This document shows, piece by piece, positions 1 to 64,000 of a DNA stretch of 64,000 nt. This DNA comes from Alphaproteobacteria bacterium (GTDB lineage: Bacteria > Pseudomonadota > Alphaproteobacteria > Rs-D84). The stretch is taken from positions 32,947 to 96,946 of the forward strand of contig JAFSOV010000017.1 of assembly GCA_017443235.1 (NCBI GenBank), given 5' to 3'. How positions within the stretch are numbered: position 1 is the first letter of the stretch; every line of letters starts with the position of its first letter. The position numbers and the translations under genes were made by a program. A model generated the notes under the pieces. That model saw only the letters and a program-made list of their open reading frames with translations, made no database searches and was not told the origin of the DNA.

Positions 1-1372
1 GTTGCCAACGGGTACGAAAACGGATTATGCGTGAATTTTGGCGCCCCACCCCGTTCTTCATCGGGTTCAAAGAACGGAAAATTATCGACCCAACAAAATG
101 CAAAATCGTTTTCTTTGACCAATCCTAAATCTGCGCCCAATTTATTACGCAATTTGCCCGCCGCTTTGGACGCCGCATCAACCGTATCGCAAACAAAGAA
201 CAACGACGCATTGTCACCGGCAATTTTATGCAATTTTTCAATGCGGTCCGCATCCAATTTCTTGGCAACCGGGCCTTTGGCTTCATCTGCAAATACGATA
301 TAGCCCAATCCACCAAGTCCAAGTTCTTTGGTCGCATATTCACCCAATTTATCAAACCAAGAACGCGGCCGGTCCGCACTGTTTGGTGCCGGAATCGCAC
401 GCACAACCGCGCCATTTTCAATCGCGTTCGCAAATATTCCAAAATCCGACCCACGGAAGATTTCCGTCACATCACTTATTAAAATAGGATTACGCAAATC
501 CGGTTTATCACTGCCATACTTCAACATTGCATCATCAAAAGAAATATGTGGAATTTCCGGATATATATTTGCACCCGGCAAAAACGTCCGTATAAATTCT
601 GGCATTATCGCCTCGCCTACGGCCTGAATATCCGGCAAATCAACAAAAGACATTTCCAAATCTAATTGATAGAATTCCAACAACCGGTCTGCACGCAAAT
701 CTTCATCACGAAAACACGGCGCAATTTGAAAGTATCTATCGAACCCGGACACCTGTAATAATTGTTTGAACATCTGGGGTGCCTGGGGCAACGCATAGAA
801 TTTCCCGTGATGCAAACGCGACGGGACCAAGAAACTGCGCGCGCCTTCGGGCGAATCTGCGGTCAATAACGGGGTTTGGAATTCTGAAAAACCCAATTCC
901 CACATTTTATCGCGCAACCATTTAATCATTTTGTTACGCATTAAAATATTGTGGTGCAGTTTTTCACGCCGTAAATCCAAGAAACGATATTTATACCGCA
1001 ATTCTTCACTTGTATCATCATCGCCAAAAACCTGGAACGGCAAAACATCGGCCGCGGTCAAAACATTCCACGATTGAACACTTATTTCAACTTCGCCGGT
1101 TGGGATTTTATCATTTACCTGACTTGCGTCACGCGCAACAACCCGCCCGGTCACCTGTAATACAGATTCCGGACGCACGCGTTCCAAATCTTCATTTCCA
1201 CCATCCATAACAATCTGGGTAATTCCATAATTATCGCGCAGGTCAATGAACAACAACGACCCGTGGTCGCGTTTACGATGTACCCACCCCGAAAGCGTCA
1301 CCGTTTCACCAACATTTTTCGCGGTCAATTCCCCGCAAGTATGCGTTCTGTATTTTGATTTCAGTGATAACA
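1..1372 (-). CDS. aspS: aspartyl-tRNA synthetase, N-terminal ~457 codons (3' end runs off the window)
   Basis: Absent from the ORF track because it is open at the window edge. My translation from ATG at 1372 gives MLSLKSKYRTHTCGELTAKNVGETVTLSGWVHRKRDHGSLLFIDLRDNYGITQIV and later EFYQLDLEMSF. The frame stays open to position 1. Confidence 0.85.
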
Positions 1373-1644
1373 TTTCTGTTCCCTTTTTATTTCGGGCAAC
1401 CAAGATTCAAATGATTTTGGCACCCATTGGTTAAACAACTTTTTTTCGGGGCGCATAAAGATTCGACTATGCGCGGTGCCACCCGAATTTATCACTTTTT
1501 TGTTTTTAGAACCGGCTCCGTGGTTGTTAGTCACATCAATGCCTTGTTCTAAAACTAACATGTGGGAATTCTAAAACCAAATACACACAAAAGCAAGAAA
1601 TAATAAAATACTTTTAATTAAATACACATAAAACATCTTATCTG

Positions 1645-1678
1645 GTCCCCCTTCGCCCCACCGGCTACGGGCGACACT
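1645..1678 (-). repeat. compact copy of the tRNA-linked GC hairpin module (AGTGTCGCCCGTAGCC..GGGGCGAAGGGGGAC)
   Basis: Same core as 1783-1848, 24131-24192, 46006-46072 and 58148-58179. Confidence 0.6.
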
Positions 1679-1782
1679 CCTTCGCATAACTTTTCCGTTC
1701 GGGTGGCCTGCCACCCGAAGCGTCAAAGACGCGAAGGGTGGTGCCCGCAGGGTGCCAGAAATGTTCCAGATGATGTATTTAT

Positions 1783-1848
1783 GTCCGCCTTCGCCGTTCA
1801 TCATAAAGAAATCTGCGACAAAAAACGGGGGGGCTACGGCGCGACACT
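1783..1848 (-). repeat. tRNA-linked module AGTGTCGCGCCGTAGCC ... GGCGAAGGCGGAC
   Basis: Lies directly after the tRNA-Thr terminator hairpin. The same two conserved ends recur after three other tRNAs. Confidence 0.65.
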
Positions 1849-1902
1849 GAATTTTCTTAACTAAAAATCCCGCGTCTGCGGGATTTTTAGTTAAGAAAAT
1901 TC
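1849..1902 (-). terminator. perfect 25-bp palindrome directly after tRNA-Thr(GGU)
   Basis: GAATTTTCTTAACTAAAAATCCCGC-GTCT-GCGGGATTTTTAGTTAAGAAAATTC. Confidence 0.7.
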
Positions 1903-1903
1903 G

Positions 1904-1977
1904 TGGTGCCCTAAGCAAGAATCGGACTTGCGACTCGTCCTTACCAAGGACGTGTTTTACCACTAGACTATTAGGGC
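1904..1977 (-). tRNA. tRNA-Thr (anticodon GGU)
   Basis: Hand-folded cloverleaf: acceptor GCCCTAA/TTAGGGC plus ACCA, anticodon arm CGTCC-TTGGTAA-GGACG, T arm GCAAG-TCCGATT-CTTGC. One D-stem mismatch and an unusual TCC in the T-loop. Confidence 0.75.
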
Positions 1978-2042
1978 AATTCGTAAATCACTCACCGATT
2001 ATACAGTCGCCAACATAAAAATCAAGCAAAAACCGCCCCACT

Positions 2043-2627
2043 CTATTTTTCTATTTTAACACGAATATCGATATCTTCCGGTATCTTGGGCGATGGTTGC
2101 TTTGCGATTCCGCCGAACGGCATTTCGGCGACCAAGACCCAGGCTTCGGGCAAATTGAACATTTGCGCGACCATTTTGTCTATGACCGGGTTATAGTGTT
2201 GCAAATTTGCCCCAACACCCATTTCCGCCAAACCCGTCCAAATTGCGAATTGCAACATTCCGTTCGATTGCATAACCCAATCGTGAAAATTTTCTGCATA
2301 CAGCGGATACCTCTTACGCACCTCGTTCACGACCGCCGAATCATAGAAATACAGAATCGTTCCCGCCGCGGCCGCGAAAGAATCCAAACGCTCACGCGGA
2401 ATGGGGTTCCCGGTCGCCCGAACCAATTCATCATAAACCGCGTCCCAAAATTTTTCGTGTGCATCATCCACAACAACAATAACGCGTTGACTTTTCATAT
2501 CAAACGCATCTGGCACATACCGCACAGAATCACGAACCAAATCAAATACTTTGTCTTTGAACACCGGCAAATTTTTGTTCAACCCATACACAGACCGGCG
2601 ATTTTTTAACATATTAAAAAAATCCAT
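2043..2627 (-). CDS. nitroreductase family protein
   Basis: 194 aa. N-terminal RRSVYG..., overall nitroreductase-like pattern, ends in PFG... Confidence 0.7.
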   Translation of the reverse strand: MDFFNMLKNRRSVYGLNKNLPVFKDKVFDLVRDSVRYVPDAFDMKSQRVIVVVDDAHEKFWDAVYDELVRATGNPIPRERLDSFAAAAGTILYFYDSAVVNEVRKRYPLYAENFHDWVMQSNGMLQFAIWTGLAEMGVGANLQHYNPVIDKMVAQMFNLPEAWVLVAEMPFGGIAKQPSPKIPEDIDIRVKIEK

Positions 2628-2790
2628 TTTGCGCCCTTTTTTGCTTTATCTTTTCGGTAAAAACGTATCAAAACATATACGAACAAACAATAAGAAAAAA
2701 GCCATATACAACAAATTCGCGCATACAAATTTATTGATATTTTTGTGCATTATGATTAAAATCCTGTATGATTCTATAAAGGGAACCACC

Positions 2791-4191
2791 ATGAACAAAA
2801 AAATCATTAAAATTTTTATCTTGTTATTTATTATCGTATTTTTTGCATGGGTATTAAAATGGATTCATCACGAATTTGGGCGAATAAATTTTGATGAAAT
2901 CGCGATAGTATTAAATTCTGGCATTGGCGGCACAGATTCCAAAATATTGTGGTCTTTTGTTCGCAAGGTTATTTTACGTTCCGTATTTTATGCGGCATTG
3001 GGCACATTTATTTGTCATCGGTTCAAATACAAACGAAACATTTTATTATTGGTTTTTGGTTGCTATACGACATTTATGATTATACAAATTGCCATACGCA
3101 ATGTCCAATTCGGCAGTTTTTTCAATTTCACAAAATCAAATTTTTATGAAACAGAATACGTTGACCCCGAAACCGCAAATATACAATGGCCACAAAAAAG
3201 AAACGTTTTGATAATCGCACTGGAAAGCATCGAAAAAGTATATGGTGACCAAGAAAAATTTGGCGAAGTACTGACCCCATATATAACCGAATTAGAACAC
3301 AAAAATGTATCATTTGAAAATTATCATTCTATATCTGGACTGTCACATACAATTGCGGCAATCACCGGATTTGTATCCGGCCTGCCACTTTTCTATACCA
3401 GTTATCGAAACACCGACAAAATGACCGGCGCATACGGCATAGGGAAAATATTAAACCGGGCCGGATATCAAACTTGGTCTATTTTCCCGGCCAGTGGTAA
3501 TTTTTCCAAGAAAGAATCTTTTATGTACAACATGGGTTTTGACCACGTAATTGACGGTGAAAAAATATATGCCGAATTGAAAAATCCGCCAAAACAAAGG
3601 CCGTTTAAGGGCGTTGATGACGGGGTTTTATTCGAATGGTCTAAACCACTGTTATCGAACATAATAAAATCCAAACAACCATATTTTATATTTATGGAAA
3701 CAATCAACACTCACTTAGAAGGATTCTTTACGGATTACTGTCGCAATATGGGTTTCAAACAAGAAACCATGCAAGACATTACAAAATGTGACGATAAAAT
3801 TATCTATGATTTTGTAAAATGGTTTCGCAATGCGGACCCGACCGCCGTCATAATCCTGTTGAATGACCATAAACAACATTCGGGTCCATTGATGAAGAAA
3901 TTAAATACTATAACGGACAGACCTTTGGCCAACGTGTTTATAAACGCAAAAATTTTTGACGGCGCGGATTTACATCGTCCTGTATCGGCAATGGACTTTT
4001 TCCCGACAATGTTGGAATCTGCCGGTGCAAAAATAGATGGATGCAAATTGGCGTTGGGTGTATCACTAAGTGCGCGATGCAAGGCCACAAAAACATTACG
4101 CGAAAGATTTCCTGATAAAGAATTGCGAACTAAAATGGAACAGAAAAATGACCTGTACTATGAACTTGCCACCGGAAAGGATAAAAAATGA
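2791..4191 (+). CDS. sulfatase/LTA-synthase-family membrane transferase (MdoB/OpgB-like phosphoglycerol transferase)
   Basis: Start moved to the in-frame ATG at 2791 (MNKKIIKIFILLF). N-terminal TM helices followed by a sulfatase-type domain (ETINTHLEGF). Overlaps and precedes dgkA. Confidence 0.65.
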   Translation: MNKKIIKIFILLFIIVFFAWVLKWIHHEFGRINFDEIAIVLNSGIGGTDSKILWSFVRKVILRSVFYAALGTFICHRFKYKRNILLLVFGCYTTFMIIQIAIRNVQFGSFFNFTKSNFYETEYVDPETANIQWPQKRNVLIIALESIEKVYGDQEKFGEVLTPYITELEHKNVSFENYHSISGLSHTIAAITGFVSGLPLFYTSYRNTDKMTGAYGIGKILNRAGYQTWSIFPASGNFSKKESFMYNMGFDHVIDGEKIYAELKNPPKQRPFKGVDDGVLFEWSKPLLSNIIKSKQPYFIFMETINTHLEGFFTDYCRNMGFKQETMQDITKCDDKIIYDFVKWFRNADPTAVIILLNDHKQHSGPLMKKLNTITDRPLANVFINAKIFDGADLHRPVSAMDFFPTMLESAGAKIDGCKLALGVSLSARCKATKTLRERFPDKELRTKMEQKNDLYYELATGKDKK

Positions 4192-4550
4192 AATCAAATG
4201 ACACGGGCCTGCGCCGCATATTCCGCGCATTTCAACATTCCATTGATGGAATAATCGCCACATTCCGGTCGGAACCCGCATTTCGCCAAGACATTATTTT
4301 ATGTGTTTTGGCCGCTGTATTATCGTGCTTTTTGGACGTATCAACAATGTCGCGTATAATAATGTTGTTTTCATTGTCCTTCATAATTATTGCAGAATTG
4401 GTCAATACCGCCCTAGAAACCATTATCGACAGAATCAGTCCGGACAAACACCCACTGTCCAAAAAGGCCAAAGACATAGGCAGCGCAATCGTAATGATAA
4501 CCATAATATGCGTATGCGCACTTTGGGTCGCACTGATATTTTTGGGGTAA
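4188..4550 (+). CDS. dgkA: diacylglycerol kinase
   Basis: 120 aa, three TM segments, ELVNTALETIIDRISP and KDIGSAIV motifs typical of DgkA. Confidence 0.85.
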   Translation: MKSNDTGLRRIFRAFQHSIDGIIATFRSEPAFRQDIILCVLAAVLSCFLDVSTMSRIIMLFSLSFIIIAELVNTALETIIDRISPDKHPLSKKAKDIGSAIVMITIICVCALWVALIFLG

Positions 4551-4560
4551 AATTTGGCGG

Positions 4561-5256
4561 TTATGCCACCCTCAATTTTTTCAATTTTGCCTTGTTTTGT
4601 GACGATATGCGGCGCGATTTTTGTGCCTTTTGTATTGCACAGTTATGCGTCCATTTACCAACGCGTCTTTCTTTGAAATACGGCAAAATACTGTCATATT
4701 GCTTTGCCAATGCCGTGGACAAATACCACGCCTGCATCATATTTACATAGTATTCTTTGGATTTAACGCCAACAACCATATCAACATATGTTGTATCAAA
4801 TTTATCTTCCAAAAAATACCGCATCAGGCACAATATCGCAAAACGCACCGTATAGGCGTGTTTTGATTTAATCCATTTTTTTATATACGGCAATAATTTT
4901 TCCGGGTTTTCCGCAAATATTTTCGGCGACATCTGGTCACATGTTGCCCAATTATCAACGTATGGTAAAAATTTATTAACCTGGCTCACCACAAAATCAA
5001 AATCAAGAATTTCTGAAATTATGAACGTGTGCAACTGGTTTTCTTCCAAAAAATGATGTGGCAAATCCGCGATAAATTCGTGCCAATTTCCCCGTTCCAC
5101 CATATCACACGCAATTGCGCGCAAATCCGGCGTCCGCACACCAATAACCGTATCTGGATCAACCGAAGTTATTAGGTTGATACTGTAATCTCGGTATTCT
5201 TTATCTGCCGCCGCATACAATAAATCAAGAATTTCTTTTTTGTTCATCACAACCAC
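4561..5256 (-). CDS. DNA alkylation repair protein (AlkD/AlkC-like HEAT-repeat)
   Basis: 231 aa. Pattern YVDNWATCDQ, YTVRFAILCL, MMQAWYLSTA. Likely start is the MNKKE at 5247. Confidence 0.65.
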   Translation of the reverse strand: MVVMNKKEILDLLYAAADKEYRDYSINLITSVDPDTVIGVRTPDLRAIACDMVERGNWHEFIADLPHHFLEENQLHTFIISEILDFDFVVSQVNKFLPYVDNWATCDQMSPKIFAENPEKLLPYIKKWIKSKHAYTVRFAILCLMRYFLEDKFDTTYVDMVVGVKSKEYYVNMMQAWYLSTALAKQYDSILPYFKERRVGKWTHNCAIQKAQKSRRISSQNKAKLKKLRVA

Positions 5257-5450
5257 CCATAAAATTAGATTTATTTATTTTTCCACCGTTTTAATAATGT
5301 GATTATAATTCAAAAAATCCAAAACGGTATAAAAATATGATTCGGCGACCATGCGGCGAAGGGATTGTATATTCCCACTCATTTCATTCGTGGGCCCCTT
5401 TCCACTCGTAAGGCTCGAACGGCGCACTTGCTTGTTTTCGCCAACTATCG

Positions 5451-5568
5451 TGTCGGACCTGAGGTCCTCATCCATCGTGACTAGACCAAAAATTAAACCC
5501 CGAATAAATCGGGGTTGAATTTTTGGTAGCGGCGAAGGGATTCGGACCCCTGACCAAAGGATTATGAT
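5451..5568. repeat. 118-bp direct repeat, left copy. Contains the 3' 45 nt of tRNA-Met(CAU) plus its downstream hairpin.
   Basis: Aligns to 8373-8490 at a constant offset of 2922 with 5 mismatches, all outside the tRNA part. Identity stops exactly at the anticodon loop (ATCATAA). Confidence 0.85.
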
Positions 5569-5814
5569 AAGTTTGAGATAAAAACCAAATAACGCAGATT
5601 CCTGCGGATTACAGCGATTTTTTAATTGCAAAAAAAATTCGTGTGTAGAGAATGTGTAGAGCCAAGTTTATCCTAAAACCATATGCGTTTGTAGCTAAAA
5701 CCTCTTACTTCCCACAAAAAACCATTCCGCAGATTTTATAAATTGAGCTAGCTAGGGATTTTTATTGTATTATCCATAAACTTGTGCCATATTGTTGTTA
5801 TCAAAGGATTGTAT

Positions 5815-6828
5815 ATGGCAACAGGATTAAAACCAATAAATGGCGAAATATTTTTGTATAAAGACGACTATGGTACGGTCAAATTGAACGGTTTGATATA
5901 TGGTGAATCTTTATGGTTGACTCAGGCAGCTATCGCGGAATTGTTTAATGTGGACCGAAGTGTTGTCACAAAACACATACAAAATATATATTCTGATGGC
6001 GAATTAAAAGACGAAACGACATGTGCAAATTTTGCACATTTGCAGAAATCCGGTGGGTTCCCAGCGCAAAAACCAACAAATTATTACAATCTTGATATGA
6101 TAATATCTGTTGGGTATCGCGTTAACTCAAAGCGGGCAACCCAGTTTCGCATTTGGGCAACAAAAGTCCTGCACGAATACATACAAAAAGGCTTTGCGCT
6201 GGATGATGAACGCTTAAAAATGGCAGGAAAACCATTTGGGGTTGATTATTTTCGTGAATTATTAGAACGTGTCCGGTCTATCAGGGCATCAGAACGCCGT
6301 ATTTATCAACAAATAACCGATATTTTTGCCGAATGCAGTATTGATTATGACCCGAATTCTGAAACTGCTTTCAACTTTTACGCGAACATACAGAACAAAT
6401 TTCACTATGCAATACATGGACATACCGCTGCCGAAATTATCAAGGGACGCGCTAACTTGGAAAAACCACATATGGGACTGACCACATGGAAAAATTCCCC
6501 AAATGGTCGCATATTGAAAACAGATGTGTCCATCGCAAAGAATTATCTAAACGAAAAAGAATTAAAAGACCTTGAACGCTTGGTGACAATGTTTTTTGAC
6601 TATATCGAACACCAAATCGAAGACAAAAAAGCGTTTAATATGGCACAATTCGCAGAATCTGTTGATAAACTACTTACATTTAATGATTATAAAGTATTGC
6701 ATGGCTTGGGCAGCATAAGTGCCGCCGATGCAAAACAATATGCCGAAGCCGTATACAATGAATTCAACAAGACACAAAACATCGAAAGCGACTTTGACAG
6801 AATTGTAAAATTAACCAATGAGGAATAA
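5815..6828 (+). CDS. RhuM-family protein
   Basis: MATGLKP... with WLTQAAIAELF, VVTKHIQNIY, YYNLDMIISVGYRVNSKRATQFRIWATKVL. Start placed at 5815 after AAGGA. Confidence 0.75.
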   Translation: MATGLKPINGEIFLYKDDYGTVKLNGLIYGESLWLTQAAIAELFNVDRSVVTKHIQNIYSDGELKDETTCANFAHLQKSGGFPAQKPTNYYNLDMIISVGYRVNSKRATQFRIWATKVLHEYIQKGFALDDERLKMAGKPFGVDYFRELLERVRSIRASERRIYQQITDIFAECSIDYDPNSETAFNFYANIQNKFHYAIHGHTAAEIIKGRANLEKPHMGLTTWKNSPNGRILKTDVSIAKNYLNEKELKDLERLVTMFFDYIEHQIEDKKAFNMAQFAESVDKLLTFNDYKVLHGLGSISAADAKQYAEAVYNEFNKTQNIESDFDRIVKLTNEE

Positions 6829-7093
6829 TGACATGTATGCGATTCGCATCGATTCGTAGCACATCTAAAAACGGCGGTTTTCCGCGTTTTATAGCTTATA
6901 CACTTTTTCCTTGATTTAATTCTTCAAAAAATATATGAATCGGAAATGAAAGACCCATTAAAAATGGGTCCTTTCTAAGCGATTACAAAGTGCTTAGCTT
7001 ATTCTGTGCTCTCACTTTACATCGCTTAGTGGTGCCTTGTCAAATATTTTTTTGACGAGGGTGTTGTTAATGCCATAACTCAAGGAGTAAAAA

Positions 7094-7381
7094 ATGGCGA
7101 AATATAAAGTGAAAAATATGTCTGGCACCGCCGGACAGGTTCCTCCATATCCATACCAAAATTTAAGTTGGTTGGAATATTGGGAAAAGATGACTGGACA
7201 CAAAGCTTCTACTTGTAGTGTTTGTGGATGTTCTAATAAAGCAGAACATGGCGGACATGTGAAACGAGTAGATACTTACTTTGATCCGACTACATATATT
7301 GTTCCTCTGTGTGCGGATTGCAATAATCCAAATAACACAAAAGAATTTTATGTAGATTGCGATTTGTGTAGGGCATACTAG
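7094..7381 (+). CDS. small Cys-rich His-Me-finger (HNH-like) protein
   Basis: 95 aa. SWLEYWEK...CSVCGC...GGHV...YIVPLCADCNN. RBS AAGGAG upstream. Confidence 0.5.
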   Translation: MAKYKVKNMSGTAGQVPPYPYQNLSWLEYWEKMTGHKASTCSVCGCSNKAEHGGHVKRVDTYFDPTTYIVPLCADCNNPNNTKEFYVDCDLCRAY

Positions 7382-7578
7382 TGTCTAAAAACTAAAAAAC
7401 CGGTCGTTTTTTTATTCAACCATTCCACAAGGACAAGCATTTACTCCAAAATACACAAACCACACACATATGGATACTAGTTATACTAAGTTTGATATTG
7501 ATAAAAATAAACGTCAACATAAAAAACTTGTAATCCCAGAAAACATGTGTAATATAAGGCATAAAAAAGGATTACAAT

Positions 7579-8160
7579 ATGAAATACGTAACAGAAATGA
7601 ATTCAATCATTGCCGAATGGAAAAAAACATGCATATATAATTTAACTGTTGCTTTCCCAAAAGAAATTTTAAATAAACAACAATTGTCCACCAAATCTTG
7701 GACCGATATTATCAGTGCATCATATGATTTAATTCAAGAACCAGATACAATCTCTCGTGCTTACTCTACAAATTGCTTCATTCTTGGCGCGGCTGCTGGT
7801 CCTAATAAACTAGCAGGATTTGATAGGGATCAAAATGTTTATGCATTTTATAAAAACACATTTGGCCCATCATTAAAATTTGCGACCGATTTATTAGACC
7901 AAAACGCATTTGCAGCAGAACCAAATGCATATGTGATTTTACCAAGTGGAACACCGTACAACAATGGATTACCAGCTAGTTTGCAATATATAACCCCACG
8001 TGCCATGATGATGCATACAGTGTCCAAAAACGAAAATGCACACAAAGTTGATGATATATTGTTCAGTAAACATTTAGGTATTGTTGTTATTAAAGCTGTA
8101 CCAGAACTTCCAAAACCAGCATTGAATTGGGCTGCACAAAATAATGTAAAAGTATATTAA
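7579..8160 (+). CDS. hypothetical protein (193 aa)
   Basis: Clean ORF with AAAGGA RBS. No motif recognised. Confidence 0.5.
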   Translation: MKYVTEMNSIIAEWKKTCIYNLTVAFPKEILNKQQLSTKSWTDIISASYDLIQEPDTISRAYSTNCFILGAAAGPNKLAGFDRDQNVYAFYKNTFGPSLKFATDLLDQNAFAAEPNAYVILPSGTPYNNGLPASLQYITPRAMMMHTVSKNENAHKVDDILFSKHLGIVVIKAVPELPKPALNWAAQNNVKVY

Positions 8161-8372
8161 AATTTATCGAATTGCAGGATTTATTTGTGTAAACACCTGT
8201 GTATCAAATGTGTAGAGATTTTATCTATTTTGTCCGTCTGCCTTTCGCCTGCGGGTCGGACCCCATTGCCGGTCTCCAAATACAGCTTCGGGATTCGCTC
8301 GCTTGGCACTTTGTGCCAGCCGCGCGGCAATCGTGACGATTTCACTACATTTAATTTGTGAAATCTACTGCT

Positions 8373-8490
8373 TGTCGGACCTATGGTCCTCATCCGTCGC
8401 GACTATACCAAAAATTAAACCCCGAATAAATCGGGGTTGAATTTTTGGTAGCGGCGAAGGGATTCGGACCCCTGACCAAAGGATTATGAT
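8373..8490. repeat. 118-bp direct repeat, right copy (overlaps the intact tRNA-Met)
   Basis: See 5451-5568. Confidence 0.85.
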
Positions 8491-8520
8491 TCCTCTGCTC
8501 TACCACTGAGCTACGCCGCC
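8446..8520 (-). tRNA. tRNA with CAU anticodon (elongator Met or Ile2)
   Basis: GGCGGCG acceptor, GCTC-AGTGGTA-GAGC D arm, GAGGA-ATCATAA-TCCTT anticodon arm, AGGGG-TCCGAAT-CCCTT T arm, encoded CCA. Confidence 0.8.
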
Positions 8521-8667
8521 ATGAAAACGAACCGATTATAACAGACATTTTTCCAAATGCAAGAATTTATGTTACCGGCGCAAATTGTATGATTTTATCC
8601 CGTCCGTCCCCAGACAAAGACAATACGATTTGAATAATCATCAAAAAAGGTGTATAATATATAACCA

Positions 8668-9234
8668 ATGAAGCGTTTTATTTTTATTTTATCCGCAATT
8701 TTTTTAACCGCGATGCCGGCGTTTGGGGCGGATGGCAAAAACACCTTTACCGGTTTTTATAAAAACCAATTATCGTTCAATATTGGCCAGGGTATAAACA
8801 GTGGATTCATATTACCCCCACCGAACCAATTCGTTCCATTTAACCTGTTCAGCCTAAGTTATTCGCAACCGACAACATTTTTTGGTGTTCCGGCGCGCCA
8901 ATCTTTAAACGTCAACCAGACATTGGGATACGGCGACAAATATGGTTGGCATTGGCGCGACTATACGATTCCAATGGTTATGTTATCGGGTGATGTGCGG
9001 TTATCAGAATACAAAAATTTCTATGTCGCCGCCGGCGCAGGTGTCGGTATGCAGGCACAACAGAACGAACGCCTGGGCGCAAAATTACTGTTTCAGTTCA
9101 AGGTTATTGCCGGTTGGCACATAAATGACAAATGGGGGTTTGAAATATTTATGCACCATTTTTCAAACGGCAACACCGCACCCCAGAACTATTCATACGC
9201 ATTTTACGGCATCGGTGTAAATTATAATTTTTGA
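8668..9234 (+). CDS. PagL-like lipid A deacylase / acyloxyacyl hydrolase outer-membrane protein
   Basis: Signal peptide, beta-barrel-like sequence, HHFSNGN catalytic-type motif, C-terminal aromatic residue. Confidence 0.6.
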   Translation: MKRFIFILSAIFLTAMPAFGADGKNTFTGFYKNQLSFNIGQGINSGFILPPPNQFVPFNLFSLSYSQPTTFFGVPARQSLNVNQTLGYGDKYGWHWRDYTIPMVMLSGDVRLSEYKNFYVAAGAGVGMQAQQNERLGAKLLFQFKVIAGWHINDKWGFEIFMHHFSNGNTAPQNYSYAFYGIGVNYNF

Positions 9235-9419
9235 TGGTTATTATTACTAAATAATTTGTGATTGCGCACATAAAACTGGCGCGACAACAAACCAAAAATC
9301 AAAGACAGTTCACTGAATGTGAATTTATATTTTGGATGTTTATCAAAGAATTTTTCTAAACAGAAAATCAGCGATTCTTTATGTAATTTTTCTAGATATT
9401 TATCTGCTTCTGATTGCAT
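9222..9419 (-). CDS. 65-aa cassette protein (class 1, KHPxY motif)
   Basis: ATG at 9419 with AAGGAA RBS. The track start at 9443 is a TTG. Homologous to ORF 15509-15691 (KESLIFCLEKFFDKHPKYKFTFSELSLIFGLL vs KEELITAVLDFYSKHPNYRMSQNEFVGLICAI). Confidence 0.6.
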   Translation of the reverse strand: MQSEADKYLEKLHKESLIFCLEKFFDKHPKYKFTFSELSLIFGLLSRQFYVRNHKLFSNNNHQKL

Positions 9420-9451
9420 TTTTAATTCCTTGGTTTTTTTCAAAAGTTATC

Positions 9452-9630
9452 AAAAAACCGTCCAGAAAAATCAAGACGGTTGGAGGTTAAAGACTATTAC
9501 ACCAGAAATAGGTGGGCTTATTCAATATATTCGCCTCCCTCCAACCATCGGTTGGAGGTATTTTGTGTCCCCTCGGACACTGGTGTAAAACATGGGTCTT
9601 TAATCCCCAATCAACAGAACACCCGTTGAC
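9452..9630 (-). ncRNA. structured leader RNA, cassette copy A
   Basis: Helices 9596-9603/9487-9494 and 9580-9587/9498-9505. CCTCCAACC (9558-9550), GGTTGGAGG (9546-9538) and CCTCCAACC (9486-9478), the last overlapping terminator 9481-9456 plus a T-run. Compensatory changes relative to copy B. The 5' end is only approximate. Confidence 0.65.
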
Positions 9631-9672
9631 GCCATAAATATACAATAAAACACAAAAAAATCAAATCAAAAA

Positions 9673-9770
9673 TAGTGGTTAGTGGATAGAGTAAGTGGTT
9701 AGTAGATTCTGGAATAGTTTCGTAATTGTGCGCTTATTCCAGATATAACTAACCACTAGCCACTAACACC
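9673..9770. repeat. palindromic array of TTAGTGG-type heptads around a CTGGAATA/TATTCCAG hairpin
   Basis: TAGTGGTTAGTGGATAGAGTAAGTGGTTAGTAG ... CTAACCACTAGCCACTAAC. Confidence 0.8.
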
Positions 9771-9816
9771 TGTCGCGGCATGACCGCGCCGCGGTCGTGA
9801 CGGACTAACAACTATA

Positions 9817-10500
9817 TTACCATTCTATCGGCGTGCCGCCATGTGCGGCAATGTATTCGTTCGCGCGGCTAAAATGATGATTTCCAAAGAATCCGCGGTG
9901 TGCCGAAAGTGGCGATGGATGCACACTTTTCAAAATTAAATTCTTGGACGCATCAACAAATTCGGCCTTTCTTTGCGCATACGAACCCCAGAGCATATAA
10001 ACCACCCCATCGCGCCGGGTTGCCAACGCCCGAATTACCGCATCGGTAAATTGTTCCCAACCACGCCCCGCGTGCGATGCCGCCAAATGCGCCGCAACCG
10101 TCAATGTTGAATTTAATAATAAAACGCCCTGCTTTGCCCACGCGGTCAAATCGCCGTGTGTGGGACTGGGCCGGCCCAAATCCGATTCAATTTCTTTATA
10201 AATATTGACCAATGATGGTGGTGGCGTGAGTCCGTCCGGCACCGAAAAACACAGACCCATCGCCTGGCCCGGTTCGTGGTATGGGTCTTGGCCAATAATC
10301 ACAACACGCACAGAATCAAACGGACACAGGTTAAACGCATTAAAAATATTTTTTGCCGCAGGATAAATTTTCTTACCCGCCAAATATTCCCCGCGTACAA
10401 AATCGGTCAGGCGAACAAAATATTCTTTATCAAATTCATCCGCCAAAACACGTTTCCAAGATTCTTCTATTTTCACATCCATATCGTTCACTCCGTTCAA
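9817..10500 (-). CDS. ung: uracil-DNA glycosylase
   Basis: GQDPYH and HPSPLSA motifs. Confidence 0.9.
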   Translation of the reverse strand: MNGVNDMDVKIEESWKRVLADEFDKEYFVRLTDFVRGEYLAGKKIYPAAKNIFNAFNLCPFDSVRVVIIGQDPYHEPGQAMGLCFSVPDGLTPPPSLVNIYKEIESDLGRPSPTHGDLTAWAKQGVLLLNSTLTVAAHLAASHAGRGWEQFTDAVIRALATRRDGVVYMLWGSYAQRKAEFVDASKNLILKSVHPSPLSAHRGFFGNHHFSRANEYIAAHGGTPIEW

Positions 10501-11142
10501 TTACCCACTTTTATCAAACCTATTTGTAATGATTTCCATAACACAACATCAATATATCCCCGCGGAAGCCCGGTCGCCGCAACCATATGCGCGAACATAT
10601 CATCACATGCCCGTTTTACATCCGGCGTCAATTTACCATTTTCGTCTATACGGCGGATTCCGGCGTATTGCGCGCCCAAACGGCGAATCCAAACATCATA
10701 TTTTACTACATCGACGCCCAAATTCCGCGCCAAATGATTCGCGGTAATTTTTCCAATATGCGGCAATTGCGCCAGATATTTTAATCTATATTCATCAGTT
10801 GCGCATTTATAAAAACCATCGCACAGCGTGGCGCGATTATCCCAAATTTTACAAATTGCATTTATTTTATTTTTGTTATGAAACATTTGAAAAATCGCGT
10901 CAAAATCCGCACCATTTTTATAAATGTAATCCATAATATTTTTATGAATCCGTTTTGCGGTTTTTTGTGAAAACCCGCCCGCCAAGATTACATAGGCGCA
11001 CATTTCTGCGAACGCGTCCGGCGCAAGTCTGCGCGGATGTGCCAACATTTCGCGAATTTCATCAAAAGATTGGGCGTCACTGTCCGCGCCCATATCTTTT
11101 ATTTTTTTCTCTAAATCAAAGAACCATTTTGCAGAAAACATA

Positions 11143-13922
<2,780 letters not shown>

Positions 13923-13966
13923 CTATAATTGTCAAAGAAAAAGGCAAAAAATAAAGGAAAAAATAA

Positions 13967-14539
13967 ATGAAATTCAAATTATTGTATTTTGGCGAAATTT
14001 TAATAAATCCCAAAAAACGGGCCCAGCATATATCCGACATTCGTATGCAATTTCACCCGCAATTAAAGAAATTGGTCGAACACCAACCGTGGGACAAATT
14101 GACCCAATATATGGCGCCGAACCCGGCCAAAAGCCCAATCATTACCCGTCATGTCGGTGGCATAGATTGGAACCCGATTATTACGCCAAAATTGAAATTG
14201 ATTGCGGAATTGGACATCCAAATGTTGCACCCGGAAATTATTGGTGTTCCGCGTTCAGACATCGACAACCGTATCAAGACATTATTCGACGGTCTGCGTT
14301 GTCCACAAAACGAACACGAAATTGGGCAAAACGTTCCACGTGACGCGGGACCGATTTATACCCTGCTGGATGACGACCATTTGATAACCAAGATATCCGT
14401 GAATACCAGTCACTTGCTGTCATCACATATGTTTCATCCGGACCTGGCCACGGCCAGTCCCGATTGCGTATTTATGATGATTGACGTGAACCTGCGCGTG
14501 GCCGAAGGAACATTAGAAAACCTGCCGTTTATGGTGTAA
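13967..14539 (+). CDS. RusA-like (Holliday-junction-resolvase fold) protein with C-terminal extension, tentative
   Basis: RSDIDNRIKTLFDGL ... LLDDDHLI matches the RusA D-[IL]-DN-x2-K-x3-D-x-L ... DD pattern. Confidence 0.45.
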   Translation: MKFKLLYFGEILINPKKRAQHISDIRMQFHPQLKKLVEHQPWDKLTQYMAPNPAKSPIITRHVGGIDWNPIITPKLKLIAELDIQMLHPEIIGVPRSDIDNRIKTLFDGLRCPQNEHEIGQNVPRDAGPIYTLLDDDHLITKISVNTSHLLSSHMFHPDLATASPDCVFMMIDVNLRVAEGTLENLPFMV

Positions 14540-14551
14540 AGGAATATCGTT

Positions 14552-15382
14552 ATGACAAAAACTGTCACAATCTTTGGAAAAAAATATCCGGCATACGAAT
14601 ATAATGCAACCGAATTGCGGTATATTCTGTCAGATTTTTTTAAAACACAAAGACATTTTTCTGCCAAAGAATATTACGATTACGTTATAAAACATCACCC
14701 AGAATACAAAAGCTTTTTTCATCCAACCGAAAGACAAATTGAAAAAATGATTATTGAAAAACTAGGTCGGGGCGCGATGGACGGCGCAAACAGTGTAATC
14801 TATTTTGACAATAAATTCGGAACAAAAATTGCCGCAGATTATAAATACCCAAACAATATGTCCGATATAGAATACCATTTTTATATGATAAAGAAACGCG
14901 GCTTTGCCACTATTTCAGGAAAAATAAATATCAAAGATAAACAAAGTGCATACCTGGAAGCATGGCAAAATATGCATTATCCACCAGAAAATGATATGCA
15001 AATTTTGCACGAACTGTATTATGAAATACTGGAATTAAATCCGGAATTAAAACTGTACAATTTTGATATCAACAACCGACAAAGGCTTATACAATTTCTT
15101 TACGGAATTTGTTACAGGTTGCCAATAGCAGACATTATGAAGTTTGTAACCGGTCGCACAGAACAAGAAACCAAGGAAGAATTAAACAATAAAATCAAAT
15201 CACTTGAAAAATATGGAATACAACGAATGGATTTTGGATGGATTACATCTGACGAAACAATAAAAAGAATCGAACAACAAATGGCAACAAAAGTATTGGA
15301 ACGTGCCACAGAAAAAATTAAACAAAACGATACCCAACCAAAGAAACAAAGGAAATTTATAAACATCTTTAAACAGCGTTGA
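14552..15382 (+). CDS. hypothetical protein (276 aa), AT-rich, bracketed by a 24-bp direct repeat
   Basis: AGAAAACCTGCCGTTTATGGTGTA occurs at 14515-14538 and at 15387-15410. Confidence 0.55.
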   Translation: MTKTVTIFGKKYPAYEYNATELRYILSDFFKTQRHFSAKEYYDYVIKHHPEYKSFFHPTERQIEKMIIEKLGRGAMDGANSVIYFDNKFGTKIAADYKYPNNMSDIEYHFYMIKKRGFATISGKINIKDKQSAYLEAWQNMHYPPENDMQILHELYYEILELNPELKLYNFDINNRQRLIQFLYGICYRLPIADIMKFVTGRTEQETKEELNNKIKSLEKYGIQRMDFGWITSDETIKRIEQQMATKVLERATEKIKQNDTQPKKQRKFINIFKQR

Positions 15383-15508
15383 TAAAAGAAAACCTGCCGT
15401 TTATGGTGTAGAGTGATTATCCGTCTTCGCAATCTTGCGATTGCTACGCCGAGACTGCGCCCGACCATGTCTGGCTTGGTGGCGATTGTTGATGATAACT
15501 AATTTATA

Positions 15509-15691
15509 CTAAATATCACTCATCATTTGTTGGGTTATTGCACAAATTAAACCAACGAATTCATTTTGGGACATTCTGTAATTGGGATGTTTAGAATAAA
15601 AATCCAAAACCGCGGTAATCAATTCTTCTTTGCCGGAATAAACCTTTACTTTGGGTTTTGTAATATTTTCTCCTTTTGATTTATTTAACAA
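15509..15691 (-). CDS. ~55-60-aa cassette protein (class 1, KHPxY motif), start uncertain
   Basis: Homolog of 9222-9419. The track start TTG lies inside the leader terminator T-run. AAAGGAG is followed by ATT. No in-frame ATG lies near the 5' end. Confidence 0.5.
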   Translation of the reverse strand: MLNKSKGENITKPKVKVYSGKEELITAVLDFYSKHPNYRMSQNEFVGLICAITQQMMSDI

Positions 15692-15872
15692 AAAACCGCC
15701 CGGAAAAAATCAAGACGGTTGGAGGTTAAAGAACTATTACGTTAGAAATAGGTGGGCCTTATTCATTTATTCAGGCCCCCTCCAACCGATGGTTGGAGGG
15801 TTTTTATGTCCCCACGGACACTAACGTAATAGAGGTTCTTTAATCCCTCATCAACAGAACGCCTGTTGACAA
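15690..15872 (-). ncRNA. structured leader RNA, cassette copy B
   Basis: Helices 15835-15843/15726-15734 and 15821-15828/15738-15745. CCTCCAACC (15799-15791), GGTTGGAGG (15787-15779), CCTCCAACC (15725-15717). Terminator plus T-run ends about 15690. Confidence 0.65.
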
Positions 15873-15913
15873 TGGAAACATATAATAAAATCAACTAAAA
15901 ATCAAATATAAAA

Positions 15914-15937
15914 TTCCAGAATCTACTAACCGCTAAC
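15914..15937. repeat. TTAGNGG-type heptads overlapping the stop codon of the upstream gene
   Basis: Minus-strand reading: GAGTTAGCGGTTAGTAGATTCTGGAA. Matches the arm of the 9673-9770 palindrome. Confidence 0.7.
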
Positions 15938-17063
15938 TCAAAAACGCCGTGATTTGGTCTTGCATTTGGAATGTTCCCAACACTATCCACGCAATGACAC
16001 CGGATATCAATAATATTCCAACCGTATTCAATGTTTCCGCCAAAGATTCGATTCTTTTAACAGAATTTTCCAAATAGTCATTTGAAATCTGGGTCAGGTT
16101 TTCATCAAAATCGTTCATATCGGCATAAATTGTCAAATCGCCAATCAGTTCATTGTTTGGAAAATCCATCCCCGTATTCTGTAATGCGTTCCCAAGGTTG
16201 TCACCATTTGCAATATAATGCAAAGTTTCTTCTAAAATACGCCGCAGATACCTGTTTGAATTATCCGCCAACATTCGCATTGCGTCCGGTATCGTCACAC
16301 CGGCCGCCACCATCGCAGAAAGCGACATCATCCAACTGACCGACAAACGAATTTTATATATGTTCCATGGTGGCAAATTATCCAACATCGCACGAACGCG
16401 TCCCGAAAGTCTTGGCAAAGACCACCATATAAAACACATCATCACGGCAAACACCACCGAAAAAGGTTTCCAATAATTTCCGGCCAAATTTGATAACCAT
16501 ATAAGTGACGCCGCGCCCCCAGACCAAACCATATTATCACCGGCAACCGCGGACAGGGGCGGAACCAGATAAAGCCCGACCATAATTATAATCGCAAAAA
16601 CCAAAACCAATAATAATGTCGGGTATGCAATGGCACTGAATACTGCGCCCCCTATTCTTTTATTTGCAACAATTATACGCCCGACATTTTCAAGTGCGAC
16701 AATCAAACTGGACATATTCCCGGATGTAAGCAGTAATGTTTCTTCGGCCGGAACCCAACCACGTGTGGCCTCGGAAAAACTAAGACCGCGTTCCAGGTTT
16801 TTTTCCCATTCGCGCATACATATTGCAAACGGTTCGTTTGGTTTTGCACCGCCATGCGATTCTATCATTTGCAACCGGTTCAACGCGTTCACCAAAGTGA
16901 AATCATTTTTCAGCAATGAAACCAATTTACGCCAAATCGATATACGTTTGTCATTACTGAGTTTGCAAACCATTTTGGCGTAAAATATTTCAAGTCTGTT
17001 CATATCAATAAACCCCCGGTCTGTCCAGAAGTCCAACCCAGCGTTCCAATTCATCAACACCAA
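15933..17063 (-). CDS. GspF/PilC-family inner-membrane platform protein (PilR-type in type IVb nomenclature)
   Basis: 376 aa, TM segments and two GspF-like repeats. Overlaps the upstream ATPase gene. Confidence 0.75.
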   Translation of the reverse strand: MVLMNWNAGLDFWTDRGFIDMNRLEIFYAKMVCKLSNDKRISIWRKLVSLLKNDFTLVNALNRLQMIESHGGAKPNEPFAICMREWEKNLERGLSFSEATRGWVPAEETLLLTSGNMSSLIVALENVGRIIVANKRIGGAVFSAIAYPTLLLVLVFAIIIMVGLYLVPPLSAVAGDNMVWSGGAASLIWLSNLAGNYWKPFSVVFAVMMCFIWWSLPRLSGRVRAMLDNLPPWNIYKIRLSVSWMMSLSAMVAAGVTIPDAMRMLADNSNRYLRRILEETLHYIANGDNLGNALQNTGMDFPNNELIGDLTIYADMNDFDENLTQISNDYLENSVKRIESLAETLNTVGILLISGVIAWIVLGTFQMQDQITAFLS

Positions 17064-18642
17064 TTATACCCTGCAACATCAAAGAACATGCAGATTCTTT
17101 TAATGTGCGACCATCCATTTCTTCCAACCAATATTTGACGGCCGCATCGGTATTCCCGGCCAACGCCAATTGTAAAAATTCACTGTTGGTTATTATAATT
17201 TCACCGGCCTTGATACGTCCTAATGTTCCGGTTCCATTGCACGCGTCACAACCCGGGCCGCGAACATATACCTGATTCAATCCCAAATCGCCGAACGTAT
17301 CCATCACACGGGCATATTCCGGATATTCCGGATGATTCTTTAATTTTTCGCGACAATGCGGACACAGTCTTTTGAACAAACGCATAGAAACCAAACCGCG
17401 CATCATCGTTTCTTCTTTTAACTTGAACGCTTCGACCCCCATATCCAATAATCGCACCAGGGCCGCCATCGCAGAATTCGCATGCAGTGTTGTCCACACA
17501 TTATGCCCCGACAACGCACCCTTAACCGTCAATTGCGCGGCGGCCAAAGTTCTTATTTCACCAACCATCAATGTATCGGGGTCACTGCGCAGTGCGGCGG
17601 CCAATGCCTCGGTATATTCGGCTTCGCGCTGTTCTTCACTTGCGGTATTCACAACCGGAATTTGATGCGCACCAAAAATCTTTTGTTCGACCGGGTCTTC
17701 CACAGTGATAAGGTTGATTTCATAATTATGTTCTTTTAACATCAACACCATATTGCGAACCAACGTTGTTGATTTACCAGAACTGGTTGGACCGGCAACA
17801 ACAACCAAACCCGTTGGATACGAACGCAGACGCCGCAAAAGTATTTGTTCATATTTTCCAAATTCTTGTTCGGTTGTTATGTTTTCAGACGGATTATCAT
17901 ACAACAATCGCATAACGACATATCGCGAACCAAATGCAATCGGGTTAAATTGCATTCTTATACTAAGTACCCCTTGGGGCAAATATAAATCTTTTGTCCC
18001 ACGCAACGGTGTGCGCCCGTCTTTTTGGGCCGATTGATATTCGTTTTGGGCATAGTTCGCATTTGAAATATCGGCCGATGCGAATGCGGCGCGAACAAAA
18101 GATTCGCCCCACCCCGAATTAAATTCCAGAACCGGTTGCATACTGCCGTCTATACGGAAATATATTGTTGTTTGGTCTGCAACCTCAATATGAATATCCG
18201 AAACCTTTTGTGCGGCGGCCTTGGCAATAATATCAACAAAATCTTTCTGCATTTGGTTGTTAAAATCGACACGCGAACGATTTCCTTCGCCCAAGGTATT
18301 TTCATAATATTTATATATCGCAGACACCAAACCCAAATCAGAATAAAACGGTATGCGCATAGGACGATTTTTTTTGCGCAACAAATCCATAAACGCAATT
18401 ACACGCCCATCATATCGATGTGTACGTGAAATAATAAGACACCCACCCGAAAAGTACGCCAATAAACCCTGGGTTTCTTTGGGTAATTCAAATTCACCGC
18501 CCGGCGCCGTCAACAAATGATTATTTTCGGTGAACAGGTATTCAATTATCTCTTTGTTATCGGCATGTTCCAACCCCGCCGGCACAGACGGTTTTTGGGA
18601 ATCAGGCGTTTTTTCTAAAACATTCTTGTCATCGTTTTTCAT
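17005..18642 (-). CDS. GspE/PilB-family secretion/pilus ATPase
   Basis: Walker A GPTSSGKSTT, VEDPVE, MVGEIR, His-box TTLHAN, CPHC...CDACNGTG tetracysteine. Confidence 0.9.
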   Translation of the reverse strand: MKNDDKNVLEKTPDSQKPSVPAGLEHADNKEIIEYLFTENNHLLTAPGGEFELPKETQGLLAYFSGGCLIISRTHRYDGRVIAFMDLLRKKNRPMRIPFYSDLGLVSAIYKYYENTLGEGNRSRVDFNNQMQKDFVDIIAKAAAQKVSDIHIEVADQTTIYFRIDGSMQPVLEFNSGWGESFVRAAFASADISNANYAQNEYQSAQKDGRTPLRGTKDLYLPQGVLSIRMQFNPIAFGSRYVVMRLLYDNPSENITTEQEFGKYEQILLRRLRSYPTGLVVVAGPTSSGKSTTLVRNMVLMLKEHNYEINLITVEDPVEQKIFGAHQIPVVNTASEEQREAEYTEALAAALRSDPDTLMVGEIRTLAAAQLTVKGALSGHNVWTTLHANSAMAALVRLLDMGVEAFKLKEETMMRGLVSMRLFKRLCPHCREKLKNHPEYPEYARVMDTFGDLGLNQVYVRGPGCDACNGTGTLGRIKAGEIIITNSEFLQLALAGNTDAAVKYWLEEMDGRTLKESACSLMLQGIIGVDELERWVGLLDRPGVY

Positions 18643-18656
18643 CTGTTATGCCAAAA

Positions 18657-19358
18657 CTAATTTTTATTACCAACATTCAATGTTTGAATTTCACCGTCTT
18701 TGATAAACACAACACCTTCGTCCAACGATATAGATTTAACGGTATAACCATCCAATTGTTTTCCAACACTAAGACGTTTGTTTTGCCCATTGGATAAATC
18801 CTGGACGGTTGCCTGTAATTGGGCGCCCGCACCGAATACATTCAACAGTTTGTAATTTTTTTCTATTTCAACATCTTTTGGTGCCTCGGCCACGAACGAT
18901 TGCTGTCTTAGTGGTTGATTTTGCACTTCTTGTTGTTTGTTGACCATAGATTCTTTTTCCAATTCCAAACGTTTTGCTTCGGCCTCTAAACGTGCGCGTT
19001 CTGTTTCAAATTCTTGTTGTTGTTGTTCCGCGCGTCCCGACAGCGTATCAATTTCCATATGCAATTTGATTTTTTCTGCGGCCAACCGGTCCAAATCCAG
19101 GTTCAATTGCGCGCGTTCTTTTTCCAATTGCATCAAAACCTTTTCTTGTTCCAAATCTGTGATTTGCTGGAACAAAGAACCATCAACCTGGTAATCTTCG
19201 ATTGCGTCTGCGGAAAATTCTTCATTTGCCGCGATATCGTTTGAATTTACTTCTTCGATAACATCGACAACATTTTCGAATACTGTATCACAATATCCGG
19301 ATGTCACACCGAACAAAACACAAACCGAAACAAATAACATTTTTATTTTATTTTGCAT
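18657..19358 (-). CDS. secreted coiled-coil protein with PilP-like C-terminal domain (tentative)
   Basis: Signal peptide, long E/Q/L-rich coiled coil. The C-terminus LSVGKQLDGYTVKSISLDEGVVFIKDGEIQTL resembles PilP beta-domains. Confidence 0.5.
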   Translation of the reverse strand: MQNKIKMLFVSVCVLFGVTSGYCDTVFENVVDVIEEVNSNDIAANEEFSADAIEDYQVDGSLFQQITDLEQEKVLMQLEKERAQLNLDLDRLAAEKIKLHMEIDTLSGRAEQQQQEFETERARLEAEAKRLELEKESMVNKQQEVQNQPLRQQSFVAEAPKDVEIEKNYKLLNVFGAGAQLQATVQDLSNGQNKRLSVGKQLDGYTVKSISLDEGVVFIKDGEIQTLNVGNKN

Positions 19359-20610
19359 AGATTATCACCTCATAGTTCCACATTTTTCTGGCCACGTTCC
19401 ACGCCGCCTTGGTCATATATACGCCGCCAAAATCTTCAAAAATCAACATAAATTGAGACGGTATCAATTTAGATTCCACCGCAACTTCGACAACGTATAT
19501 TTCTGCCGATTGGGTTTCATTCGAAACTGCATCGACAACAACTGTTATATTTGGGTCCAAATTTATTGCCTGGAAACGACTTGTCAATTCGCGGACAATT
19601 GAATCCGGGTCACGTATATCTTGTGACGGCACCGCGATACGTTCAGGCAATTTTGCACGCGCCAAAATTTCATTATCATTTATTTCTTGAACAAATATAC
19701 CGGGCATAACATTTGCGGCAACCGAATAAAAATCGTCCAATGTTCCAAAAGAACGTTTGAATGTAGCAAACGCGTGTGTTTCGCCGCATTCGGCAACCGT
19801 TTGATTCCACCCCGGAACCTGTTGCATTAAAAATCCAATTGCACGATAACATAAATCTGCACGCTCACCCGGATCCGGCAAAGATTCGTACGGCATCACC
19901 AAAGGTTCAATCGGCGCGGGTTGACGCATATTAAATTCTTTATCTAATTCTTTATTTTTTTCTTCTATTTGCCGATGATATTCTGCGGCCAATTCTGGGT
20001 TTTGACGTGCCATTTGGGGTTTAGGCGAAAACATTTCATTTATTGGTTCGCGGAAAATATATAAAAACACAAACACAAATAACGCAAAAATCGCCAACGA
20101 CATAAGACCCGCACCAAAATGACTTATCGAACGCAACACACCGTGCGCGGGCCCAAAAACCAAATCCGCCAAGTCACGTTCCACCGTGCGCGGCATCCCC
20201 CAAGATGCAGGCGCAAACAATGCATTCCAATCGGGTATTTCCGCCAATTCTGCAAATTTTTCACGGACCGCAGATTCAGAATCGAAAATCAAATCATAAA
20301 TTATCACCCCGTTTCTAACGGCAACCAAAACAAATTTATTATCAACCATAAACGCACAGAGCATTGATGCATATCCGGGCAATGCCTCTACAATTTCGGC
20401 CGCAATGGATGGCATACCCGAACGTTGACCGTTCACGCGCGCGCCCAAACCAACCATACCATTATATGAAATATATTGATTTAACCGGCGGTCAATTCCG
20501 CGTGCCAATTTGTATGCGTATGCGCGTGGCGTAAATCCCGCAACCAACGGTTGCCACAGCAATCCCGCCGCATACTTTTTTCGTTTAATATGTACGTATT
20601 GTCCTGACAA
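19348..20610 (-). CDS. type IVb pilus PilO(2)-like protein (tentative)
   Basis: N-terminal KKYAAGLLWQPL, central TM helix, and position upstream of the PilP-like and ATPase genes. Confidence 0.45.
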   Translation of the reverse strand: MSGQYVHIKRKKYAAGLLWQPLVAGFTPRAYAYKLARGIDRRLNQYISYNGMVGLGARVNGQRSGMPSIAAEIVEALPGYASMLCAFMVDNKFVLVAVRNGVIIYDLIFDSESAVREKFAELAEIPDWNALFAPASWGMPRTVERDLADLVFGPAHGVLRSISHFGAGLMSLAIFALFVFVFLYIFREPINEMFSPKPQMARQNPELAAEYHRQIEEKNKELDKEFNMRQPAPIEPLVMPYESLPDPGERADLCYRAIGFLMQQVPGWNQTVAECGETHAFATFKRSFGTLDDFYSVAANVMPGIFVQEINDNEILARAKLPERIAVPSQDIRDPDSIVRELTSRFQAINLDPNITVVVDAVSNETQSAEIYVVEVAVESKLIPSQFMLIFEDFGGVYMTKAAWNVARKMWNYEVIIYAK

Positions 20611-20723
20611 ATTTTCTCTCTCGCACTACCTGTGATAGATTATAACACAAAAACAATATTTAATTCCAGTGTAAAAAACCGTTATTTTCATAACGGTTTT
20701 TAATTTTTATATATTTTTTTACT

Positions 20724-21158
20724 TTATTGAAAACATCTGCCGTCATTGACACCATTAAACGTGACACCACGACACGGTTTTATTTCATATTCCGGCATCG
20801 CCGAATCAGAACGCGCGGTCCGAACCGTCCGTACATTTGGGCAATCATAAACATTTGCCGCCAAAACGAATGCACGTTCCGGTCCAAAAATCACCCATTC
20901 ATTTGGCCGTGTTCTTTGACTAACAATCCAATACGCATTACCGGGGCGCGCCTGGTCTGCGATACGGTTTTCCAAATACCGCCGTGCATCATCTTGGTCA
21001 TAAACCGAAACTTCTGATTCTAATTTATACAGGAAAGTGCACCCAATTGGTTCACCGTCCAATTGCTTGATATATTCACTGCCGTTTTCATTTTTGATAT
21101 ATCCGCCGCATCCCCAAAGTACAATCGCAGACAAAATCATAATTAAATATTTTTTCAT
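20724..21158 (-). CDS. lipoprotein (possibly DUF4156-like)
   Basis: Lipobox LWGC. 144 aa. Confidence 0.45.
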   Translation of the reverse strand: MKKYLIMILSAIVLWGCGGYIKNENGSEYIKQLDGEPIGCTFLYKLESEVSVYDQDDARRYLENRIADQARPGNAYWIVSQRTRPNEWVIFGPERAFVLAANVYDCPNVRTVRTARSDSAMPEYEIKPCRGVTFNGVNDGRCFQ

Positions 21159-21176
21159 CCTTTTTCCTTTTTTTGT

Positions 21177-22112
21177 TCACACATCTATTATATCATAATT
21201 ATCTGGATTACTGAACAATTTTTTAAGCAACATATTATTCATTGCGTGACTGCCCTTGTACGATTCAAAATTTCCCACAATAAACGCACCGGACGTGAAC
21301 ATATCGCCAATTGCATCTATGATTTTATGACGCACAAATTCGTCTGGCCAGAAAGTTTTATTCAATGTTCCGTCCCCCGCATCATTCAACGCAATAACAT
21401 TGTTTTCATTTGCGCCACGCGCCATACCATGTTTTTTCAGGTATTCCCATTCTGCATATTTTCCAAATGTCCGTGCGCGCGCAATATTTTTAACAAAATC
21501 TGCGACCGATTTTTTTGTTCCATCATAAGTATATGAAAAACTTTGATACCCTATGATTTTTTCACGATAAACCAAGGTCGCATATATATTCAAAGAATTT
21601 TTATCATTTGGCGTCAATTTAACGAAACCATCAATATTGCGGCGGGCCAATAAATTCATAAACCAAATTTTTGCACGTGTCCAAAACGGCAAAGACCGAA
21701 AAACCTCTAACGCACCAACATAAATTGGACGCCGCACAATAATACGCTTTATCTTGCCACCCATTGCACCCGCCGCCGATATTTTGCGGTAAAATTCAAT
21801 CGCACTGCCATCCAATATGGGGGTTTCCGGGCCATCTATATCAACAATTGCGCTGTCAATTCCGGCCATAAACATTGCCGCCATAAAATGTTCAATTGTT
21901 TTTACGTGCGCAGAATCTAAATCACCAATTGTGGTATTGCGCATTTTTGTATCGCCAACATTATCAAATTTTGCAGGTATTAAATTTTTACCTAAATCCG
22001 TCCGCCGAAAAAATATTCCACGTTTTTTTGATGGTTTAACAACCATACTCACCGGCGCCCCCGAATGAATTCCAACCCCGGAAAATTTAACAGACTTTTT
22101 TATCGTCGGCAT
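21177..22112 (-). CDS. lpxC: UDP-3-O-acyl-GlcNAc deacetylase
   Basis: N-terminal KKSVKFSGVGIHSG, HFMAAM, HKIIDAIGD. Confidence 0.9.
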   Translation of the reverse strand: MPTIKKSVKFSGVGIHSGAPVSMVVKPSKKRGIFFRRTDLGKNLIPAKFDNVGDTKMRNTTIGDLDSAHVKTIEHFMAAMFMAGIDSAIVDIDGPETPILDGSAIEFYRKISAAGAMGGKIKRIIVRRPIYVGALEVFRSLPFWTRAKIWFMNLLARRNIDGFVKLTPNDKNSLNIYATLVYREKIIGYQSFSYTYDGTKKSVADFVKNIARARTFGKYAEWEYLKKHGMARGANENNVIALNDAGDGTLNKTFWPDEFVRHKIIDAIGDMFTSGAFIVGNFESYKGSHAMNNMLLKKLFSNPDNYDIIDV

Positions 22113-23010
22113 TTAATTTCTCCCTTAACCAATCAAAGAATTTTTCATCTATGTTTGTTTCTAATCTAACATATTTTATTTTGTCGCGCACATTTTCCGG
22201 CAACCGCACCCAGTCTTTTTCCGTGGTCACCAGTTTTGCATTTTTGCGTTTTGCCAAATTCATTAAATTTTGAATATCTTTTTCGGTATATTGATAATGG
22301 TCGCCAAACGCACGCCGCGCAACAACGTTTGGCAACGCCCGAAAGAACTTTTTCGGGTACCCAATTCCCGCAAAGGCAACAATTCGGTCGTATCGGCCAT
22401 TTGGCATAACATTTTTGTTTGTTGCATAAAACACCGGCACATTTTCAGGCAACTTTTTTATTTTTGATTTTTCACGTTTAATAATAATTATCGCATCCGC
22501 ACGCCGGATATGCTTTTTTGGTTCGCGTAACGGCCCCGCCGGCAACAGAAAACCATTTCCAAACCCCAACCCCGCATCAATAACAAAAATAGATATGTCT
22601 TTTTTAATAGACGGATTTTGCAAACCATCATCCATCAATATTGGCCCGTTTTCATTTTTTTGACGATTTAATAGCATTATATTACTTTTCCGGTGACCAA
22701 CATGAACCGCAATTCCATCGTTCATCAACATTGTTGCCTCGTCACCAATATTGCCGGTTTTTGCACTGCGTTTGTACCCACGCATAACGACCGGTGTGTC
22801 CAACCGATTTGCAATTACGCGTACAATTGGTGTTTTTCCAACCCCGCCCGCAAACAGACCGCCCACACATATAATTTTACGGCGCGATTTATACGCAAAC
22901 ATTTTACGCCAACCATAAACCATGCATGACAAAACATAATAAACCCACGACACAGGCAATAATAAAAATGCCAACAGAGTTTTATGTAAAAACCACCACG
23001 GTGTCTTCAT
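22087..23010 (-). CDS. lpxK: tetraacyldisaccharide 4'-kinase
   Basis: GGLFAGGVGKTP P-loop, size, and context next to lpxC and the DUF374 gene. Confidence 0.85.
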   Translation of the reverse strand: MKTPWWFLHKTLLAFLLLPVSWVYYVLSCMVYGWRKMFAYKSRRKIICVGGLFAGGVGKTPIVRVIANRLDTPVVMRGYKRSAKTGNIGDEATMLMNDGIAVHVGHRKSNIMLLNRQKNENGPILMDDGLQNPSIKKDISIFVIDAGLGFGNGFLLPAGPLREPKKHIRRADAIIIIKREKSKIKKLPENVPVFYATNKNVMPNGRYDRIVAFAGIGYPKKFFRALPNVVARRAFGDHYQYTEKDIQNLMNLAKRKNAKLVTTEKDWVRLPENVRDKIKYVRLETNIDEKFFDWLREKLNADDKKVC

Positions 23011-23011
23011 T

Positions 23012-23791
23012 TTATCTGTACCTTTTGGTTAGTTTTGGCGCGCGCCCTTCTCTTCTTAGTCGTTTGAATTCACCTGTTTTCAAATCTTGTTCAACTACAT
23101 AATGGTTAAATTCTGCATCCAATTCACGCAGTTGTTTAACCATAATATCTTCTAATTCTTGTTGTTTAGATTCAAAATCGGCGTGTGAAATCTTGGAATC
23201 TATATACATCGGTTCACCAACCACACATTTTATCTTGGTAAACGGATACACCAACATATACCGGTCCCAACGATTTTGAATCCAAACATGCCGCGCCGAA
23301 AAACAAACCGGAATTATCGGTGCCCCGGTCATTTTTGCAAAATACAGTGCGCCTTCCTGCACGCGCAGCGACGGTCCACCCGGCCCATCGGGCGAAATGC
23401 ACAGTGAATGGTCACCACGCCGCAACGCGCGCACACCTTCACGCAGGACCGATATGCCACCGTTATGCGAACTGCCATAAATTGCGCGCAGACCGAACAA
23501 ATGTTGTAATTTTGCCATCATTTTACCATCTTTGTGGCGCGATGCAATTGCATAGGATTTCATTCCACCTAAACACACAATCGGCGATAACATCAAACTG
23601 CGCCCGTGCCAGAACACAAATATGGCGGGTTTATTATGAAATTTCTTAAATGTTTCATAATTTATAATCTGTTTTCGGCTGGTAAAGTATATAAACCATA
23701 TTATCGCGGCCATAATGGCGGCAATAACCCATTGAAACCCGGAAAAACCCAGTATCGGTTCCCAAAACTTTTTCCATAACTTTCTAAACAT
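23012..23791 (-). CDS. DUF374-type lysophospholipid acyltransferase family protein
   Basis: FVFWHGR, ISPDGPGGP. Typical neighbour of lpxK. Confidence 0.65.
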   Translation of the reverse strand: MFRKLWKKFWEPILGFSGFQWVIAAIMAAIIWFIYFTSRKQIINYETFKKFHNKPAIFVFWHGRSLMLSPIVCLGGMKSYAIASRHKDGKMMAKLQHLFGLRAIYGSSHNGGISVLREGVRALRRGDHSLCISPDGPGGPSLRVQEGALYFAKMTGAPIIPVCFSARHVWIQNRWDRYMLVYPFTKIKCVVGEPMYIDSKISHADFESKQQELEDIMVKQLRELDAEFNHYVVEQDLKTGEFKRLRREGRAPKLTKRYR

Positions 23792-23963
23792 ATAAAAATT
23801 CCATTAAATCAAGGGCATTTTACCAATAAAAAAGTCATATTTCAAGTATGTAATGGGAATAAAATTATATACAGTATACTAATATGTTTTTGTTATAAAA
23901 ATGTGCTATACGGCGGAAATACAGGCATTGCGTCAAAAAATACATACAAAAACCAATTTTTAT

Positions 23964-23991
23964 TTGACAAATAACAAATATATTCTATAAT
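23964..23991 (+). promoter_or_regulatory. near-consensus sigma70 promoter for tRNA-fMet
   Basis: TTGACA (23964-69), 16 nt, TATAAT (23986-91), 13 nt before the tRNA 5' end. Confidence 0.7.
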
Positions 23992-24004
23992 ACCCCCTGT
24001 TTAT

Positions 24005-24081
<77 letters not shown>

Positions 24082-24082
24082 C

Positions 24083-24130
24083 GAATTTTCTAAAAATACC
24101 GCGCTCGCGGTATTTTTGTTTAGAAAATTC
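24083..24130 (+). terminator. long A/T-flanked hairpin after tRNA-fMet
   Basis: GAATTTTCTAAAAATACCGCG-CT-CGCGGTATTTTT(GTTT)AGAAAATTC. Confidence 0.65.
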
Positions 24131-24192
24131 AGTGCCTCGCCGTAGCCTTGGCGCTTGCGCCACGAAGTTTTAACGAAGTGGCGAAGGCGGAC
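24131..24192 (+). repeat. tRNA-linked module AGTGCCTCGCCGTAGCC ... GGCGAAGGCGGAC
   Basis: Same ends as the other copies, with a different internal insert. Confidence 0.65.
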
Positions 24193-24504
24193 TTTTTTAT
24201 ATTTGCCAAAGGCAAAAATCCGCAGTTGGCGCGAAAATCTTATTTTCGCGAAATCCATCCAACATGAAGTTCGAATAACTACAAATTTGCGCACAGCCGG
24301 CACATTTTGTGCCGAGCGAGCGACAACAAGTAGATTTTACAAGCCTTAAGCACAGCAAAATCGTTACGGTTGCCCCGCAGGCATTTATGCCAAGGGAAAT
24401 CATCCCCAGCAAAAATACATAAATAATATTTATATATTTTTTACTTGTGTATATTTTTACAATTTTGCTAGCCTTGAAATAAGTATAAAAGTGTTTGAGG
24501 GCAC

Positions 24505-25578
24505 ATGCAGGTATTAAAACGGATAATTTTTGCCGTTGTTTTTGCTATTGGAATTTTATTCCGTACGTCTGTTTATGCCGAAGACCAAAATAATTTTGAA
24601 GCAAAATTTACTTTCACCATAAATGTGACCAGTACGCGAAATAACACAACCTTGTTCAAACTGGCTGCGACCGGAACATTCTATATCGACTATGGGGACG
24701 GCTCAACAGGCACAATAAATTCAACATCAACATCCCAGCAAACAATTTCCCACAAATATTCATCAACAGGGACCAAGACCGTAAAACTTGGTGGATTGGC
24801 AACCGGGTATTCAACCGGAACCGAAGAATCCGATGCAAGTATAAATTTTGCTGATATGACCACGATAACCAGTATATCTGGGTCACTTGGACGAATATTT
24901 CCGACCCTGTCCAATGGTTCCCAGCCATTGTTCAAGGTGACCTTTGCCGACTGTACAAACCTGGCCGGAACTATTCCCGAAGAATTGTTTGATGGTGTGA
25001 CCGGAACACCACGCGCAGAAATGTTTCGTTCACTGTTCTATAACGACACAAAATTAACGGGCAGTATACCCGCCGGGCTTTTTAGTGGTATATCTGGGAA
25101 TCAACAAACAAATCTGTTCAGGACAACATTCTATAACTGTTCCGGATTATCATCGTTCATTCCGCCCGAATTATTCGCCGGCATAAACACCAGTCCAACG
25201 GTAAGCACCGCATTTCAAAATGTATTCCAAAATTCTGGTTTGGTCACATCCTGTCCAAGCGGCTACAAAAAATACACGACCGGATTTGAATCAAGTTTCA
25301 ATAACAAAGTTTCATGCGAACCAGATGTGACATGTTCAACCGGATATGCCGCATATGGCACAGAATGTTATCGTACATGCTCGTTCGGTTCAAAATTTAT
25401 GGTATCAACCGGTTTAAGTTATGATATATTTGGTGAATCTGAACCATCATCAAATCCAAAAATGCATATAAAACTGGGGAATACAGAATGTTTTGTATTT
25501 TCAAAACCCGGTGCATCCAGCGGATTTAATTTCAAACACACCGATGGACAAACATATCATCTTGTTGGTGCGAATTAA
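24505..25578 (+). CDS. secreted repeat protein (BspA/LRR_5-like repeats) with Cys-rich C-terminus
   Basis: Signal peptide. Repeats of the form F..C..L.G.IP..LF.G (FADCTNLAGTIPEELFDG, TKLTGSIPAGLFSG, FYNCSGLSSFIPPELFAG). Confidence 0.55.
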   Translation: MQVLKRIIFAVVFAIGILFRTSVYAEDQNNFEAKFTFTINVTSTRNNTTLFKLAATGTFYIDYGDGSTGTINSTSTSQQTISHKYSSTGTKTVKLGGLATGYSTGTEESDASINFADMTTITSISGSLGRIFPTLSNGSQPLFKVTFADCTNLAGTIPEELFDGVTGTPRAEMFRSLFYNDTKLTGSIPAGLFSGISGNQQTNLFRTTFYNCSGLSSFIPPELFAGINTSPTVSTAFQNVFQNSGLVTSCPSGYKKYTTGFESSFNNKVSCEPDVTCSTGYAAYGTECYRTCSFGSKFMVSTGLSYDIFGESEPSSNPKMHIKLGNTECFVFSKPGASSGFNFKHTDGQTYHLVGAN

Positions 25579-25581
25579 TGT

Positions 25582-26661
25582 TTAATTATTAAACAAGAAA
25601 TGGCAAATGTCGCCTTCCTGCATAACATAGTCACGCCCGACCAGGCGCATTTTACCCGCCTCTTTCACTGCAACTTCACCACCATATTTTATATAATCTT
25701 CTGGTGAAATAACCTCTGCCCGGATAAAACCGCGTTCAAAATCCGTGTGAATTTTACCGGCCGCCTGTGGCGCGGTCATACCACGCGTTATTGTCCATGC
25801 ATGCGCTTCCTTTGGTCCAACGGTATAAAAAGTTTGCAGGCCCAATGTTTCATATCCGGTTTTTATCACCTGTTCCAGTCCCGAATGTTTCAAACCCAAA
25901 TCTTCCAAGAACATTTTTCTCTCATATGGGTCAACAATTTGCGCAATTTCCATCTCTATTTTCCCAGAAATTATCAACACCGGGTTTTTTGAACCGAATT
26001 TATCAACAACCATTTGTGAATATTTATTCCCGGTTGCGGCGGCGGATTCTTCAACATTACACACATAAATAACCGGTTTAGACGTCAATAAATTAAACGG
26101 CTTAGCATCAATGTCTGTATCACGCGCCGGCACAGATTTTTCCAGATTTTCCCGTATTAAATTCGCATCGGCCAACAGTTTGATGGCGACTTTATCTAAA
26201 CCATGCGCCTTTTTTTCCAGGTTTTTTATTTGTTTGTTTAAACTTTCCAAATCCGCCATCATTAATTCTGTTTCAATTGTATCAATATCGGCAATCGGGT
26301 CTATACGGCCATCTACATGCACAATATCATCATTTTCAAAGCAACGAACAACATGGATAATTGCGTCTGTTTCCAAAATATTCCCCAGGAATTTATTACC
26401 CAAACCTTCTCCATTTGATGCCCCACGCACCAGGCCCGCAATATCAACAATTTCCAATTGGGTTGGTATAATTTTGGCCGAATTATCAACCGCCGCCAAT
26501 TTATGCAGTGTCTCATCTGGCACAACCACCCGCCCCGTATTCGGTTCAATGGTGCAAAACGGATAATTTTGCGCGTCCGCCGCGGCGCTTTGTGTCAACG
26601 CATTAAATAATGTTGATTTTCCTACATTTGGCAAACCAACAATTCCACAATTGAAACCCAT
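25582..26661 (-). CDS. ychF: ribosome-binding ATPase YchF
   Basis: GLPNVGKSTLFNALT, TIEPN, and a TGS-like C-terminus. Confidence 0.9.
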   Translation of the reverse strand: MGFNCGIVGLPNVGKSTLFNALTQSAAADAQNYPFCTIEPNTGRVVVPDETLHKLAAVDNSAKIIPTQLEIVDIAGLVRGASNGEGLGNKFLGNILETDAIIHVVRCFENDDIVHVDGRIDPIADIDTIETELMMADLESLNKQIKNLEKKAHGLDKVAIKLLADANLIRENLEKSVPARDTDIDAKPFNLLTSKPVIYVCNVEESAAATGNKYSQMVVDKFGSKNPVLIISGKIEMEIAQIVDPYERKMFLEDLGLKHSGLEQVIKTGYETLGLQTFYTVGPKEAHAWTITRGMTAPQAAGKIHTDFERGFIRAEVISPEDYIKYGGEVAVKEAGKMRLVGRDYVMQEGDICHFLFNN

Positions 26662-26688
26662 AACAAAATCCTTTATAATATATGTAAT

Positions 26689-27375
26689 ATGTCATACATG
26701 TGGAACGAATTCAATATAAAAACATTTCCTGCGGAAACCATTGTTTACCGCGATGGTATATATCAACCTGAACTTTCCACATTACCGGAACAAAAAAGTA
26801 TATCTAAAAAATATGATTTACCTGTACATATTATATATGTTGGTAAAATATCTGGCGAAAACACATTAAATATAAACCTGACTCAATCCAATCAGCCGGT
26901 ATTTTTAAGTATAAATATAAAAAACGATTTCCCGGCTTTTTTGAATATTTTCATCAAAAATGCCGGGAAAAATTCCGAAATTCGCGGGCATATTTTATTA
27001 CAAAATTCATCTAATTTAGATGTTAAAATAACCGCGGAACATTCCGCCCCGGATACCGGCATTTTATTACAAACAAAAATTATTGGTGAAAAAGACAGTT
27101 TTTCCAAAATTTCCGGGACAGCGATTATAAACAAAAATTGCGAAAATACTAAATCAGATATATGCTTTGCCGGTCTTGCCACCGATAAAAGTGCGAAAAT
27201 AAGGTTCACCCCAGGTCAAAAAATATCATCTGTACCCGAATTCGCAGACCACAGTGCATATATATTCCACTCAAATTCGGCCCAAGAAAATTATCTGCGG
27301 GAATCTGGCCTGTCTTATTCCCAGGTGGAAAATGTGATGATAGAGGCATTTATCCAAGATTTTAACCTGTTTTAG
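26689..27375 (+). CDS. short SufB/SufD-family beta-helix protein (orphan)
   Basis: C-terminal FADHSAYIF...ENYLRESGLSYSQVENVMIEAF resembles the SufD C-terminus. No sufBC nearby. Confidence 0.5.
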   Translation: MSYMWNEFNIKTFPAETIVYRDGIYQPELSTLPEQKSISKKYDLPVHIIYVGKISGENTLNINLTQSNQPVFLSINIKNDFPAFLNIFIKNAGKNSEIRGHILLQNSSNLDVKITAEHSAPDTGILLQTKIIGEKDSFSKISGTAIINKNCENTKSDICFAGLATDKSAKIRFTPGQKISSVPEFADHSAYIFHSNSAQENYLRESGLSYSQVENVMIEAFIQDFNLF

Positions 27376-27437
27376 GTATATAAAAAATACGGCATCCAAC
27401 GACGAATACCGTAAATATAAATAGAAAAACACGGGGT

Positions 27438-27572
27438 TTATTTTCTTTTAAAACCCTGTTTAGCCTTGAATTTCGGGTTATCAGGATCAATCAAGACAAC
27501 CTGTTTGCCACGACGAACCTGTTTAATATTCCCACGTTTCTTCCATGCCTTTAATGAACTTAAAAATTTCAT
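27438..27572 (-). CDS. rpmJ: 50S ribosomal protein L36, type B (zinc-independent)
   Basis: Below the ORF-track size cutoff. My translation is MKFLSSLKAWKKRGNIKQVRRGKQVVLIDPDNPKFKAKQGFKRK, which matches the YkgO-type L36 pattern. Confidence 0.8.
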   Translation of the reverse strand: MKFLSSLKAWKKRGNIKQVRRGKQVVLIDPDNPKFKAKQGFKRK

Positions 27573-27658
27573 ATCTATATCCTTTTTGCCAAGGCATTAT
27601 AAACACTTTTTAACAAAAATCAAATAATATATTTATATTTTGTTGTTATTGTTGTACC

Positions 27659-27842
27659 TGTTGAAATTGTTGAAAAATCATTTTTAACAAAGTTTTCAAC
27701 AATTTTATTCAATATTCCCGGTGTTTTTATCAAAATTGTTAAAAAAATCCGGCATTAAAAACCTGTTGAAAAATAGCAAGGTTTTCAACAAATTTAACAA
27801 TTTTATCTTTTTGTTTTTTATGCTTGTTGAAAATTGTTGAAA
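27659..27842. promoter_or_regulatory. array of TGTTGAAA / TTTCAACA octamers upstream of virB3
   Basis: Direct copies at 27659, 27668, 27764, 27825 and 27835. Inverted copies at 27694 and 27783. Confidence 0.6.
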
Positions 27843-27852
27843 TTGTTATAAT
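27824..27852 (+). promoter_or_regulatory. putative virB3-virB4 promoter
   Basis: TTGTTG, 17 nt, TATAAT (27847-52), 34 nt before the ATG. Overlaps two octamer copies. Confidence 0.45.
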
Positions 27853-27885
27853 AATATAAGTCCATATAGGGGGGATTTTAATAAA

Positions 27886-28191
27886 ATGAAACAGCAAGTG
27901 CTGAAAGCTTTGGCGAATCCGTCGCATTTGTTTTATGTGCCATATACTTTGGCCGTGCTGAATTTTATGGTCCAGTTTATTATTTTTACTACATTATATA
28001 TAATTGGTATATTTGTTCTTGGGACGGATAAAGTCAATACTTACTTAAACCCTTTATATTTTTTGGCATCTGTAATAGTTGTTCATATGATTTTGGCGAC
28101 TTTTTCAAAGCGTGATGCACAACTGGGGCAGATTTTGGTGGCCAAGATAAAAATGTTCAAAAATAAAATTCCACGGAGATTACCTGCATAA
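27886..28191 (+). CDS. virB3: type IV secretion protein VirB3
   Basis: 101 aa, two TM helices, directly precedes and overlaps virB4. Confidence 0.75.
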   Translation: MKQQVLKALANPSHLFYVPYTLAVLNFMVQFIIFTTLYIIGIFVLGTDKVNTYLNPLYFLASVIVVHMILATFSKRDAQLGQILVAKIKMFKNKIPRRLPA

Positions 28192-30605
28192 TGAATAATT
28201 TTTTTGAATTTTTTGCCGGTGGTGGAATGTCTAACAGCCTGACTTTGACGGTTATGGTTGCGGCTGTTATTTTTATGTTTATTGTACTGATGATGTTTAT
28301 TCCAACAATTATTAAACATATATTTCCAAAATTTGGATATAAACATTATGCTGAATACATACCATTTCAAACGGTTTATACAGATAATTCTATTGAATTA
28401 GATGATGGTTGTTTGGTTCGTGTGTATTCGGTTGCCGGTGTCCAAACCAGTATGCAAACCGAAGAGAATCGTGCAAAGTTTTTAGATTTGCGTGCACAAT
28501 TATTTAATCAAATACACGACCCGAATGTTATTATGCGTTTTTTTACAATTCGTGATGCGGCCGGCGAAAATACGAACTATGAATTTGATCAACCGGTTTT
28601 GCAAAAAATATATGATAAATGGCATTCCCAGGGATTAAAGATTTTCCTTAATAATTATTATATTGTTTTATCTGTGCGTGGCGCATCTGCGCGTGACAAA
28701 TTGAATCAGTATGGAAATTATATTGAATCTATACTTGCGCCGTACAAACCAGTTATGTTAAAAAATAATTCGCGTTATAATATGGCACGGTTTTTTGGTC
28801 GCATACTTTCGCCAATAACAAAACCAAAACCTGCCGTTTGTGATGAAAAAATAACAGAACTGACAACGGTTGATGATGTTGAATTTATGCGTAATGGTAA
28901 TATAAGGTATGTAAGTGGCGACCGCGAATATTATGCGGCATTATTGTCTTTCCGTGGCGCACCGGATTATTTAGATGAAGATTTCTTTGATTCTGTGAAC
29001 ACAATTCAAACAGAAATGATTTGCATGAACGGTTTCAAGATTATGGATGCCGCCGCGGTCGATGCCACTTTGCGTCAACGCCGCAGTGCCGCCGAAAAAG
29101 AAAATGATTCAACCGAAGAACAGATTTCCAGTGCTGAATCGGTTATGGATGAAAATGTTTCCGGAAATCAAACATTGGTCAATTATTATCCTTTGTTTAT
29201 ATTATTTGGTAAAACCCCCGAAGAATTAAACGAATATGTTGACGAGTTTAAGAAAATTTCTGCATCGTTTGGTGTATCACCAATCCAAGAAAATTTTGCG
29301 TCCAAGGTTTCTTGGTTTTCGATTGTGCCCGGTTTCGATACATTCCCACGCACATTCAAAATGTTATCACGTGCCGCGGCAATATCGGTGCCTATGTCAA
29401 CCACACCGCGCGGTGTTACGAACAGCGATTGGGGTCCGGGACCATTGGTTGTATTCCCCACCGCCCAGGGCACACCATATCAATTCCAATTCCATGTTTC
29501 TGACCGGCCCGCCGCGGTTGGGCATACTTTGACAATTGGTCCAACGGGTGGTGGTAAAACAACACTGTTCTCGTTCCTTATTGCGCAATCACTGCGTCAT
29601 AAAAAATTAAAGGCATTTTTCTTTGACCGTAACAAAGGTGCCGAAATATTTACCCTTGCGGTTGGGGGAAAATATGTGACAATGCAGGGTAAAGAGAAAA
29701 ATGAAGAAAGTTTTTTAACACACCTGAACCCATTGAAAATGCCGGATACGGTTGCAAACCGGGCTTTCCTGCGGCGTTGGTTTGCAATGATATCTGAACA
29801 AAACGATGCATTATCTGCGGACGAAATTGCACGCGCGGTTTCTGTGAACTTTGATTATCTGGTCGATAAAGACCGTATGTTAAAGAATTTGTATGAAAGT
29901 TGTTTTTCATCAAATGGTAAAATGCGCCCTGCCCTTAAAAAATGGGTTGACCCGTTGCAGTACGGTGAAATATTTAATGAAGAAACCGACACGCTTGACC
30001 TGCAATCACGTTTAACAACATTCGACTTTACCGATATTTTGCAAGATGCGACATTGGCACCTGCGGTTATATCATATATATTGCACAGAATAAATAATAC
30101 GACCGTATCTGGTGGAAATCCGTCTTTGATTATGATTGATGAAACCGCGCCTATGTTGGAAAACAAAATGTTCCGCGATAATTTTATTGCGGGACTTCAA
30201 GAAGGAAGAAAAAATCGCCAGGCATATATGGTCGCATTCCAACGCGCAAATGTTTTGGATAAATTGGGAATTGGTGATGTCGTTCGTGGCCAGGCCCAAA
30301 CGATTATGTTCTTCCGTAATCCGGCGGCGGATGCGGCGGATTATGAACATTGGAATTTGAATCCATTGGAAATGGCGTTTATCCAAGGTAAAGCATATCC
30401 AAACCTGAAACGTGCGGTGTTATTGATGCGCCCGGTGAATAATGAATCTGTTATTTTGAATACAGAACTTGGTGGACTTGGAAATCTTTTAAGATTATTT
30501 GAATCGGGTCGTTCATCGGTATTGTTGGCCGAAGAATTATATAATCAATTTGGTTCGAATTTTGTTGCGGAATACCTTAAGAAGCAAGGTGCAGGTGATT
30601 TTTAA
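28191..30605 (+). CDS. virB4: type IV secretion ATPase VirB4
   Basis: 804 aa. Walker A GPTGGGKTT, Walker B LIMIDE. Confidence 0.9.
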   Translation: MNNFFEFFAGGGMSNSLTLTVMVAAVIFMFIVLMMFIPTIIKHIFPKFGYKHYAEYIPFQTVYTDNSIELDDGCLVRVYSVAGVQTSMQTEENRAKFLDLRAQLFNQIHDPNVIMRFFTIRDAAGENTNYEFDQPVLQKIYDKWHSQGLKIFLNNYYIVLSVRGASARDKLNQYGNYIESILAPYKPVMLKNNSRYNMARFFGRILSPITKPKPAVCDEKITELTTVDDVEFMRNGNIRYVSGDREYYAALLSFRGAPDYLDEDFFDSVNTIQTEMICMNGFKIMDAAAVDATLRQRRSAAEKENDSTEEQISSAESVMDENVSGNQTLVNYYPLFILFGKTPEELNEYVDEFKKISASFGVSPIQENFASKVSWFSIVPGFDTFPRTFKMLSRAAAISVPMSTTPRGVTNSDWGPGPLVVFPTAQGTPYQFQFHVSDRPAAVGHTLTIGPTGGGKTTLFSFLIAQSLRHKKLKAFFFDRNKGAEIFTLAVGGKYVTMQGKEKNEESFLTHLNPLKMPDTVANRAFLRRWFAMISEQNDALSADEIARAVSVNFDYLVDKDRMLKNLYESCFSSNGKMRPALKKWVDPLQYGEIFNEETDTLDLQSRLTTFDFTDILQDATLAPAVISYILHRINNTTVSGGNPSLIMIDETAPMLENKMFRDNFIAGLQEGRKNRQAYMVAFQRANVLDKLGIGDVVRGQAQTIMFFRNPAADAADYEHWNLNPLEMAFIQGKAYPNLKRAVLLMRPVNNESVILNTELGGLGNLLRLFESGRSSVLLAEELYNQFGSNFVAEYLKKQGAGDF

Positions 30606-30606
30606 T

Positions 30607-31218
30607 ATGTTAAAAAATATTGTAATTTTTGCACTGTGTTTTTTACCTGTTTTGTCTTTTGCAAACGATTGTGTTAAATACAAACAAACACCAAGTATAA
30701 ATGTAAATTCGCCGATATATAAAAAAAATATTATTCAATCAAATGAACAAATGGATAAATTTCACGGAAATGTGATTGCCACATTGGTTGAAGATTACGA
30801 CATTGCGGTTGATATATTTTCAACGCCTGGCGGATATTGTGTTGTATTAAAATCTGTGGATGCGTTGATTGGATATAACGATTTTTCTGTTAAAATTGAT
30901 GGTTCGCATAAATCGGGTTCTTGTTCATATAATGCGGTATTGAATCACGAAGATAAACATATAAATGCATATTTGTCTGTGATGGATGATTTAGGTATGG
31001 ATATAAACAGTTCGATATTTAATGCCGCAGATTCAATAATGCCAATATTTGTATCATCACGTGATGATATAGATTTTGCGGTGGAAGAAATAAATTATGA
31101 AATGCGTCAACATCCAGAATTGATTTTAATGAAACAAAAAATCAACGCAGCCCAAGAAATTCGTAATAAACGCGTTGACCAAAACGAAGATAATCACGAA
31201 TTAAAATCGTGTTTATAG
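30607..31218 (+). CDS. secreted protein with HExxH motif (putative Zn-metallopeptidase, DUF922-like?)
   Basis: Start at ATG 30607 (MLKNIVIFALCFLPVLSFA signal peptide). Contains LNHEDKHINAY. The track start at 30499 lies inside virB4. Confidence 0.45.
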   Translation: MLKNIVIFALCFLPVLSFANDCVKYKQTPSINVNSPIYKKNIIQSNEQMDKFHGNVIATLVEDYDIAVDIFSTPGGYCVVLKSVDALIGYNDFSVKIDGSHKSGSCSYNAVLNHEDKHINAYLSVMDDLGMDINSSIFNAADSIMPIFVSSRDDIDFAVEEINYEMRQHPELILMKQKINAAQEIRNKRVDQNEDNHELKSCL

Positions 31219-31239
31219 TGGTTAGTGTTAGTGGTTAGT
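31216..31239. repeat. TTAGTGG heptad array beginning at the stop codon
   Basis: TAGTGGTTAGTGTTAGTGGTTAGT. Confidence 0.8.
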
Positions 31240-31263
31240 AAAACGGCGCATTGCGCCGTTTTT
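31240..31263. terminator. bidirectional intrinsic terminator
   Basis: AAAACGGCGCATTGCGCCGTTTTT between two convergent genes. Confidence 0.8.
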
Positions 31264-31474
31264 AATTCATCTTGCATCGCAACATACAAAAACCGCGAGT
31301 GAATAACGTTATTAAAATATTTTCTGGAATTGGTTCTTTGCCGCATTCGTACCTGTGCCATTGTCTAACAGATATATGAAACATTTTCGCCAAATCTTTT
31401 GTTTTCATATTTTGATTTTTTCGTGTGCAACGCAATATTTTTCCAAAATACTTTGAATCAACCAATACAACCAT
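31262..31474 (-). CDS. 70-aa XRE-family helix-turn-helix protein (cassette class 2)
   Basis: MKTKDLAKMFHISVRQWHRYECGKEPIP is a typical HTH. GGAGG RBS. Paralog of 62627-62854. Confidence 0.75.
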   Translation of the reverse strand: MVVLVDSKYFGKILRCTRKNQNMKTKDLAKMFHISVRQWHRYECGKEPIPENILITLFTRGFCMLRCKMN

Positions 31475-31499
31475 TTTTTACCTCCATATTTTTATTGTT

Positions 31500-31651
31500 A
31501 AAAAACCGTCAATGACAGGTTGACGGTTGGAGGCTAGAAAACCACATATATAAGATGGGTGTCGCTTATTCAATATATTCGCGACCCTCCAACCAAGTGG
31601 AGTTTTATATATATAGGGATTTTCTAGACCCCGCAACGGTGTCATCCGCGC
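31500..31651 (-). ncRNA. structured leader RNA, cassette copy C
   Basis: S1 31627-31619/31542-31534. Hairpin 31585-31561 (GTCGC, loop, GCGAC). GGTTGGAGG 31594-31586 vs CCTCCAACC 31533-31525, overlapping terminator 31528-31504 plus a T-run. Confidence 0.7.
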
Positions 31652-31657
31652 AAGCGT

Positions 31658-31686
31658 ATTATAATTGAAAACGGTTGCGATTGCAA
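31658..31686 (-). promoter_or_regulatory. sigma70 promoter of cassette C, embedded in the dnaG terminator hairpin
   Basis: TTGCAA (31686-81), 17 nt, TATAAT (31663-58). Same architecture as 62367-62395. Confidence 0.65.
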
Positions 31687-31694
31687 CCGTTTTG

Positions 31695-31789
31695 CAACTA
31701 CCCCGCCACCGCTGGTGGCCCTCCCCTTCTGAATCCACCCCAAAAAATTTCATTTTTCGGGGGCCCCGGTATAAGAAGGGGACTATCCA
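31695..31789. repeat. CCCCTTC/GAAGGGG...GGGGTAG REP-like unit (variant)
   Basis: Minus-strand reading: TCCCCTTC...GAAGGGGAGGGCCACCAGCGGTGGCGGGGTAG. Related to 43914-43960, 54259-54394 and 62558-62603. Confidence 0.55.
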
Positions 31790-33403
31790 CTAAACCAACA
31801 TTTCAAATTTTTCACGCATACGGGAAATTTCATCGTCTATACGGCGGATTTCCACGCTTACATCATTTTCTCCGGCAAGACCACGCGCGGTTAAATCACG
31901 TTTTTGTTTTTCTAAACTTTCAATATATTTTTGAATCTTTAACGAAATTATATACTTTTCCGCGGAATTCAAATCTAAATCAAAGTTTGGTTTTATATTT
32001 GAATCCAAATCCAGGTTAAATTTACTAATAAAATCGCCATACCTTTCGGCAATTTCCGGATATTTATTTACAATGTATATAAGTATGTTTTTGATAACAT
32101 TATCAATTTCTGGAACTTCTATATTTGATGAATTTTTTGAACCGTTATAATCTCGCCATTCTTTATATCTGCGATTTTTATAATCACGTTCATATTCATA
32201 CTTTAATAAATTATCTTGTATTTTATCTGTGCTTTGTTTCAAGAATTTTTCTGCCTGGGTTCGACCGGATGGCGTTTTTATTAAAAAATTCTTATTTGCT
32301 ATATTCCACAGAAAATCAACCAAAGGAACCGCATTGTTTATAATTTTCTCCATTTCCCCCCTGCCCGATTTGCGCAGTATTTCATCCGGGTCTTTGCCGC
32401 CCGTCACAAATGCAAAACTGACATTCGAATTATCACGCAAGAACGGTAATATTATACCGCACGCACGTGCCGCGGCCTTTTGTCCCGCGTTATCACCATC
32501 AAAACAGAAAACAATATTCCGGTTTGCCTTGCATAAAATTGCGATATGGTCTTCGGTCAATGCGGTACCAAGTGGCGCAACCGTTTCACCAAAACCATTA
32601 CATTGCATTTGAATTGCATCTATTTGCCCCTCTACAATAATTGCGCGGTTTGCGCGGTGTATATTTTCGCGTGCAAAATTAAACCCAAACAAAGTTTGCC
32701 GTTTGTGAAACATTTCTGTGTCTGTGGTATTTATATATTTTGGCTCTGACCCGTCCAGGCTGCGCCCGGAAAAAGCAACAATTTGCCCCCGCGCATTAAA
32801 AATTGGAAACATCAATTTATCGCGAAAGAAATCGTACAGGCCATATTCACCGCGGCGTACCAAACCCGTTGCAATAAGTTTTTCTTGTTTTGTGTTCACA
32901 AATTTATTTGCAATTATGTTATTTTTTGGTGCGTACCCAATACCATATTTTTTTATCATTTCATCACTGAACCCGCGCCCACGTATGTAGGACAGCGCAT
33001 GTGCACCTTCGGGTGCGAATAATTTTTCCGCGTATATTTTTGCCGCCGCGGTTGTAATTGTCACATATGTTTCTTCGGCCTCGATTTGTTCTGCGGTTTT
33101 TGGTTTGTATTCCGGCAACTTTAATCCCGCCATATCGGCCAATTCGGCAATTGCGGTTTTGAAATCAACATGTTCACTTTCCATAGTAAAAGAAATAATA
33201 TCACCGTGTTTTCCGCAACCAAAACAGTGATAAAAACCTTTTTCTTCACTGACCGAAAAAGATGGTGTTTTTTCATTATGAAATGGGCAACACCCCCAAT
33301 AATTTTGACCTTTCTTGACCAGTGGTACACGACGGGATATAACGTCTACGATGGAAAGTCGTTCACGTAATTGGTCGGTAAAATTATTGTCATATTTCGC
33401 CAT
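31790..33403 (-). CDS. dnaG: DNA primase
   Basis: Zinc finger CPFHNEKTPSFSV...CFGCGKHGD. TOPRIM IIVEGQIDA. Confidence 0.9.
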   Translation of the reverse strand: MAKYDNNFTDQLRERLSIVDVISRRVPLVKKGQNYWGCCPFHNEKTPSFSVSEEKGFYHCFGCGKHGDIISFTMESEHVDFKTAIAELADMAGLKLPEYKPKTAEQIEAEETYVTITTAAAKIYAEKLFAPEGAHALSYIRGRGFSDEMIKKYGIGYAPKNNIIANKFVNTKQEKLIATGLVRRGEYGLYDFFRDKLMFPIFNARGQIVAFSGRSLDGSEPKYINTTDTEMFHKRQTLFGFNFARENIHRANRAIIVEGQIDAIQMQCNGFGETVAPLGTALTEDHIAILCKANRNIVFCFDGDNAGQKAAARACGIILPFLRDNSNVSFAFVTGGKDPDEILRKSGRGEMEKIINNAVPLVDFLWNIANKNFLIKTPSGRTQAEKFLKQSTDKIQDNLLKYEYERDYKNRRYKEWRDYNGSKNSSNIEVPEIDNVIKNILIYIVNKYPEIAERYGDFISKFNLDLDSNIKPNFDLDLNSAEKYIISLKIQKYIESLEKQKRDLTARGLAGENDVSVEIRRIDDEISRMREKFEMLV

Positions 33404-35637
33404 TATTTTTTGCTAAATCTTTTAGTTGGTTTTTTATTGTTTATCAAATCTATGGCGGTTTCCAAATCGGGTTGTTCGGTCACACCGACATTGACGCGAT
33501 TTGATGATATATACGCACCATAACGGCCGGTTGGATAGAAATAAATCATTTTATCGGTCTTTGGATTTTTACCCAATTCAATTGGTTCAACTTTTTTCTT
33601 GTCCGCGGAAAGTAATTCATGTGCGATTTCCAATGTTATGCTATCGCGTGTATATTTCCGCGCACTGGCGTTTTTCTTGCCGTCCGTCACATATGGGCCA
33701 AATTTACCAACACGGTATGAAATGCCTTCGCCCAATTCCATTGGTTCATTTTTGTTTTGTGTCTGTACGGCGGAATCAGTCGTATTCAACCGCATAGTAT
33801 AATCACATTTTGGGTAATTTTCGCATCCAATAAACGGACCAAATTTCGAAAGTTTTATACCCAACGCGCCGCCACATTTTGGACATTTATTATCGCCATT
33901 TGGGAACATATGTTTTTTCATAAATGTATTTATTTCATCGATAATATCGCCGGTTTTAACATCGCGCGCGCCGGAAATCATACCACGTGTATCGCCCCAG
34001 AAATCATTTAATGCGGCAATTTTTTCGGTTTTACCATTTGATACATCGTCCAAAGTGTCTTCGGTTTTTGCGGTAAAGTTCACATCAACCAAATCGGCAA
34101 AATATTTTGCCAAATATGCCGCAATAACCCAACCGCCCGATGTTGGATGAAAACGGCGCTGTTTATCCTGTTCAACATATTTGCGGTCAACAATGGTTGA
34201 CATAATCGTTGCATACGTTGATGGGCGGCCTATACCCAATTCTTCCAATTTTTTAACCAAAGATGCCTCGGTATAACGTGCCGGTGGTTGTGTAAAATGC
34301 TGGGCAGGTGTAATTTCGGTAATTGTTATTTTATCGCCAACATCCATTGCCGGTAATTTTGCATCCGTATCATCATCATTGTCATCACGGTCTTCGATAT
34401 AAACCTTCATAAAGCCGTCAAATGTGCGTGTACGCCCAACCGCGTGGAATGTGGCAATTTTATTATCGGTCAAAATATCGGCCGCAACAGAATCAAATTC
34501 TGCATTTGTCATTTGACATGCAATTGTTCGTTTCCATATCAAATCATATAATTTCTTTTCGTCACCCAAAAGCCCGTTTGCGGGTGCATCAAAGTGTGTT
34601 GGGCGAATTGCTTCGTGTGCCTCTTGCGCATTTTTTGATTTGGTCACATATACATTTGGTGATGCGGGCAAGAATTTATCGCCATAGTTTTTCGCAATAA
34701 ATTTCCTGATTTCGCCAACCGCTTCGGCGGATAAATTTGTTGCATCGGTACGCATATATGTAATAAAACCGTTTTCATACAGTTTTTGCGCCACCGACAT
34801 AGTCTTTTTCGATGAAAAATAGAGTTTGCGTGCGGCTTCTTGTTGCAACGTACTGGTTGTGAATGGTGCATACGGTTTATTTGAAACTTTTTTTCGTTCT
34901 ATACGTGACACCGCGGCGCATACAGGCGTTTTTAACTTTGATAAAATTTTATCGACATCGGCATTATTTTTCAGCGTCATCTTGTCAATTTTTTCGCCAT
35001 CAAAAACGGTCAATGTTGAATCAAAATTTTGTTTATTAAAATCACATTTTGCGCCCACAGACCAATATTCGGTTGCCACAAAATCTTCGATTTCGCGTTC
35101 GCGATCAACAACCAATTTAACCGCAACCGATTGCACGCGACCGGCGGATTTTCCAAGGTTCCGCCGCCACAGCAATGGCGATATTTCAAAACCAATTAAA
35201 TAATCCAACGCACGCCGCACCAAATATGCATCAACCAAATTTTTATCAATCTCACGCGGGTGGGCAATTGCGTCCGTCACCGCATTTTTTGTAATTTCGT
35301 GAAATGCAACACGATACACCGGCGTTTTCCCAAGTAATTTTTTTGAATTTAATATGTCCAGTATATGCCATGCAATTGCCTCGCCTTCACGGTCAGGATC
35401 CGATGCCAGATAAACCGCATCCGCCTTTTTAACATTATCAGTGATAAGTTTAATTTGTTTTTCTTTGCCCGGCATAATTTGCCAACGCATTTCAAAGTCG
35501 TGTTCTGTATCAACACTGCCATTTTCGGGAACCAAGTCGCGCACGTGACCAACCGACGCAATAACATGCCACCCAGACCCAAGGTATTTTTCAATTGTTT
35601 TTGCCTTTGATGGAGATTCTACGATAAGTAAATTCAT
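33403..35637 (-). CDS. topA: DNA topoisomerase I
   Basis: MNLLIVESPSKAKTIEKYLG, DPDREGE, C-terminal CPKCGG...CENYPKC. Start trimmed to 35637. TAATG overlap with dnaG. Confidence 0.9.
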   Translation of the reverse strand: MNLLIVESPSKAKTIEKYLGSGWHVIASVGHVRDLVPENGSVDTEHDFEMRWQIMPGKEKQIKLITDNVKKADAVYLASDPDREGEAIAWHILDILNSKKLLGKTPVYRVAFHEITKNAVTDAIAHPREIDKNLVDAYLVRRALDYLIGFEISPLLWRRNLGKSAGRVQSVAVKLVVDREREIEDFVATEYWSVGAKCDFNKQNFDSTLTVFDGEKIDKMTLKNNADVDKILSKLKTPVCAAVSRIERKKVSNKPYAPFTTSTLQQEAARKLYFSSKKTMSVAQKLYENGFITYMRTDATNLSAEAVGEIRKFIAKNYGDKFLPASPNVYVTKSKNAQEAHEAIRPTHFDAPANGLLGDEKKLYDLIWKRTIACQMTNAEFDSVAADILTDNKIATFHAVGRTRTFDGFMKVYIEDRDDNDDDTDAKLPAMDVGDKITITEITPAQHFTQPPARYTEASLVKKLEELGIGRPSTYATIMSTIVDRKYVEQDKQRRFHPTSGGWVIAAYLAKYFADLVDVNFTAKTEDTLDDVSNGKTEKIAALNDFWGDTRGMISGARDVKTGDIIDEINTFMKKHMFPNGDNKCPKCGGALGIKLSKFGPFIGCENYPKCDYTMRLNTTDSAVQTQNKNEPMELGEGISYRVGKFGPYVTDGKKNASARKYTRDSITLEIAHELLSADKKKVEPIELGKNPKTDKMIYFYPTGRYGAYISSNRVNVGVTEQPDLETAIDLINNKKPTKRFSKK

Positions 35638-35638
35638 T

Positions 35639-36784
35639 TTAACTTCCTTTGGCCGATAATTGTTGGTCTTTATGTATATGTGCATTTTCACAAAGTCCAA
35701 AGCCGAACATTAGTGATAAAAGACTGCTGCCGCCAAAGGACATAAGTGGTAATGGCACACCCACGGTTGGAACAAGCCCAAGCACCATAGAAATATTTAT
35801 AAAATAATAAATGAAAAAGTTCAACATAAAACCAAAACATACCAATTGCCCGAACCTGTTGCGGCACGTTTTTGCCGCCCAGAACAGTATAGCAACAATA
35901 GAACTGTATAAAATCAACAGTAAAAACGCACCCAAAAAACCGAATTCTTCACCCAACATAGTGAATATAAAATCTGTCTGTTTTTCTGGTAAAAACGATT
36001 GTTGTGATTGAGAACCATTCAAATAACCTTTGCCAAAGAAACCGCCACTGCCGAATGCTATTTTTGCCTGGTTTATTTGATAACCGGCACCACGCGCATC
36101 ATGTTCGGGGTTTATAAATGTTATAATTCGTTCGCGTTGATATTGGTGCAGGCCGCCGTACCAAACAACCGGTGCGGCCATAACGGCCAGTATCGCACCA
36201 ATAATAAACCATTTTTTATTCGCCCCAATAATATAAAACATTCCAACCGTAATCATCGCAATAGACAATGCGGTGCCTAAATCAGGCTGCATAACAATCA
36301 GTGCAAACGGAAATAACATCATAAGTGACGGCACAATATAATTTTTGAATTTGGTCAAATCAACCGAATTCATCCACGCAAAATATCGGGCCAATGCCAA
36401 AACAAGCGCCATTTTGAACATCTCGGACGGTTGAATATGTATGAACCCCAGGTTTAACCAACGTTGCGCCCCCATGCCTGTATGCCCAATAAACGTCACC
36501 AAAATAATAAGAATCAGTGCAATTGCATAAATAATATTTGCCGATTTTATCCACAGTTTTATATTCGTAAATGCCGCAATTGAAAACACACCGAAACCAA
36601 CAATAATCTTCATCAATTGCGACAGGGCAAATGGATGCCACGCGCCACCGCCCGCGGAATACAGCATTACAACCGATATAATCAAAACCAAACACATTGG
36701 AACAAACAACGGCCACGAAAAACGGGACAGTTTTTCGGAAAAACTCATCATATTTGCATTTGAAACACGTGTTTGCCTGGTCAT
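35639..36784 (-). CDS. rodA: peptidoglycan glycosyltransferase RodA (SEDS family)
   Basis: FtsW/RodA-type polytopic membrane protein directly downstream of PBP2. Confidence 0.85.
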   Translation of the reverse strand: MTRQTRVSNANMMSFSEKLSRFSWPLFVPMCLVLIISVVMLYSAGGGAWHPFALSQLMKIIVGFGVFSIAAFTNIKLWIKSANIIYAIALILIILVTFIGHTGMGAQRWLNLGFIHIQPSEMFKMALVLALARYFAWMNSVDLTKFKNYIVPSLMMLFPFALIVMQPDLGTALSIAMITVGMFYIIGANKKWFIIGAILAVMAAPVVWYGGLHQYQRERIITFINPEHDARGAGYQINQAKIAFGSGGFFGKGYLNGSQSQQSFLPEKQTDFIFTMLGEEFGFLGAFLLLILYSSIVAILFWAAKTCRNRFGQLVCFGFMLNFFIYYFINISMVLGLVPTVGVPLPLMSFGGSSLLSLMFGFGLCENAHIHKDQQLSAKGS

Positions 36785-36788
36785 CTTA

Positions 36789-38561
36789 TTATTCGTTCTC
36801 TAATAGTTTTTTCATTGTTGCGGCGGCGGTGCGTGCGGCACTGCCACTGGACCCGGAATGTTCTGTAATCACGCATACGGCGTATTTTGGCGCATTCGTT
36901 GGTGCATATCCAACAAACAGCCCGTGATTACGCATATTCCATTTTAATTGTTCATTTGTCAATACGCCCTTTAATCGTTCGGCCTTGGAAATACTGCGAA
37001 CCTGGGACGTGCCGGTTTTTCCACCCATTTTTGCACCGTTCACATTTATTGCACTGCCCGATGCGGTACCGCCCTGCTTTAACACTTCTTCCAACCCGTT
37101 CAAAACCAGTTTGATATTTTTTTCGTGCATCCCCATAGTTTTGAAATTCGGTTTTTTATCACTTTGAATCAGTCGCGGCACCACACGTTTATTTGACGCA
37201 ACGCGCGCCATCATAACCGCCAATTGCATACAGTTCACCAATATAAACCCTTGGCCAATTCCAGAAATAATAGTATCCCCGTGAACCCATTTTGAACCAA
37301 TGTTTGATTCTTTCCATTTTCTGTCTGGAATAACACCGGCCATTTGTTTAGAAATAATATTTTCAATATATTTTTCGGTCATACCCAAACGAATTGCCAT
37401 ACGTTTAATTGCATCGATACCAATGCGCAACGCCAATTGATAAAAATAAATATCGCAAGAATGTTTTAATGCACCAACCAAGTTCACTTTACCGTGACCT
37501 TTGGCCTCCCAACAATGGTAACGGCGGTCACCGTAATCCCAATGCCCCGGACAAAAAACGGTTTCATTTGGCGTGACCGCGCCGGCCTCCAACGCCGCAA
37601 GCGCGACAATAATCTTGAACGTGGAACCCGGTGGATACAAACCTTCAAACACTTTGTTCATAAAAGGTTTTGCAAAGTTTTGTCGCAGACTTTCCAAATA
37701 TTCTTCTGAATCATCACCGGAAAAGTTATTCGGGTCAAAACTGGGGGTGGATGCCATTGCCAAAATATCACCGGTTTCAATATCCAATGCGACACCGCAT
37801 CCGGCCTGGTGCAAAGTCAGTGAATCGTACAAAGTTCGCTGGGCCGCATCGTTTATTGTTGTTTTTACATCACCCCCACCCACGGATGGTTTGAATTGAG
37901 TTTTGTCTTCGCCGGTCACGCGTCCAACCGCGTTTGTTATCATAACGGTTTGTCCCGGTGTTCCCGACATATTTTTATTAAATGTTTTTTCTAATCCGGT
38001 TATACCCGTGGTATAAAACGGTGCGTTTGCAACCGGTTTGTCCGGCGCACCAACATACCCAAAAAACTGCGCCCCCGCCGGTCCCAATTCATATACGCGG
38101 CCATATCCACTTTCCACGTGCAAACCCGCCAAGTTTTTTGCCTGGACCCGGGCAAGGGTGTCCCAATCGGCATTTTCACTGATTAAAACAGGTTGAAATT
38201 TTTGTTGTTTTTTTATACGCGCCCATATTTTATCAACGCGTTTTTTTGACAGTTTCAAATCATTGGCAACCGTATCCACCAATGTTTCTAAATCTTCGGT
38301 TTCTTCGGGAATAATGTATATGCGATAAATTGGCGCATCGTGTGATATAATTGACCCTGTGCGGGATAAAATTTTTCCACGTTCAGGCATATTTATTTGA
38401 ATACGGAATGAATTATTTTCGCTTTTCTTTTTATACCCACGATATCCAAAAATTTGCATTTGCAACATACGCAACACCAATCCAGATGTAAGAATCATAC
38501 CTGTTGTTAAAAACAGTGCACTGCGCCGGTCAAATTGTTTAGATATTTCTGTATCAATCAT
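36789..38561 (-). CDS. mrdA: penicillin-binding protein 2
   Basis: STFK, KTGTSQ. Context mreCD to rodA. Confidence 0.85.
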   Translation of the reverse strand: MIDTEISKQFDRRSALFLTTGMILTSGLVLRMLQMQIFGYRGYKKKSENNSFRIQINMPERGKILSRTGSIISHDAPIYRIYIIPEETEDLETLVDTVANDLKLSKKRVDKIWARIKKQQKFQPVLISENADWDTLARVQAKNLAGLHVESGYGRVYELGPAGAQFFGYVGAPDKPVANAPFYTTGITGLEKTFNKNMSGTPGQTVMITNAVGRVTGEDKTQFKPSVGGGDVKTTINDAAQRTLYDSLTLHQAGCGVALDIETGDILAMASTPSFDPNNFSGDDSEEYLESLRQNFAKPFMNKVFEGLYPPGSTFKIIVALAALEAGAVTPNETVFCPGHWDYGDRRYHCWEAKGHGKVNLVGALKHSCDIYFYQLALRIGIDAIKRMAIRLGMTEKYIENIISKQMAGVIPDRKWKESNIGSKWVHGDTIISGIGQGFILVNCMQLAVMMARVASNKRVVPRLIQSDKKPNFKTMGMHEKNIKLVLNGLEEVLKQGGTASGSAINVNGAKMGGKTGTSQVRSISKAERLKGVLTNEQLKWNMRNHGLFVGYAPTNAPKYAVCVITEHSGSSGSAARTAAATMKKLLENE

Positions 38562-39009
38562 TTTGTACCGCCTGGATAGTTGTTGTTATTGGAATATACA
38601 TAATTACAAGGATTAAAAACATCACCGCCCCGTATAACATATTTGCAATACTTAAATGCGATACAACCTGCGACAAAATTATCATTCCAACAAACCCCAT
38701 AAACGGGTATACGCCGTCCCGATTGGTGTGCGTCAAATCAATAAATGTTTGCAGATTCATAACAACATAGAATATACAATAAAAAATCGTCCACATCAAA
38801 ACAGTATTAAACTTGTAATCAAGAAGGAAACAAATCAATATCGCGAACGGCGTAAAATACGGCACCGGCCGTATAAAAGAACAATAAAATATCGGTATAA
38901 TCGCCAATATTCCGCCGGGATTTATCCACGGCACAGATAAACGCCACAACGCCACCGTGATAAAGAATGGAAATAAAACCTGTAAAGATTTTATAATTTG
39001 TCCTTTCAT
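38554..39009 (-). CDS. mreD: rod shape-determining protein MreD
   Basis: 151-aa polytopic membrane protein between mreC and mrdA. Confidence 0.7.
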   Translation of the reverse strand: MKGQIIKSLQVLFPFFITVALWRLSVPWINPGGILAIIPIFYCSFIRPVPYFTPFAILICFLLDYKFNTVLMWTIFYCIFYVVMNLQTFIDLTHTNRDGVYPFMGFVGMIILSQVVSHLSIANMLYGAVMFLILVIMYIPITTTIQAVQND

Positions 39010-39830
39010 TTATATTTGTTTTGTTCAAGATTAAACTTTAACACCATAACGCGGGATAATTCGCGCGGAGTCATAACATCTACATCTGAATCATTTTTCA
39101 TTTTTCCAACAAATATATCGGGCGGTAAAACACCGCTAATACCACTGGTCACCAATTTTACACCGGCATCGGGTTGAAATTTATGGTCGTTGAAGAACCC
39201 AATTGTTGGCGTGTTTGAACCGTTCCCGGCCAAAAATCCATATACTTCGGACCCGGCGATACGAACGGCGATATTGGTGTTTGAATCAATCAAAGAACGT
39301 ACACGTGCAAAATTTGCACCCGCATCTATTACTATCCCGGCCAATGTGTTATCAAAAGATACAACCACCATACCCGCCTCAATTCCATCACGCGAACCAC
39401 GGTTTATAAGAAATGTTCCATGGTGCAACGCCGAATTATCAAATATAACATCTGCAACGACACTGGCATACGGACTTTCGCGAACGATGTCCAATTCGCG
39501 TTCTAATTCTTGGTTTTCAAGCAACGCAATATCACATTTGTTTTTATCGGCCAATGCCTGGTCCAATCGGGCACGTAATTCTTCGTTTTCTTGTTCAAGG
39601 TTATAAAGGGTGTGCACCCGTTTTATGATTTTGCCGCCCGCCCTAATCGGCCAAGTCACCAAATCACCAAGGCCATTTACAACAGGCAATGCAATATGGG
39701 CCACCCCATTCATAACGCGATAATCCGGCTTTGCCACCACAATATATATGAAAACAAACGGCAAAATCGCCGCAACAATCGCGGATTTTATAATTGTGTG
39801 CAATCTGGAAGATGTTTTCTTTGGGTTCAT
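39006..39830 (-). CDS. mreC: rod shape-determining protein MreC
   Basis: N-terminal TM segment, coiled coil (LEQENEELRARLDQ), beta-rich C-terminus. Confidence 0.8.
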   Translation of the reverse strand: MNPKKTSSRLHTIIKSAIVAAILPFVFIYIVVAKPDYRVMNGVAHIALPVVNGLGDLVTWPIRAGGKIIKRVHTLYNLEQENEELRARLDQALADKNKCDIALLENQELERELDIVRESPYASVVADVIFDNSALHHGTFLINRGSRDGIEAGMVVVSFDNTLAGIVIDAGANFARVRSLIDSNTNIAVRIAGSEVYGFLAGNGSNTPTIGFFNDHKFQPDAGVKLVTSGISGVLPPDIFVGKMKNDSDVDVMTPRELSRVMVLKFNLEQNKYK

Positions 39831-39980
39831 TTGTGGTTCAGTTTAAACGTAAAAAAATCATTATTCAATAAAATTCAATAAAAACTTGATTTTTCGTTTA
39901 TTTGTGTCAAAATATGCGCGTTAAACACCCAAAGTGGCAGAGGCATTGCCACCAGGATTATTAAAACAAGAGGTAAAAAA

Positions 39981-40184
39981 ATGCCAAAATTAAAAACAAA
40001 GTCATACTTGAAAAAGCGTGCAAGAGTGACGGCGACCGGTAAAATCAACGTTCGCAGAAACGCCCACAAAAAACTGTTGCGTAAAAAATCCGCGCGTGCG
40101 AATAACGCCGGGTCCAAGGCACAATATCTTAACGAAAACATGGTGGCTCAGGCTAAAATCCTGGCTCCGTACGGTTTGAAATAA
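39981..40184 (+). CDS. rpmI: 50S ribosomal protein L35
   Basis: MPKLKTKSYLKKRARVTATGKI. Confidence 0.9.
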   Translation: MPKLKTKSYLKKRARVTATGKINVRRNAHKKLLRKKSARANNAGSKAQYLNENMVAQAKILAPYGLK

Positions 40185-40196
40185 AAGGGGGCGAAA

Positions 40197-40562
40197 ATGG
40201 CAAGGGTAAAACGTGGAACAACGGTTCGTCAAAAACACAATAAAATTCTTGAACGTGCCAAGGGTTATCTTGGCCGCCACAGCAGCACATATCGTGCCGC
40301 ACGCGAAAAATCTGAAAAGGCGGGTCAGTACGCATATCGCGATCGCCGCGCCAAAAAACGCGATTTTCGCAGTTTGTGGATTGTCCGTATCAATGCGGCG
40401 GTCCGCACCAATGGTATCACATACAGCCAGTTTATGAACGGCCTGCGCAAGGCGGGGATTGAATTGGACCGCAAGGTTTTGGCGGAAATGGCCTATGCGG
40501 GTGATAAAAACTTCACCAAATTGGTTGATACCGCAAAACGATTTATCAAGGGTGAAAAATAA
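40197..40562 (+). CDS. rplT: 50S ribosomal protein L20
   Basis: [18 protein letters not shown]...[16 protein letters not shown]. Confidence 0.95.
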
Positions 40563-40639
40563 CCCTTGGCGGCAAATTGTTTTTTGTTTATGATTATGGG
40601 GCCGCGGATGCGACCCCATATTTATTAAAAGGTAATATT

Positions 40640-41590
40640 ATGCTAAAAGAAAAAATAGAAAAGACCAAATCATTAAATGAATTACAGGAACTGTATGCGT
40701 CAACGTTCGGTAAAAACGGTACAATGACCGCACGGTTGCGCGAGATGAAAAACCTGGATAACGATGCGCGTGCAGAATTGAACCGTGAAAACACCGAATT
40801 GCGCGAATTATTCAAAAATAAACAGGCCAAATTGGAAAACGCGGCATTAAACGCGACATTGGTGAATGAAAAATTGGATGTGTCGTTAAATGCCGAACCG
40901 GAAAATCGTGGCACAATTCATCCATTGACACAAAGTTTGCACGAAATATCAAAAATATTGGAATCGTTTGGTTATACACGTCATACTGGACCAGAAATCG
41001 AAGATGATTGGCATAATTTTACCGCATTGAATACACCGGCATATCATCCGGCGCGTGATATGCAGGATACATTCTTTTTGCCAAATGGAAATGTTATGCG
41101 CACACAAACATCGGCGGTTCAAATTCGTGCGATGGAATCTGGTGGTGTGCCAATCAAGATGTTCGCCGTTGGTTCAACATACCGCAAAGAAATGGATGCG
41201 ACACACGGTCCAATGTTTGGTCAAATTGAAGGGCTGTACATAGATAAAAACGTTACACTGTCCGATTTAATCGGTGATATACGCGCATTTTTCAAACGGT
41301 TTTTTGAATTAGATAATGTTGAATTGCGTATTCGTCCGTCATACTTTCCTTTTACCGATCCATCTATCGAGGTTGATATGAAATGGAACGGCGACAGATG
41401 GTTAGAAATGATGGGTGCGGGTATGGTTCATCCAAATATTCTGCGTAATTGTGGTGTTAACCCAGATGAATATCAAGGTTTCGCGTTTGGATTTGGTTGG
41501 GATAGACTCGCAATGTTGAAATATAACCTGCCGGATTTGCGTGATTTATATGGCAATGATGTTCGGTGGTTAAAATCGTGTGGCTTCTAA
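40640..41590 (+). CDS. pheS: phenylalanyl-tRNA synthetase alpha subunit
   Basis: Class II motifs (HPARDMQDTFF, FPFTDPS, GFAFGFGWDRLAM). Start at the in-frame ATG 40640. Confidence 0.9.
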   Translation: MLKEKIEKTKSLNELQELYASTFGKNGTMTARLREMKNLDNDARAELNRENTELRELFKNKQAKLENAALNATLVNEKLDVSLNAEPENRGTIHPLTQSLHEISKILESFGYTRHTGPEIEDDWHNFTALNTPAYHPARDMQDTFFLPNGNVMRTQTSAVQIRAMESGGVPIKMFAVGSTYRKEMDATHGPMFGQIEGLYIDKNVTLSDLIGDIRAFFKRFFELDNVELRIRPSYFPFTDPSIEVDMKWNGDRWLEMMGAGMVHPNILRNCGVNPDEYQGFAFGFGWDRLAMLKYNLPDLRDLYGNDVRWLKSCGF

Positions 41591-41605
41591 TATAGGGGTA
41601 TTGAT

Positions 41606-43912
41606 ATGAAATGGACATTTGATTGGTTGCGTGATTATTTAAAGACAAATTTATCCGCGGAACAAATTGCGGATACGCTTACACGGACGGGACTTGAAGT
41701 CGAAGAATTGACCGTGCCGGTGTCACCGATTGCGGCAAAAATTGTAGAATGCAAACCCCATGAAAACAGTGACCATTTGCATGTACTGATGGTTGACGAT
41801 GGTTCGGGCACCCTGCGCCAGGTTGTATGTGGCGCACCCAACGCATGTGTGGGTTTAATATCTGCGCTGGCGGTGCCGGGATGTGTTATCGCGGGGCAAA
41901 AAATAGAAAGCGGAAAACTTCGTGGTGTGGTATCAAACGGCATGATGTGCAGTGGTCTGGAACTTGGCGTAAACGATGACCACAGTGGTATTATTGAATT
42001 ACCCAAAAACACAAAAATCGGTTCACCGGTTATTGATTGCCCAACGGTATTTGATGCGGGAATAACACCAAACAGACCGGACTATTTGGCGGTGCGCGGT
42101 GTGGCGCGTGACCTGGCCGCGGCGGGCGCGGGCGAATATATCGCGCCACATGATGATAAATTCGTTGTGTCCGGTAAATCGCGCGGTGTTGAAATTAAAA
42201 CAGACAAATGTCGCGCGTATAAATTGGCGGAAATTCATGGTATTAAGATGGGCCCAAGTGCACCGCGTATTGCAAATCGCCTGCGTGCAATCGGTATAAA
42301 CCCCAAAAATGCGCCAATCGATGCAACAAACTATATTTGTTATGATATGGCACAACCAATGCATTGCTTTGATGCAGACGAAATTCATGGAAATATAGTT
42401 GTTCGTATGGCGCGCGATGGTGAAGAATTCACCGATTTATTCGGCGACACACATAAATTGACCGATACCGATATAGTTATTACCGATAGCGAAGGAATAT
42501 TGGCATTGGCCGGTGTGGTTGGTGGTGCGCGTGGTATGACCACAGATAAAACAAAAAATATTATTTTGGAAAGTGCATATTTTGACCCGGTCTGTGTTCG
42601 TAAAACATCGAAACGCCTGTCGATTTCAACCGATGCATCATATCGATATGAACGCGGAATTGACCCAACAATTACCGGGCCGGCATTGATGTGTGCGGTT
42701 AAAATTATAACCGATGCGTGCGGTGGAAAAATAATTGGATTTGCGGCGGCCGGTGATGATTCACCAACAAATCCTGTAATAGAATATTCAACCGATACAT
42801 TTGTTAAAAAGACCGGTATAGAAATGCCCGATAAAGAAATGCGCAATATTTTAACGCGTTTGGGATATACCGGTAAAATGGATGGTAAAAAATGGAAAAT
42901 AACGGCACCAAATTCACGCGTTGATGTTCAAATTCCCGAAACAGTTGTTGCAGATTTAATTCGTATTTATGGGTACGAAAAAATTGCCCAGAACGATAAA
43001 CATACAACCGGCGAAATTTTTGTGACGCCTGATTACGAATTGAAATTAAAAGAATTATTGGCGGCGCGCGGATTAAACGAATGTCGTTCATATGGATTTG
43101 GTAATTCACGGGTCGAAGAATTGTTAAATGAAAAACCGTCTGTAATGGTTGCAAATCCAATCGTTGCCGATTTAGATACCGCGCGTAATACGGTACTGGG
43201 CGGGCTTTTGATTGCGGTTGCAAATAATGAAAAACGCGGATACCCGGATTTGAATCTGTTCGAGGTGGGAACCGTATTTGATGGCGATATGCCGGGCGCG
43301 CAACACACGCAAATCTGTATTGTGCGCAGTGGCGTGACATCGCCAAAACATTGGCAGAAACGCAATCGCCCCGTTGATATATATGATGTCAAGGCGGATA
43401 TTGTTTCATTGCTAAACGGTCAAAACTTTACGATTGAAACCGAAAACCCGCCGCTTTGGGCGCACCCATATCGTTATGGTCGAATAATGCAGGGTAAAAA
43501 AGTTTTGGGTGAATTTGGCGAATTACACCCGTCGGTTGCGAAAAAATTAAAGATAAAAACAAATGTGTGCATTGGAATTATTGAAGACATAGAAAACCTG
43601 CCGCACAGGGTTTTGCCACACGGCCCGATTGTGATGAGTGAATTCCAACCGATAACACGCGACTTTGCGTTTGTTGTACCAAGTGATTTTCCGGCGGAAA
43701 AATTAGTTGCGGCGGCGCGCTATGCCACAAACCCGATATCAAGCGCGGTTGTATTTGATTCGTTTGAAATGCCGGATGGCAAAAAGTCCGTTGCTTTCAC
43801 GGTCACATTTACCCCACGTGAAAAAATGACCGAAGACGATTTATCGAAACTGCACAGTGATATAATCGCAGCGGTGGAAAAAAAGTGTCCCGCCCGCGTG
43901 CGCGATAAATAA
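41606..43912 (+). CDS. pheT: phenylalanyl-tRNA synthetase beta subunit
   Basis: N-terminal tRNA-binding domain, B3/4 and B5 regions, follows pheS. Confidence 0.9.
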   Translation: MKWTFDWLRDYLKTNLSAEQIADTLTRTGLEVEELTVPVSPIAAKIVECKPHENSDHLHVLMVDDGSGTLRQVVCGAPNACVGLISALAVPGCVIAGQKIESGKLRGVVSNGMMCSGLELGVNDDHSGIIELPKNTKIGSPVIDCPTVFDAGITPNRPDYLAVRGVARDLAAAGAGEYIAPHDDKFVVSGKSRGVEIKTDKCRAYKLAEIHGIKMGPSAPRIANRLRAIGINPKNAPIDATNYICYDMAQPMHCFDADEIHGNIVVRMARDGEEFTDLFGDTHKLTDTDIVITDSEGILALAGVVGGARGMTTDKTKNIILESAYFDPVCVRKTSKRLSISTDASYRYERGIDPTITGPALMCAVKIITDACGGKIIGFAAAGDDSPTNPVIEYSTDTFVKKTGIEMPDKEMRNILTRLGYTGKMDGKKWKITAPNSRVDVQIPETVVADLIRIYGYEKIAQNDKHTTGEIFVTPDYELKLKELLAARGLNECRSYGFGNSRVEELLNEKPSVMVANPIVADLDTARNTVLGGLLIAVANNEKRGYPDLNLFEVGTVFDGDMPGAQHTQICIVRSGVTSPKHWQKRNRPVDIYDVKADIVSLLNGQNFTIETENPPLWAHPYRYGRIMQGKKVLGEFGELHPSVAKKLKIKTNVCIGIIEDIENLPHRVLPHGPIVMSEFQPITRDFAFVVPSDFPAEKLVAAARYATNPISSAVVFDSFEMPDGKKSVAFTVTFTPREKMTEDDLSKLHSDIIAAVEKKCPARVRDK

Positions 43913-43913
43913 T

Positions 43914-43960
43914 CCCCTTCGCTGGCGAAGGGGTCCGGCGGAATCGCCGGGGGGTAGTGG
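43914..43960. repeat. REP-like unit CCCCTTCGCTGGCGAAGGGG-CCGGCGGAATCGCCGG-GGGGTAGTGG
   Basis: Starts 2 nt after the pheT stop codon. Same family as 62558-62603 and both halves of 54259-54394. Confidence 0.7.
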
Positions 43961-44084
43961 CGCGATGATATTTATATTATCGTTTTGGCCGGTTTTTACC
44001 GGCCTTTTTGTAAAAAACAAAATAATCATTGAAAATTCGCCAAAATGTTGTAATAAAGTCAAAAAAAGAACGAAAGGATAGAAT

Positions 44085-45449
44085 ATGTCTAATGTTATAA
44101 GTGTGGAACAAATCGCAGAAACAAACATTGAACCGACTTTATTGGCATCGCATGCGGCACGTATGTGCTATACGGCGGAATCTCCAAAGATTGGCGAGAA
44201 AATAGATGTCGAAAACCGGTTGTTCAAAACCGGTCACCATACAACATTGGAACATAATTATTTTACATTTAAAATAGAAGATATTCCGGTATCCAGTGTC
44301 GTGTTTGGATTGCACCTGACCGCGCCATTTTATAATACAGACCAACGTTCTGGGCGTTTTTCAAAGATGTATGATAATCCTGATATGGCCGGAATAAGAG
44401 ACACATTACAAACATATTATCCAAATGTTTCGGGATATGATATTATGCGCGCGTGTATGTTTATTGACATGGGTTTGGATATATATGCAAAAAACAAAAA
44501 TCGTGTGACAGAAATTGCACGTGACGCGATTCATCGCGAACGCCCAAAGGCAAGTGATAAATACATTGAACAAAATGCACCAAAATTTGCCCAGGAACAA
44601 TTGCGTATGTTTATTTCTATGATTGCACCAACGGCGTTGGATTACACAATCGATTTGCCGACACTGGCGGCATTTTATCGCACCGCATGGACACCGTTTA
44701 TGCGTGATGCGATTGATAAAATGGTCGGTATAGTCAAAACCAATCATCCGGATATTTCATATATGTTTTCGGGATGGCGCGACCAAGATTGGTCTCCAAA
44801 TATGTCAAAGTATTATTTTGGAACAAAATCAAAACCGGATTTTACATTATTGGATTACAAATATAACAAAAATACCTTTGCCCAGGATAAATCGCACGAT
44901 ACGGTTGATACACTGCAATTTAGTCCCGTATATATGGATAATTCACTTGGATATGTTCACAGCAGAATACACGTCGATGCCGGTGCAACAATGGGCCAAG
45001 ACCAACGTCATCGCAGTATTAAACGTTCGTCGCCGGTCTTTACAGGATATTTTTATTTGCCACCGTTGTTAAATGGTTTGAAAAATGATGCCGATAAATT
45101 TATGCATTCGTATTATGAATTGGTGCGTGATGCGAATATCCCGCGCAGTATGATAACCGCGATTGCCCCATACGGTGCAATGGTCCAATATGAAAAGCGT
45201 GCCGACCTGAACGCACTGATTCACGAACAAGGCAAACGCACATGTTGGTGCGCGCAAGAGGCGATATATCACATCTCTTGTGATTTGCGGCGCGATTTGG
45301 CGCAACATATTGGCGAAAATGCGGAATTGATGAAGTATTTAACACCACCGTGCCTTGCACACGGAAAATGTCCAGAAGGCCCGCGCTATTGCGGTCGCGA
45401 TATAGTCCGTGATAAAATCAACGGATATTTCAAACAAAGACAAATATAA
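44085..45449 (+). CDS. ThyX-family (flavin-dependent thymidylate synthase) protein, unusually long (454 aa)
   Basis: GHHTTLEHNYFTF and a QRSGRF element in the N-terminal half. RHRSIKRSS in the C-terminal half. Confidence 0.55.
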   Translation: MSNVISVEQIAETNIEPTLLASHAARMCYTAESPKIGEKIDVENRLFKTGHHTTLEHNYFTFKIEDIPVSSVVFGLHLTAPFYNTDQRSGRFSKMYDNPDMAGIRDTLQTYYPNVSGYDIMRACMFIDMGLDIYAKNKNRVTEIARDAIHRERPKASDKYIEQNAPKFAQEQLRMFISMIAPTALDYTIDLPTLAAFYRTAWTPFMRDAIDKMVGIVKTNHPDISYMFSGWRDQDWSPNMSKYYFGTKSKPDFTLLDYKYNKNTFAQDKSHDTVDTLQFSPVYMDNSLGYVHSRIHVDAGATMGQDQRHRSIKRSSPVFTGYFYLPPLLNGLKNDADKFMHSYYELVRDANIPRSMITAIAPYGAMVQYEKRADLNALIHEQGKRTCWCAQEAIYHISCDLRRDLAQHIGENAELMKYLTPPCLAHGKCPEGPRYCGRDIVRDKINGYFKQRQI

Positions 45450-45451
45450 AG

Positions 45452-45865
45452 ATGAATGCCGGGGAAAAGAATTTTCATACTGACCGTCGCGCATTTATAA
45501 TAATGCCCGATACGGGACTTACCGTTGCCCCCGTCGGGTTTTCCGGTGGGCATACGGAATTGCTTGTAAAACTGCACTATCCACGGTTGCGGTATGCGAT
45601 GGATAACTTTCCGCGTGGTTATTTTATGAATGATGAATTGTGTATTTATACCGGACATGATATGACGCCAGGCGCAGTATGGGAAATCAAGGAAAAAGAT
45701 ATGTATGTTGTAAAAAATACTATACCTGATTTTCGCCGTGTTTTTTCCGTGAACGATGAAACGCCGGTATATCTGGGGGTGCGGGTTGGTGAAATTGGCA
45801 AGGTTTGGGAAAAAATTCGCCGCACAACAATCAAAATGCTTGAAAAAGGAAATATTGTTATGTAA
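45452..45865 (+). CDS. hypothetical protein (137 aa)
   Basis: Starts 2 nt after the thyX-like stop codon. No motif recognised. Confidence 0.45.
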   Translation: MNAGEKNFHTDRRAFIIMPDTGLTVAPVGFSGGHTELLVKLHYPRLRYAMDNFPRGYFMNDELCIYTGHDMTPGAVWEIKEKDMYVVKNTIPDFRRVFSVNDETPVYLGVRVGEIGKVWEKIRRTTIKMLEKGNIVM

Positions 45866-45882
45866 AGTGTGTGTCACGATAT

Positions 45883-45958
45883 GCCGGTGTAGCTCAGTTG
45901 GTAGAGCATCTCATTCGTAATGAGGGGGTCGTAGGTTCAAGTCCTATCACCGGCACCA
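45883..45958 (+). tRNA. tRNA-Thr (CGU)
   Basis: GCCGGTG acceptor, anticodon arm CTCAT-TCGTAAT-GAG..., TTCAAGT T-loop, encoded CCA. Confidence 0.9.
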
Positions 45959-45959
45959 C

Positions 45960-46005
45960 GAAAAATTGTTATCGCGCACAATAAAGTGCGCGATTAAAAT
46001 TTTTC
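45960..46005 (+). terminator. A/T-flanked hairpin after tRNA-Thr(CGU)
   Basis: GAAAAATTGTTATCGCGCAC-AATAAA-GTGCGCGATTAAAATTTTTC. Confidence 0.6.
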
Positions 46006-46072
46006 AGTGCCGCGCCGTAGCATTGTACAGAATGCAAACGTAAATTTTCGTATGTATTGGCGAAGGCGGGCC
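46006..46072 (+). repeat. tRNA-linked module AGTGCCGCGCCGTAGC ... GGCGAAGGCGGGCC
   Basis: Same ends as the other copies. Confidence 0.65.
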
Positions 46073-46219
46073 AATCCTATAACTATCCCACGCAAAAAAG
46101 CGTGGGCTTAAAAAATTTTAGCCTGTCTCGGCGCAGCGAAGCGCAGACGGATGCCGCGCCGTTCCGCTTTCACTTCGTTACAGCGAGATTTAACGTAGGC
46201 GGACGAAATTCCAGATAAT

Positions 46220-46780
46220 TTACCTCGTTTTCTGCATAATCAATCGTGCCAAATAATCGGACAGTTCCGGTGAAATTGTGGCAACCGGTCTGTTTTTGCC
46301 GTGGACATCGGTTTTGTTGATATACCCATTTCCACGCATACCCCCACACCACGCCGTTCCATCGGATGCAAAGTTTATCGTATAATCGCCAATATGGCAA
46401 AATTGCGGCGCGTGACGTTGATGTTCGGTTTCTTCAAAATATGTGACGGACATCCAATTTGCATTTTGTATTTGTTCAACAACATCGCCCAGTTTTTTCT
46501 TATCAATTTCTTGCCATGGATTATAACTGTTTGCATCCCCAAAATACCGTGCAAATGCCCGCACGGACAATTTATCGTCATTATGTTTTTTTACATGTTC
46601 AACAAAGTGTTTTTTATATGTTTTGAACAACGGAACCCATTTGGTCATGTTTTCTATGGCCATAATATCTTCGCGCACCTTGCGGCCCGCAATAAAAATA
46701 CCAGTTGTTGCCGCAATTGCATAATCGCCGAACCACGCGGCATAGCCCAACCCCATATTCAATTTTTTATTATCTTTCAT
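46220..46780 (-). CDS. hypothetical protein (186 aa)
   Basis: Start trimmed to ATG 46780 (AAGGGA RBS). The longer track ORF would run into the ileS start region. Confidence 0.5.
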   Translation of the reverse strand: MKDNKKLNMGLGYAAWFGDYAIAATTGIFIAGRKVREDIMAIENMTKWVPLFKTYKKHFVEHVKKHNDDKLSVRAFARYFGDANSYNPWQEIDKKKLGDVVEQIQNANWMSVTYFEETEHQRHAPQFCHIGDYTINFASDGTAWCGGMRGNGYINKTDVHGKNRPVATISPELSDYLARLIMQKTR

Positions 46781-46992
46781 ATTTGTCCCTTTATATACTT
46801 TTACTATTCCATAAAAAGCGGCCCAGTCAATAATTTTATAAAATACTGGACATTTGAAAAACAATATACTAAAATCACCGGCGATGAAAACAAAAACAAT
46901 AATTATCATTAGATAAACCGGCGTGGCGCTTTGGCGTTGGCCTGGGCGCGTGTGGCGCCCGTTTTTTATGATAAAACCGCGGAGTAAAAAAG

Positions 46993-49900
46993 ATGGCATA
47001 TCCAAAAACAGAACCCAAAGCCAATTTTACAGAATTGGAACACGGTATAATGGAATTCTGGCGCAGTGATGATACTTTTCACAAAAGTTTGAATAAAACC
47101 AAACTTGGGCATCCTTTTACATTCTATGACGGGCCGCCGTTTGCCAATGGTTTGCCGCACTGGGGGCATTTGGGGGTTTCCGCGGTCAAAGATATGGTTT
47201 CGCGTTATCAAACGATGAAGGGTCGCTATGTTGAACGCGCATTGGGGTGGGATTGTCATGGTCTGCCGGCCGAGGCATCGGTTGAGAAAAAGCAAGGCCG
47301 CACCGCCAAGACAATTGTGGCGGATGATGGTATTGCGGCATTCTGTGATATGTGTCGGCGTGACGTTATGACATATTCTAATGAATGGTTGAAATTTATT
47401 GAACGTGTTGGCCGTTGGGTTGATGGTGGCGATAATTATGGTTATCGCACTATGGATAAAAACTTTATGGAATCCGTGATTTGGGCAATGAAAGAATTGC
47501 ATAACAAAGGATTGTTATACAAAGATTTCAAGGTAAATCCTTATGACTGGAAATTGGGTACGGTTTTGTCGAACAGCGAAGCATCTAGTGAATATCAAGA
47601 TATCGTTGATGACACGGTTACAGTTTGGTTCGAACTGGAAAATGGTGACCGTATGGTGGCGTGGACAACAACGCCATGGACGCTGCCTGCGAATTCTGCG
47701 TTGGCGGTGAACAAGAATATGAAATATGTTCGTATGCGTCACGATGATGGTCATGTATATGTTTTGGCGGAATCACGGGTTTCTGCGTATGAAAAAATCT
47801 TTGCCAATTCTACCAAGGTTGGTGAATATGTAGGCGCAGAATTGGTCGGTATGCGCTATACGCCGATTTTCCCGTATTACACCGAATTGGCCAAAGATGG
47901 TCATGGGTTGTATACGGTGATTTCTGGCGATTACGTGTCCGACAGTGATGGTACCGGCATCGTTCATATCGCGCCCGCATATGGTGAAGATGACTATATG
48001 GTGGCCAAGGCAATAGACCCGATGTTCCCGGTTATATTAAATGTCGATGATTATGGCAATTTTGATTCGACCGTCACCGATTGGGCGGGTGAAAATATCT
48101 TTGTCGCAAACCCAAAAATAATTGATTGGTTGCGTGCCAATGGCCGCCTTGTTAAAAAAGACCAGCACCGGCACAGTTATCCATTCGGCCCGCGCAGTAA
48201 AGAAAAACTTATATATCGCGCAACGGATGCATGGTATGTCGATGTTCCAAAGATTCGTGACCGCTTGGTTGAAATAACCAAAAATGATACAACGTGGACA
48301 TCTGCGGGAAATCGCTTTTTGTCTTGGATAGAAGGTGCGCGTCCGTGGGGTATTTCGCGCAATCGTTTCTGGGGCGTGCCATTGCCAATTTGGGAAAGGA
48401 ACGGAGAATACAAAATCTTTGGTTCAATCGCAGAATTGGAAGAATTCTTTGGTGTAAAGATTGATGATTTGCATCGCCCAACATTGGATGCGTTGGAACG
48501 GGACGGTTGGAAACGTATTCCGGATGTTTTGGATTGTTGGTTTGAATCGGGGTCTATGCCGTTTGCGTCACTGCATTATCCGTTTGAAAATCGGGATTTG
48601 TTTGAAAAAACTTTCCCGGCGGATTATATTATCGAAGGTCAAGACCAAACACGTGGATGGTTTTATCATTTGATGATTATGTCGGTCGCATTGTTTGACC
48701 GTCCGGCGTTCAGGGTGGTTTCCGCAAATGGTATGGTTGTTGATGAAAATAAACGCAAGTTTTCAAAGTCACTTGGTAACTTTGTGAACCCGGAACAACA
48801 ATTAGAGGTATATGGTGCGGACGCAATTCGCCTGTTTATACTGGGCAGCAATTTTATGAAGGCCGAACCGGTCCCAGTGGATAAAGAAGGTAAAGTTTTT
48901 GCGGAATCAATCAAAACAATTCTTACGCCGCTTTGGAACGCATATCACTTCTTTACGTTGTATGCGAATGCCGGGAATATCACTGCGCACGATGTTTGGG
49001 GTGCGCCGACACGTAATGTGTTGGATGAATATATCTTGGCGGAAACAAATGTATTGATGCGCGTTGTTGATAACGCGTTGGCGGAATATAAACCGGATAC
49101 GGCCGTCAAAGAATTTGTTCGATTCTTGGACGTGTTGAATAATTGGTATATCCGTTTGTCACGTGCACGTTTCTGGGACGAAGATACGGATGCGTTTAAC
49201 ACGTTGTACACGGTACTGGTTATGGTGTGCCGCGTACTGGCGCCATTTGCACCGTTTATCGCGGAATATATCTATAAAAACCTGACGGGCGCGGAATCTG
49301 TGCATTTGACCGATTGGCCGGTTGCAATAAGCGCAAATGAAAAAATCGTCGCCGATATGCGCCGGGTCCAAGAAATAGTGTCCACGGGAAAACAATTGCG
49401 CGAACAATATAAATTGCGTAATCGTTTGCCACTGGCGCAACTTACGGTTGCGGGTGGTGTGCCGATGCCGGAATACACAAATATCATCCGTGATGAATTA
49501 AATGTTAAATCTGTGGAATGGGTGGATAACACGTCCAAAGTCGCCGACAGTTTTATATATTTAATCACACCAAAGATTGGTGCGCGCCTGGGTGGTGCAT
49601 TGCGCGAAATAATCCCGGCGGTAAAGCGTGGCGATTATGAATTGGACGGTGATAAATTGGTTGTCGGCGAATATACATTGGCGCCGGATGAATTTGAAAA
49701 CCGTATGAATATCAAAGAAGGTGTGACGGGAATGCCGTTGCCGGATAATACCGCGGTTATCATTTTGGATACAGAATTAAATGCCGAATTGATTGCCGAA
49801 GGTTTGGCAAATGACGCGTTGCGATTCATCCAAGACACACGCAAAGAAATTGGTTTGGATGTGTCGGACCGTATAAAATTGACCTATACGGCGGATTTGG

Positions 49901-50037
49901 CGCTGTCGGGGGCGATTGAACAACACCGCAAACGCATAATGGCGGATGCTTTGATACGTGAAATGTCACCCGGTGCGGCGGAATATTTCAAAGATATAGA
50001 AGGTTATAACTTTGGTATATCCATAGAAAAGGCATAG
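46993..50037 (+). CDS. ileS: isoleucyl-tRNA synthetase (type 2 form)
   Basis: PPFANGLPHWGH, KFSKSLGN. 1014 aa with no C-terminal zinc-finger pattern. Confidence 0.9.
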   Translation: MAYPKTEPKANFTELEHGIMEFWRSDDTFHKSLNKTKLGHPFTFYDGPPFANGLPHWGHLGVSAVKDMVSRYQTMKGRYVERALGWDCHGLPAEASVEKKQGRTAKTIVADDGIAAFCDMCRRDVMTYSNEWLKFIERVGRWVDGGDNYGYRTMDKNFMESVIWAMKELHNKGLLYKDFKVNPYDWKLGTVLSNSEASSEYQDIVDDTVTVWFELENGDRMVAWTTTPWTLPANSALAVNKNMKYVRMRHDDGHVYVLAESRVSAYEKIFANSTKVGEYVGAELVGMRYTPIFPYYTELAKDGHGLYTVISGDYVSDSDGTGIVHIAPAYGEDDYMVAKAIDPMFPVILNVDDYGNFDSTVTDWAGENIFVANPKIIDWLRANGRLVKKDQHRHSYPFGPRSKEKLIYRATDAWYVDVPKIRDRLVEITKNDTTWTSAGNRFLSWIEGARPWGISRNRFWGVPLPIWERNGEYKIFGSIAELEEFFGVKIDDLHRPTLDALERDGWKRIPDVLDCWFESGSMPFASLHYPFENRDLFEKTFPADYIIEGQDQTRGWFYHLMIMSVALFDRPAFRVVSANGMVVDENKRKFSKSLGNFVNPEQQLEVYGADAIRLFILGSNFMKAEPVPVDKEGKVFAESIKTILTPLWNAYHFFTLYANAGNITAHDVWGAPTRNVLDEYILAETNVLMRVVDNALAEYKPDTAVKEFVRFLDVLNNWYIRLSRARFWDEDTDAFNTLYTVLVMVCRVLAPFAPFIAEYIYKNLTGAESVHLTDWPVAISANEKIVADMRRVQEIVSTGKQLREQYKLRNRLPLAQLTVAGGVPMPEYTNIIRDELNVKSVEWVDNTSKVADSFIYLITPKIGARLGGALREIIPAVKRGDYELDGDKLVVGEYTLAPDEFENRMNIKEGVTGMPLPDNTAVIILDTELNAELIAEGLANDALRFIQDTRKEIGLDVSDRIKLTYTADLALSGAIEQHRKRIMADALIREMSPGAAEYFKDIEGYNFGISIEKA

Positions 50038-50039
50038 GT

Positions 50040-50693
50040 ATGATAACGCCACAGCAATTTTTTGAAATCGTTCCGAAAAACCTGAATATGGATATTCGGT
50101 CGGAATTGTATTCCATAAACGAATTCACTTTTGCTGTGGCGGTAATACTCTCGGCCCAGGCCACCGATAAAAAGGTGAACGAGATTACACCTGCCCTGTT
50201 CCGCGTTGCGCCGACCCCACGTAAAATGCTAAAATTGGGAATTGATGGATTAAAAAAACATATTCGTGTAATTTCATATTTTAATAACAAGGCAAAAAAC
50301 ATTATCGCACTGGCTGAAAAATTGGCGGAATTTGACGATGGTGACGACACCCAATGGGTGTTTCCAGAAAAATATCACGACCGCGCGGAACTTATGAAAT
50401 TACCGGGAATTGGGCAAAAGACCGCAAACGTTATTATGAACGTTTTATGGGGGGCGCCGAATATTGGGGTGGATACTCATGTTTTCAGGCTTTCCCACCG
50501 GTTTGGTTGGGTTGCGACCGCGGTAAATACCCCGCCCCGGGTCGAGGCAGAATTGTTAAAGAAAATTCCCAAAAAATATCATGCAATAACAAATCATGTG
50601 ATGGTTCTGTTTGGGCGATACACGTGCACCGCGTTGCGTCCAAAATGCACAAAATGCCCCATTGCAAAATATTGTGATTTTAGGTGGAATTAA
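50040..50693 (+). CDS. nth: endonuclease III
   Basis: HhH LPGIGQKTANV, DTHV, and Fe-S cluster ligands C-x6-C-x2-C-x5-C. Confidence 0.9.
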   Translation: MITPQQFFEIVPKNLNMDIRSELYSINEFTFAVAVILSAQATDKKVNEITPALFRVAPTPRKMLKLGIDGLKKHIRVISYFNNKAKNIIALAEKLAEFDDGDDTQWVFPEKYHDRAELMKLPGIGQKTANVIMNVLWGAPNIGVDTHVFRLSHRFGWVATAVNTPPRVEAELLKKIPKKYHAITNHVMVLFGRYTCTALRPKCTKCPIAKYCDFRWN

Positions 50694-50697
50694 ATTA

Positions 50698-52338
50698 TTA
50701 TTTTACTGCGCGCAAAATGACCATTATTCCGGCGGGTGTTATGCCGGGAATTTTTTGTAATTCTGCGATTGTGGCCGGGCGCGTCCGTTTTAATTTCTCG
50801 CGCAATTCGTTGGTCAGGCCCGACATCGCGTCATAATCAAAATTTGCCGGTATTTTTATATTTTTATCGCGATTATATGATTCTATTTCCCGGTCGTTTC
50901 GTGCAATATAACCGGCATAAAATTTATCGTTTTTGGAAATTTCCCCGGCTTTTTTGTTCATTTTGTTCAAAAATGCCGGCAAATCGATTAAACCTAAATC
51001 AACACCGGTTTGCCCCAGGCGTGCAATCGCATTATCCGCCCGCAGGTTCAATCGGTATTCCGCCCGCGATGTGAACATACGATATGGTTCATCAACCCCC
51101 AGTGTTGTTATATCATCAATCATAACACCAATCATGGAATTTGTTCTGTCGATATTCAATGTCGGCGCGCCCAATGCGAATGCCGCGGCATTTGCGCCCG
51201 CAACCAATCCTTGGGCGGCGGCCTCTTCATAACCGGACGTGCCATTGATTTGTCCGGCAAAGAACAAACCGGGGCGTTCGCGCGCCATCAAACACGAATT
51301 TAATGCACGTGCGTCTATTGCATCGTATTCAATCGCATAGCCATATCGCGCAATACGCGCGTTTTCAAGGCCCGGAATGGTTCGAATCCATTTATCTTGG
51401 ATTTCACGACCAAAACTGGTTGAAATGCCGTTTGGATAAATTAAATCGCTGTTCAATCCTTCGGGTTCTAAAAATACGTGGTGCGAAGTATGTTCCGGAA
51501 ACCGCATAACTTTGTCTTCCAAACTTGGGCAATACCGCGGACCGGTTCCCACAATATCGCCATTATACATTGGTGCATTTGCGATATTTTCACGGATAAT
51601 TTCGTGCGTTTGTTCGGTTGTATGTGTGATAAAACAAACCGCGGTATTGTTATCCGTTTCGCAACCGTCACTAAACCAATCATGTGGATTGTCGGGCCGT
51701 TGTTCTTCACACACCGAAAAATCAATGGAATCGCGATATATGCGCGCCGGTGTTCCGGTTTTAAGTCGCATAATATCAAAACCCGCCCCGCGCAATACGT
51801 TGGAAATAAAGGCATCCGGCGATTGATATTCCCCGTCATCGGTTATACGCCCGGACGGCGTTTTTTCATTTCCCATAGTGACCAGGCCGCGCAAAAAAGT
51901 CCCGGTTGTAAAAACTATTGATTTTCCGGCGTACACACCGTTTATAATTTTTTTATCAATGTCTATTGTTTCAACCGTTTCATACGCAATACTCAGGTTT
52001 TTATATTCGCCCAAAATTTTTACAATTGCGTTGTGATAAAGTGTTCTATCAATCTGTGCGCGCAGTGCCCGGGTTGCTGGGCCATGCGATGCGTTGAGTA
52101 GTCGAAAATGTATTCCCGCCATGTCCGCCGCAACGGGCATCACACCGCCCAGCGCATCCATTTCGGCCACCATTTGTGATTTGCCCGGCCCGCCGATTGA
52201 CGGATTACAAGACATTGCACCCAAATCAGATTTGCGCATTGTTATCAGCAATGTTTGTGCGCCACGCCGCGCGGACGCCGCCGCGGCCTCAACCCCGGCG
52301 TGCCCACCACCGATAACAATTACATCAAAATTTTTCAT
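50698..52338 (-). CDS. mnmG: tRNA uridine 5-carboxymethylaminomethyl modification enzyme MnmG (short form, 546 aa)
   Basis: DVIVIGGGHAGVEAA, SCNPSIGG, GPRYCPSLEDKVMRF. About 70-80 aa shorter than E. coli MnmG in the C-terminal helical region. Confidence 0.85.
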   Translation of the reverse strand: MKNFDVIVIGGGHAGVEAAAASARRGAQTLLITMRKSDLGAMSCNPSIGGPGKSQMVAEMDALGGVMPVAADMAGIHFRLLNASHGPATRALRAQIDRTLYHNAIVKILGEYKNLSIAYETVETIDIDKKIINGVYAGKSIVFTTGTFLRGLVTMGNEKTPSGRITDDGEYQSPDAFISNVLRGAGFDIMRLKTGTPARIYRDSIDFSVCEEQRPDNPHDWFSDGCETDNNTAVCFITHTTEQTHEIIRENIANAPMYNGDIVGTGPRYCPSLEDKVMRFPEHTSHHVFLEPEGLNSDLIYPNGISTSFGREIQDKWIRTIPGLENARIARYGYAIEYDAIDARALNSCLMARERPGLFFAGQINGTSGYEEAAAQGLVAGANAAAFALGAPTLNIDRTNSMIGVMIDDITTLGVDEPYRMFTSRAEYRLNLRADNAIARLGQTGVDLGLIDLPAFLNKMNKKAGEISKNDKFYAGYIARNDREIESYNRDKNIKIPANFDYDAMSGLTNELREKLKRTRPATIAELQKIPGITPAGIMVILRAVK

Positions 52339-53078
52339 TAAAAACGTCCCAATCCGCCGTTTATATGTAATACCTGGCCGTTGATATATGACGCTTCATC
52401 AGATGCCAAGAAAACACATGCGTTCGCAATGTCGTTGGGTTCGCCAAACCGGCCCGCCGGGATTTGCGATAAATAGTTTTTCTTTAATTCATCAGACAAC
52501 ACATCGGTCATTGGGGTTTTGATAAATCCCGGGGCGATTGCGTTCGCGGTGATGCCACGGGATGCAACCTCGGCCGCGATGGATTTTGTCATCGCAATCA
52601 TTCCACCCTTACTTGCCGCATAATTTGCCTGGCCTGGACCACCGATAACACCAATAATCGATGCCATATTTATAATGCGACCGAAACGCTGTTTCATCAT
52701 TGGCATAATCGCCGCACGGCACATTTTGAACGCGGCGCGCAAATTAGTATTCAAAACACTATCAAACTGTTCATCGGTCATACGCATCAATAATGTATCT
52801 GCGGTAATTCCGGCGTTATTTATCAAAACATCAATACGGCCATATTTTTCGATTGTGTCCATAACCAATTCAACCGCGCCGCCTTCGGCCGACAAATCAC
52901 ATGGAATCTTGACATAAGAATCGTCAAATTCCGCGTTCATTTTGGCAACATTGCGGCCGGACACAACAACGCATGCGCCGGCCTCGCGCATTTTTTTTGC
53001 GATTGCGCCACCAATTCCGCCGGTTGCGCCGGTAATTAAAACAACTTTATTTTTCAAATCGAACATTTCTGCCCCCAT
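52338..53078 (-). CDS. fabG: 3-oxoacyl-ACP reductase
   Basis: TGATGGIG, NYAASKGG. Confidence 0.9.
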   Translation of the reverse strand: MGAEMFDLKNKVVLITGATGGIGGAIAKKMREAGACVVVSGRNVAKMNAEFDDSYVKIPCDLSAEGGAVELVMDTIEKYGRIDVLINNAGITADTLLMRMTDEQFDSVLNTNLRAAFKMCRAAIMPMMKQRFGRIINMASIIGVIGGPGQANYAASKGGMIAMTKSIAAEVASRGITANAIAPGFIKTPMTDVLSDELKKNYLSQIPAGRFGEPNDIANACVFLASDEASYINGQVLHINGGLGRF

Positions 53079-53079
53079 A

Positions 53080-53316
53080 TTATTTTGACTTTATTTGACC
53101 CATTCCCAAATTTGGATGTGACATAGATTTGTTAAAGAATAACCGTAATCCATAATCCAAAGTTGTTGTCGGGGTCACGGTCATTTTGAACCAGTTATTA
53201 TAAATCAAAATATAATTTTTATTGTCGACCTTTGCCAAACCAATAACCTCCGCGATGGCATCACCTATGTATGTGCCGATATTATATTTTTTAACATTAT
53301 TTTCTGTGTTTGCCAT
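53080..53316 (-). CDS. hypothetical 78-aa protein wedged between fabD and fabG
   Basis: 2-nt and 1-nt gaps to its neighbours. GAGG RBS inside the fabD 3' end. No motif recognised; not acpP. Confidence 0.5.
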   Translation of the reverse strand: MANTENNVKKYNIGTYIGDAIAEVIGLAKVDNKNYILIYNNWFKMTVTPTTTLDYGLRLFFNKSMSHPNLGMGQIKSK

Positions 53317-53318
53317 TT

Positions 53319-54194
53319 TTATACCTCTAATTTTTTGCCTTCCATGTCGGCACAGATTCTTTTTGTTAAACCTGTCAAGACCGCACCGGGACCGACTTCG
53401 ATTGTTTCTGTGATACCCAAATCGTGCATTGCCAAAACACTTTCACGCCAACGCACGCCATGGGTTATTTGATAAACCAAGGCGTCACGAATTTCATCCG
53501 GGTCGGTCAAAGGTGTGCAGGTTTTATTTGAAATCAATGCCGCAGACGGCGTTTTAATTTCTATCTTTTCCAATGCCGCGTGCATCTCGTCCGCGGCAGG
53601 CGATTGAATTCGGCAATGAACCGGCACCGACAGTGCAAGTGGCATCGCCCGCCGCGCGCCCGCCGCCGTTGCATCCGCCAATGTTTTTTCGACAATTTCT
53701 CTGCTACCCGAAATTACAACCTGGCCCGGGGAATTATCATTTGCAACATCACAATCGTTTTTGGCGCATATATCACGCACAACATCGATATCCAGACCCA
53801 ATATAACCGCGGTCAGGCCATGACCAACCGGCACCGCGCGCTGCATCGCATCCCCGCGCAACCGCAACAAACGCGCCGTATCGGCAAGTGATATCGCACC
53901 CGCCGCACACAGCGCCGTATATTCGCCCAAAGAATGCCCCGCGACATATTCGGTCAATGGCACCCCAGACGCACGCAACATCGCAATAGATGTCGCCATA
54001 ATCGCCGGTTGCACATTTGTGGTCAATGTTAAATCTTCCATTGGGCCGTTAAAGATTATATCGGACAATTTTTGATTTAACGCATCGTCCACTTCGTCAA
54101 AGACCGCACGTGCAGCGGCATTATTTTCATACAGTTCGCGCCCCATACCAACGCTTTGCGAACCCTGGCCGGGAAAAACAAGTATAGATGACAT
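53319..54194 (-). CDS. fabD: malonyl-CoA:ACP transacylase
   Basis: FPGQGSQ, GHSLGEY. Confidence 0.9.
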   Translation of the reverse strand: MSSILVFPGQGSQSVGMGRELYENNAAARAVFDEVDDALNQKLSDIIFNGPMEDLTLTTNVQPAIMATSIAMLRASGVPLTEYVAGHSLGEYTALCAAGAISLADTARLLRLRGDAMQRAVPVGHGLTAVILGLDIDVVRDICAKNDCDVANDNSPGQVVISGSREIVEKTLADATAAGARRAMPLALSVPVHCRIQSPAADEMHAALEKIEIKTPSAALISNKTCTPLTDPDEIRDALVYQITHGVRWRESVLAMHDLGITETIEVGPGAVLTGLTKRICADMEGKKLEV

Positions 54195-54258
54195 AATTGC
54201 ACCTTTGGTTATGTTACAATGTGATTATACTTTACGAATACTGAATTCGCAACCGCAA

Positions 54259-54394
54259 AAATCCCCTTCACATCGTGAAGGGGTGGATTGTGAGCATAGC
54301 GAACAAGACGGGGTAGGAATATTTATTATTTTTTATTACCACTACCCCACCGCTAATCGCGGTCCCCCCTTCGCTTGGCGAAGGGGACTTAACG
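54259..54394. mobile_element. 136-bp MITE-like element (two inverted REP units) flanked by an 18-bp direct repeat
   Basis: CTGAATTCGCAACCGCAA at 54241-54258 and at 54395-54412. Left unit AATCCCCTTC..GAAGGGG..GGGGTAG, an AT-rich centre, and the right unit is its inverse. Confidence 0.75.
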
Positions 54395-54921
54395 CTGAAT
54401 TCGCAACCGCAATAATTTTGCCGGTAAAAATCGCTTTCTCGATTGATTTTTTGGCGTAAGCCTTCGTCCCATTTGATTGGAATATACTTTATTTCGCCGG
54501 GCGCGGATTCTGCGGCCGCATCTACTTGGCTTTGGTCTTTGTGCCGCGACACGCCCAATACAGACGCCACCGCATCATACCCGTTTTCACGCGCAAATCT
54601 TTTTGCATATTCAAACCGATACGCAAAGCACGCGCTGCACCGCGACCCTCGTTCGGGTTCGGCCTCTAATCCACGCACCGCCGCCCGCCATGCGTCATGG
54701 TCATATTCGCCAATTTTATATTTCACACCCATTTTTTCACAGTATTTAATCTGTTCATTCATGCGTTTAGTATATTCGCTTTCGGGGTAAATATTTGGAT
54801 TAAAAAATAAAACAATAAAATCATCTATGCCGGGAATTTCCCCGCATGTCAGTTGTTTTATCGCGCCCGCGCTGCACGGTGCACAACAAGATACCAAAAC
54901 CAATTTTATGTTTTCAGACAT
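54268..54921 (-). CDS. queH: epoxyqueuosine reductase QueH (DUF208) with an element-encoded C-terminal tail
   Basis: CCAPCS and YCGCEFS motifs. The last 41 codons read through the inserted repeat element. Confidence 0.8.
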   Translation of the reverse strand: MSENIKLVLVSCCAPCSAGAIKQLTCGEIPGIDDFIVLFFNPNIYPESEYTKRMNEQIKYCEKMGVKYKIGEYDHDAWRAAVRGLEAEPERGSRCSACFAYRFEYAKRFARENGYDAVASVLGVSRHKDQSQVDAAAESAPGEIKYIPIKWDEGLRQKINRESDFYRQNYCGCEFSVKSPSPSEGGTAISGGVVVIKNNKYSYPVLFAMLTIHPFTM

Positions 54922-55446
54922 TTATTTCGCCCGATGTTTTTTGTTAAAGAAATTCCAAAGTTCCAATGGCACGGTTTTTGTCGCTGATGGGAAAACACCG
55001 TGAAAATCTCTATCTATTGCCAAGAAATTTTCCAATGGTAAATTTTGTTTTTTTAAATAATTTTGAATTTTTAAAATATCGGATTCTACGTTCGTAATCC
55101 AAAATGTTACATCACGATTGACGGTATGAACAACCGGATAACCATTCACATAGTTTTCAGGATTATCCAAACCGGCCCAAACCCGTTCCCGTATTGTTTC
55201 CAATGATAAAGGTTGTGCGAATTTATCATAAAATCGAATTGTATAAGATGCATTTATTTCAAATGGCGTGGTCTTTTGTGGAACATCAAATTTTATATGT
55301 TTTACAAATTTACGAAATGTTCCACCTTTCATCGGATTGGCACATTGTTCCAGCACACGAAAATTACCATCCGCATCAAAATATTTGATTGTGTAAAACA
55401 ATGAATCGTATTTAGTTAAAATTCGATTATATGATTTCTTTGTCAT
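54922..55446 (-). CDS. hypothetical protein (174 aa)
   Basis: Abuts the queH start. Weak similarity to 55802-56401. Confidence 0.5.
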   Translation of the reverse strand: MTKKSYNRILTKYDSLFYTIKYFDADGNFRVLEQCANPMKGGTFRKFVKHIKFDVPQKTTPFEINASYTIRFYDKFAQPLSLETIRERVWAGLDNPENYVNGYPVVHTVNRDVTFWITNVESDILKIQNYLKKQNLPLENFLAIDRDFHGVFPSATKTVPLELWNFFNKKHRAK

Positions 55447-55452
55447 TTTTAT

Positions 55453-55764
55453 TTATCGACCATTAGATTTACATGGATAATTTAACCAACCGAACAGACC
55501 ACGATTATACTCATCCCAAACCACTATCCTGCGCAACCGGGTTCCAGATTGTTTTTTGAATCCATCATGAAAATTTTTAGTTGTTGTTTCACGTGTTATA
55601 ATTATTGGGCCATAACAATAATGCTCGCACTTATAAAGTTCGGATTTTATATAATCCATCATGATTTCTTTTTCAAAATCTTTGAACACTGCGACACGCT
55701 TCTTGTTTGAAATATCTGTATTAGATATCACAGTATATTCGGTATATTTTATATTTTGCGACAT
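55453..55764 (-). CDS. hypothetical protein (103 aa)
   Basis: ORF in the same tight minus-strand series. Confidence 0.45.
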   Translation of the reverse strand: MSQNIKYTEYTVISNTDISNKKRVAVFKDFEKEIMMDYIKSELYKCEHYCYGPIIITRETTTKNFHDGFKKQSGTRLRRIVVWDEYNRGLFGWLNYPCKSNGR

Positions 55765-55801
55765 AGTTTATCCTTTGTGTCTAAAACAACATCCCTCTCG
55801 C

Positions 55802-56401
55802 TTAATGTACTTTTTCTGTGCCACGGTTAAACAATTCCACCAAACCAACCGGCAACTTTCCCGTTTTTTCCGGCCACAACTGATTCAGGTTTTTATCCAC
55901 CACAATATCTTTTTCGGATAATGGTTCGCAATCAACAGTATGCCATTTCATATGTGTTGGTGCACCAGTTCTTGAATTGCGTAATCCAATACTGCTGTGT
56001 TCACAAATATCAAGAAACATAGGTGTTTTTAGGTCAAAATTTTCAGGCTTAAAATCAAACTTTTGACCATATTTTTTTATCAAATATTCGGCCACATCAT
56101 TTGGATACATCAATTGTGGCAAAATAAGTTCAATTTTTGCGTCCGTATCGGTCGCAATAATCGGATGACCATCGATATATCTATTTTGATGATAAAATGG
56201 AATATTTTTGATTTTTTTATCCATATTCACAACACAACTTTCACGCAGAATCGTCACACGATATGTCCTATCATCACGTGGACCGAATTTATTAACAAAT
56301 TCGCGCAATTCATTGATGTTTGAAACATTACCATGCTCGATACTTACCAAACCGGGAAAGTGCGTAGTTGCGTTGAATCTTGTAAACACTTCTGGTTTCA
56401 T
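55802..56401 (-). CDS. hypothetical protein (199 aa)
   Basis: Start moved to ATG 56401. The AAGGAG RBS lies in the last metG codons (GACAAGGAGTAATAAAATG). Confidence 0.5.
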   Translation of the reverse strand: MKPEVFTRFNATTHFPGLVSIEHGNVSNINELREFVNKFGPRDDRTYRVTILRESCVVNMDKKIKNIPFYHQNRYIDGHPIIATDTDAKIELILPQLMYPNDVAEYLIKKYGQKFDFKPENFDLKTPMFLDICEHSSIGLRNSRTGAPTHMKWHTVDCEPLSEKDIVVDKNLNQLWPEKTGKLPVGLVELFNRGTEKVH

Positions 56402-56405
56402 TTTA

Positions 56406-58031
56406 TTACTCCTTGTCATCATTTAATTCAATCCGTGTGAACAGGTTTTCTGGCACGGTGAATTTTTCGCCTGATTCGATTCTGTGTTCGTACATTGTTG
56501 GCCAAGACAAATCATGTTCGGCCGCGAAAATATTTTGAATTTTTTTTGCGGCATCCGGGATAATCGGCGCAGATACACGCGCGAACAAATCAATCAATTG
56601 GAAACATTCGTGCAAAACCGCCGCCGCACCGGCCGTATCACCATTTTTAACCAATGCCCACGGCTCTTTTTCTGTCATATATTCATTGGCGATTCCATAA
56701 ATATCACGCAATGCAACAATAGATTTCCGGAATTCGCACGCGTCCAGGCAACCCGTCAATTCCGCCAATTTTTCGTTTATGCGGTGTGCCAACGTTTCGT
56801 CCATCTTTGCGCCCGCCGGCACAGTGTCACCAAAATTTTTATTCGACAGTTTACACACGCGTGATACAAAATTCCCCAGCAGCCCATTCAAATCTTTATT
56901 TACAATTTCCGCAAAGCGCGTCATTGTAAAGTCTGTATCATCCGTTTCGGGTGCAGATGCAAGCAGCGCGTAACGCCAACAATCACTTGGTGCGATGTTC
57001 AATGCTTCATCCAAGAAAATTCCATTTCCGGTTGATTTTGAAATTTTTGCGCCATTAAAGTTCATAAAATTAAATGCCTTTAATGTATCAACCGTTTTCC
57101 AATTATCGTTCATTGCCAATTCTTGGGCTGGGAAAAACACCGAATGGAATGACACGTTATCCTTGCCCATAAACTCTGTATAGTGACAATTGGGATTTTT
57201 CCACCAAGACGCCCAATCATCTGTTGCCGCCTGGGAAATTGAAACATATCCCCACGGCGCATCAAACCAAACATAGAAAACTTTATCTTCATAACCCGGT
57301 TTATTGACCGGAATTCCCCATTTCAAATCACGTGTAATCGGGTTGTCGTGCAAACCTTCGTCTAACCATTTGTTTGCAATCTTGATTGCGGTTTTTGGCC
57401 ATCCGCGCCGCGAATCAACCCATGCGCGCAATTTATCCTGCATTTTACTAAGTTTGAAATACAAATGTTTTGTTTCGCGCATTTCAACCGGCGAATCCGG
57501 GTCAACCGCACTGTGCGGATTTATCAATTCATCGGGGTCCAATGATGCGCCACATTTGTCACATTCGTTTCCATACGCGCGTTCATATCCGCAACGCGGA
57601 CATGTGCCGACAACATAACGGTCCGCCAAGAATTTTTTCTCATTAACCGAATACGGTTGTTTTGATGATTTTTCCTCTATCATGCCCAAAGAATCCAATC
57701 GATTAAACAATTCATGAATCAATTTTTCATGCTGGGGCGTGTGTGTACGGCCATATAAATCAAAGGACAGATTAAAATCGCGCACTGCGGCAATGTGATT
57801 TGCACGATATTTTTCAACATATTCTTCAACGGGCATATTTTCACGTGCTGCGCCAATTTCACTGGTTGTGCCGTGTTCATCAGAACCACCAATATACAAC
57901 ACATCCCGGCCACGCGCACGACAAAACCGCGCATAAACATCACTGGGCAACAGACACCCAATTAAATGCCCGATATGCAGGTTGTTGTTCACATATGGTA
58001 ATGCCGATGTAATAAGATATTTTTGACTCAT
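56406..58031 (-). CDS. metG: methionyl-tRNA synthetase (short form, no C-terminal tRNA-binding domain)
   Basis: HIGHLIG, KISKSTGN, CPRCG zinc knuckle. Confidence 0.9.
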   Translation of the reverse strand: MSQKYLITSALPYVNNNLHIGHLIGCLLPSDVYARFCRARGRDVLYIGGSDEHGTTSEIGAARENMPVEEYVEKYRANHIAAVRDFNLSFDLYGRTHTPQHEKLIHELFNRLDSLGMIEEKSSKQPYSVNEKKFLADRYVVGTCPRCGYERAYGNECDKCGASLDPDELINPHSAVDPDSPVEMRETKHLYFKLSKMQDKLRAWVDSRRGWPKTAIKIANKWLDEGLHDNPITRDLKWGIPVNKPGYEDKVFYVWFDAPWGYVSISQAATDDWASWWKNPNCHYTEFMGKDNVSFHSVFFPAQELAMNDNWKTVDTLKAFNFMNFNGAKISKSTGNGIFLDEALNIAPSDCWRYALLASAPETDDTDFTMTRFAEIVNKDLNGLLGNFVSRVCKLSNKNFGDTVPAGAKMDETLAHRINEKLAELTGCLDACEFRKSIVALRDIYGIANEYMTEKEPWALVKNGDTAGAAAVLHECFQLIDLFARVSAPIIPDAAKKIQNIFAAEHDLSWPTMYEHRIESGEKFTVPENLFTRIELNDDKE

Positions 58032-58147
58032 CTATTTGTCCTTTTTATGAAAAACGGACGCCAAACGGGGCGTCCATTTGAATTCCCGTTTAATATCGTG
58101 TCCAAAATTAGTTTTGCATTCGCACTTTCTATTCCTTTGAATATTTA

Positions 58148-58179
58148 GTCCGCCTTCGCCAAGGCTACGGCGTGACACT
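58148..58179 (-). repeat. compact tRNA-linked module AGTGTCACGCCGTAGCCTTGGCGAAGGCGGAC
   Basis: Follows the A/T-armed palindrome after tRNA-Val. Confidence 0.65.
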
Positions 58180-58215
58180 CAAATTTTCAACGCTCGCAAA
58201 GCTCGCTTGAAAATT

Positions 58216-58292
58216 TGGTGGGTGGTATTGGACTCGAACCAACGACCTTTACGATGTCAACGTAACGCTCTAACCAACTGAGCTAACCACCC
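58216..58292 (-). tRNA. tRNA-Val (GAC)
   Basis: GGGTGGT acceptor, TTACG-TTGACAT-CGTAA anticodon arm, TTCGAGT T-loop, encoded CCA. Confidence 0.9.
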
Positions 58293-58318
58293 ATATTTTT
58301 CAAGTGTTCTCAGACCGG

Positions 58319-58375
58319 GAACCAACGACCTTTACGATGTCAACGTACGCGGCTTCCCAACCGAGCTAACCACCC
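58319..58375 (-). pseudogene. 5' fragment (about nt 1-57) of a tRNA-Val(GAC) copy
   Basis: GGGTGGTTAGCTCGGTTGGGAAGCCGCGTACGTTGACATCGTAAAGGTCGTTGGTTC, then unrelated sequence. The D arm is altered and the T-arm 3' half and acceptor 3' strand are missing. Confidence 0.7.
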
Positions 58376-58386
58376 AAACGAACGCC

Positions 58387-58414
58387 ATTATAACAAAGAA
58401 TTTCCCGATTGCAA
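58387..58414 (-). promoter_or_regulatory. sigma70 promoter driving the tRNA-Val fragment and tRNA-Val
   Basis: TTGCAA (58414-09), 16 nt, TATAAT (58392-87), about 11 nt before the fragment. Confidence 0.6.
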
Positions 58415-58445
58415 GAATTATGTATTTGATAAGTTTATAGAGATA

Positions 58446-58600
58446 AGAAAAGCAGGAGGGTCATAACTACTCAAAGCAAAATAGTCCAGTGTATTGGGTA
58501 TTTCACTGGCCTCCTGCCATTGTGAAGTGTGCAGGATTTTATGTCCGCGCGGACATGCTTTGAGCAGGGCTATGACACCCCCTTGTACGGTTGCCCGTAC
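58446..58600 (-). ncRNA. candidate ~155-nt sRNA of unknown family
   Basis: TTGAAA (58635-30), 17 nt, TATAAT (58612-07). Several hairpins. A closing stem with a 3' CCTCCTGC followed by TTTTCTT. No plausible ORF. Confidence 0.35.
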
Positions 58601-58711
58601 AAAGCAATTATAAATGTAATAAAGATTTTTTTCAATACATAAAAAACACCGGCATTTGCCGATGTTTTTCACTAACCCTTGTCCACCGAAGCCCAAAGGG
58701 CGAAGGCGGAA

Positions 58712-59764
<1,053 letters not shown>

Positions 59765-59848
59765 TTACCCCTTTCGAATTATTTTTTATCACTATAAACG
59801 GCAATTATATAAAAATCAAGGGGTGACAAAATAAAAACATTTGACTTT

Positions 59849-60256
59849 GTGTATATTCTGCTATTATTAGCCATTATGCGCGATACAATAAAAAAACATA
59901 GCGATTTTATGATGACCGAAACCGACCCATCGGCGCGTTCGACGTTTTTTATCGTGCGTGCAAAAAATACGGCCTTTCCGGGCGATGCACGTGTTGGTTT
60001 TACGGCGACCAAGCATACATTCAAATTGGCGGTGGACCGCAACCGTGCCAAAAGGTTGATGCGTGATTGGGTGCGGTTCTGCGATGGTTTAATGGTACCC
60101 GAATTCGACTATGTTTTTATTGCACGCCCGCCTATTTTGACCGCCACGCGGGATATGGGGCGCGATGCAATGGCCAAGGCGTTGAAACACATACTGAAAA
60201 AATATGCACCAAAAACACCAACAAATTTGGCAAAAATTATCAAACATGCCGCGTAG
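59849..60256 (+). CDS. rnpA: RNase P protein component
   Basis: [26 protein letters not shown]. The true start is probably the internal MRDT at 59876. Confidence 0.75.
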
Positions 60257-60464
60257 ATTTGGCGCGGGTATGATAAATTTCTATCAACGGTTTATATCAC
60301 CGGCGTTTGGTGGTCGGGCGGTGTGCCGATTTACACCAACATGCAGCGAATACGCCAAAACGGCGATTTTGCGGTACGGACTGGTTCGTGGGGGGATTAT
60401 GGGAATTCGCAGAATTCTGCGGTGCCGGCCGGGCGGTGGTTTTGGTTTTGACCCTGTGCCTTGA
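60246..60464 (+). CDS. yidD: membrane protein insertion efficiency factor YidD
   Basis: YQRFISP...[11 protein letters not shown]. Overlaps the rnpA end. Confidence 0.85.
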
Positions 60465-60527
60465 CAAGTTGCGCAATTATGTTAGAATCCTGGTAATGCG
60501 AAAGTAATTTTACAAAAGGATAAAGAA

Positions 60528-60974
60528 ATGTCATTTCGTGCAACCGTAGAATCCATGTCAAAGATAATGGATGAAATGGGGATAACAGAACTTGATTTGG
60601 AACGTCAATTTTTATTTGGCGTGTATCGCAAGCATATACATTTATCAAAACAAACGGGGGCGGCCGTTGCGATGCCGGCGTTTCCGGTATCTGAAAATGC
60701 CAAACATACAAACAGTGAACCGTCTGATAATGCATCGTCTGGTTATGCATTGAAATCGCCGATGGTGGGGGTTGCGTACCTTGCGCCGGAACCGGGCACA
60801 AAGCCATTTACCAAGGTCGGCGCACAAATCAAGGCCGGTGATACAGTAATTTTGGTCGAAGCCATGAAGACATTCAACCCGATTAAATCCGACCGGGACG
60901 GTGTTGTCAAAGAAATCTTGGTCACCGATGGTGCGGCGGTTGAATTTGATCAACCATTGATAATTATTGAATAA
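60528..60974 (+). CDS. accB: biotin carboxyl carrier protein
   Basis: Biotinylation motif VEAMKTFN and a lipoyl-like C-terminal domain. Confidence 0.85.
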   Translation: MSFRATVESMSKIMDEMGITELDLERQFLFGVYRKHIHLSKQTGAAVAMPAFPVSENAKHTNSEPSDNASSGYALKSPMVGVAYLAPEPGTKPFTKVGAQIKAGDTVILVEAMKTFNPIKSDRDGVVKEILVTDGAAVEFDQPLIIIE

Positions 60975-60982
60975 AGACAGCT

Positions 60983-62341
60983 ATGCCAAAAATAAAAAAA
61001 GTTTTAATTGCCAATCGTGGCGAAATTGCGTTGCGAATAATTCGCGCGTGTCGCGATATGGGTATTCGTACGGTCGCGGTTTATTCGACCATTGACCGTA
61101 ATGCTATGCATGTCCAATTGGCGGACGAATCGGTGTGTATTGGCCCGGGCCCGTCCAAGGATTCATACCTTAACGAATCGGCGATATTGACGGCGGCATT
61201 GTTGACCAATGCGGATGCAATTCACCCGGGTTATGGTTTTTTATCGGAACGTGCGGACTTTGTTCAAAAGGTTGAACAGCACGGTTTAATCTGGATTGGG
61301 CCGGACGCCGCAATGATAAATAAAATGGGCGACAAAGTGAACGCCAAGAAAACCGCCATTGAATGTGGGTTGCCGGTTGTGCCGGGTTCCGATGGCGCCG
61401 TTGAAACATTGGAAGACGCATTAAAATGGGGTGAAAAAATCGGTTATCCCGTTATGTTAAAGGCGGCCGCCGGTGGTGGTGGTCGTGGTATGCGACCCGT
61501 TATGTCGGCGGACCAAATGGCCGAGGCATTCGAAATCACCAAGAACGAGGCGCGCAGTGGTTTCGGTGATGATACACTGTATATGGAAAAATTATTGTTG
61601 CACCCGCGTCATATTGAATTTCAGGTCTTGGGCGATAAACACGGCAACGTTGTAATCTTTGGTGAGCGCGATTGTTCGTTGCAAAGAAAAAATCAAAAGG
61701 TTATGGAAGAATGCCCGGCCGCGGCGTTGACCCAGAAACAGCGTGACGATATGATTGAAATTTGCAAAACGGCCGCGAAAAAAATGGGCTATACCAATGC
61801 CGGCACTTTCGAATTTATGTACGAAGGCGGAAAATTCTATTTCTTGGAAATGAATACCCGGCTTCAGGTTGAACACCCGGTAACCGAAATGGTATATGGT
61901 GTCGATTTGGTGCGCGAACAAATTCGCATTGCCGCCGGCGAGAAATTAGGCTATACCCAGGCCAATGTTATTCCGCACGGCCACGCAATCGAATTTCGTA
62001 TCAATGCCGAAGACCCGCAAGACTTTGTTCCAAACCCGGGCAAAATCACATTGTATGCGCCGTCGGGTGGATTGGGGGTGCGTGTGGACAGTGCGGTTTA
62101 TACCGGATACACGATTCCACCAACATATGATTCGATGATTGCGAAATTGATTGTTCATGCACAATCGCGTTCGGCGTGCATTATGCGTGCGGAACGTGCA
62201 TTGGACGAATTTGTTATCGAAGGTGTTAAAACAACGATTCCATTGCAAAAGAAATTGTTAAATAACCGTGATGTTCGAACATTGAACTTTGATAATCATT
62301 GGTTGGAAGAATATTTGAAAAAAGAAAATAAAAAGAAGTAA
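60983..62341 (+). CDS. accC: biotin carboxylase
   Basis: KVLIANRGEIALRIIRA, ATP-grasp motifs, EMNTRLQVEHPVTE. Confidence 0.95.
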   Translation: MPKIKKVLIANRGEIALRIIRACRDMGIRTVAVYSTIDRNAMHVQLADESVCIGPGPSKDSYLNESAILTAALLTNADAIHPGYGFLSERADFVQKVEQHGLIWIGPDAAMINKMGDKVNAKKTAIECGLPVVPGSDGAVETLEDALKWGEKIGYPVMLKAAAGGGGRGMRPVMSADQMAEAFEITKNEARSGFGDDTLYMEKLLLHPRHIEFQVLGDKHGNVVIFGERDCSLQRKNQKVMEECPAAALTQKQRDDMIEICKTAAKKMGYTNAGTFEFMYEGGKFYFLEMNTRLQVEHPVTEMVYGVDLVREQIRIAAGEKLGYTQANVIPHGHAIEFRINAEDPQDFVPNPGKITLYAPSGGLGVRVDSAVYTGYTIPPTYDSMIAKLIVHAQSRSACIMRAERALDEFVIEGVKTTIPLQKKLLNNRDVRTLNFDNHWLEEYLKKENKKK

Positions 62342-62357
62342 GTGTTAGTGGTTAGTG
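62342..62357. repeat. TTAGTGG heptads immediately after the accC stop codon
   Basis: TAA-GTGTTAGTGGTTAGTG. Confidence 0.8.
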
Positions 62358-62366
62358 CGAAAACGG

Positions 62367-62395
62367 TTGCAATTGCGGCCGTTTTTATTTATAAT
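62367..62395 (+). promoter_or_regulatory. sigma70 promoter of cassette D, embedded in the accC terminator hairpin
   Basis: TTGCAA (62367-72), 17 nt, TATAAT (62390-95). Confidence 0.65.
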
Positions 62396-62401
62396 GTTTT
62401 C

Positions 62402-62554
62402 GCATTGGGTGACAACCATTGCGGGGTCTAGAAAACCCCTTTAACACAGCAAAATCTCCACTTGGTTGGAGGGTTGCGAATATATCGAATAAGCAACACT
62501 GTTTTGTGTTACAGTTTTCTAGCCTCCAACCGTCAATCATTTTGACGGTTTTTT
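62402..62554 (+). ncRNA. structured leader RNA, cassette copy D
   Basis: S1 62428-36/62514-22. Helix 62442-54/62502-11. Hairpin 62473-97. GGTTGGAGG 62464-72 vs CCTCCAACC 62523-31, overlapping terminator 62528-50 plus a T-run to 62554. Confidence 0.7.
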
Positions 62555-62557
62555 AAT

Positions 62558-62603
62558 CCCCTTAACATTGTGAAGGGGGGGACCACCGGGGGTGATGGGG
62601 TAG
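62558..62603. repeat. REP-like unit CCCCTTAACATTGTGAAGGGG..GGGGTAG between the leader terminator and the HTH ORF
   Basis: Same family as 43914-43960 and 54259-54394. Confidence 0.65.
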
Positions 62604-62626
62604 AAAAAAAACAAAAGGAGAGAAAA

Positions 62627-62854
62627 ATGGTCACATTGGTTGATGCGAAATATTTTGGCAATCTTTTACGATTTGCACGCAGGCACAGTCGCCTAAATTC
62701 AGACGAAGTTGCAAGGATATTTTCAATATCCGTTCGGCAATTGCATAGATATGAACAGGGCAAAGAAGTAATCCCGTGTAATATTTTACAATCTTTGTTT
62801 CATCATGGATTCTGTTTGTTGCGGTGCCGACGCATACCACCAAAACACAAATAG
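62627..62854 (+). CDS. 75-aa XRE-family helix-turn-helix protein (cassette class 2)
   Basis: ATG 62627 with AAGGAG RBS. MVTLVDAKYFGNLLRFARRH...VARIFSISVRQLHRYEQGKEVIP. Paralog of 31262-31474. Confidence 0.75.
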   Translation: MVTLVDAKYFGNLLRFARRHSRLNSDEVARIFSISVRQLHRYEQGKEVIPCNILQSLFHHGFCLLRCRRIPPKHK

Positions 62855-62877
62855 AAAACGGGCGCGATTGCGCCCGC
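62854..62877. terminator. bidirectional intrinsic terminator
   Basis: GAAAACGGGCGCGATTGCGCCCGC between two convergent genes. Confidence 0.7.
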
Positions 62878-62908
62878 ACTAACCACTACCACTAACACTA
62901 ACCACTAA
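62877..62908. repeat. inverted TTAGTGG heptad array abutting the sspB stop codon
   Basis: CACTAACCACTACCACTAACACTAACCACTAA. Confidence 0.8.
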
Positions 62909-63373
62909 TCACTTCTTCCGCCGTCTAAATTCATCCAATGATACAACGCGGCCGGTGTCGGGAATTGTGTCACCCGTTCCTTCCAATGGTAATTCTATAT
63001 CATTGTCCGGTGCAGACGGTTTCGGGCGTTTATTAAACGACAATATAAAATCAACCGACGGGTCTTTGAATTCCACCAATGCCGAAAAAGGAACGCGAAT
63101 AAAAAACGGCCGCCCATCAAACGTCAATTGAACACCAAATTCTTTGTCCGACACGTGCAGGTTATTATAAGAATACTGCAACACAATCGTCATTATGTCC
63201 GGGTATCGTATACGCAGGAAATCCGGCAATACAACCCCCGCATCATGCGTGCGAAATGTTATAAAGAAATGCGTCCCGTCACCCAGTCCGTTTATCTGCG
63301 CAAAAACCAACGCATCACGCACCACAGATTTTAACGCCGTGTCCAACAAAGCCTGATAGTCTATTTTTGCCAT
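62909..63373 (-). CDS. sspB: ClpXP adaptor SspB (alphaproteobacterial type)
   Basis: HFFITFRTHDAGVVLPDFLRIRYPDIMTIVLQYSYNNLHV...FIRVPFSALVEFKDPSVDF. Confidence 0.7.
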   Translation of the reverse strand: MAKIDYQALLDTALKSVVRDALVFAQINGLGDGTHFFITFRTHDAGVVLPDFLRIRYPDIMTIVLQYSYNNLHVSDKEFGVQLTFDGRPFFIRVPFSALVEFKDPSVDFILSFNKRPKPSAPDNDIELPLEGTGDTIPDTGRVVSLDEFRRRKK

Positions 63374-63392
63374 TTTTTACCCTTGTTTGCCA

Positions 63393-64000
63393 TTAGAGTA
63401 TATTACTTATTTCCCCATCTATGCAAGTGACAAATGTTGCATCCGGCACATCGGCAAAAACACCGGCGTCCAACCCGGTCGCCCAAACCTGGGCATTGGT
63501 GGTGCCAAGTTCCGCAAAAAGCCCGGCCCGTGCATTTGCATCCAAATGTGCCGCCGCTTCGTCCAACAATATAATCGGTTGTGCGCCAATCTTGGTAAAG
63601 ATAAGTTTTGCGTGTGCCAGTATAAGGTTTAATAGAGTCGTTTTTTGCTGGCCGGTGCTGGTCAAATTCGCGGGCAAATTCAGTTTGTTATTAAACACAC
63701 CAAAATCAGATTTATTCACCCCGTCAATCACCATTTTATCGTTCACCAGATTCCTGTTGGATTTAAGGTATGATAAATATTCGCGCTCGGCATCCGCCGC
63801 ATTTGAATTCAATATCATAGATTCTACCATCCCGTCCACAGATACCGCCGCATCACGCAGGAAATAATTCACTTCACCGGCATATTGAATGCGTGCCGCC
63901 GCAATTGCCACGGCGGTTGCCGCAATTTGTGCATCAATTGCGTCCAACCAATTTGAATCTGCACCGGTCTTGATGGCACCCGCCCGTTCGGTCAATAATT
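63393..64000 (-). CDS. recF: DNA replication/repair protein RecF, C-terminal part (5' end beyond the window)
   Basis: TGQQKTTLLNLILAHAKL and ILLDEAAAHLD (signature and Walker B regions). The frame is open to the window end. Confidence 0.8.
   Translation of the reverse strand, partial: LLTERAGAIKTGADSNWLDAIDAQIAATAVAIAAARIQYAGEVNYFLRDAAVSVDGMVESMILNSNAADAEREYLSYLKSNRNLVNDKMVIDGVNKSDFGVFNNKLNLPANLTSTGQQKTTLLNLILAHAKLIFTKIGAQPIILLDEAAAHLDANARAGLFAELGTTNAQVWATGLDAGVFADVPDATFVTCIDGEISNIL

Follow-up and report, generated by a model that had tools for sequence, protein, structure and literature searches.

The leader preceding a 65-aa open reading frame (ORF) in the 64-kb window (the whole stretch of DNA analyzed here) is, judging from comparative sequence analysis, a member of a large family of structured leader RNAs that are predicted to adopt two mutually exclusive folds and are absent from Rfam. 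Approximately 180 instances of this family were gathered, nearly all from uncultured gut and rumen Alphaproteobacteria of the order Rs-D84 ('Ca. Enterousia'), with genomes smaller than 1 Mb; 123 matches to the covariance model were found in 100 sources, and 66 further ones in metagenome contigs. We consider it probable that this leader, denoted copy A and about 180 nt long, is a member of this Rs-D84 family that attenuates transcription in cis, close to its promoter. Its layout, described previously as 'class 1', is the one that prevails in the family: an extended -10 promoter box, then a hairpin at the 5' end, a fold of several helices, an intrinsic terminator, a ribosome-binding site and a start codon. 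Dozens of genes are found behind the family leaders, and these chiefly encode secreted proteins and small regulators. The parts of copy A, together with the downstream ORF, are the following:

9637..9664, minus strand: promoter, with TTGATT (-35), a 16-nt spacer and TATATT (-10)
9610..9630, minus strand: P0, the 5'-terminal hairpin GUCAACGG-GUGUU-CUGUUGAU, starting about 7 nt past the -10 box
9594..9608, minus strand: GGGG (9608-9605), P1 5' strand (9603-9596) and CCC (9596-9594)
9581..9588, minus strand: P2 5' strand, UUACACCA
9565..9580, minus strand: P3 hairpin, GUGUCC-GAGG-GGACAC, missing from copies C and D
9550..9558, minus strand: segment 1, CCUCCAACC, the 5' arm of P4 (helix 94% paired in the family) and putative anti-antiterminator strand
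9538..9546, minus strand: segment 2, GGUUGGAGG, with either segment 1 or segment 3 as partner
9515..9535, minus strand: P5 hairpin with the conserved loop GAAUAUAUUGAAUAA, whose GAAUA shows at least 90-97% conservation and stays unpaired in both folds
9487..9511, minus strand: CUAUU (9511-9507), P2 3' strand (9504-9497), AAUAG (9498-9494) and P1 3' strand (9494-9487)
9478..9486, minus strand: segment 3, CCUCCAACC, pairing through its CCUCC and AACC parts or, with segment 2, as the whole 9-mer
9452..9481, minus strand: intrinsic terminator, AACCGUC, 12-nt loop, GACGGUU and U-run
9222..9430, minus strand: ribosome-binding site AGGA (9430-9427) and the 65-aa ORF (ATG at 9419, stop at 9222)

The 9-mer on which the earlier note built a three-part switch is present twice, CCTCCAACC lying at 9558-9550 and 9486-9478 and its complement GGTTGGAGG at 9546-9538, all on the minus strand. 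The outer and second helices, TTAAAGAC/GTCTTTAA and TACACCAG/CTGGTGTA, are likewise located in copy A, as is the GAATATATTGAATAA loop (9532-9518). In the window, CCTCCAACC occurs 10 times against 0.25 expected (0/100 shuffles), and every occurrence lies within leader copies. The TTGATT-16-TATATT promoter is found at 9664-9637 on the minus strand, and its -10 box aligns with the nearly invariant TATAAT of the family, in which T10 and A11 are at least 90% conserved among 126 copies. The terminator (AACCGTC-12 nt-GACGGTT followed by TTTTTT, 9481-9452) shares 4 nt with the end of the third 9-mer.

Four copies had been claimed; the window contains five, and copy D is assigned here to the plus strand:

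15709..15880, minus strand: copy B leader, covariance-model match of 113.8 bits
31517..31661, minus strand: copy C, without P3, 51.9 bits, ahead of a 70-aa XRE-like gene (Pfam HTH_19 below threshold)
58443..58613, minus strand: copy E, the fifth, missed previously, 62.5 bits, with no terminator hairpin
62392..62539, plus strand: copy D, without P3, 70.2 bits, ahead of a 75-aa XRE-like gene

A possible sixth copy at 39827-39963 (18 bits) was rejected, reading of its sequence showing no copy. Copies lacking P3 number 15 in the family, and nearly all of them precede XRE-like genes. In copy E, the segments are privately compensated (CCUGC / GCAGGAGG / CCUCCUGC).

The first pattern employed for collecting the family, GTTGGAGG..CCTCCAAC, retrieved mostly chance inverted repeats because it is its own reverse complement, and an asymmetric pattern was used instead. 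MAFFT alignments of all copies placed P1 and P2 wrongly, so the covariance model was seeded from 18 similar copies. No described RNA was recognized: at the gathering threshold, Rfam 15 detected only tRNAs in the window and 15 related loci, with no match to SAM-I, T-box, the PyrR site, c-di-GMP-I/II, ykkC or self-cleaving ribozymes, and at E <= 10 the region 9380-9800 yielded only chance matches of 11-18 bits. A literature search with the organism, the 9-mer sequences and 'Rs-D84' plus riboswitch found no paper describing the motif, and blastn against GenBank phage records returned a single chance match of 27 nt.

Covariation was evident in both folds. For Fold A, 95.6% of the alignment cells are paired, compared to about 41% with the partners slid, double changes are seen in 41 of the 42 pairs, and the covariation score is 0.637 versus 0.07; the model to which alignment A5 was fitted is that of Fold A, so its counts are biased towards this fold. 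Helix by helix, P0 shows double-sided changes in 6/6 pairs with 96% of cells paired, and most of its loops are either 7-nt loops of the NGNGUUN type or GNRA; in P1, pairing reaches 98.7% and 7/7 pairs co-vary; and P2 has changes on both sides in 10/10 pairs. The P5 loop is enlarged in some copies, in the form GAAUAA-helix-AAAUAA. The 1:2 pairing is conserved as well, and segments 1 and 2 change together with segment 3 in variants (window copy E, L176, L256 and L263).

For the competing 2:3 pairing, 98.7% of the cells are paired, and 17 compensatory double-change cells were counted versus 0.8 in shuffles, none of 500 shuffles being as high; most instances were retrieved by a pattern with segments 2 and 3 fixed, so the covariation at these positions comes from about 25 variant copies. 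They comprise at least 8 distinct types of compensation, among them GGUUGGAGU/ACUCCAACC, GGUUGGAGA/UCUCCAACC, GAUUGGAG/CUCCAAUC, GGCAGGAGG/CCUCCUGCC, GGCUGGAGG/CCUCCAGCC, GGUCAGGAGG/CCUCCUGACC, GGUCGGGUG/CACCCGACC and GGACAG/CUGUCC. Sample A6, in which segments 2 and 3 were not fixed, gave a weaker 2:3 signal (5 double-change cells versus 1.1, with the other measures not significant). The 3:4 pairing co-varies too, the 3' arm of the terminator changing to GGC where the tail of segment 3 changes to GCC. All three pairings proposed in the earlier note, 1:2, 2:3 and 3:4, thus receive comparative support.

The covariation further indicates that the switch is larger than had been seen, with P1 and P2 competing with two capping hairpins. 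Hairpin X is formed by GGGG and CCC, with the P1 strand within its loop, and hairpin Y by CUAUU and AAUAG. Together, X and Y are 94.4% paired, with 64 double-change cells versus 16.8 in shuffles; each rests mainly on a single strongly co-varying pair (56:72 in X, with GC 76, AU 23 and GU 18; 304:325 in Y, with UA 82 and AU 27). Both mutually exclusive folds appear to be under selection.

The structure might instead be static, with P4 a fixed hairpin, the third 9-mer pairing only with the 5' GGGG and the terminator, and the complementarity of segments 2 and 3 a by-product of the similarity between segments 1 and 3. Such a structure would account for the minimum-energy folds, which for full-length and truncated leaders alike are almost always Fold A, and for the very stable 1:2 hairpin of copy A. 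However, segment 3 complements segment 2 at all nine positions, including those that the pairing with GGGG does not need, and does so across the compensated variants; 2:3 is perfect in 116/123 copies compared to 56/123 for 1:2; and the co-varying hairpins X and Y would have no role in a static Fold A. We therefore regard a static structure as very unlikely.

Under the preferred reading as a switch, the terminator would be the output. A hairpin with a U-run is present in 115 of the 123 family copies, and in 103 of these 115 terminators the stem begins inside segment 3 (offset 5-6, AACC). The terminator lies between promoter and ORF, and the 2:3 helix overlaps the AACC of its stem. At full length, approximately 107 of 121 copies have Fold A together with the terminator as their minimum-energy fold; in this fold, CCUCC of segment 3 pairs with the 5' GGGG and AACC opens the terminator. 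In nested energy models, Fold A leads by some 10 kcal/mol even when the terminator has yet to form, and enforcing 2:3 costs about 11 kcal/mol, which is about the value of P1. When 2:3 is enforced, X arises unprompted in 75/121 folds and Y in 73/121. Given that Fold A is thus favored and that the 1:2 hairpin of copy A has a perfect stem of 9 bp and a loop of 3 nt, Fold B would need help or a contribution from a pseudoknot.

We propose that, in Fold A (OFF), P1 and P2, both long-range helices, enclose a junction bearing P3, P4 (1:2) and P5, that CCUCC of segment 3 stacks onto P1 through its predicted pairing with the 5' GGGG, and that the intrinsic terminator nucleates on the AACC tail of segment 3, so that transcription would stop ahead of the small ORF. 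In Fold B (ON), segment 2 would quit segment 1 and pair with all nine bases of segment 3, thereby withdrawing AACC from the terminator, and the strands freed from P1 and P2 would be capped by X (GGGG...CCC) and Y (CUAU...AUAG). P1 may persist as an H-type pseudoknot with X, for which the 2-nt linker fits. RNA polymerase would then read on into the downstream gene. The balance between the folds would be set by a signal; candidates are an RNA-binding protein, control by kinetics or temperature, and a small molecule or ion, the last of which would make the leader a riboswitch. Of the 'classical' attenuator logic invoked in the earlier note, the four-segment alternative pairing stands, whereas the attenuator is not of the classical trp type because it has no conserved leader peptide: by a crude test, ATG ORFs are scattered in the leaders, 28 of them with a Shine-Dalgarno-like motif, and none at a conserved position.

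An output in cis is also suggested by the location of the leaders. In most copies, a ribosome-binding site and start codon follow on the same strand, approximately 35-100 nt past the end of segment 3, and the short gap between terminator and start codon leaves little room for a separate promoter. This placement argues against the view that the units are free-standing genes for trans-acting small RNAs (sRNAs), in which the terminator would be the sRNA 3' end and downstream read-through incidental. The promoter at a fixed distance and the conserved terminator would suit sRNA genes, and some copies have no ORF behind them (L159, L239, L136, L219 and window copy E, which precedes a tRNA-Val gene with its own promoter); in L159, L239, L136, L219 and L200, units stand in tandem, each behind its own promoter and with no intervening ORF. 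The conserved GAAUA...AAUAA loop, unpaired in both folds, could serve as a seed region, but complementary targets of the P5 loop were not found above chance in the window, and a compensated 2:3 helix overlapping the terminator would be needless in a plain sRNA. On this evidence, sRNA genes appear unlikely, albeit less so than the static structure.

Control mainly at the level of translation seems still more improbable than either. In this case, CCUCC of segment 3 (or 1) would mask the ribosome-binding site, or GGAGG of segment 2 would titrate 30S subunits. The occurrence of CCUCC in segments 1 and 3 and of GGAGG in segment 2 is compatible with such control, as are the many downstream ribosome-binding sites with GGAGGUU, complementary to AACCUCC, and three leaders without a terminator ahead of ABC-transporter genes. 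However, the terminator is present in nearly all copies, neither fold leaves segment 3 without a partner, and in variant copies the bases flanking CCUCC change with segment 2 rather than with the ribosome-binding site downstream. With a generic alphaproteobacterial 16S rRNA 3' end, rather than that of this organism, no extended pairing of segment 2 beyond GGAGG is apparent.

As an attenuator, the leader is, by the comparative evidence, probably a new cis-regulatory element and possibly a riboswitch. It shares with aptamers a conserved structure, covariation and invariant junction and loop nucleotides: the loop GAAUA of P5, the A-rich junction J3/4 and the G that follows segment 2 are conserved, and neither fold pairs them. 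The gene context, with secreted orphan proteins and XRE-like proteins, indicates no specific ligand.

Several known systems resemble this leader. Like the S-box (SAM-I) type of riboswitch leaders, it has a multi-helix junction closed by long-range helices and an anti-antiterminator preventing an antiterminator that would sequester the 5' arm of the terminator, occurs in several copies per genome and lacks a leader peptide. Unlike in SAM-I, switching here would be done by the 3' arm of the internal hairpin P4 rather than by the 3' strand of P1, the strands in competition are 9-mers of nearly the same sequence, there are the extra capping hairpins X and Y, and the genes downstream are for secreted proteins and small helix-turn-helix (HTH) proteins instead of metabolic enzymes; neither SAM-I nor any other Rfam riboswitch matches in sequence or structure. 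The PyrR-dependent pyr attenuators similarly set a local anti-antiterminator hairpin against an antiterminator and a terminator, and the 1:2 hairpin could likewise be stabilized or destabilized by a protein, but the Rfam scans gave no match to the PyrR binding-site model, and no pyr genes are associated. The trp-type leader-peptide attenuators share the alternative pairings 1:2, 2:3 and 3:4, whereas the present leaders have no conserved leader ORF and far more structure (P0, P1, P2, P3, P5, X and Y). The c-di-GMP riboswitches (GEMM-I and GEMM-II) also come in many copies per genome with terminator-based expression platforms, often upstream of genes for surface, adhesion and secreted proteins, and are found on phage-like contigs too; in contrast, the family described here has a different fold and no covariance-model match to them, and there is no sign that these reduced genomes use c-di-GMP.

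The 65-aa protein (9419-9222) that copy A would control is an orphan with a predicted helical hairpin. A single homology search matched only the protein itself, and no Pfam, PHROGs or NCBIfam family was detected. In the AlphaFold model (pLDDT 84.5), two helices form a hairpin, for which a structure search gave no significant match, the best one in the PDB having E = 5.4. As noted previously, the protein is not of the XRE type, no HTH being found by Pfam, PHROGs, NCBIfam or fold, and it resembles the product of the copy B ORF (31% identity over 36 aa, pairwise E = 2e-6).

Rs-D84 ('Ca. Enterousia') is uncultured, and to our knowledge, gene regulation in these bacteria is almost wholly unstudied. 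A leader that recurs five times in 64 kb and, across the lineage, precedes mostly secreted orphans and small HTH proteins would be a dominant regulatory device and give a direct handle on cell-surface control in Rs-D84; extrapolation from the local density gives about 25-70 copies per genome of less than 1 Mb. Tentatively, and with rather more doubt than confidence, we suggest that the family is a new class of riboswitch, or direct RNA sensor, with a whole-molecule bistable fold, that governs the main secretome and small-HTH regulon of Rs-D84. If so, this RNA-based global switch would replace lost protein regulators in these gut symbionts. For RNA biology, the family offers about 180 natural switch sequences, with covariation in both conformations, capping hairpins and a triple 9-mer competition, and is a ready candidate for ligand hunting and studies of co-transcriptional folding.

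The heptad array upstream of copy A was thought to be the start of a cassette:

9673..9767, minus strand: TAGTGGT-type heptad palindrome, then a U-run, with inverted repeats I1, I2, I4 and I5

It is a genuine long imperfect inverted repeat and folds with z = -6.05. Cassettes C and D have inverted heptad arrays at their flanks, A has such repeats ahead of it, and the family is multi-copy, as expected of a mobile cassette (integron-cassette- or MITE-like) with the arrays as terminal repeats and the leader likeness resulting from recent copying. Such arrays, however, are confined to one species group, made up of the genome of the window and L225 and L229, which are close relatives, nearly all other family members lacking them, and were ruled out as part of the element. 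Moreover, the sequences of P0, P1 and P2 are wholly different between copies while the pairing is kept, which points to selection on structure, not recent transposition, and makes a mobile cassette about as improbable as translational control. The ORF upstream of the array (9817-10500, minus strand), taken to be ung, indeed has a UDG domain, and the array is probably a species-specific repeat and/or the ung terminator.

Copy A of the leader RNA, which an earlier note had described at 9222-9770, is confirmed in its features when the region is read on the minus strand, where the elements occur in the following order.

ORF 9817-10500, minus strand: end of ung, UDG domain
9673-9767, minus strand: long imperfect palindrome of TAGTGGT-type heptads
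9664-9637, minus strand: promoter-like TTGATT-16-TATATT
between promoter and terminator, minus strand: leader, ~180 nt
9481-9452, minus strand: intrinsic terminator
ORF 9419-9222, minus strand: ribosome-binding site and 65-aa ORF

The three 9-mers of this leader (segments 1, 2 and 3) lie exactly where the note had placed them; the segment 9-mer occurs 10 times in the window, compared with 0.25 expected, and always within leader copies. The 65-aa protein is similar only to the product of copy B and to that of one relative, locus L229, and Pfam, other family and homology searches found no family for it. It is predicted to form a two-helix hairpin, and a structure search with this model yielded no match. 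Over ~13 nt (9222-9234), the ORF overlaps a convergent gene on the plus strand (8668-9234) at the latter's 3' end; this gene encodes a PagL domain and is lipid A deacylase-like.

The four copies recognized previously (A-D) align across the entire leader, and truncation ahead of the third 9-mer leaves them with a predicted fold of nested helices that includes a conserved GAAUAUAUUGAAUAA loop; the count of four, however, has to be corrected, as profile and covariance-model searches add a fifth, copy E (58443-58613, minus strand). A scan of one genome per species with an asymmetric pattern produced at least 119 loci; nearly all of those listed come from uncultured Alphaproteobacteria of the gut or rumen (genome bins labeled 'Candidatus Enterousia', Rickettsiales or Alphaproteobacteria), and a genome often contains several of them. 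Metagenome contigs, scanned next with the 9-mers left free, contributed 56 further loci (human gut, rumen and similar samples). The covariance model, seeded from 18 copies, detected 123 instances in 100 sources, plus 66 in metagenome loci. The bacteria carrying the leader belong to the order Rs-D84, with genomes below 1 Mb (PMC12306168). Rough extrapolation gives ~70 copies per genome from the five copies in 64 kb, or ~25 from a density of secondary copies in flanking DNA of approximately one per 36 kb. Typical leaders are also present in four IMG/VR contigs classed as viral (L074, L116, L114 and L080), which may be Rs-D84 prophages or chromosomal fragments that were misclassified. The leader belongs to no catalogued family; no Rfam 15 family matches it in the window, the copy A region or the related loci scanned, and a literature search for a description of the motif found none. 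The members share the following anatomy.

~7 nt before P0, family-wide: extended -10 box TGnTATAAT
5' terminus: hairpin P0, loop usually the 7-nt NGNGUUN, or a GNRA tetraloop
after P0, in order: GGGG (or GAGG), 2-nt linker, P1 5' strand, CCC(N)
after CCC(N): P2 5' strand, optional hairpin P3, A-rich joiner
hairpin P4: segment 1 (CUCCAAC-like), short loop, segment 2 (GGUUGGAGG)
P5: loop GAAUA...AAUAA, in some copies enlarged to an internal loop and additional helix
after P5, in order: CRC-CUAU, P2 3' strand, AUAG, P1 3' strand
after P1 3' strand: segment 3 (CCUCCAACC), remaining terminator, U-run
~35-100 nt after the end of segment 3: ribosome-binding site and start codon

In the 123-sequence alignment, helices P0-P5 of the terminating Fold A are 95.6% paired, compared with 38-44% for slid 3' partners; both sides change in 41 of the 42 pairs, and the covariation score is 0.637 vs ~0.07. 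Having been fitted to a model of Fold A, the alignment favors that fold, but the signal far exceeds what such bias could yield. The sequences of P0, P1 and P2 are wholly different between copies, even inside the window. The helices thus show selection on structure rather than recent copying, which contradicts the possibility that the leader is part of a mobile cassette delimited by heptad arrays. This explanation fails also because the arrays (TAGTGGTTAGT / ACTAACCACTA) are confined to the species group of the window; beyond the window, just two close relatives, L225 and L229, carry them. In the window, the arrays lie in inverted orientation on both sides of cassettes C and D, and also ahead of B (31214-31237, 31784-31794, 62344-62354, 62878-62909 and 15927-15937); they could be REP-like repeats, operator arrays or terminator adjuncts.

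The antiterminator, formed by segments 2 and 3 (2:3), is paired in 98.7% of cells, with 17 double-change cells vs 0.8 shuffled (0 of 500 shuffles as high). Because the search pattern behind most sequences fixed these 9-mers, it is the copies from flanking DNA and the free-9-mer scan that are informative; among them are at least 8 distinct compensated versions.

Compensated versions of segments 2/3
GGUUGGAGU/ACUCCAACC
GGUUGGAGA/UCUCCAACC
GAUUGGAG/CUCCAAUC
GGCUGGAGG/CCUCCAGCC
GGCAGGAGG/CCUCCUGCC
GGUCAGGAGG/CCUCCUGACC
GGUCGGGUG/CACCCGACC
GGACAG/CUGUCC

The consensus 2:3 pair is found in 41 of the 58 distinct copies from the free-9-mer scan, where the formal covariation signal is weaker, in part because variant copies are misaligned. 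Segment 1, the partner of segment 2 in P4 (1:2, the anti-antiterminator), changes along in several variants (CCUGC in window copy E, UGCCUGACC in L176, GCUCCUGUC in L256, CUCCUGA in L263); pairing is perfect for 2:3 in 116 of 123 copies vs only 56 for 1:2. The terminator stem (3:4) begins at AACC of segment 3 in 103 of 115 terminators, and where the segment 3 tail becomes GCC, the terminator 3' arm changes from GGUU to GGC (L289, L263, L256). Given the 2:3 compensation and the concomitant changes in segment 1 and the terminator arm, all three pairings proposed in the note are conserved; they are mutually exclusive. A static leader structure that does not switch would leave the full 9-nt compensation of 2:3 unexplained. 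As far as sequence analysis reaches, the interpretation of copy A as an attenuator, in which 1:2 with 3:4 would terminate transcription and 2:3 would permit read-through, is supported.

Two small hairpins, X and Y, co-vary and yet are incompatible with Fold A; a static structure fails to explain these as well. In X, GGGG pairs with the CCC 3' of the P1 strand (pair 56:72: GC 76, AU 23, GU 18), and in Y, CUAU pairs with AUAG around the P2 3' strand (pair 304:325: UA 82, AU 27); jointly, they reach 94.4% pairing and 64 double-change cells, vs 16.8 shuffled. The proposed switch thereby involves more than three segments. Minimum-energy folding at full length pairs the 5' GGGG with CCUC of segment 3 instead of forming X; this pairing lengthens P1 and frees AACC for the terminator. 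When 2:3 is enforced, X arises unprompted in 75 and Y in 73 of 121 sequences. Under the proposed mechanism, Fold A would comprise extended P1, P2, P4 and the terminator, and the read-through Fold B would combine 2:3 with X and Y. The linker before the 6-7-bp P1 is 2 nt long, which fits an H-type X/P1 pseudoknot, so P1 may persist in Fold B, stacked on the 2:3 helix; Y and P2 sterically cannot coexist, as no linker is available to span P2.

The minimum-energy fold is Fold A with the terminator in ~107 of 121 copies. Enforcing 2:3 costs on average 10.8 kcal/mol at full length and 9.8 kcal/mol in RNAs that stop right behind segment 3. This is approximately what P1 is worth, and P1 has to be broken in the nested model. 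The gap is 13 kcal/mol in copy A, with its perfect 9-bp 1:2 hairpin, and 2-7 kcal/mol in copies C and D (5-6-bp 1:2, no P3). Because these energies favor Fold A and the terminator, the predicted default state is termination, and read-through would require a pseudoknot contribution, a factor or a kinetic route.

Judging from sequence analysis, the leader resembles S-box and PyrR-type leaders, which likewise employ terminator/antiterminator/anti-antiterminator logic; attenuation by a leader peptide is unsupported. Depending on its effector, the leader may be a riboswitch. It is unusual in the near identity of its competing 9-mers, in its capping hairpins and tight promoter coupling, in its very high copy number within tiny genomes and in its putative orphan-secretome regulon.

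The most serious rival to a switching leader is that the units are free-standing sRNAs, as suggested by tandem arrays in L159, L239, L136 and L219, whose units have promoters of their own and are not separated by ORFs, and by the orphan copy E. However, most copies lie directly upstream of a gene, and a compensated antiterminator is hard to account for in a plain sRNA. In copy E, the segments are privately compensated and the terminator hairpin is missing; 3' of this copy (58216-58400, minus strand) lie another promoter, TTGCAA-17-TATAAT, then a partial, degenerate tRNA-Val duplicate (~58375-58305) and finally an intact tRNA-Val(gac). Tandem units, 27-285 nt apart, were found at L159:62-1122(-), L239:2354-3032(-), L136:6899-7302(-), L219:3386-3743(+), L200:2798-3144(-) and L204:724-1155(+); at L159, where this was checked, each unit has its own promoter, with no intervening ORF. 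In four of the six arrays, segments 2/3 of the upstream unit are non-consensus but internally compensated, which could prevent cross-pairing of neighbors. A ~100-nt repeat (…CGCCTCCTCGCAATGACAATGTAGATAATCCCGAGCAATTCATCACTATTGTCACCGCGAGCGCAGCG…) occurs three times upstream of the L159 tandem leader pairs (480-600, 1150-1260 and 1270-1400, minus strand).

Among the 118 downstream ORFs, ~60 encode a signal peptide and no Pfam family, three are ABC-transporter-like, and 31 fall into three small-protein families grouped as XRE-like; Pfam HTH matches confirm representatives of two of these, and the third (5 members) has no family hit. Almost all of the 15 leaders lacking P3 precede XRE-like genes. 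The gene set of these 118 ORFs points to no ligand. The small ORF of copy B (15509-15664, minus strand) has no ATG, GTG or TTG where the L229 homolog begins with ATG, only an ATT 5-6 nt after AGGAG, and may represent a rare start codon or decay. Leaders before a ~595-aa ABC-transporter-like gene (L114:8430-8640, L139, L193) lack the U-run terminator; 3' of segment 3 they have a different hairpin ahead of GGAGAG-ATG, and they may be a translational or constitutive variant.

Follow-up and report, generated by a model that had tools for sequence, protein, structure and literature searches.

The sequence block that follows the pilus platform gene in this alphaproteobacterial contig, hereafter copy B, belongs to a multi-copy family of self-contained expression cassettes, and its leader RNA probably works in cis as a terminator/antiterminator switch. 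Five copies, A to E, lie in the window (the whole 64,000-nt stretch of DNA that was analyzed), copy B being the one 3' of the platform gene. Cassette B is one member of a strongly conserved, previously uncatalogued family of two-state leader RNAs, of which we found more than 140 copies in Candidatus Enterousia / Rs-D84 MAGs. An earlier sequence-only reading had described the cassette as a discrete, repeated unit with co-varying RNA helices, and the family-wide comparison bears this out.

Extent and Composition of the Cassette Family

The cassettes share one layout, in which a sigma-70-type promoter is followed by an RNA of about 180 nt, an intrinsic terminator, a Shine-Dalgarno site and an ORF. 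The promoters are the cassettes' own and are of the TTGCAA/TATAAT type. By pattern scan, the leader RNA was present at at least 117 loci in gut Alphaproteobacteria/Enterousia MAGs, and the family alignment comprises 120 distinct copies. Further copies were sought with nhmmer, which returned 22 matches missed by the pattern (17 of them score above 28 bits and were taken as divergent copies) and also recovered copy E, the fifth in the window. Altogether, the RNA occurs in more than 100 unrelated intergenic contexts. The host genomes have been reported to be smaller than 1 Mb (PMC12306168), and our searches of the literature on the 9-mers described below and on Enterousia found nothing about the leader RNA. 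A phage origin of the cassette was set aside, since a search for its RNA in 2.9 million viral contigs gave only 3 matches.

Behind seg3, the last of three 9-nt segments of the RNA, an ORF with a Shine-Dalgarno site is found in 113 of the 120 copies. With a median of about 50 nt between seg3 and the start of the ORF, there is no space for a separate promoter. The genes so placed are heterogeneous: products that look secreted account for about 57%, XRE-like ones for about 24%, and B-type proteins of 51 aa also occur (64 signal-peptide-like, 27 XRE-like and 23 other genes by count). The other four copies in the window are:

9222-9767, minus strand: copy A, with border palindrome arms at 9671-9767, promoter at 9664-9637, RNA at about 9632-9452 and a 65-aa ORF at 9418-9222
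31214-31794, minus strand: copy C, XRE subtype, with border motifs at 31782-31794 and, inverted, at 31214-31239, RNA at about 31663-31500 and a 70-aa HTH ORF at 31474-31262
58455-58581, minus strand: copy E, divergent (nhmmer E=6.4e-7), with seg2 GGCAGGAGG and seg3 CCUCCUGC
62338-62909, plus strand: copy D, XRE subtype, with 22-nt inverted repeats at 62338-62359 and 62875-62896, RNA at about 62397-62553 and a 75-aa HTH ORF at 62627-62854

Copy E has neither a separate terminator nor an ORF, and its U-run follows directly after the seg2:seg3 helix. The ORFs of copies C and D give weak matches to MqsA/Xre antitoxin-type HTH models, and this subtype lacks the hairpin hpA.

Anatomy of Copy B

All features of copy B lie on the minus strand, where the sequence-only reading had placed them:

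15933-17063, minus strand: ORF of the platform gene (Pfam T2SSF, E=2.6e-24), its stop codon TAG (15935-15933) inside GAGTTAGCGGTTAGTAG
15913-15937, minus strand: 5' border motif GTTAGCGGTTAGTAGATTCTGGAAT, a heptamer-repeat motif overlapping that stop codon
15879-15905, minus strand: putative promoter, TTGATT-15 nt spacer-TATATG, homologous in position to those of copy A and of the relative L062
15851-15870, minus strand: 5'-terminal hairpin hp0, GUCAACAGGCGUUCUGUUGA; the aligned copies have hp0 with different sequences
15821-15849, minus strand: 5' strands P0 (GAGG), P1 (UUAAAGAAC, 15835-15843) and P2 (AUUACGUUAG, 15821-15830); in the alternative fold, GAGG...CCUC forms the local hairpin hp1
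15807-15820, minus strand: hairpin hpA, UGUCC-GUGG-GGACA, with all five pairs changed on both sides across the family
15791-15799, minus strand: seg1 CCUCCAACC, pairing with seg2 in the terminator-permissive fold (anti-antiterminator)
15779-15787, minus strand: seg2 GGUUGGAGG, the partner common to seg1 and seg3
15755-15777, minus strand: hairpin hpGC, with the conserved loop GAAUA...GAAUAAG and a covarying stem
15734-15751, minus strand: local hairpin hp2, CUAUU-loop-AAUAG, whose loop and 3' arm are the P2 3' strand (15736-15745)
15726-15734, minus strand: P1 3' strand GUUCUUUAA
15717-15725, minus strand: seg3 CCUCCAACC, of which CCUC pairs with P0 and AACC is the terminator base, or which pairs as a whole 9-mer with seg2 (antiterminator)
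15690-15720, minus strand: intrinsic terminator AACCGUCUUG...CCGGGCGGUU and then a U6 run, from RNAfold and family covariation
15509-15676, minus strand: Shine-Dalgarno site AAAGGAG (15676-15670) and 51-codon B-type ORF, start at 15664-15662, stop TAG at 15511-15509

Copy B was said to begin at the stop codon of the platform gene, as it does, and the base changes reported relative to copy A are also present. The second helix is AUUACGUUAG/CUAACGUAAU in copy B and UACACCAG/CUGGUGUA in copy A, with three consecutive compensatory changes, while the outer helix (UUAAAGAAC/GUUCUUUAA, as compared to UUAAAGAC/GUCUUUAA in copy A) is longer by one pair. The 9-mers CCTCCAACC/GGTTGGAGG are in place at 15799-15791, 15787-15779 and 15725-15717, and have 10 exact matches in the window where 0.25 are expected. 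The terminator is retained (15720-15690), but RNAfold gives two G.U pairs in it where one had been noted, a minor discrepancy. Copy B folds with an energy of -78.9 kcal/mol (z = -7.1 against shuffles; copy A, z = -5.6).

The small ORF had been described as homologous to that of copy A and as lacking a convincing ATG, with two candidate starts. We found the homology to be weak (31% over 36 aa, pairwise E=2e-6), no ATG, and both candidates as described, namely TTG at 15691-15689 and ATT at 15664-15662, 5 nt past AAAGGAG. In the relative L127, 98-99% identical and with promoter and RNA 100% identical, an ATG stands where the window has ATT. Judged by this alignment, the start codon resolves to 15664-15662, with one ATG-to-ATT change relative to L127. 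The ORF is real, as a dN/dS of 0.155 against the L062 homologue and the existence of 51-aa homologues (P0121-P0126) attest; the A/B-type small proteins had no match in Pfam, PHROGs or NCBIfam. The promoter of copy B is weaker than consensus, fails a 9/12 promoter scan and is identical in L127; its counterparts are TTGATT-16-TATATT in copy A and TTGATT-17-TATATT in L062. Because of this sub-consensus promoter and the ATT in place of ATG, copy B itself may be decaying.

The Site after the Platform Gene

The pilus genes form a type IVb-like cluster in which PilO (PF06864, E=1.8e-8), PilP (TIGR03021, 35.8 bits against a cut-off of 34.65), a PilQ-type ATPase (T2SSE, PF00437) and the PilR-type platform gene (T2SSF, PF00482) are consecutive. 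In R64-type operons, a prepilin gene follows the platform gene, and the sequence-only reading proposed that the cassette stands here in its place. We compared the locus among relatives, in which the gene order is kept: LpxC, lipoprotein, PilO, PilP, ATPase, platform gene, a variable slot, the convergent orf190 and gyrB. The slot holds:

L121: nothing (48 nt, terminator only)
L120: a 292-aa gene
L062: a Fic/wHTH gene and a B-type cassette
L122: an XRE-type cassette
L127: cassette B, as in the window

None of these five relatives has a pilin gene after the platform gene, whether beside the cassette or otherwise, which contradicts the proposal. Six-frame translations of the window contained no prepilin-type motif, and the 144-aa and 233-aa neighbours, considered as pilins, are the lipoprotein and PilP. 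Displacement or functional replacement of a prepilin gene by the cassette would fit the type IVb-like cluster, the R64-type gene order and the missing pilin. However, the empty slot of L121 is also without a pilin, the slot of other relatives is taken up by unrelated genes or by a different cassette, the same cassette type occupies more than 100 unrelated loci, and the 51-aa protein of copy B has neither a prepilin leader nor a hydrophobic N-terminus. We therefore consider that explanation extremely improbable. The site after the platform gene appears to be an operon-end hotspot and not a pilin slot.

The cassette also appears to behave as a movable unit, given that it is present, absent or exchanged at this one locus among relatives and is bordered by heptamer repeats of the GTTAGTGGTTAGT type. 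The B-type ORF, RNA and border motif occur together at a different locus in L128/L129. With up to 2 mismatches allowed, the window has 12 matches to GTTAGTGGTTAGT where 0.66 would be expected, and every one of these flanks one of the cassettes A-D.

Covariation Supports Two Alternative Folds

Two mutually exclusive arrangements of the leader RNA are conserved. In fold L, a long P0/P1/P2 helix surrounds the seg1:seg2 hairpin and leaves the terminator free; in fold X, the seg2:seg3 helix forms together with local hairpins and occupies the terminator's AACC base. Fold L is reached unaided by 109 of the 120 copies. Its helices (P1, hpA, hpGC and terminator) are paired in 92% of cells, with 407 double-change cells as compared to 130 in shuffles, and none of 500 shuffles matches the observed score. 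P1 is 95% paired (pair 63:234 is CG in 49 copies, AU in 48 and GC in 11). The sequences of P1 and P2 are hypervariable among copies and their complementarity is copy-specific, cognate duplexes having -19.6 kcal/mol and non-cognate ones -11.8 kcal/mol. The stem of hpGC covaries as well (pair 171:198, GC51/UA41/CG18), and in four copies (L050, L076, L008, L012) the middle of its loop is swapped for a stable inserted hairpin. The hpGC internal loop is the only obvious recognition element of the leader RNA, which apart from this loop has no conserved single-stranded seed.

Fold X is likewise covariation-supported. The seg2:seg3 helix has double changes in 5 of its 9 pairs, with 97.6% of cells paired and none of 500 shuffles equal. 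In the hp2 stem, pair 203:226 is UA98/AU17 and pair 204:225 is AU107/GC8, while in hp1 A49 accompanies U70 in 16 of 19 copies. All three segments change in concert in L086, L099, L012 and copy E. The terminator hairpin with its U-run is present in 119 of 120 copies, and its stem covaries family-wide (pair 246:266, AU56/GC55). This hairpin depends on seg3: its mean energy is -8.2 kcal/mol with the AACC of seg3 and -3.0 kcal/mol without, and the residual hairpin lacking AACC is weaker than -6 kcal/mol in 92% of copies.

Within helices, G.U cells outnumber A.C cells by 369 to 77 (4.8 to 1), which points to folding of the sense strand as RNA. This bears on whether the palindromes act instead as DNA, either within a miniature mobile element, as its recombination sites or its single-stranded-DNA hairpins, or as operators for the cassette's own HTH protein, with RNA folding incidental. 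Inverted GTTAGTGGTTAGT repeats do bracket the cassettes, with arms of 22 nt at copy D, presence and absence vary at one locus, and seg1/seg2 is a perfect 9-bp inverted repeat. A role as DNA is nonetheless very doubtful: the G.U excess indicates a structure read on one strand, the seg1-seg2 spacing of 2 to about 15 nt among copies suits a hairpin loop and not a dimeric operator, the long-range helices covary with wholly different sequences, and many cassettes encode no HTH protein.

A Probable Terminator/Antiterminator Switch

The intrinsic terminator lies between the promoter and an ORF without a promoter of its own, and the conserved alternative pairing of seg2 with seg3 overlaps that terminator. 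From this arrangement we infer regulated read-through into the ORF. By default, the 5' strands of P0, P1 and P2 would pair with their 3' strands to give fold L, enclosing the seg1:seg2 hairpin and hpGC; the AACC of seg3 would then be free to seed the terminator, and transcription would end before the ORF. In fold X, the whole of seg3 would pair with seg2, and hp1 and hp2 would replace P0/P1/P2. The terminator would thereby lose its four basal pairs, and RNA polymerase could continue into the ORF. An effector favouring X could be a protein, a small molecule or an RNA.

Several observations count against a switch. Fold X is less stable than fold L, by 10 kcal/mol on average and by 18.6 kcal/mol for copy B, so a strong stabilizing factor or kinetic control would be required. 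Copy E, lacking both an ORF and a separate terminator, agrees better with a free-standing sRNA. Some copies, for example D, keep a 5-bp residual terminator in X, and the heterogeneity of the downstream genes means that a ligand cannot be guessed from them. A leader peptide or mini-ORF after the Shine-Dalgarno-like GGAGG of seg2 was looked for by inspection, and was not conserved among variants.

Alternatively, the cassette could be a free-standing gene for a trans-acting small RNA, a distant relative of sRNA-Xcc1, whose product is the terminated RNA of about 180 nt or a processed seg2-to-seg3 core and whose ORF is incidental or expressed by leak-through. At the gathering threshold, Rfam reported only tRNAs in the window. 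The sole recurring match below threshold was sRNA-Xcc1 (RF02221), at 25-35 bits, far under its gathering cut-off of 53: copies B, C and D score 25.6, 28.3 and 33.2 bits (D being the best match in the window), and L117 and L006 score 31.0 and 35.1 bits. No sRNA-Xcc1 match was reported for copy A and four of the eight extra loci scanned. The five matches are full-length, and the model's plan of a closing stem of about 9 bp around two hairpins, then a U-rich tail, is present; the seg2:seg3 helix, hpGC and hp2 of this sRNA-Xcc1-like core are each supported by covariation. A small RNA would also be in keeping with the cassette's own promoter and terminator, with the strong preference for fold L, in which the terminator is intact, and with the ORF-less copy E, where the seg2:seg3 helix and U-run follow each other as in the Rfam model. 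sRNA-Xcc1 itself was detected as an RNA of about 88 nt with mapped ends (PMC2996969) and is described as a trans-acting 88-nt sRNA. It forms multi-copy arrays and lies upstream of symE or ORF6N genes, borne on integrons, prophages and islands in Xanthomonas, Xylella and other Proteobacteria. We nevertheless think a free-standing small RNA unlikely. Besides the low scores, there is no conserved seed outside the hpGC loop, P1/P2 differ from copy to copy, and the Shine-Dalgarno site and ORF follow at once with no room for a promoter; moreover, the seg3/terminator overlap and the covariation of both folds would be purposeless in a simple sRNA. The sRNA-Xcc1 coordinate given for strain EDL933 (PMC5331693) corresponds to the right end of phage 933W, in its hok/sok region (L118, L123). 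Scanned with Rfam 15, the EDL933 stretch L118, which has the same genes as L123, yielded sok only and no sRNA-Xcc1, and the first 31 kb of phage 933W had no sRNA-Xcc1 match.

Yet another reading is an RNA-protein toxin-antitoxin or immunity module (type III, type I, or c4 / P4-CI-like) whose structured RNA neutralizes or represses the small downstream protein. Loci of the toxIN type have a similar order of promoter, RNA, terminator and small ORF, the toxin gene symE is preceded by sRNA-Xcc1 in integron cassettes of Xanthomonas, and the weak antitoxin-type HTH matches of the C and D ORFs would also agree. Against this, the downstream genes mostly encode long secreted proteins and HTH regulators and not one toxin family, the RNA is a single unit without tandem repeats, and the A and B ORFs belong to no Pfam, PHROG or NCBIfam family. 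Antisense pairing of the variable hp2 loop to the copy's own ribosome-binding region, as in c4/P4 CI, was rejected, because cognate and non-cognate pairs had the same energy (-7.38 kcal/mol) and no more than 47.5% of cognate pairs did better than the non-cognate median. At the copy B site, neither c4 nor isrK of Rfam gave a match. A module of this kind is thus highly improbable.

We return to the switch, our preferred reading. It may be, although we lean slightly against so broad a claim, that the main control device for surface/secreted proteins and small XRE regulators in the <1-Mb genomes of gut Rs-D84 is a cis-regulatory RNA switch of a class not described before, with an sRNA-Xcc1-like core and acting either as an orphan riboswitch or as an antiterminator under protein control. 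It would spread as plug-in cassettes that have borders of heptamer repeats rich in stop codons and that insert exactly where housekeeping genes have their stop codons. If the switch model is right, a large share of the accessory genes of these uncultured, genome-reduced gut bacteria, mostly secreted/surface proteins and small regulators, would be under one RNA switch, giving a handle on how they sense their environment. The RNA would be a new structured family with unusually clear two-state covariation and a promising place to look for a new effector. It may also explain the role of the widespread but functionally obscure sRNA-Xcc1-type RNAs beside mobile-element genes. For annotation, it would flag intergenic blocks of about 180 nt, now unannotated, in hundreds of MAGs.

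Comparison with Known Systems

As movable, gene-sized units with conserved repeat borders, present or absent at the same slot, the cassettes recall integron cassettes and dif-module-like or MITE-like units; here the same leader accompanies varying cargo. They differ from integron cassettes, whose ORFs are promoter-less, in that each unit has its own promoter and that units are dispersed singly between housekeeping genes (gyrB, dnaG, accC), whereas integron cassettes form arrays beside an integrase gene. Their border GTTAG(T/C)G, that is, GTTAGTG or GTTAGCG, does not fit the attC core GTTRRRY, as its sixth base is not a purine.

The c4 (P1/P7) and P4 CI RNAs have a closing stem and two hairpins, derive from the leader of the transcript that they control, and have repeated complementary boxes up- and downstream. 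The leader RNA is similar in all three respects, but its variable loop has no copy-specific complementarity to the ribosome-binding region and its repeated boxes form the closing stem itself.

The seg2-to-seg3 core of the leader RNA is built like sRNA-Xcc1: a G+C-rich closing stem of 9 bp encloses two hairpins, the first of which has an A/U-rich AAUA loop, and the 3' side is U-rich. At five copies, the core aligns with the model over its full length (positions 1-87). Both are multi-copy, travel on movable cassettes and lie upstream of small accessory genes. The cassette RNA, found in Alphaproteobacteria of the order Rs-D84, differs by an extra 5' part of about 100 nt (hp0, the P0/P1/P2 strands, hpA and seg1) that competes with the core fold, and by a separate terminator, with a predicted primary transcript of about 180 nt.

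Attenuators and riboswitches, such as T-box, PyrR and trp-type leaders, share its three-segment plan, in which the middle segment is complementary to both others, as well as the overlap of an antiterminator with the 5' arm of an intrinsic terminator, the position between promoter and Shine-Dalgarno site/ORF, and the presence of one copy per regulated gene and many per genome. Unlike them, the cassette RNA matches no Rfam family and precedes genes of more than one pathway, and its large enclosing P1/P2 helix of copy-specific sequence is unusual.

Anatomy of copy B

Copy B, the cassette under study, spans 15509-15937 on the minus strand and, as the sequence-only reading had it, begins at the stop codon of the T2SSF platform gene.

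Features of copy B and its upstream neighbour (P, long-range helices; hp, local hairpins; seg1-seg3, the three 9-mers)
15933-17063, minus: T2SSF platform ORF (Pfam, E=2.6e-24)
15935-15933, minus: TAG stop of the T2SSF gene, within GAGTTAGCGGTTAGTAG
15905-15879, minus: weak promoter-like region
15870-15851, minus: 5' hairpin hp0
15849-15821, minus: 5' strands of P0, P1 and P2
15820-15807, minus: hairpin hpA
15799-15791, minus: seg1, CCUCCAACC
15787-15779, minus: seg2, GGUUGGAGG
15777-15755, minus: hairpin hpGC
15745-15726, minus: 3' strands of P2 and P1
15725-15717, minus: seg3, CCUCCAACC
15720-15690, minus: terminator
15676-15670, minus: AAAGGAG
15511-15509, minus: TAG stop of the cassette ORF

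The RNA has a folding energy of -78.9 kcal/mol (z = -7.1), and the window contains 10 occurrences of the 9-mer where 0.25 would be expected. In comparison with copy A (9445-9632), three consecutive base pairs of P2 are changed, all with compensation, and P1 is one pair longer, both as originally described. The terminator is likewise present, and the original observation holds throughout, with one small correction: there are two G.U pairs in the terminator rather than the one first counted. The cassette idea itself was right, and applies more widely than claimed, to a multi-copy family across relatives.

On the plus strand, at 15778-15800 and 9538-9558, the seg1:seg2 hairpin leads into a run of Ts, the complement of an A-run lying 5' of seg1 on the sense strand, and scores as terminator-like; it might halt antisense transcription from convergent genes.

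Extent of the family and common plan

BLAST and exact-word searches recovered four window copies, namely A, B, C (near 31500-31663) and D (near 62397-62553), and a profile search added a divergent fifth, E (58455-58581, minus strand). Scanning one genome per species for the pattern yielded at least 117 loci. Nearly all of those listed came from animal and human gut MAGs that carry the label Candidatus Enterousia, Alphaproteobacteria or Rickettsiales, and just 3 matches were found among 2.9 million viral contigs. Enterousia (order Rs-D84) is uncultured, with genomes mostly below 1 Mb (PMC12306168). There is strong support for a new family of multi-copy, two-state leader RNAs in Rs-D84 Alphaproteobacteria; its plan was drawn from an alignment, A2, of 120 distinct copies.

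Common plan in A2, 5' to 3'
Promoter: -35 TTGCAA, -10 TATAAT
5'-terminal hairpin
GGGG, P1 5' strand, CCC
Variable P2 5' strand, optional hpA, A-rich linker
seg1 CUCCAAC, variable loop, seg2 GGUUGGAGGG
hpGC with loop GAAUAUAUUGAAUAAG
CUAU, P2 3' strand, AUAG, P1 3' strand
seg3 CCUCCAACC, whose AACC opens the terminator 5' arm
U-run, Shine-Dalgarno site, ORF

Copy E (seg2 GGCAGGAGG, seg3 CCUCCUGC) has neither an ORF nor a separate terminator, and its seg2:seg3 helix leads directly into UUUUCUU. On its 3' side, 58219-58411 holds a TTGCAA/TATAAT promoter-like site, then a degenerate tRNA-like half-copy (about 58376-58310) and a real tRNA (58219-58292).

Two conserved folds

Folded singly, 109 of the 120 copies adopted the L fold, in which P0, P1 and P2 close around hpA, seg1:seg2 and hpGC and the terminator is formed. 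Across A2, 92% of the cells in L helices pair and 407 are doubly changed (130 in shuffles), and none of 500 shuffles reached the covariation score; shifting the 3' partners by 1-3 columns lowered pairing to 34-54%. Covariation was clearest in P1 (pair 63:234, CG49/AU48/GC11/UA3). P2 was too variable for alignment and was tested by duplex energy, which showed its complementarity to be copy-specific (mean -19.6 kcal/mol for cognate 5'/3' strands versus -11.8 for non-cognate).

In the alternative X fold, seg2:seg3 encloses hpGC and the local hairpin hp2, and hp1 forms upstream. Covariation is seen in the hp2 stem (UA98/AU17 and AU107/GC8), and in hp1 16 of 19 cases combine A49 with U70. The seg2:seg3 helix is invariant by construction in the pattern-selected set; scored on copies found without that constraint, it showed double changes at five of nine pairs and 97.6% pairing (0/500 shuffles). 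All three segments are altered in concert in L086, L099 and L012 from relatives and in copy E (e.g., CUCCUGAU / GGUCAGGAGG / CCUCCUGACC). Both folds are under selection. The P1 3' strand abuts seg3 with practically no linker and the folds cross, a topology from which they would be mutually exclusive. Helix cells hold 369 G.U against 77 A.C, an excess indicating that it is the sense strand that folds.

The hpGC element GAAUA...AAUAAG is invariant. At four loci (L050 203-403, L076 1268-1462, L008 2137-2318 and L012 7080-7273) a stable extra hairpin replaces the middle of the loop and the GAAUA and AAUAAG flanks are kept. Because several copies hold such a hairpin, the conserved "loop" is probably an internal-loop motif and a candidate binding site.

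A predicted terminator/antiterminator switch

Three structures draw on seg3: P0 through CCUC, the base of the terminator through AACC, and the seg2:seg3 helix. The mean energy of the terminator hairpin is -8.2 kcal/mol when AACC is included and -3.0 when it is left out, in which case 92% of copies lie above -6 kcal/mol. We consider it fairly probable that the RNA is a terminator/antiterminator switch, in which seg1:seg2 would serve as anti-antiterminator, seg2:seg3 as antiterminator, and seg3 with its downstream arm as terminator, the same three-part arrangement as in classical three-segment attenuation. L is more stable than X, by a mean of 10 kcal/mol and by 18.6 kcal/mol in copy B, and termination should therefore be the default. 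Read-through would then require a factor that prevents P1/P2 from forming or makes the X core more stable, with the hpGC GAAUA...AAUAAG as the best candidate recognition element.

The main rival, a free-standing sRNA, we regard as unlikely, though such a role and a switch are not mutually exclusive. ORFs with a Shine-Dalgarno site start a median of ~50 nt after seg3, and this leaves no space for a promoter. Targeting of the cassette's own ribosome-binding region by the variable hp2 loop, in the manner of c4 / P4-CI, was rejected, as cognate and non-cognate energies were equal.

Downstream ORFs and the copy B start codon

The 113 downstream ORFs included 64 with signal-peptide-like N-termini, 27 XRE-like (a single family of 70-95 aa) and 23 others, among them a second small HTH-looking family. 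The ORFs of copies C and D are among the XRE-like ones (HTH_19, 25-26 bits, under cut-off); those of A and B matched no library family. B-type ORFs have 51-aa homologues (P0121-P0126) with MTKPKVK or MKK N-termini, and comparison of the copy B ORF with the more distant L062 copy gave a dN/dS of 0.155.

The missing ATG noted earlier in the copy B ORF proves to be a one-base difference from the nearest relative, L127 (JAZNSK010000015), which shares the window's gene order and whose cassette is 98-99% identical overall and 100% identical across promoter and RNA. At 15664-15662 the window has ATT and L127 has ATG, which settles the start position. ATT is a rare natural start codon; here it may still initiate, the gene may just have been lost, or the base may be an assembly error.

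On one relative's contig (JAZROX010000052), the cassettes that correspond in position to window copies A and B (L062 6478-6666 and L090 about 4160-4300) carry near-identical B-type ORFs of 47 aa that differ at a single residue; the A and B ORFs of the window itself are only 31% identical. Sequence comparison here suggests conversion or replacement among cassette copies inside one genome.

Pilus locus and cassette borders

Upstream of the T2SSF gene lie genes for a T2SSE ATPase, PilP-family (TIGR03021) and PilO (PF06864) proteins, a lipoprotein and LpxC, and the conserved locus reads LpxC - lipoprotein - PilO - PilP - ATPase - platform - [variable] - orf190 (convergent) - gyrB. The sequence-only reading held that the cassette takes the place of a pilin gene, and proposed comparing the locus across relatives. 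That comparison contradicts it: the slot is variable, being empty or holding other genes or other cassettes, and contains no pilin in any of the genomes below.

Contents of the slot after the platform gene
L121 (platform identity 69%): 48 nt, bidirectional terminator only
L120 (81%): 292-aa gene
L062 (92%): Fic/wHTH gene and B-type cassette
L122 (65%): XRE-type cassette
L127 and window: B cassette and orf276

No prepilin motif was found within the window. The platform gene is the operon's last gene, and the stretch where it meets the convergent gene is a hotspot for insertion. In L128/L129 the B-type ORF and its RNA lie elsewhere, with a DUF4143 gene on one side and infC on the other.

Between platform gene and cassette, L062 5189-6229 encodes a Fic/DOC-domain protein that has a winged-helix domain at its C-terminus; this insertion in the 92%-identical relative is a further sign of the junction gathering accessory genes. 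In the window, a 27-nt direct repeat (96% identical; 14515-14541 and 15387-15413) flanks the 276-aa ORF at 14552-15382 and corresponds to the 3' end of conserved orf190 (coding ...ENLPFMV). With this repeat on both sides, orf276, present in L127 and absent from L062, L121 and L122, appears to have inserted with duplication of its target. The listed T2SSF start is a TTG giving a 59-nt overlap with the ATPase gene (17005-17063); since the homologues almost all measure 356 aa, translation probably begins at the ATG 20 codons downstream.

The border motif GTTAGTGGTTAGT (up to 2 mismatches) has 12 window matches against 0.66 expected, all at edges of cassettes A-D (9671-9767, 15925-15937, 31214-31239, 31782-31794, 62338-62359 and 62875-62909). 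Matches usually overlap the flanking gene's stop codon and are inverted between the two cassette sides; the motif's heptamer repeat gives TAG in several frames. Copy D is flanked by 22-nt inverted repeats, and an "empty" palindrome of the same arms lies beside copy A (9694-9716 / 9735-9757). A further genome also has the motif (L128 3700-3735), there upstream of a B-type cassette that occupies another locus; the motif is found in some related genomes only, and many species lack it.

Comparison with known RNAs

No Rfam 15 family matched the RNA at threshold. The only recurring weak match was sRNA-Xcc1, whose model aligned end to end with the seg2-to-seg3 core at 25.6-35.1 bits, scores that fall short of membership (cut-off 53). 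This ~88-nt RNA of Xanthomonas (PMC2996969) has been described upstream of symE on integron cassettes and of an ORF6N gene in APSE phages, and in a five-copy array on a Xylella island. The two RNAs are similar in genomic behaviour, and we put the chances of a distant relationship at roughly even. In function, the RNA comes closest to transcription-terminating riboswitches and attenuators.

Follow-up and report, generated by a model that had tools for sequence, protein, structure and literature searches.

The minus strand downstream of the dnaG stop codon carries an element, copy C, which we take, with a probability of roughly 0.55, to be a leader RNA of about 150 nt that acts in cis by attenuating transcription and has its own sigma-70-type promoter; its start, its termination and the read-through into the gene behind it are inferred, without expression data. 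This leader most likely decides whether the following gene is transcribed, which here encodes a small XRE/Cro-C1-type helix-turn-helix (HTH) protein. The family to which copy C belongs has a real, strand-specific RNA structure. It is a large RNA family, previously uncatalogued, in uncultured gut bacteria: five copies (A to E) lie in the window, the whole stretch of 64 kb that was analysed (Table 1), and at least 90 lie beyond it, in MAGs of Alphaproteobacteria from gut and rumen (Candidatus Enterousia and relatives). The 9-mer pair GGTTGGAGG/CCTCCAACC alone occurs four times in the window, where no occurrence is expected. A search of Rfam with copy C returned no family at or above threshold, and neither a known riboswitch nor a known RNA-binding-protein motif was identified.

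Table 1. Features of the copy C locus and the other family copies in the window
Feature	Position	Strand	Remarks
Family copy A	9438..9648	-	150.6 bits
Family copy B	15676..15888	-	140.4 bits
Heptad array, GTTAGTG-like units	31239-31214		Holds TAG stop (31216-31218) of plus-strand ORF 30499-31218
Bidirectional terminator AAAACGGCGCA-A-UGCGCCGUUUU	31263-31240		Between convergent genes; read from sequence
XRE/Cro-C1-type HTH gene, 70 aa	31474-31262	-	SD GGAGG 31485-31481
Intrinsic terminator AACCGUCAA-CCUGUCA-UUGACGGUU + U6	31528-31500	-
R3 (CCUCCAACC)	31533-31525	-	Closes three-way junction with R2; AACC doubles as terminator stem base
Junction, S1 3' strand (UUUUCUAG)	31541-31534	-	Partner of P1 loop
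P5 hairpin (CCAU...GUGG)	31558-31542	-	Loop holds P2 3' strand UUAUAUAU (31553-31546)
P4 hairpin GUCGC/GCGAC	31585-31561	-	Conserved loop GAAUAUAUUGAAUAA
R2 (GGUUGGAGG)	31594-31586	-	Partner either R1 or R3
R1 (CUCCA)	31602-31598	-	Complement of R2; proposed anti-antiterminator strand
P2 5' strand AUAUAUAA	31612-31605	-	Hypervariable "inner helix"
P1 loop	31627-31620	-	5' strand of pseudoknot S1
P1 hairpin GGGG-UCUAGAAAA-UCCC	31632-31616	-	Covariation
P0, 5' hairpin (GCGCGG...CCGUUGC)	31651-31633	-	16-38 double-sided changes per pair across family
Leader RNA/sRNA, predicted, ~152 nt	31651-31500	-	Inferred start site to U-run end; 114 bits to family model R1
Promoter TTGCAA-17-TATAAT	31686-31658	-	TTGCAA 31686-31681, TATAAT 31663-31658
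Hairpin AAAACGGTTGC-AATC-GCAACCGTTTT, putative dnaG terminator	31693-31668	-	Read from sequence; stem holds -35 box
REP/MITE-like unit, GC-rich palindrome (TCCCCTT...GAAGGGGAGGGCCACCAGCGGTGGCGGGGTAG)	31782-31698	-
dnaG stop TAG	31792-31790	-	Within heptad-like GTTTAGTGGATAG
dnaG, DNA primase	31790-33403	-	Pfam: Zn-ribbon, DNAG_N, Toprim
Family copy E, diverged	58415..58622	-	66.7 bits; upstream of tRNA-Val, without terminator
Family copy D	62384..62568	+	136.9 bits; then paralogous 75-aa HTH gene starting 62628

The locus and predicted fold of copy C

The initial annotation had placed behind the dnaG stop codon a REP-like unit and then a hairpin bearing TTGCAA-17-TATAAT, all of which are present in the sequence, and the design in which the promoter is embedded in a hairpin is indeed common to copies C and D; it is also seen at L121, an orthologous locus. 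The REP/MITE-like unit, probably an insertion, is missing at L121; its sole other copy in the window lies at a different position within its cassette, between the terminator and the SD of cassette D (62556-62603 of the plus strand). The TATAAT box, 6-8 nt upstream of the first helix, P0, is conserved in nearly all of 75 homologues, and the start site of copy C is inferred from this -10 box and not from mapping. At its 3' end, the cassette closes, as had been described, with a bidirectional terminator and a heptad array that encloses the stop codon of the plus-strand ORF 30499-31218. The HTH gene converges on this ORF, which is the last gene after virB4; the VirB identity of the ORF itself is not shown, and a Pfam search with it found no match.

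The predicted RNA folds into P0 and a three-way-junction core, in which R2:R3 closes hairpins P4 and P5. The 5' domain is tied to this core by two long-range pairings, S1, between the P1 loop and the junction beside R3, and P2, which involves the P5 loop. The terminator ends about 25 nt before the HTH gene. A 91-aa ORF that spans copy C is not conserved, and the family alignment shows no conserved leader peptide.

Conservation of the structure and of the neighbouring genes

The comparison of copies C and D had suggested a structured RNA kept by compensatory substitution. In P4, GTCGC/GCGAC in C corresponds to GTTGC/GCAAC in D, which is one double compensatory change, around the loops GAATATATTGAATAA and GAATATATCGAATAA, respectively; for the inner helix, C has ATATATAA/TTATATAT and D has AACAC..AAAA/TTTTGTGTT, sequences that are wholly different and in both cases complementary; and the two copies share the S1 strands CTAGAAAA/TTTTCTAG, except that U.G in C stands for one C:G pair of D. 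The conserved GGTTGGAGG and CCTCCAACC (at the positions of R2 and R3 in Table 1) and the overlapping terminator AACCGTCAA/TTGACGGTT with its U-run are present, and the two HTH proteins are paralogous (57% identity, E=9e-30).

The suggestion holds well beyond this pair, and for all the helices that the initial annotation named. In a structure-blind MAFFT alignment of the 75 homologues, 90.2% of the cells in local helices are paired, compared with 78.5% in shuffles and 33-57% in slid controls, and the helices contain 404 double-sided changes as against 141 +/- 13 in the shuffles. Covariation in this alignment backs P0, P1, P3, P4, P5 and the terminator. The long-range pairing S1 has 124 double-sided changes versus 38 +/- 6, and an alignment-free test of P2 found a median of seven consecutive pairs within a copy and four between copies. 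The helices tolerate G.U in a strand-specific way, with 271 G.U as against 54 A.C.

The HTH protein of copy C alone falls below the Pfam cut-off (25.9 bits against 30.2 for HTH_19); within its family of 19 members, however, 15 match HTH_31 and 13 match HTH_19, and the family profile matches XRE-type PDB chains, down to E=2e-8. Orthologues that were identified from the protein sequence alone (84% and 54% identity) retain the leader directly upstream and have different downstream neighbours. The leader is not private to the HTH gene, which refines the initial annotation: in related genomes, it also precedes many genes that encode secreted or surface proteins, and the leaders of L009 and L116 precede Trp-like '...FQQIQKYE...' XRE proteins.

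The proposed R1/R2/R3 switch and its possible modes of action

Three near-invariant 9-mers, R1, R2 and R3, pair in two ways that exclude each other, as R1:R2 or as R2:R3. R1:R2 has at least seven contiguous pairs in 68 of 78 copies; in C and D, R1 is shorter than in most copies, with only 5 bp. On A2, R1 is 96.4% paired, and its sole common variation, C to U, retains a wobble pair. Because the genome scan selected for R2 and R3, neither varies in most of the set; the compensatory changes in R2:R3 come from copies outside the scan pattern (for example GGCAGGAGG/CCUCCUGC, GGUCGGGG/CCCCGACC, GGUUGGAGU/ACUCCAACC and GAUUGGAG/CUCCAAUC), and for this covariation there are only about nine diverged copies, not all of them independent of each other. 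R1 tracks R2 in several diverged copies; in copy E, the segments are UCCUGC (R1), GGCAGGAGG (R2) and CCUCCUGCU (R3). The 3' arm of the terminator, which lay outside the search pattern, ends in GGUU, the partner of AACC in R3 in 72-73 of the 75 homologues.

Since the GGTTGGAGG/CCTCCAACC helix has two competitors, the upstream R1 and the terminator, the element gives the appearance of an attenuator rather than of a static fold, and its layout has the order typical of attenuators: anti-antiterminator, antiterminator, terminator. Nested folding pairs R2 with R1 in 69 of 72 leaders, and forcing R2:R3 has a median cost of about 11 kcal/mol in nearest-neighbour folding. With so large a penalty, antitermination would need either strong stabilisation from outside or the energy of the pseudoknots, which the model leaves out.

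In the attenuation mechanism that we propose, R1:R2 would form first by default, leaving R3 free to complete the terminator, and transcription would stop; the outcome would be an abundant small RNA and little HTH mRNA. A cue, whose identity is unknown, would favour closure of the core by R2:R3, aided by the docking of the 5' domain; AACC would then be withheld, the terminator crippled, and RNA polymerase would enter the gene. The cue might be a protein or a ligand at the conserved GAAUA...GAAUAA loop, or kinetic or physical conditions might provide it. A role in trans is possible for the terminated RNA as well.

Another possibility, which we consider unlikely without setting it aside, is that the element is a free-standing, trans-acting sRNA, for which the terminator merely provides an end and the downstream gene is a cassette passenger; pairing might then use CCUCC segments, which resemble an anti-Shine-Dalgarno sequence, or the exposed P5 loop and junction. 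A conserved promoter of its own and a strong terminator are compatible with this, and the copies that no protein gene follows fit it better than they fit a leader, namely the four leaders that stand in tandem at L075 without intervening genes, and copy E, which has no terminator and precedes a tRNA. There are also precedents: sRNA-Xcc1 of Xanthomonas campestris was detected as an 88-nt sRNA (PMC2996969), and the Brt RNAs of Bartonella are highly expressed while the trp genes downstream of them are barely transcribed (Tu et al. 2016, PMC5387305). However, the great majority of copies stand directly before a same-strand gene, with SD and start codon in most of them so close behind the U-run that there is no room for another promoter; the overlap of R1, R2, R3 and the terminator is hard to account for in a plain sRNA; and the candidate seed regions are already paired inside the RNA. 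The two roles are, moreover, not exclusive, and the authors of the Brt study propose both a terminator- or riboswitch-like 3' end and a trans-acting role (PMC5387305).

Far less probable is a cis-encoded antisense control of translation in the manner of c4 or sRNA-Xcc1 (Rfam RF02221), in which the RBS of the downstream gene would carry copies of the 5'-domain targets, to be bound by the P5 loop and the junction, and the 5' domain would be a competing decoy. The core of the family resembles that of Xcc1, and four bona fide RF02221 loci do carry such a duplication, with the P2 5' strand fused to the SD (AAGAAG-GAG, GAACAG-GAG, GUACAG-GAG) and CUCAAAA repeated upstream of the ATG. In the window family, a canonical terminator occupies that position, and repeated target strands are absent at the RBS: over 77 leaders, complementarity to the 130 nt downstream is the same for a copy's own as for other copies' sequence (6.10 versus 6.00 for the P5 loop, 5.81 versus 5.67 for the junction). 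That the inverted repeats were selected or persist merely as DNA, as a MITE- or REP-like cassette boundary without RNA function, is scarcely tenable, for although five copies lie within 64 kb, heptad arrays flank the cassette, a REP-like unit is near and the unit of leader and HTH gene occurs in differing neighbourhoods, the tolerance of G.U is strand-specific, promoter and U-run terminator are conserved on one strand, compensatory change keeps helices whose sequences diverge completely, and the position before start codons is constant.

Relation to known RNAs and meaning of the family

The proposed attenuating leader shares the 1:2, 2:3, 3:4 logic of the trp leader and is comparable to the expression platforms of transcriptional riboswitches, in that the middle one of three segments pairs with either neighbour, the third overlaps the terminator stem and the terminator conformation is the thermodynamic default. 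It meets two criteria for an attenuator: a GC-rich hairpin with a U-run lies between promoter and start codon and is conserved in the family, and an antiterminator, R2:R3, overlaps the terminator via AACC while R1 competes. Classical attenuators differ from it, since the family has no conserved leader peptide, known aptamer or known protein-binding motif, its switch is surrounded by a large pseudoknotted domain, and its genes are regulators and surface proteins instead of those of one metabolic pathway.

In c4 RNA, the a1/b1 target copies lie upstream, and short variable complementary segments set specificity, which makes it a good analogy for the hypervariable P2. Unlike c4, the window family has no target copies at the RBS, and control is apparently by termination; RF01695, the c4 model, had no match at E<=10 over 31200-31800. 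According to the account of Citron & Schuster (1990) given in PMC8198154, c4 of phages P1 and P7 is a structured RNA located upstream of the controlled gene in the same operon (c4, icd, ant).

Brt, in turn, is a structured RNA of about 200 nt that occurs in several copies directly upstream of a small XRE HTH gene (Trp), and the Brt/Trp regulon includes a surface adhesin (PMC5387305). The likeness lies in a multi-copy RNA immediately upstream of an XRE-type HTH gene, as in copies C and D and at many loci elsewhere, and the adhesin parallels the leaders before genes for secreted or surface proteins. However, family model R1 had no match at E<=10 on plasmid pBGR3, where the Brt copy was located with the published probe; this Brt lacks GGUUGGAGG/CCUCCAACC, the GAAUA loop and a U-run terminator, and copy C encodes an HTH protein of 70 aa, far below the length of the Bartonella Trp proteins (108-152 aa). 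As far as such searches reach, the resemblance concerns architecture, without detectable common ancestry.

As judged by model scores and helix register, the three-way-junction core is distantly related to sRNA-Xcc1. RF02221 gives 28.3 bits on copy C and 30.5-38.5 bits on other members (L066, L083, L075 and L059); none of these scores reaches the gathering score of 53 bits, and bona fide members have 59.5-84.2 bits. Conversely, family model R1 matches one bona fide Xcc1 with 16.8 bits (E=8e-4), in the same register as the reciprocal matches. Both have the same three-way junction with a 9-bp closing stem, hairpins 1 and 2 and a U-rich junction, and cmscan places R2:R3, P4, P5 and the junction on the helices of the model. 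In hairpin 1, an A/U-rich internal loop surrounds an optional upper stem (AUACAA...GAA in Xcc1, GAAUA...AAUAA in the window family), and the junction is UUUUGAG in Xcc1 and UUUCGAA or UUUUCUAG here. Outside the Rfam model, the four bona fide Xcc1 loci L213, L216, L224 and L228 also share the 5' domain: a P1 hairpin lies upstream, with its loop paired to the junction, and the hairpin-2 loop has a variable P2 strand as its partner. Both are cassettes of an RNA and a small gene, often in several copies.

The two differ in host lineage and downstream genes, which in Xcc1-type relatives can encode a KilA-N antirepressor-like protein. The closing stem of the window family is richer in AT and has R1 and the R3-overlapping terminator on its flanks, whereas the four bona fide Xcc1 loci examined lack such a terminator and repeat two target strands at the RBS instead. 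Xcc1 occurs upstream of symE in integron cassettes, and also on genomic islands of Xylella and in prophages. To our knowledge, it has been known since 2010 and is annotated in many pathogens and prophages, without an accepted mechanism.

A broader idea, which remains tentative and against which we lean slightly, is that the leader and sRNA-Xcc1 represent two branches of a single, widespread class of cis-regulatory RNAs, self-addressed and so far unrecognised, in which the 5' domain docks on its own core via the semi-conserved S1 and a hypervariable "address", P2. Such a class would have two interchangeable outputs, an R3-overlapping terminator in Enterousia-like gut Alphaproteobacteria or an RBS decoy at the GC-rich prophage and integron Xcc1 loci. 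Since P2 is different in every copy, it would prevent cross-talk among the copies of one genome. In this lineage, the RNA would be a genome-wide switch, co-controlling XRE regulators and secreted or surface proteins.

The findings would add a large, well-supported family of structured RNAs with two long-range pairings to a poorly known lineage of uncultured gut and rumen Alphaproteobacteria. They suggest that the 88-nt sRNA-Xcc1 is the core of a longer cis-regulatory leader, and they show that the cassette of an sRNA plus an XRE regulator, described as Bartonella-specific, has an independent counterpart elsewhere. The R1/R2/R3 arrangement offers a simple and tractable system for a new attenuator, the signal of which is still unknown, and the presence of the leader before transcription regulators and many secreted proteins points to a lineage-wide, directly testable candidate host-interaction regulon.

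Layout of copy C and of its counterparts

The cassette termed copy C consists of a leader RNA on the minus strand and a gene for a 70-aa HTH protein, and its elements follow one another as listed in the table. The sequence strings and coordinates that the initial annotation gave for this copy were all found to be correct when checked on the minus strand. The convergent ORF whose stop codon falls in the heptad array comes after a VirB4 homologue. The window has four instances of a 9-mer pair characteristic of the leader, GGTTGGAGG...CCTCCAACC (0 expected), and a diverged fifth copy, E, was located with a covariance model of the family.

Features of the leader cassettes and of related loci (L-numbers are loci from other genomes or contigs)
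Feature	Position	Strand	Remark
Upstream gene of C, stop codon	31792-31790	minus	product with DnaG zinc-ribbon, DNAG_N and Toprim domains
GC-rich palindromic REP/MITE-like unit, C	31782-31698	minus	TCCCCTT...GAAGGGGRGGRCCACCRGSGGTGRYGGGGTAG, read from sequence
Same type of unit, D	62556-62603	plus	
Hairpin, C	31693-31668	minus	stem carries TTGCAA
Promoter, C	31686-31658	minus	TTGCAA-17 nt-TATAAT
Non-coding stretch, C		minus	~150 nt, 3' end is the terminator
Intrinsic terminator, C	31528-31500	minus	AACCGTCAA-CCTGTCA-TTGACGGTT + T6
70-codon ORF, C	31474-31262	minus	preceded by GGAGG Shine-Dalgarno
Perfect bidirectional terminator, C	31263-31240		
Short GTTAGTG-like heptad array, C	31239-31214		contains TAG stop of convergent plus-strand ORF
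91-aa ORF across leader C	31478-31753	minus	
Heptad arrays in the window (TAGTG-N2 search)	9671-9704, 9747-9767, 15924-15937, 31214-31240, 62344-62357, 62877-62909		
Copy A	~9.5 kb	minus	
Copy B	~15.7 kb	minus	
Copy C	~31.5 kb	minus	
Copy D	~62.5 kb	plus	
Copy E	58415-58622	minus	diverged; covariance model, 66.7 bits
Small ORF after A	9220-9418	minus	
Small ORF after B	about 15510-15665	minus	
Variant similar to E	L059:6033-6238		with terminator
Tandem leaders, L075	35-232, 254-458, 706-906, 925-1131	minus	
Bona fide sRNA-Xcc1	L213:3440-3690		
Bona fide sRNA-Xcc1	L216:~10760-10990		
Bona fide sRNA-Xcc1	L224:~1180-1420		
Bona fide sRNA-Xcc1	L228:~1550-1790		

The HTH proteins encoded after C and D are paralogous (57% identical) and of the XRE type, an assignment that rests on the match of 15 of 19 orthologues to HTH_31 and on XRE-type matches in the PDB. 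A different pair of small paralogous ORFs follows A and B; these have no match in Pfam or NCBIfam, and they share the motif ...F(F/Y)xKHPxY(K/R).... The one after B has no canonical start codon behind its Shine-Dalgarno sequence, and it may start at ATT or be decaying. Copy E, which lies between mreB and tRNA-Val/metG, has all three of its 9-mers changed compensatorily and is without a terminator, which its similar variant in L059 possesses.

The GC-rich unit is present in the window only in cassettes C and D, where it occupies differing positions (before the promoter in C, between the terminator and the Shine-Dalgarno sequence in D); that of C carries a nested 38-nt insert. The unit is absent from the orthologous locus L121.

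The heptad arrays accompany the leader cassettes almost exclusively. There are 11 TAGTG-N2 matches in the window as against 0.17 expected, and in the leader-bearing loci a leader is no more than 600 nt away from 19 of the 20 arrays, compared with a single array in 383 kb of control loci. Arrays were also seen in L024, L044, L059, and L088; an arrangement as inverted pairs immediately before the promoter is frequent, and in some cases an array overlaps the stop codon of an adjacent gene. They could be either operator sites for the HTH proteins of the cassettes or cassette boundaries.

Helices of the leader and their overlap with the terminator

A scan for the 9-mer pair, with one genome per species, returned 119 stretches, most of them from gut or rumen MAGs labelled Candidatus Enterousia, Alphaproteobacteria, or Rickettsiales, and 75 distinct full-length leaders were extracted and aligned with MAFFT without regard to structure. 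In this alignment, the first helix is preceded, at a distance of 6-8 nt, by a conserved TATAAT box, and the third of the three successive segments R1, R2, and R3 is followed by a U-run terminator, with a Shine-Dalgarno sequence and a start codon usually within a few tens of bases.

Six helices (P0, P1, P3, P4, P5, and the inner terminator stem) are paired in 90.2% of the cells of the alignment, as against 78.5 +/- 0.5% after shuffling, and contain 404 double-sided changes, as against 141 +/- 13; when the 3' partner was moved by one to three columns, only 33-57% remained paired. The shuffle controls take no account of phylogeny. RNAalifold, given the 75-sequence alignment, returned only P0 and the 9-bp helix, and the other helices were specified and tested by pair counting. 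In the helices, G.U pairs outnumber A.C oppositions (271 versus 54), which indicates that the structure belongs to the RNA of the leader strand.

Two further helices proposed from the sequence of C and D are borne out. The first, S1, is a long-range pairing between the loop of P1 and the bases just 5' of R3; it has 124 double-sided changes as against 38 +/- 6 after shuffling, each of its three central pairs contributing 31-37. With a first loop of 2 nt and a second stem of 6 bp, P1 and S1 are inferred to have the geometry of a classical H-type pseudoknot. The second, the inner helix P2, joins the stretch after P1 to the loop of P5 and was tested without an alignment because its sequence differs in almost every copy: the median number of consecutive pairs is 7 within a copy, 4 between copies, and 4 with a shuffled loop.

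The comparison of C with D made in the initial annotation also held, with one double compensatory change in P4, a P2 that is wholly replaced and yet complementary, and a C:G pair of S1 that becomes U.G; further compensatory changes were found in P0 and P5. Between C and its 84%-identical orthologue in L121, P4 changes from GUCGC/GCGAC to GUCAC/GUGAC, and P2 is again exchanged as a block. In eight loci (L024, L064, L078, L088, L094, L006, L016, and L102), a short hairpin, for example GGCUUGCC, is inserted in the conserved P4 loop between GAAUAA and AAAUAA, showing that the two A/U-rich strands are the sides of an internal loop, an arrangement shared with hairpin 1 of sRNA-Xcc1.

The invariance of R2 and R3 in the 75 leaders was required by the scan and is uninformative on pairing. 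The covariance model, however, recovered copies without the exact 9-mers, and these keep R2:R3 through changes on both sides: GGCAGGAGG/CCUCCUGC in E and L059, GGUCGGGG/CCCCGACC in L066, GGUUGGAGU/ACUCCAACC in L017, L009, and L075, and GAUUGGAG/CUCCAAUC in L035. R1, a complement of R2 located 3-8 nt before it, forms at least seven contiguous pairs with R2 in 68 of 78 copies; it is 96.4% paired on the alignment, its variation being almost all C to U with a wobble pair kept, and it tracks the altered R2 in E, L059, L066, and L017. For both R2:R3 and R1:R2, the covariation evidence comes from about nine diverged copies. Finally, the 3' arm of the terminator, which was outside the search pattern, ends in GGUU, and in 72-73 of the 75 leaders this motif pairs with the R3 bases AACC. 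Since R1:R2, R2:R3, and R3:terminator overlap, they cannot all form at once, and each is nonetheless maintained.

A possible attenuation mechanism

The RNA of copy C is, then, promoter-proximal, strand-specific, and pseudoknotted, it ends in an intrinsic terminator just before the gene, and its alternative pairings overlap that terminator. In nested thermodynamic folding, which leaves out pseudoknot energies, R2 selects R1 in 69 of 72 leaders, and forcing R2:R3 has a median cost of ~11 kcal/mol. In the absence of expression data, an attenuator-type leader, to which we assign a probability of roughly 0.55, is inferred to operate as follows. In the default state, R1:R2 and the terminator would form, with a small RNA as the product and little mRNA made downstream. 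If R2:R3 instead closes the three-way junction, a step to which docking of the 5' domain by S1 and P2 probably contributes, AACC would be withheld from the terminator; the hairpin would then stop four bases before the U-run, which could allow read-through by RNA polymerase. An obvious place for a factor to bind or a tertiary contact to form is the conserved GAAUA...GAAUAA loop in P4, which is taken to be an internal loop because it sometimes carries an inserted stem.

The main rival, in which the RNA is above all an sRNA acting in trans, is rated as rather unlikely, and it does not exclude attenuation. It is favoured by copy E and by L075, where four leaders stand in tandem, too closely spaced to accommodate intervening genes; strongly diverged 9-mers, GGUUGGACA/UGUCCACCC and GGCUGGUGU/GCACCCGCC, occur in two of the four. 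Two other readings of leader C were rejected on inspection. Attenuation by a leader peptide would rely on a 91-codon ORF that runs through the entire leader and ends in the Shine-Dalgarno sequence of the HTH gene; this ORF has no Shine-Dalgarno sequence of its own, the indels of the family alignment are not multiples of three, and its lack of conservation in D and in the family alignment makes it most likely spurious. An internal promoter readable in the conserved loop (TTGAAT-17-TATATG) would have its -10 part in the hypervariable P2, and this part is absent from D.

Distribution of the family and its relation to known RNAs

The genes downstream of the leaders fall into two groups, small XRE HTH proteins and signal-peptide proteins that are often Cys-rich, and the leader is therefore not confined to the HTH gene. 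When recovered by protein alone, orthologues of the C-type HTH gene have the leader directly upstream, though their downstream neighbours differ; in L121, an upstream 559-aa gene is followed by the same layout of stop codon, hairpin, and promoter as in copy C. Strong leader matches (127-159 bits) also occur under Bacteroidota or viral labels, namely in a Bacteroides fragilis bin (L029), a Muribaculaceae bin (L006, L022, and L067), and IMG/VR "viral" contigs (L126, L127, L129, and L130); L029 is nearly identical to L010, which is from a Pseudomonadota MAG. These matches probably reflect mis-binning or misclassification rather than real spread, without carriage by mobile elements being excluded. 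A blastn search of a plasmid collection with the leader gave only noise.

The architecture of the family is that of Brt/Trp in Bartonella, in which a multi-copy sRNA is followed by an XRE gene and is tied to the expression of surface proteins (PMC5387305). No homology to Brt was detectable: the covariance model had no match on plasmid pBGR3, on which a Brt copy was located with the published probe. A word-indexed protein search with the 70-aa HTH protein found five close relatives only and no link to the Trp proteins.

At the gathering threshold, an Rfam scan of the window reported five tRNAs only, and a permissive scan added only sub-threshold sRNA-Xcc1. This model (RF02221, gathering score 53) was the only recurring weak match, with 28-38 bits for several leaders in their R2...R3 core; four bona fide Xcc1 RNAs located on viral contigs score 59.5-84.2 bits, and one of them is matched reciprocally and in the same register by our covariance model (16.8 bits, E=8e-4). 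The flanks of these four loci, which are outside the Rfam model and unannotated, contain the same 5' domain as the window family, with a GGG-UCUCAAAA-GCCC hairpin whose loop pairs with a UUUUGAG junction. A variable strand pairs with the loop of hairpin 2 (AAGAAG/CUUCUU, UCGAAAC/GUUUCGA, GAACAG/CUGUUC, and GGUACAG/CUGUACC), and both target strands recur immediately ahead of the following gene's start codon, where the variable strand is fused directly with the Shine-Dalgarno sequence; in L213, this gene encodes a KilA-N protein. This repetition recalls the c4 antisense RNA of phage P1, which acts on a site in the c4-icd-ant operon that also encodes it (PMC8198154, citing Citron & Schuster 1990), and together with the 5' domain it suggests that Xcc1, which has been described upstream of symE in integron cassettes (preprint, 10.1101/2025.06.18.660453), is the core of a c4-like cis-regulatory leader. 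In contrast, the window family has no duplication of target strands and uses a terminator instead, and pairing of the c4/Xcc1 type with the leader's own ribosome-binding site was not enriched in the 77 leaders tested. The link to Xcc1 is based on sub-threshold scores and a shared architecture. Given the weak reciprocal matches and the shared 5' domain, but a terminator in place of target duplication, we take the window family to be distantly related to Xcc1, with another expression platform, and not to be a member by the Rfam criterion. The family would be an attenuator-type leader that is remotely akin to a catalogued sRNA.

Follow-up and report, generated by a model that had tools for sequence, protein, structure and literature searches.

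The intergenic region between accC and sspB encodes one copy of a multi-copy, lineage-specific leader RNA that was previously uncatalogued, covaries strongly, and can fold in two ways, one of which forms a transcription terminator. The window, i.e. the whole 64-kb stretch of Rs-D84 alphaproteobacterial DNA that was analysed (contig JAFSOV010000017.1), holds five copies of this RNA, and at least 83 copies were counted in the window plus 72 loci from metagenome-assembled genomes of gut "Candidatus Enterousia" / Rs-D84 bacteria. The RNA is best explained as a cis-acting, three-element attenuator whose ground state is the terminator form, and a probability of roughly 0.6 is assigned to this reading. 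An earlier note, based on the sequence of the region alone, had described a heptad array, a promoter, a leader of about 150 nt with pseudoknot or antiterminator logic, a terminator, and a 75-aa XRE-HTH gene. The observation was confirmed, since every element listed in that note was found at the position given for it, whereas its interpretation was only partly supported.

Organization of the accC-sspB cassette

The cassette starts directly after the accC stop codon (62339-41) with a left heptad array (62342-62357, plus strand; GTGTTAG TGGTTAG TG) and ends with an inverted right heptad array (62877-62908, plus strand; 5.6 copies of CACTAAC), which abuts the sspB stop codon. The identities of AccC and SspB were confirmed using Pfam. 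The cassette ends form a 22-nt inverted repeat that is 91% complementary (62338-62359 versus 62875-62896), and within the 64 kb such arrays occur only at these cassettes. A hairpin followed by a T-run (62359-62386, plus strand; 12 pairs) serves as the accC terminator and is conserved upstream of other HTH-type copies. It contains the -35 hexamer (62367-62372) of the promoter TTGCAA-17-TATAAT (62367-62395), which is the only sigma-70-like site in 62250-63000.

The leader RNA of this copy (copy D) extends from 62402 to 62554 on the plus strand, about 153 nt from the inferred start to the T-run; both ends were inferred from sequence. It is predicted to fold at -53.2 kcal/mol (z = -5.3) and scores 156.7 bits with the covariance model built in this study. 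The 5' hairpin P0 (GCATTGG...CCATTGC) occupies 62402-62422. It is followed by element a (GGGG, 62423-26), the P1 5' strand (CTAGAAAAC, 62428-36), and element a' (CCCC, 62436-39), which together can form a local hairpin, Ha (62423-62439). Alternatively, a pairs with CCUC of element c' and the Ha loop pairs with the P1 3' strand (GTTTTCTAG, 62514-22). The P2 5' strand (62442-54), which is hypervariable between copies, pairs with 62502-11. Element b (CTCCA, 62456-60) precedes element c (GGTTGGAGG, 62464-72), and this is followed by the P3 hairpin (GTTGC/GCAAC, 62473-97) with the conserved 15-nt loop GAATATATCGAATAA. A second local hairpin, Hb (ACTGT/ACAGT, 62498-62515), has the P2 3' strand as its 8-nt loop. 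Element c' (CCTCCAACC, 62523-31), the 5' part of which can pair with a, is complementary to c at 9 of 9 positions, and its last 4 nt form the base of the stem of the intrinsic terminator (AACCGTCAA/TTGACGGTT, 62528-50, with the T-run extending to 62554).

Downstream of the leader, a GC-rich mini-repeat (CCCCTT..GAAGGGG GGACCACCGGGGGTGATGGGGTAG, 62558-62603) is inserted in the spacer and explains the unusually long gap of 72 nt between the T-run and the ORF in copy D. Related copies of this repeat lie at about 31698-31760 and 54257-54363; a weak covariance-model hit at 54257-54363 was found to be a different GC-rich mini-repeat and not an RNA copy. The SD sequence GGAGAG (62617-22) precedes the ORF of the 75-aa XRE-like protein (62627-62854, plus strand), and no promoter was found between the T-run and this ORF. 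In Pfam searches the protein scored 25.3 bits with HTH_19, below the cut-off of 30.2, and 21.8 bits with HTH_31, for which the cut-off is 27. A homologue search returned only 10 close relatives (60-93% identity) and did not extend the family; the homologue clusters carry precomputed PF12844 and PF13560 assignments. A match to HipB(Lp) was obtained with E = 0.007.

Three points of the earlier note required correction. The window has five copies rather than the four that it had counted. The hairpin at 62858-62877, which it had taken as the terminator at the end of the cassette, has its T-run on the minus strand and is the terminator of sspB, not of the HTH gene. Lastly, three elements had been missed, namely the upstream partner b of element c and the local hairpins Ha and Hb, which compete with P1 and P2, respectively.

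Copies within the window and in related genomes

The other four copies in the window all lie on the minus strand. Copy C (31499-31651; 141.7 bits) is of the short type and is followed by a 70-aa XRE-like ORF (31262-31474, minus strand), and its cassette lies between dnaG and a convergent gene with heptad arrays at both ends. Copy A (9451-9629; 62.8 bits) is of the long type, with an extra hairpin and a 9-bp b:c helix. It is followed by a 65-aa ORF (9222-9419, minus strand), and an 'empty' heptad inverted pair lies upstream at 9672-9766. Copy B (15689-15869; 56.4 bits) is also of the long type and is followed by a small ORF related to that of copy A (about 15509-15691, minus strand), the start codon of which is uncertain. 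In copies A and B element b is 8-9 nt long (CCTCCAACC). The fifth, divergent copy (about 58447-58600; 23.2 bits) has b CCTGC, c GCAGGAGG, and c' CCTCCTGC, together with its own TTGAAA-17-TATAAT promoter. Its c' is followed directly by a U-run, there is no ORF, and a tRNA locus lies downstream.

Across the family, a -10 box ending 6-7 nt before the RNA start is conserved (60 of 69 scored copies match at least 9 of 12 positions), and is followed by the structured RNA of 150-180 nt, the intrinsic terminator, and then an SD plus ORF. In 72 of 83 copies the ORF starts on the same strand within 40 nt of the T-run, which leaves no room for a promoter, so that expression by read-through, as proposed in the earlier note, is the natural inference. 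The downstream ORFs belong to unrelated families: 38 are small and HTH-like, 29 encode signal-peptide proteins, and the remainder are of other kinds. Pfam and PDB searches with the secreted protein of about 300 aa found nothing significant. Because the same RNA also precedes signal-peptide proteins of about 300 aa that lack heptad arrays, the idea that it belongs to the HTH cassette was not supported. The possibility of a coding leader peptide was rejected, since 75 of 83 copies have stop codons in all three frames.

Searches using blastn of the RNA against phage and plasmid collections gave no match. Two IMG/VR contigs carry a long-type copy in front of a 316-aa secreted protein, next to a methyltransferase-like ORF, although nothing shows that these contigs are truly viral.

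Covariation of the RNA helices

The recurrence of the RNA made it possible to examine whether its helices are maintained by compensatory change, a point that the earlier note had set as a test. Helices P0, P1, P2, P3, Hb, and the terminator covary strongly. In the alignment of 83 copies, 95.0% of cells are paired as against 82.1% in shuffles, 30 of 38 pairs show changes on both sides as against 17.5 in shuffles, and the covariation score is 0.396 as against 0.162, with 0 of 500 shuffles reaching the observed values. Slid controls gave 44% paired or less. Changes on both sides were seen in 6 of 6 pairs of P0, 7 of 7 pairs of P1, and 5 of 5 stem pairs of P3, the loop sequence of which is conserved. 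In Hb, 4 of 4 pairs covary and 99.7% are paired, and the terminator helix is 98.6% paired across the family. Hairpin Ha (GGGG/CCYC) has only modest independent support, being 78.6% paired. GAGG variants always have a CCUC partner, but the same G-run also pairs with c' in the consensus structure generated by RNAalifold, which independently recovered P0, a:c', P1, P3, Hb, and the terminator. P1 and P2 were also examined with an alignment-free test, in which cognate duplexes averaged -8.0 and -10.0 kcal/mol, respectively, as against -2.5 and -4.7 kcal/mol for non-cognate duplexes.

The terminal inverted repeats, the multiple copies, and the location of HTH-type cassettes in opposite orientations at the same intergenic site in related genomes could suggest that the conserved repeats reflect DNA-level requirements of a small MITE-like mobile element rather than an RNA structure. 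This explanation is very unlikely. The pairs are strand-specific, with 126 G-U cells against 18 A-C cells, and the sense strand is the more stable in 70 of 76 copies. The promoter, terminator, and ORF always have the same polarity, and the helices keep pairing while their sequences diverge completely. Mobility explains the cassette but not the RNA, which also occurs without heptad arrays in front of large secreted-protein genes.

Proposed alternative pairing of elements b, c, and c'

Element c is complementary both to the upstream element b (CUCCA, extended by ACC in the longer form) and to the downstream element c' (CCUCCAACC), the 3' end of which is the start of the terminator stem. The c:c' pairing overlaps the terminator by 2-4 nt in all copies, and at least six different terminator stems all begin inside the last 2-4 nt of c'. 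Elements c and c' are invariant in 78 of 83 copies, partly because of how the loci were collected. In four rare variants, however, b, c, and c' change together, with the central pairing changing from TTGG/CCAA to TCAGG/CCTGA, CAGG/CCTG, or ATTGG/CCAAT. A fifth variant changes only c' (CTCCAGCC) and keeps the pair as G-U. The c:c' duplex of each variant is the best or near-best among the combinations tested. Covariation for c:c' rests on four compensatory variants belonging to three sequence types, and in one of the variants (L026b) b and c' share a base that mismatches c, which hints that b and c' may also be kept alike for a reason other than pairing with c. One minimal copy (locus L032, positions 150-289) keeps only b, c, P3, Hb, c', and the terminator in front of an ORF.

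The earlier note had left open whether the interleaved pairings constitute an H-type pseudoknot or two mutually exclusive folds, and the evidence leans towards alternative folds. Element b provides c with an upstream partner, and Ha and Hb compete with P1 and P2. P2 uses 7-9 nt of the 8-12-nt Hb loop, i.e. nearly the whole of it, and leaves no nucleotide on the 3' side in 73 of 81 copies, and P2 and Hb covary independently of each other. Nonetheless, P1/P2 and c:c' could coexist as a pseudoknot.

In the proposed mechanism, transcription would start about 6-7 nt after the -10 box and the leader would fold such that, in the ground state, c (GGUUGGAGG) is held by b, acting as an anti-antiterminator. 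The 5' domain would pair across the RNA through P1 and P2, and GGGG would pair with the CCUC of c'. The 3' end of c' would then form the base of the terminator, RNA polymerase would stop and release an RNA of about 150 nt, and the downstream gene would stay off. In the alternative state, the 5' domain and the P2 3' strand would be locked in Ha and Hb, c would pair with c' over 9 bp and remove the base of the terminator stem next to the U-tract, and polymerase would read through into the ORF, which has no promoter of its own. The analysis establishes the anatomy of the RNA, the covariation of its helices, the concerted changes in b, c, and c', the overlap with the terminator, and the position of the RNA in front of ORFs. 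In contrast, the transcript ends, the condition-dependent read-through, the use of the two states for regulation, and the selection between them by a trans factor (a protein, a small molecule, or an RNA, probably acting at the conserved P3 loop or the junction) are inferences from sequence.

The terminator form is predicted to be more stable than the c:c' form by 8.8 +/- 2.7 kcal/mol in the short type and 13.9 +/- 5.3 kcal/mol in the long type. The antiterminator would therefore need strong help or kinetic control, and it may rarely form, in which case the element would mainly be an sRNA gene with a leaky terminator. The possibility that a trans-acting RNA of about 150 nt is the functional product, in the manner of sRNA-Xcc1, acting through its P3 loop or by binding a protein, is less likely than attenuation. 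It is consistent with the strong promoter and terminator, the very stable terminated fold, the conservation of the P3 loop while the stems vary, the weak similarity of the core to sRNA-Xcc1, and the lack of an ORF downstream of the fifth window copy. However, a pure sRNA gene requires neither the concerted changes in b, c, and c' nor the overlap of differing terminators with c', and 72 of 83 copies sit within 40 nt upstream of an SD plus ORF on the same strand. The two roles are not mutually exclusive.

It is also possible, although unlikely, that the leader is a recruitment or modification site for a hypothetical dedicated antitermination factor, resembling the LoaP leader hairpin, RfaH/ops, or HK022 put RNA, which would make RNA polymerase resistant to the terminator. 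The conserved P3 hairpin loop lies just upstream of a terminator in many operon leaders, the terminator form is strongly favored thermodynamically, and the downstream genes are rich in secreted or surface-type proteins, which is typical of regulons controlled by NusG paralogues such as RfaH and LoaP. Nevertheless, the concerted changes in b, c, and c' and the overlap of c' with the terminator are the signature of alternative pairing, and a recruitment site would not need them.

Comparison with known systems

The RNA was compared with Rfam, as the earlier note had suggested, and no named family reached threshold, in agreement with its statement that the RNA could not be assigned to one. A scan of the whole window at the gathering thresholds returned only tRNAs. 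Permissive scans returned only sub-threshold hits to sRNA-Xcc1 (RF02221; gathering score 53 bits), which was the best Rfam hit for copies D (33.2 bits), C (28.3 bits), and B (25.6 bits). Copy A and both copies of locus L032 gave no hit at the E-value limits used. sRNA-Xcc1 is an integron-cassette sRNA of Xanthomonas of 88 nt, verified by Northern blot, and according to the literature it lies upstream of a small gene (symE) in a mobile cassette. The core formed by c:c', P3, and Hb resembles it in shape, with an 8-9-bp outer helix enclosing two hairpins, the first with an A/U-rich AAUA...UAA loop. However, this core is only the 3' half of an RNA of 150-180 nt, which is twice as long and includes a 5' domain, a b element, and a separate terminator, and it is one of two competing folds. 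No integron context was seen, and a search of the plasmid collection using the Rfam consensus of sRNA-Xcc1 gave no match. The similarity may reflect homology or convergence.

The closest functional parallels are the classical terminator/antiterminator attenuators, such as the trp leader with its 1:2 / 2:3 / 3:4 logic, and the expression platforms of transcriptional riboswitches. As in these systems, a promoter-proximal leader precedes the gene, three consecutive segments (b, c, c') pair in mutually exclusive ways, the last segment is shared with an intrinsic terminator just upstream of the ORF, and the alternative helix is maintained by compensatory change. The present RNA differs in that there is no leader peptide, no known aptamer is present, and a second layer of partner exchange (Ha/P1, Hb/P2, a:c') wraps the switch. 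It also occurs in many copies in genomes under 1 Mb and precedes unrelated gene families. Multi-copy second-messenger riboswitches, such as c-di-GMP-I/II in Clostridioides and GEMM-Ib in Geobacter, likewise reuse one leader in front of many surface or secreted-protein genes and regulator genes within a single genome, but no sequence or structure match to those families was found in Rfam, and no ligand is implied by the gene context. T-box-like pairing with the tRNA CCA end was rejected, because Rfam gave no T-box hit and variants of c (GGTCAGGAGG, GCAGGAGG) lack UGG.

The earlier note had also pointed to a resemblance to type III toxin-antitoxin loci. Only the gene order (RNA, terminator, small protein) matches, and this reading was rejected. 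Tandem Repeats Finder detected repeats only in the heptad array at 62877-62913 and none in 62402-62554, and the downstream proteins are XRE-like HTH proteins, orphan secreted proteins of about 300 aa, and even one of 1660 aa, none of which is an endoribonuclease.

The HTH-type cassettes resemble MITE-like or invertible mini-cassettes in having terminal inverted repeats, which flank the cassettes in many loci, and in their many copies and insertion at gene ends. The difference between related genomes that was seen at orthologous sites was one of orientation only. Unlike such elements, the cargo is a complete transcription unit (promoter, leader, and regulator gene), the repeat arms are arrays of 7-nt units that place a stop codon in every frame, and no transposase or recombinase has been linked to them.

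Biological implications

Ca. Enterousia and the Rs-D84 order are uncultured gut bacteria with genomes under 1 Mb and few recognizable regulators (PMC12306168). The 64-kb window nevertheless carries five copies of an elaborate leader RNA, and related genomes carry many more, in front of lineage-specific secreted proteins and small XRE regulators. If the switch is real, it defines a regulon and a regulatory signal for an organism group that cannot yet be grown. The RNA adds a well-supported orphan candidate, with six covarying helices and two competing folds, to the list of structured cis-regulatory RNAs, and the covariance model can be used directly to annotate these genomes. The possible link to sRNA-Xcc1 upstream of symE in integron cassettes suggests a wider theme of a leader RNA travelling with a small gene in mobile cassettes.

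A more speculative view, which remains tentative, is that the leader is a new class of signal-sensing RNA, either a riboswitch or the target of a dedicated RNA-binding regulator. In this view it would act as the master switch for the secreted-protein repertoire and a set of XRE regulators in these reduced-genome gut Alphaproteobacteria, and the HTH-bearing copies would be spread and inverted as mini-cassettes bounded by heptad arrays. The partner-exchange network, in which a pairs with a' or c', c pairs with b or c', P1 competes with Ha, and P2 competes with Hb, would let a single input toggle termination at dozens of loci.

Organization of the accC-sspB intergenic region

The region at 62342-62908 lies between the stop codon of accC and the stop codon of sspB on the opposite strand, and the identities of accC (biotin carboxylase domains) and sspB (PF04386) were confirmed using Pfam. 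All of the elements listed in the earlier note were found at the positions given there, and its observation therefore held. The left heptad array (62342-57) and the right heptad array (62877-62908, 5.6 x CACTAAC) form a 22-nt inverted repeat with 91% complementarity. A 12-pair hairpin followed by a T-run (62359-86) ends accC and contains the -35 hexamer of TTGCAA-17-TATAAT, which was the only sigma-70-like site found in the region. The helices named in the note are all present, and the predicted RNA at 62402-62556 folds at -53.2 kcal/mol with a z score of -5.3. The hairpin at 62858-77, which the note had taken for the terminator that closes the cassette, has its T-run on the minus strand and thus terminates sspB and not the HTH gene. 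The 72-nt gap between the T-run of the leader and the ATG at 62627 is unusually long, and it is accounted for by a GC-rich mini-repeat, a CCCCTTC...GAAGGGG hairpin followed by GGACC..GGTGGGGTAG, which is inserted at 62558-62603. This separate repeat is inserted at different places in or near the cassettes, with further examples at about 31698-31760 and at 54257-54363 in the window and at 2275-2345 of L034 (L numbers denote loci from other genomes or contigs).

Distribution and layout of the RNA family

BLAST, nhmmer, and a covariance model (R1) built from 39 short-type copies were used to search the window, and five copies were found, with scores of 156.7, 141.7, 62.8, 56.4, and 23.2 bits. One genome per species was then scanned with both arms of the invariant helix, which returned 72 loci. 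One of these was a chance hit in Chloroflexi, and the rest came from gut MAGs labelled Candidatus Enterousia, Alphaproteobacteria, or Rickettsiales, with several loci per genome. A total of 83 copies were found by R1 in these loci plus the window. Enterousia belongs to the order Rs-D84 and has genomes under 1 Mb (PMC12306168). No match to the RNA was found in the phage or plasmid collections. Two IMG/VR contigs classified as viral (L073:12104-13164 and L074:852-3264) carry a long-type leader in front of a 316-aa secreted protein, which is followed by a 450-aa secreted protein whose start overlaps the stop codon of the first gene in what looks like an operon, and a methyltransferase-like ORF and a PLD-nuclease-like ORF lie next to it.

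A -10 box, often an extended TGnTATAAT, ends 6-7 nt before the first base of the RNA, and 60 of the 69 copies that were scored match the sigma-70 consensus at 9 or more of 12 positions. The RNA is 150-180 nt long and ends in an intrinsic terminator. In 72 of 83 copies, an SD plus start codon follows on the same strand within 40 nt of the T-run (median 20-25 nt). Of the downstream genes, 38 encode small XRE-like proteins of 70-130 aa, nearly all of which lie behind the short form of the RNA, and 29 encode signal-peptide proteins of about 200-330 aa with no Pfam family, although one is 1660 aa. A few belong to another family of small ORFs (51-65 aa, motif F[FY].KHPKY[KR]) with no Pfam match, which is found behind the long-type window copies A (9222-9419, minus strand) and B (about 15509-15691, minus strand), at L028:3313-3468, and downstream of L002:6046-6197. 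The ORF of copy B lacks an obvious ATG and may start at TTG or ATT, or may be decaying. The RNA is therefore not specific to the HTH cassette and is a general leader. Stop codons in all three frames were present in 75 of 83 copies. A chimeric copy at L002:1952-2139 (minus strand) has a 5' half (P1 5' strand TGTCATGAC) that does not match the 3' half (GTTTTCTAG), and its downstream HTH ORF is frameshifted, which looks like recombination between a long-type and a short-type copy.

The fifth, divergent copy in the window (58447-58600, minus strand) has its own TTGAAA-17-TATAAT promoter, and its c' element is followed directly by a U-run with no separate terminator hairpin. There is no ORF downstream of it. 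Instead, the downstream minus-strand region (58219-58400) contains a second promoter-like site (TTGCAA..TATAAT), a degenerate partial duplicate of a tRNA, and then the intact tRNA gene (58219-58292).

Secondary structure and covariation

Base pairing was assessed on a model-guided alignment of 83 copies. Of all cells, 95.0% were paired compared with 82.1% in shuffled alignments, 30 of 38 pairs showed changes on both sides compared with 17.5, and the covariation score was 0.396 compared with 0.162. None of 500 shuffles reached the observed values, and sliding the partners by 1-3 columns dropped pairing to 44% or less. Pairs with compensatory change numbered 6 of 6 in P0 (the 5' hairpin), 7 of 7 in P1 (the S1 helix of the earlier note), 5 of 5 in P3 (the hairpin with the conserved loop), 4 of 4 in Hb (a local hairpin), and 3 of 6 in the terminator. 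The same pattern was visible in a plain MAFFT alignment, and P0, GRGG:CCUC (a:c', in which a is the 5' G-rich element), P1, P3, Hb, and the terminator were recovered independently by RNAalifold. The inner helix P2 was too variable to align and was tested, together with P1, without an alignment. Cognate 5' and 3' segments formed much better duplexes than non-cognate ones, with averages of -8.0 compared with -2.5 kcal/mol for P1 and -10.0 compared with -4.7 kcal/mol for P2, and the cognate duplex ranked in the best 5% for 68 of 76 copies (P1) and 57 of 76 copies (P2). G-U pairs outnumbered A-C by 126 to 18, and the sense strand folded better in 70 of 76 copies. The constraint therefore acts on this strand.

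Predicted alternative pairing at the terminator

The earlier note had recognized that GGTTGGAGG (c) is complementary to CCTCCAACC (c') and that c' shares its last four bases with the terminator. A third element, CTCCA (b, 62456-60), lies just upstream of c. In the long-type copies A and B, b is the full CCTCCAACC and forms a perfect 9-bp hairpin with c. Because c and c' were fixed by the search pattern, copies that escape it were sought, and seven were found using nhmmer and the covariance model. In four of these, b, c, and c' change together: L032:150-289 has CTCCTGACC / GGTCAGGAGG / CCTCCTGACC, L002:6046-6197 has CCTTCTGC / GCAGGAGG / CCTCCTGCC, the window copy at 58447-58600 has CCTGC / GCAGGAGG / CCTCCTGC, and L026:1044-1230 has CTTCCAAT / GGATTGGATGG / CTTCCAATCC. 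A fifth copy, L057:6388-6554, changes only c' (CTCCAGCC, which keeps the pair as G-U). In a cross-pairing matrix, each variant's own partner was best or near-best. Six different terminator stems (AACCGTC.., CCGCAT.., ACCGCTTTT.., CCACCA.., GCCATCTTTT.., and CCACTC..) all start inside the last 2-4 nt of c'. The copy at L032:150-289 is minimal, in that it keeps only b, c, P3, Hb, c', and the terminator in front of an ORF, and it marks the core of the device.

A second layer of competition was also predicted. The P1 5' strand is the loop of a local hairpin, Ha (GRGG/CCYC), and the P2 3' strand is the loop of Hb. P2 uses a median of 7 nt of the 8-nt Hb loop and leaves no free nucleotide on the 3' side in 73 of 81 copies. 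P2 and Hb, both of which covary, are more likely to be alternatives than a pseudoknot. Two coherent states can be drawn: state T, consisting of a:c', P1, P2, b:c, P3, and the terminator, and state A, consisting of Ha, Hb, P3, and c:c'. State T is the predicted minimum-free-energy fold in the copies inspected, and it is more stable than the best fold containing c:c' by 8.8 +/- 2.7 kcal/mol (short type) and 13.9 +/- 5.3 kcal/mol (long type).

Proposed mechanism

The best-supported reading is a cis-acting attenuator that terminates by default and would allow read-through into the promoter-less ORF when c pairs with c' and removes the base of the terminator stem next to the U-tract. The interpretation offered in the earlier note was supported in part. 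The sequence analysis establishes the anatomy, the covariation, the concerted changes in b, c, and c', the terminator overlap, and the constant position before ORFs, whereas it is by inference that both states are taken to be populated in the cell and used for regulation, and that a factor is taken to choose between them. The large energy gap between the two states is the main weakness of this reading, and it keeps open the less likely alternatives in which the terminated RNA is itself the product or in which a protein makes the polymerase terminator-resistant. Candidate contact points for a factor are the conserved P3 loop (GAWAUA...RAAUAA), the GNRA-like P0 loop of long-type copies, and the junction. 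In short-type copies, b covers only UGGAG of c, which leaves GGU free as a toehold for the ACC of c', and the same ACC is needed by the terminator. It is inferred that this creates a kinetic window for competition.

Comparison with known families

No hit was obtained in Rfam at gathering thresholds. The only repeatable weak hit was to sRNA-Xcc1 (RF02221), with 33.2, 28.3, and 25.6 bits for window copies D (the accC-sspB copy), C (the copy next to dnaG), and B, respectively, against a gathering score of 53, and the other copies that were scanned gave nothing. The RNA therefore does not qualify as a member of that family. The resemblance is still notable. State A, one of the two competing folds, has the shape of the Rfam Xcc1 model in its c:c', P3, and Hb core, although that core is only the 3' half of a 150-180 nt RNA. 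Xcc1 is a verified 88-nt sRNA (PMC2996969), and in Xanthomonas integron cassettes it lies directly upstream of the small gene symE (bioRxiv 10.1101/2025.06.18.660453). The resemblance to type III toxin-antitoxin loci that was raised in the earlier note was rejected, as were T-box regulation and leader-peptide attenuation, on the evidence of the absence of tandem repeats from the RNA, of c variants that lack UGG, and of the stop codons in all three frames of most copies. No paper describing this RNA was found in searches of the literature.

Cassette boundaries and orientation

Within the window, heptad arrays occur only at these cassettes, and in many genomes they flank HTH-type cassettes as inverted arrays, whereas the leaders of the large secreted-protein genes lack them. 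The (TTAGTGG)n arrays at 62342-57, 62877-62908, 31215-31240, 31775-31792, 9672-9766, and 15923-15936 overlap or abut the stop codons of the flanking genes (dnaG TAG, lipoprotein-like gene TAG, sspB TGA, accC TAA). Because 7 is not a multiple of 3, an array of three or more units puts a stop codon in every reading frame. An 'empty' pair of inverted arrays around a 40-nt hairpin lies at 9672-9766, and similar empty pairs occur in L047, L056, and L002.

At two orthologous sites, after accC and between dnaG and a lipoprotein-like gene, related genomes carry the leader-plus-HTH cassette in the opposite orientation relative to the same flanking genes. This was established by comparing L034:2150-2960 and L017:2500-3000 with 31100-31900 and 62240-63010 of the window. 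In L017, the heptad arrays are absent and the HTH gene looks degenerate. From the difference in orientation, the cassette is inferred to invert or re-insert. The 75-aa protein encoded in the accC-sspB cassette is XRE-like only below the Pfam cut-off, and it has close homologues in this lineage alone.

Taken together, the results describe a real and well-supported structured leader RNA. The family itself is new, while its logic, that of a terminator and an antiterminator with no trigger yet identified, is already known, and it has an unusual multi-copy and partly mobile distribution in reduced genomes.
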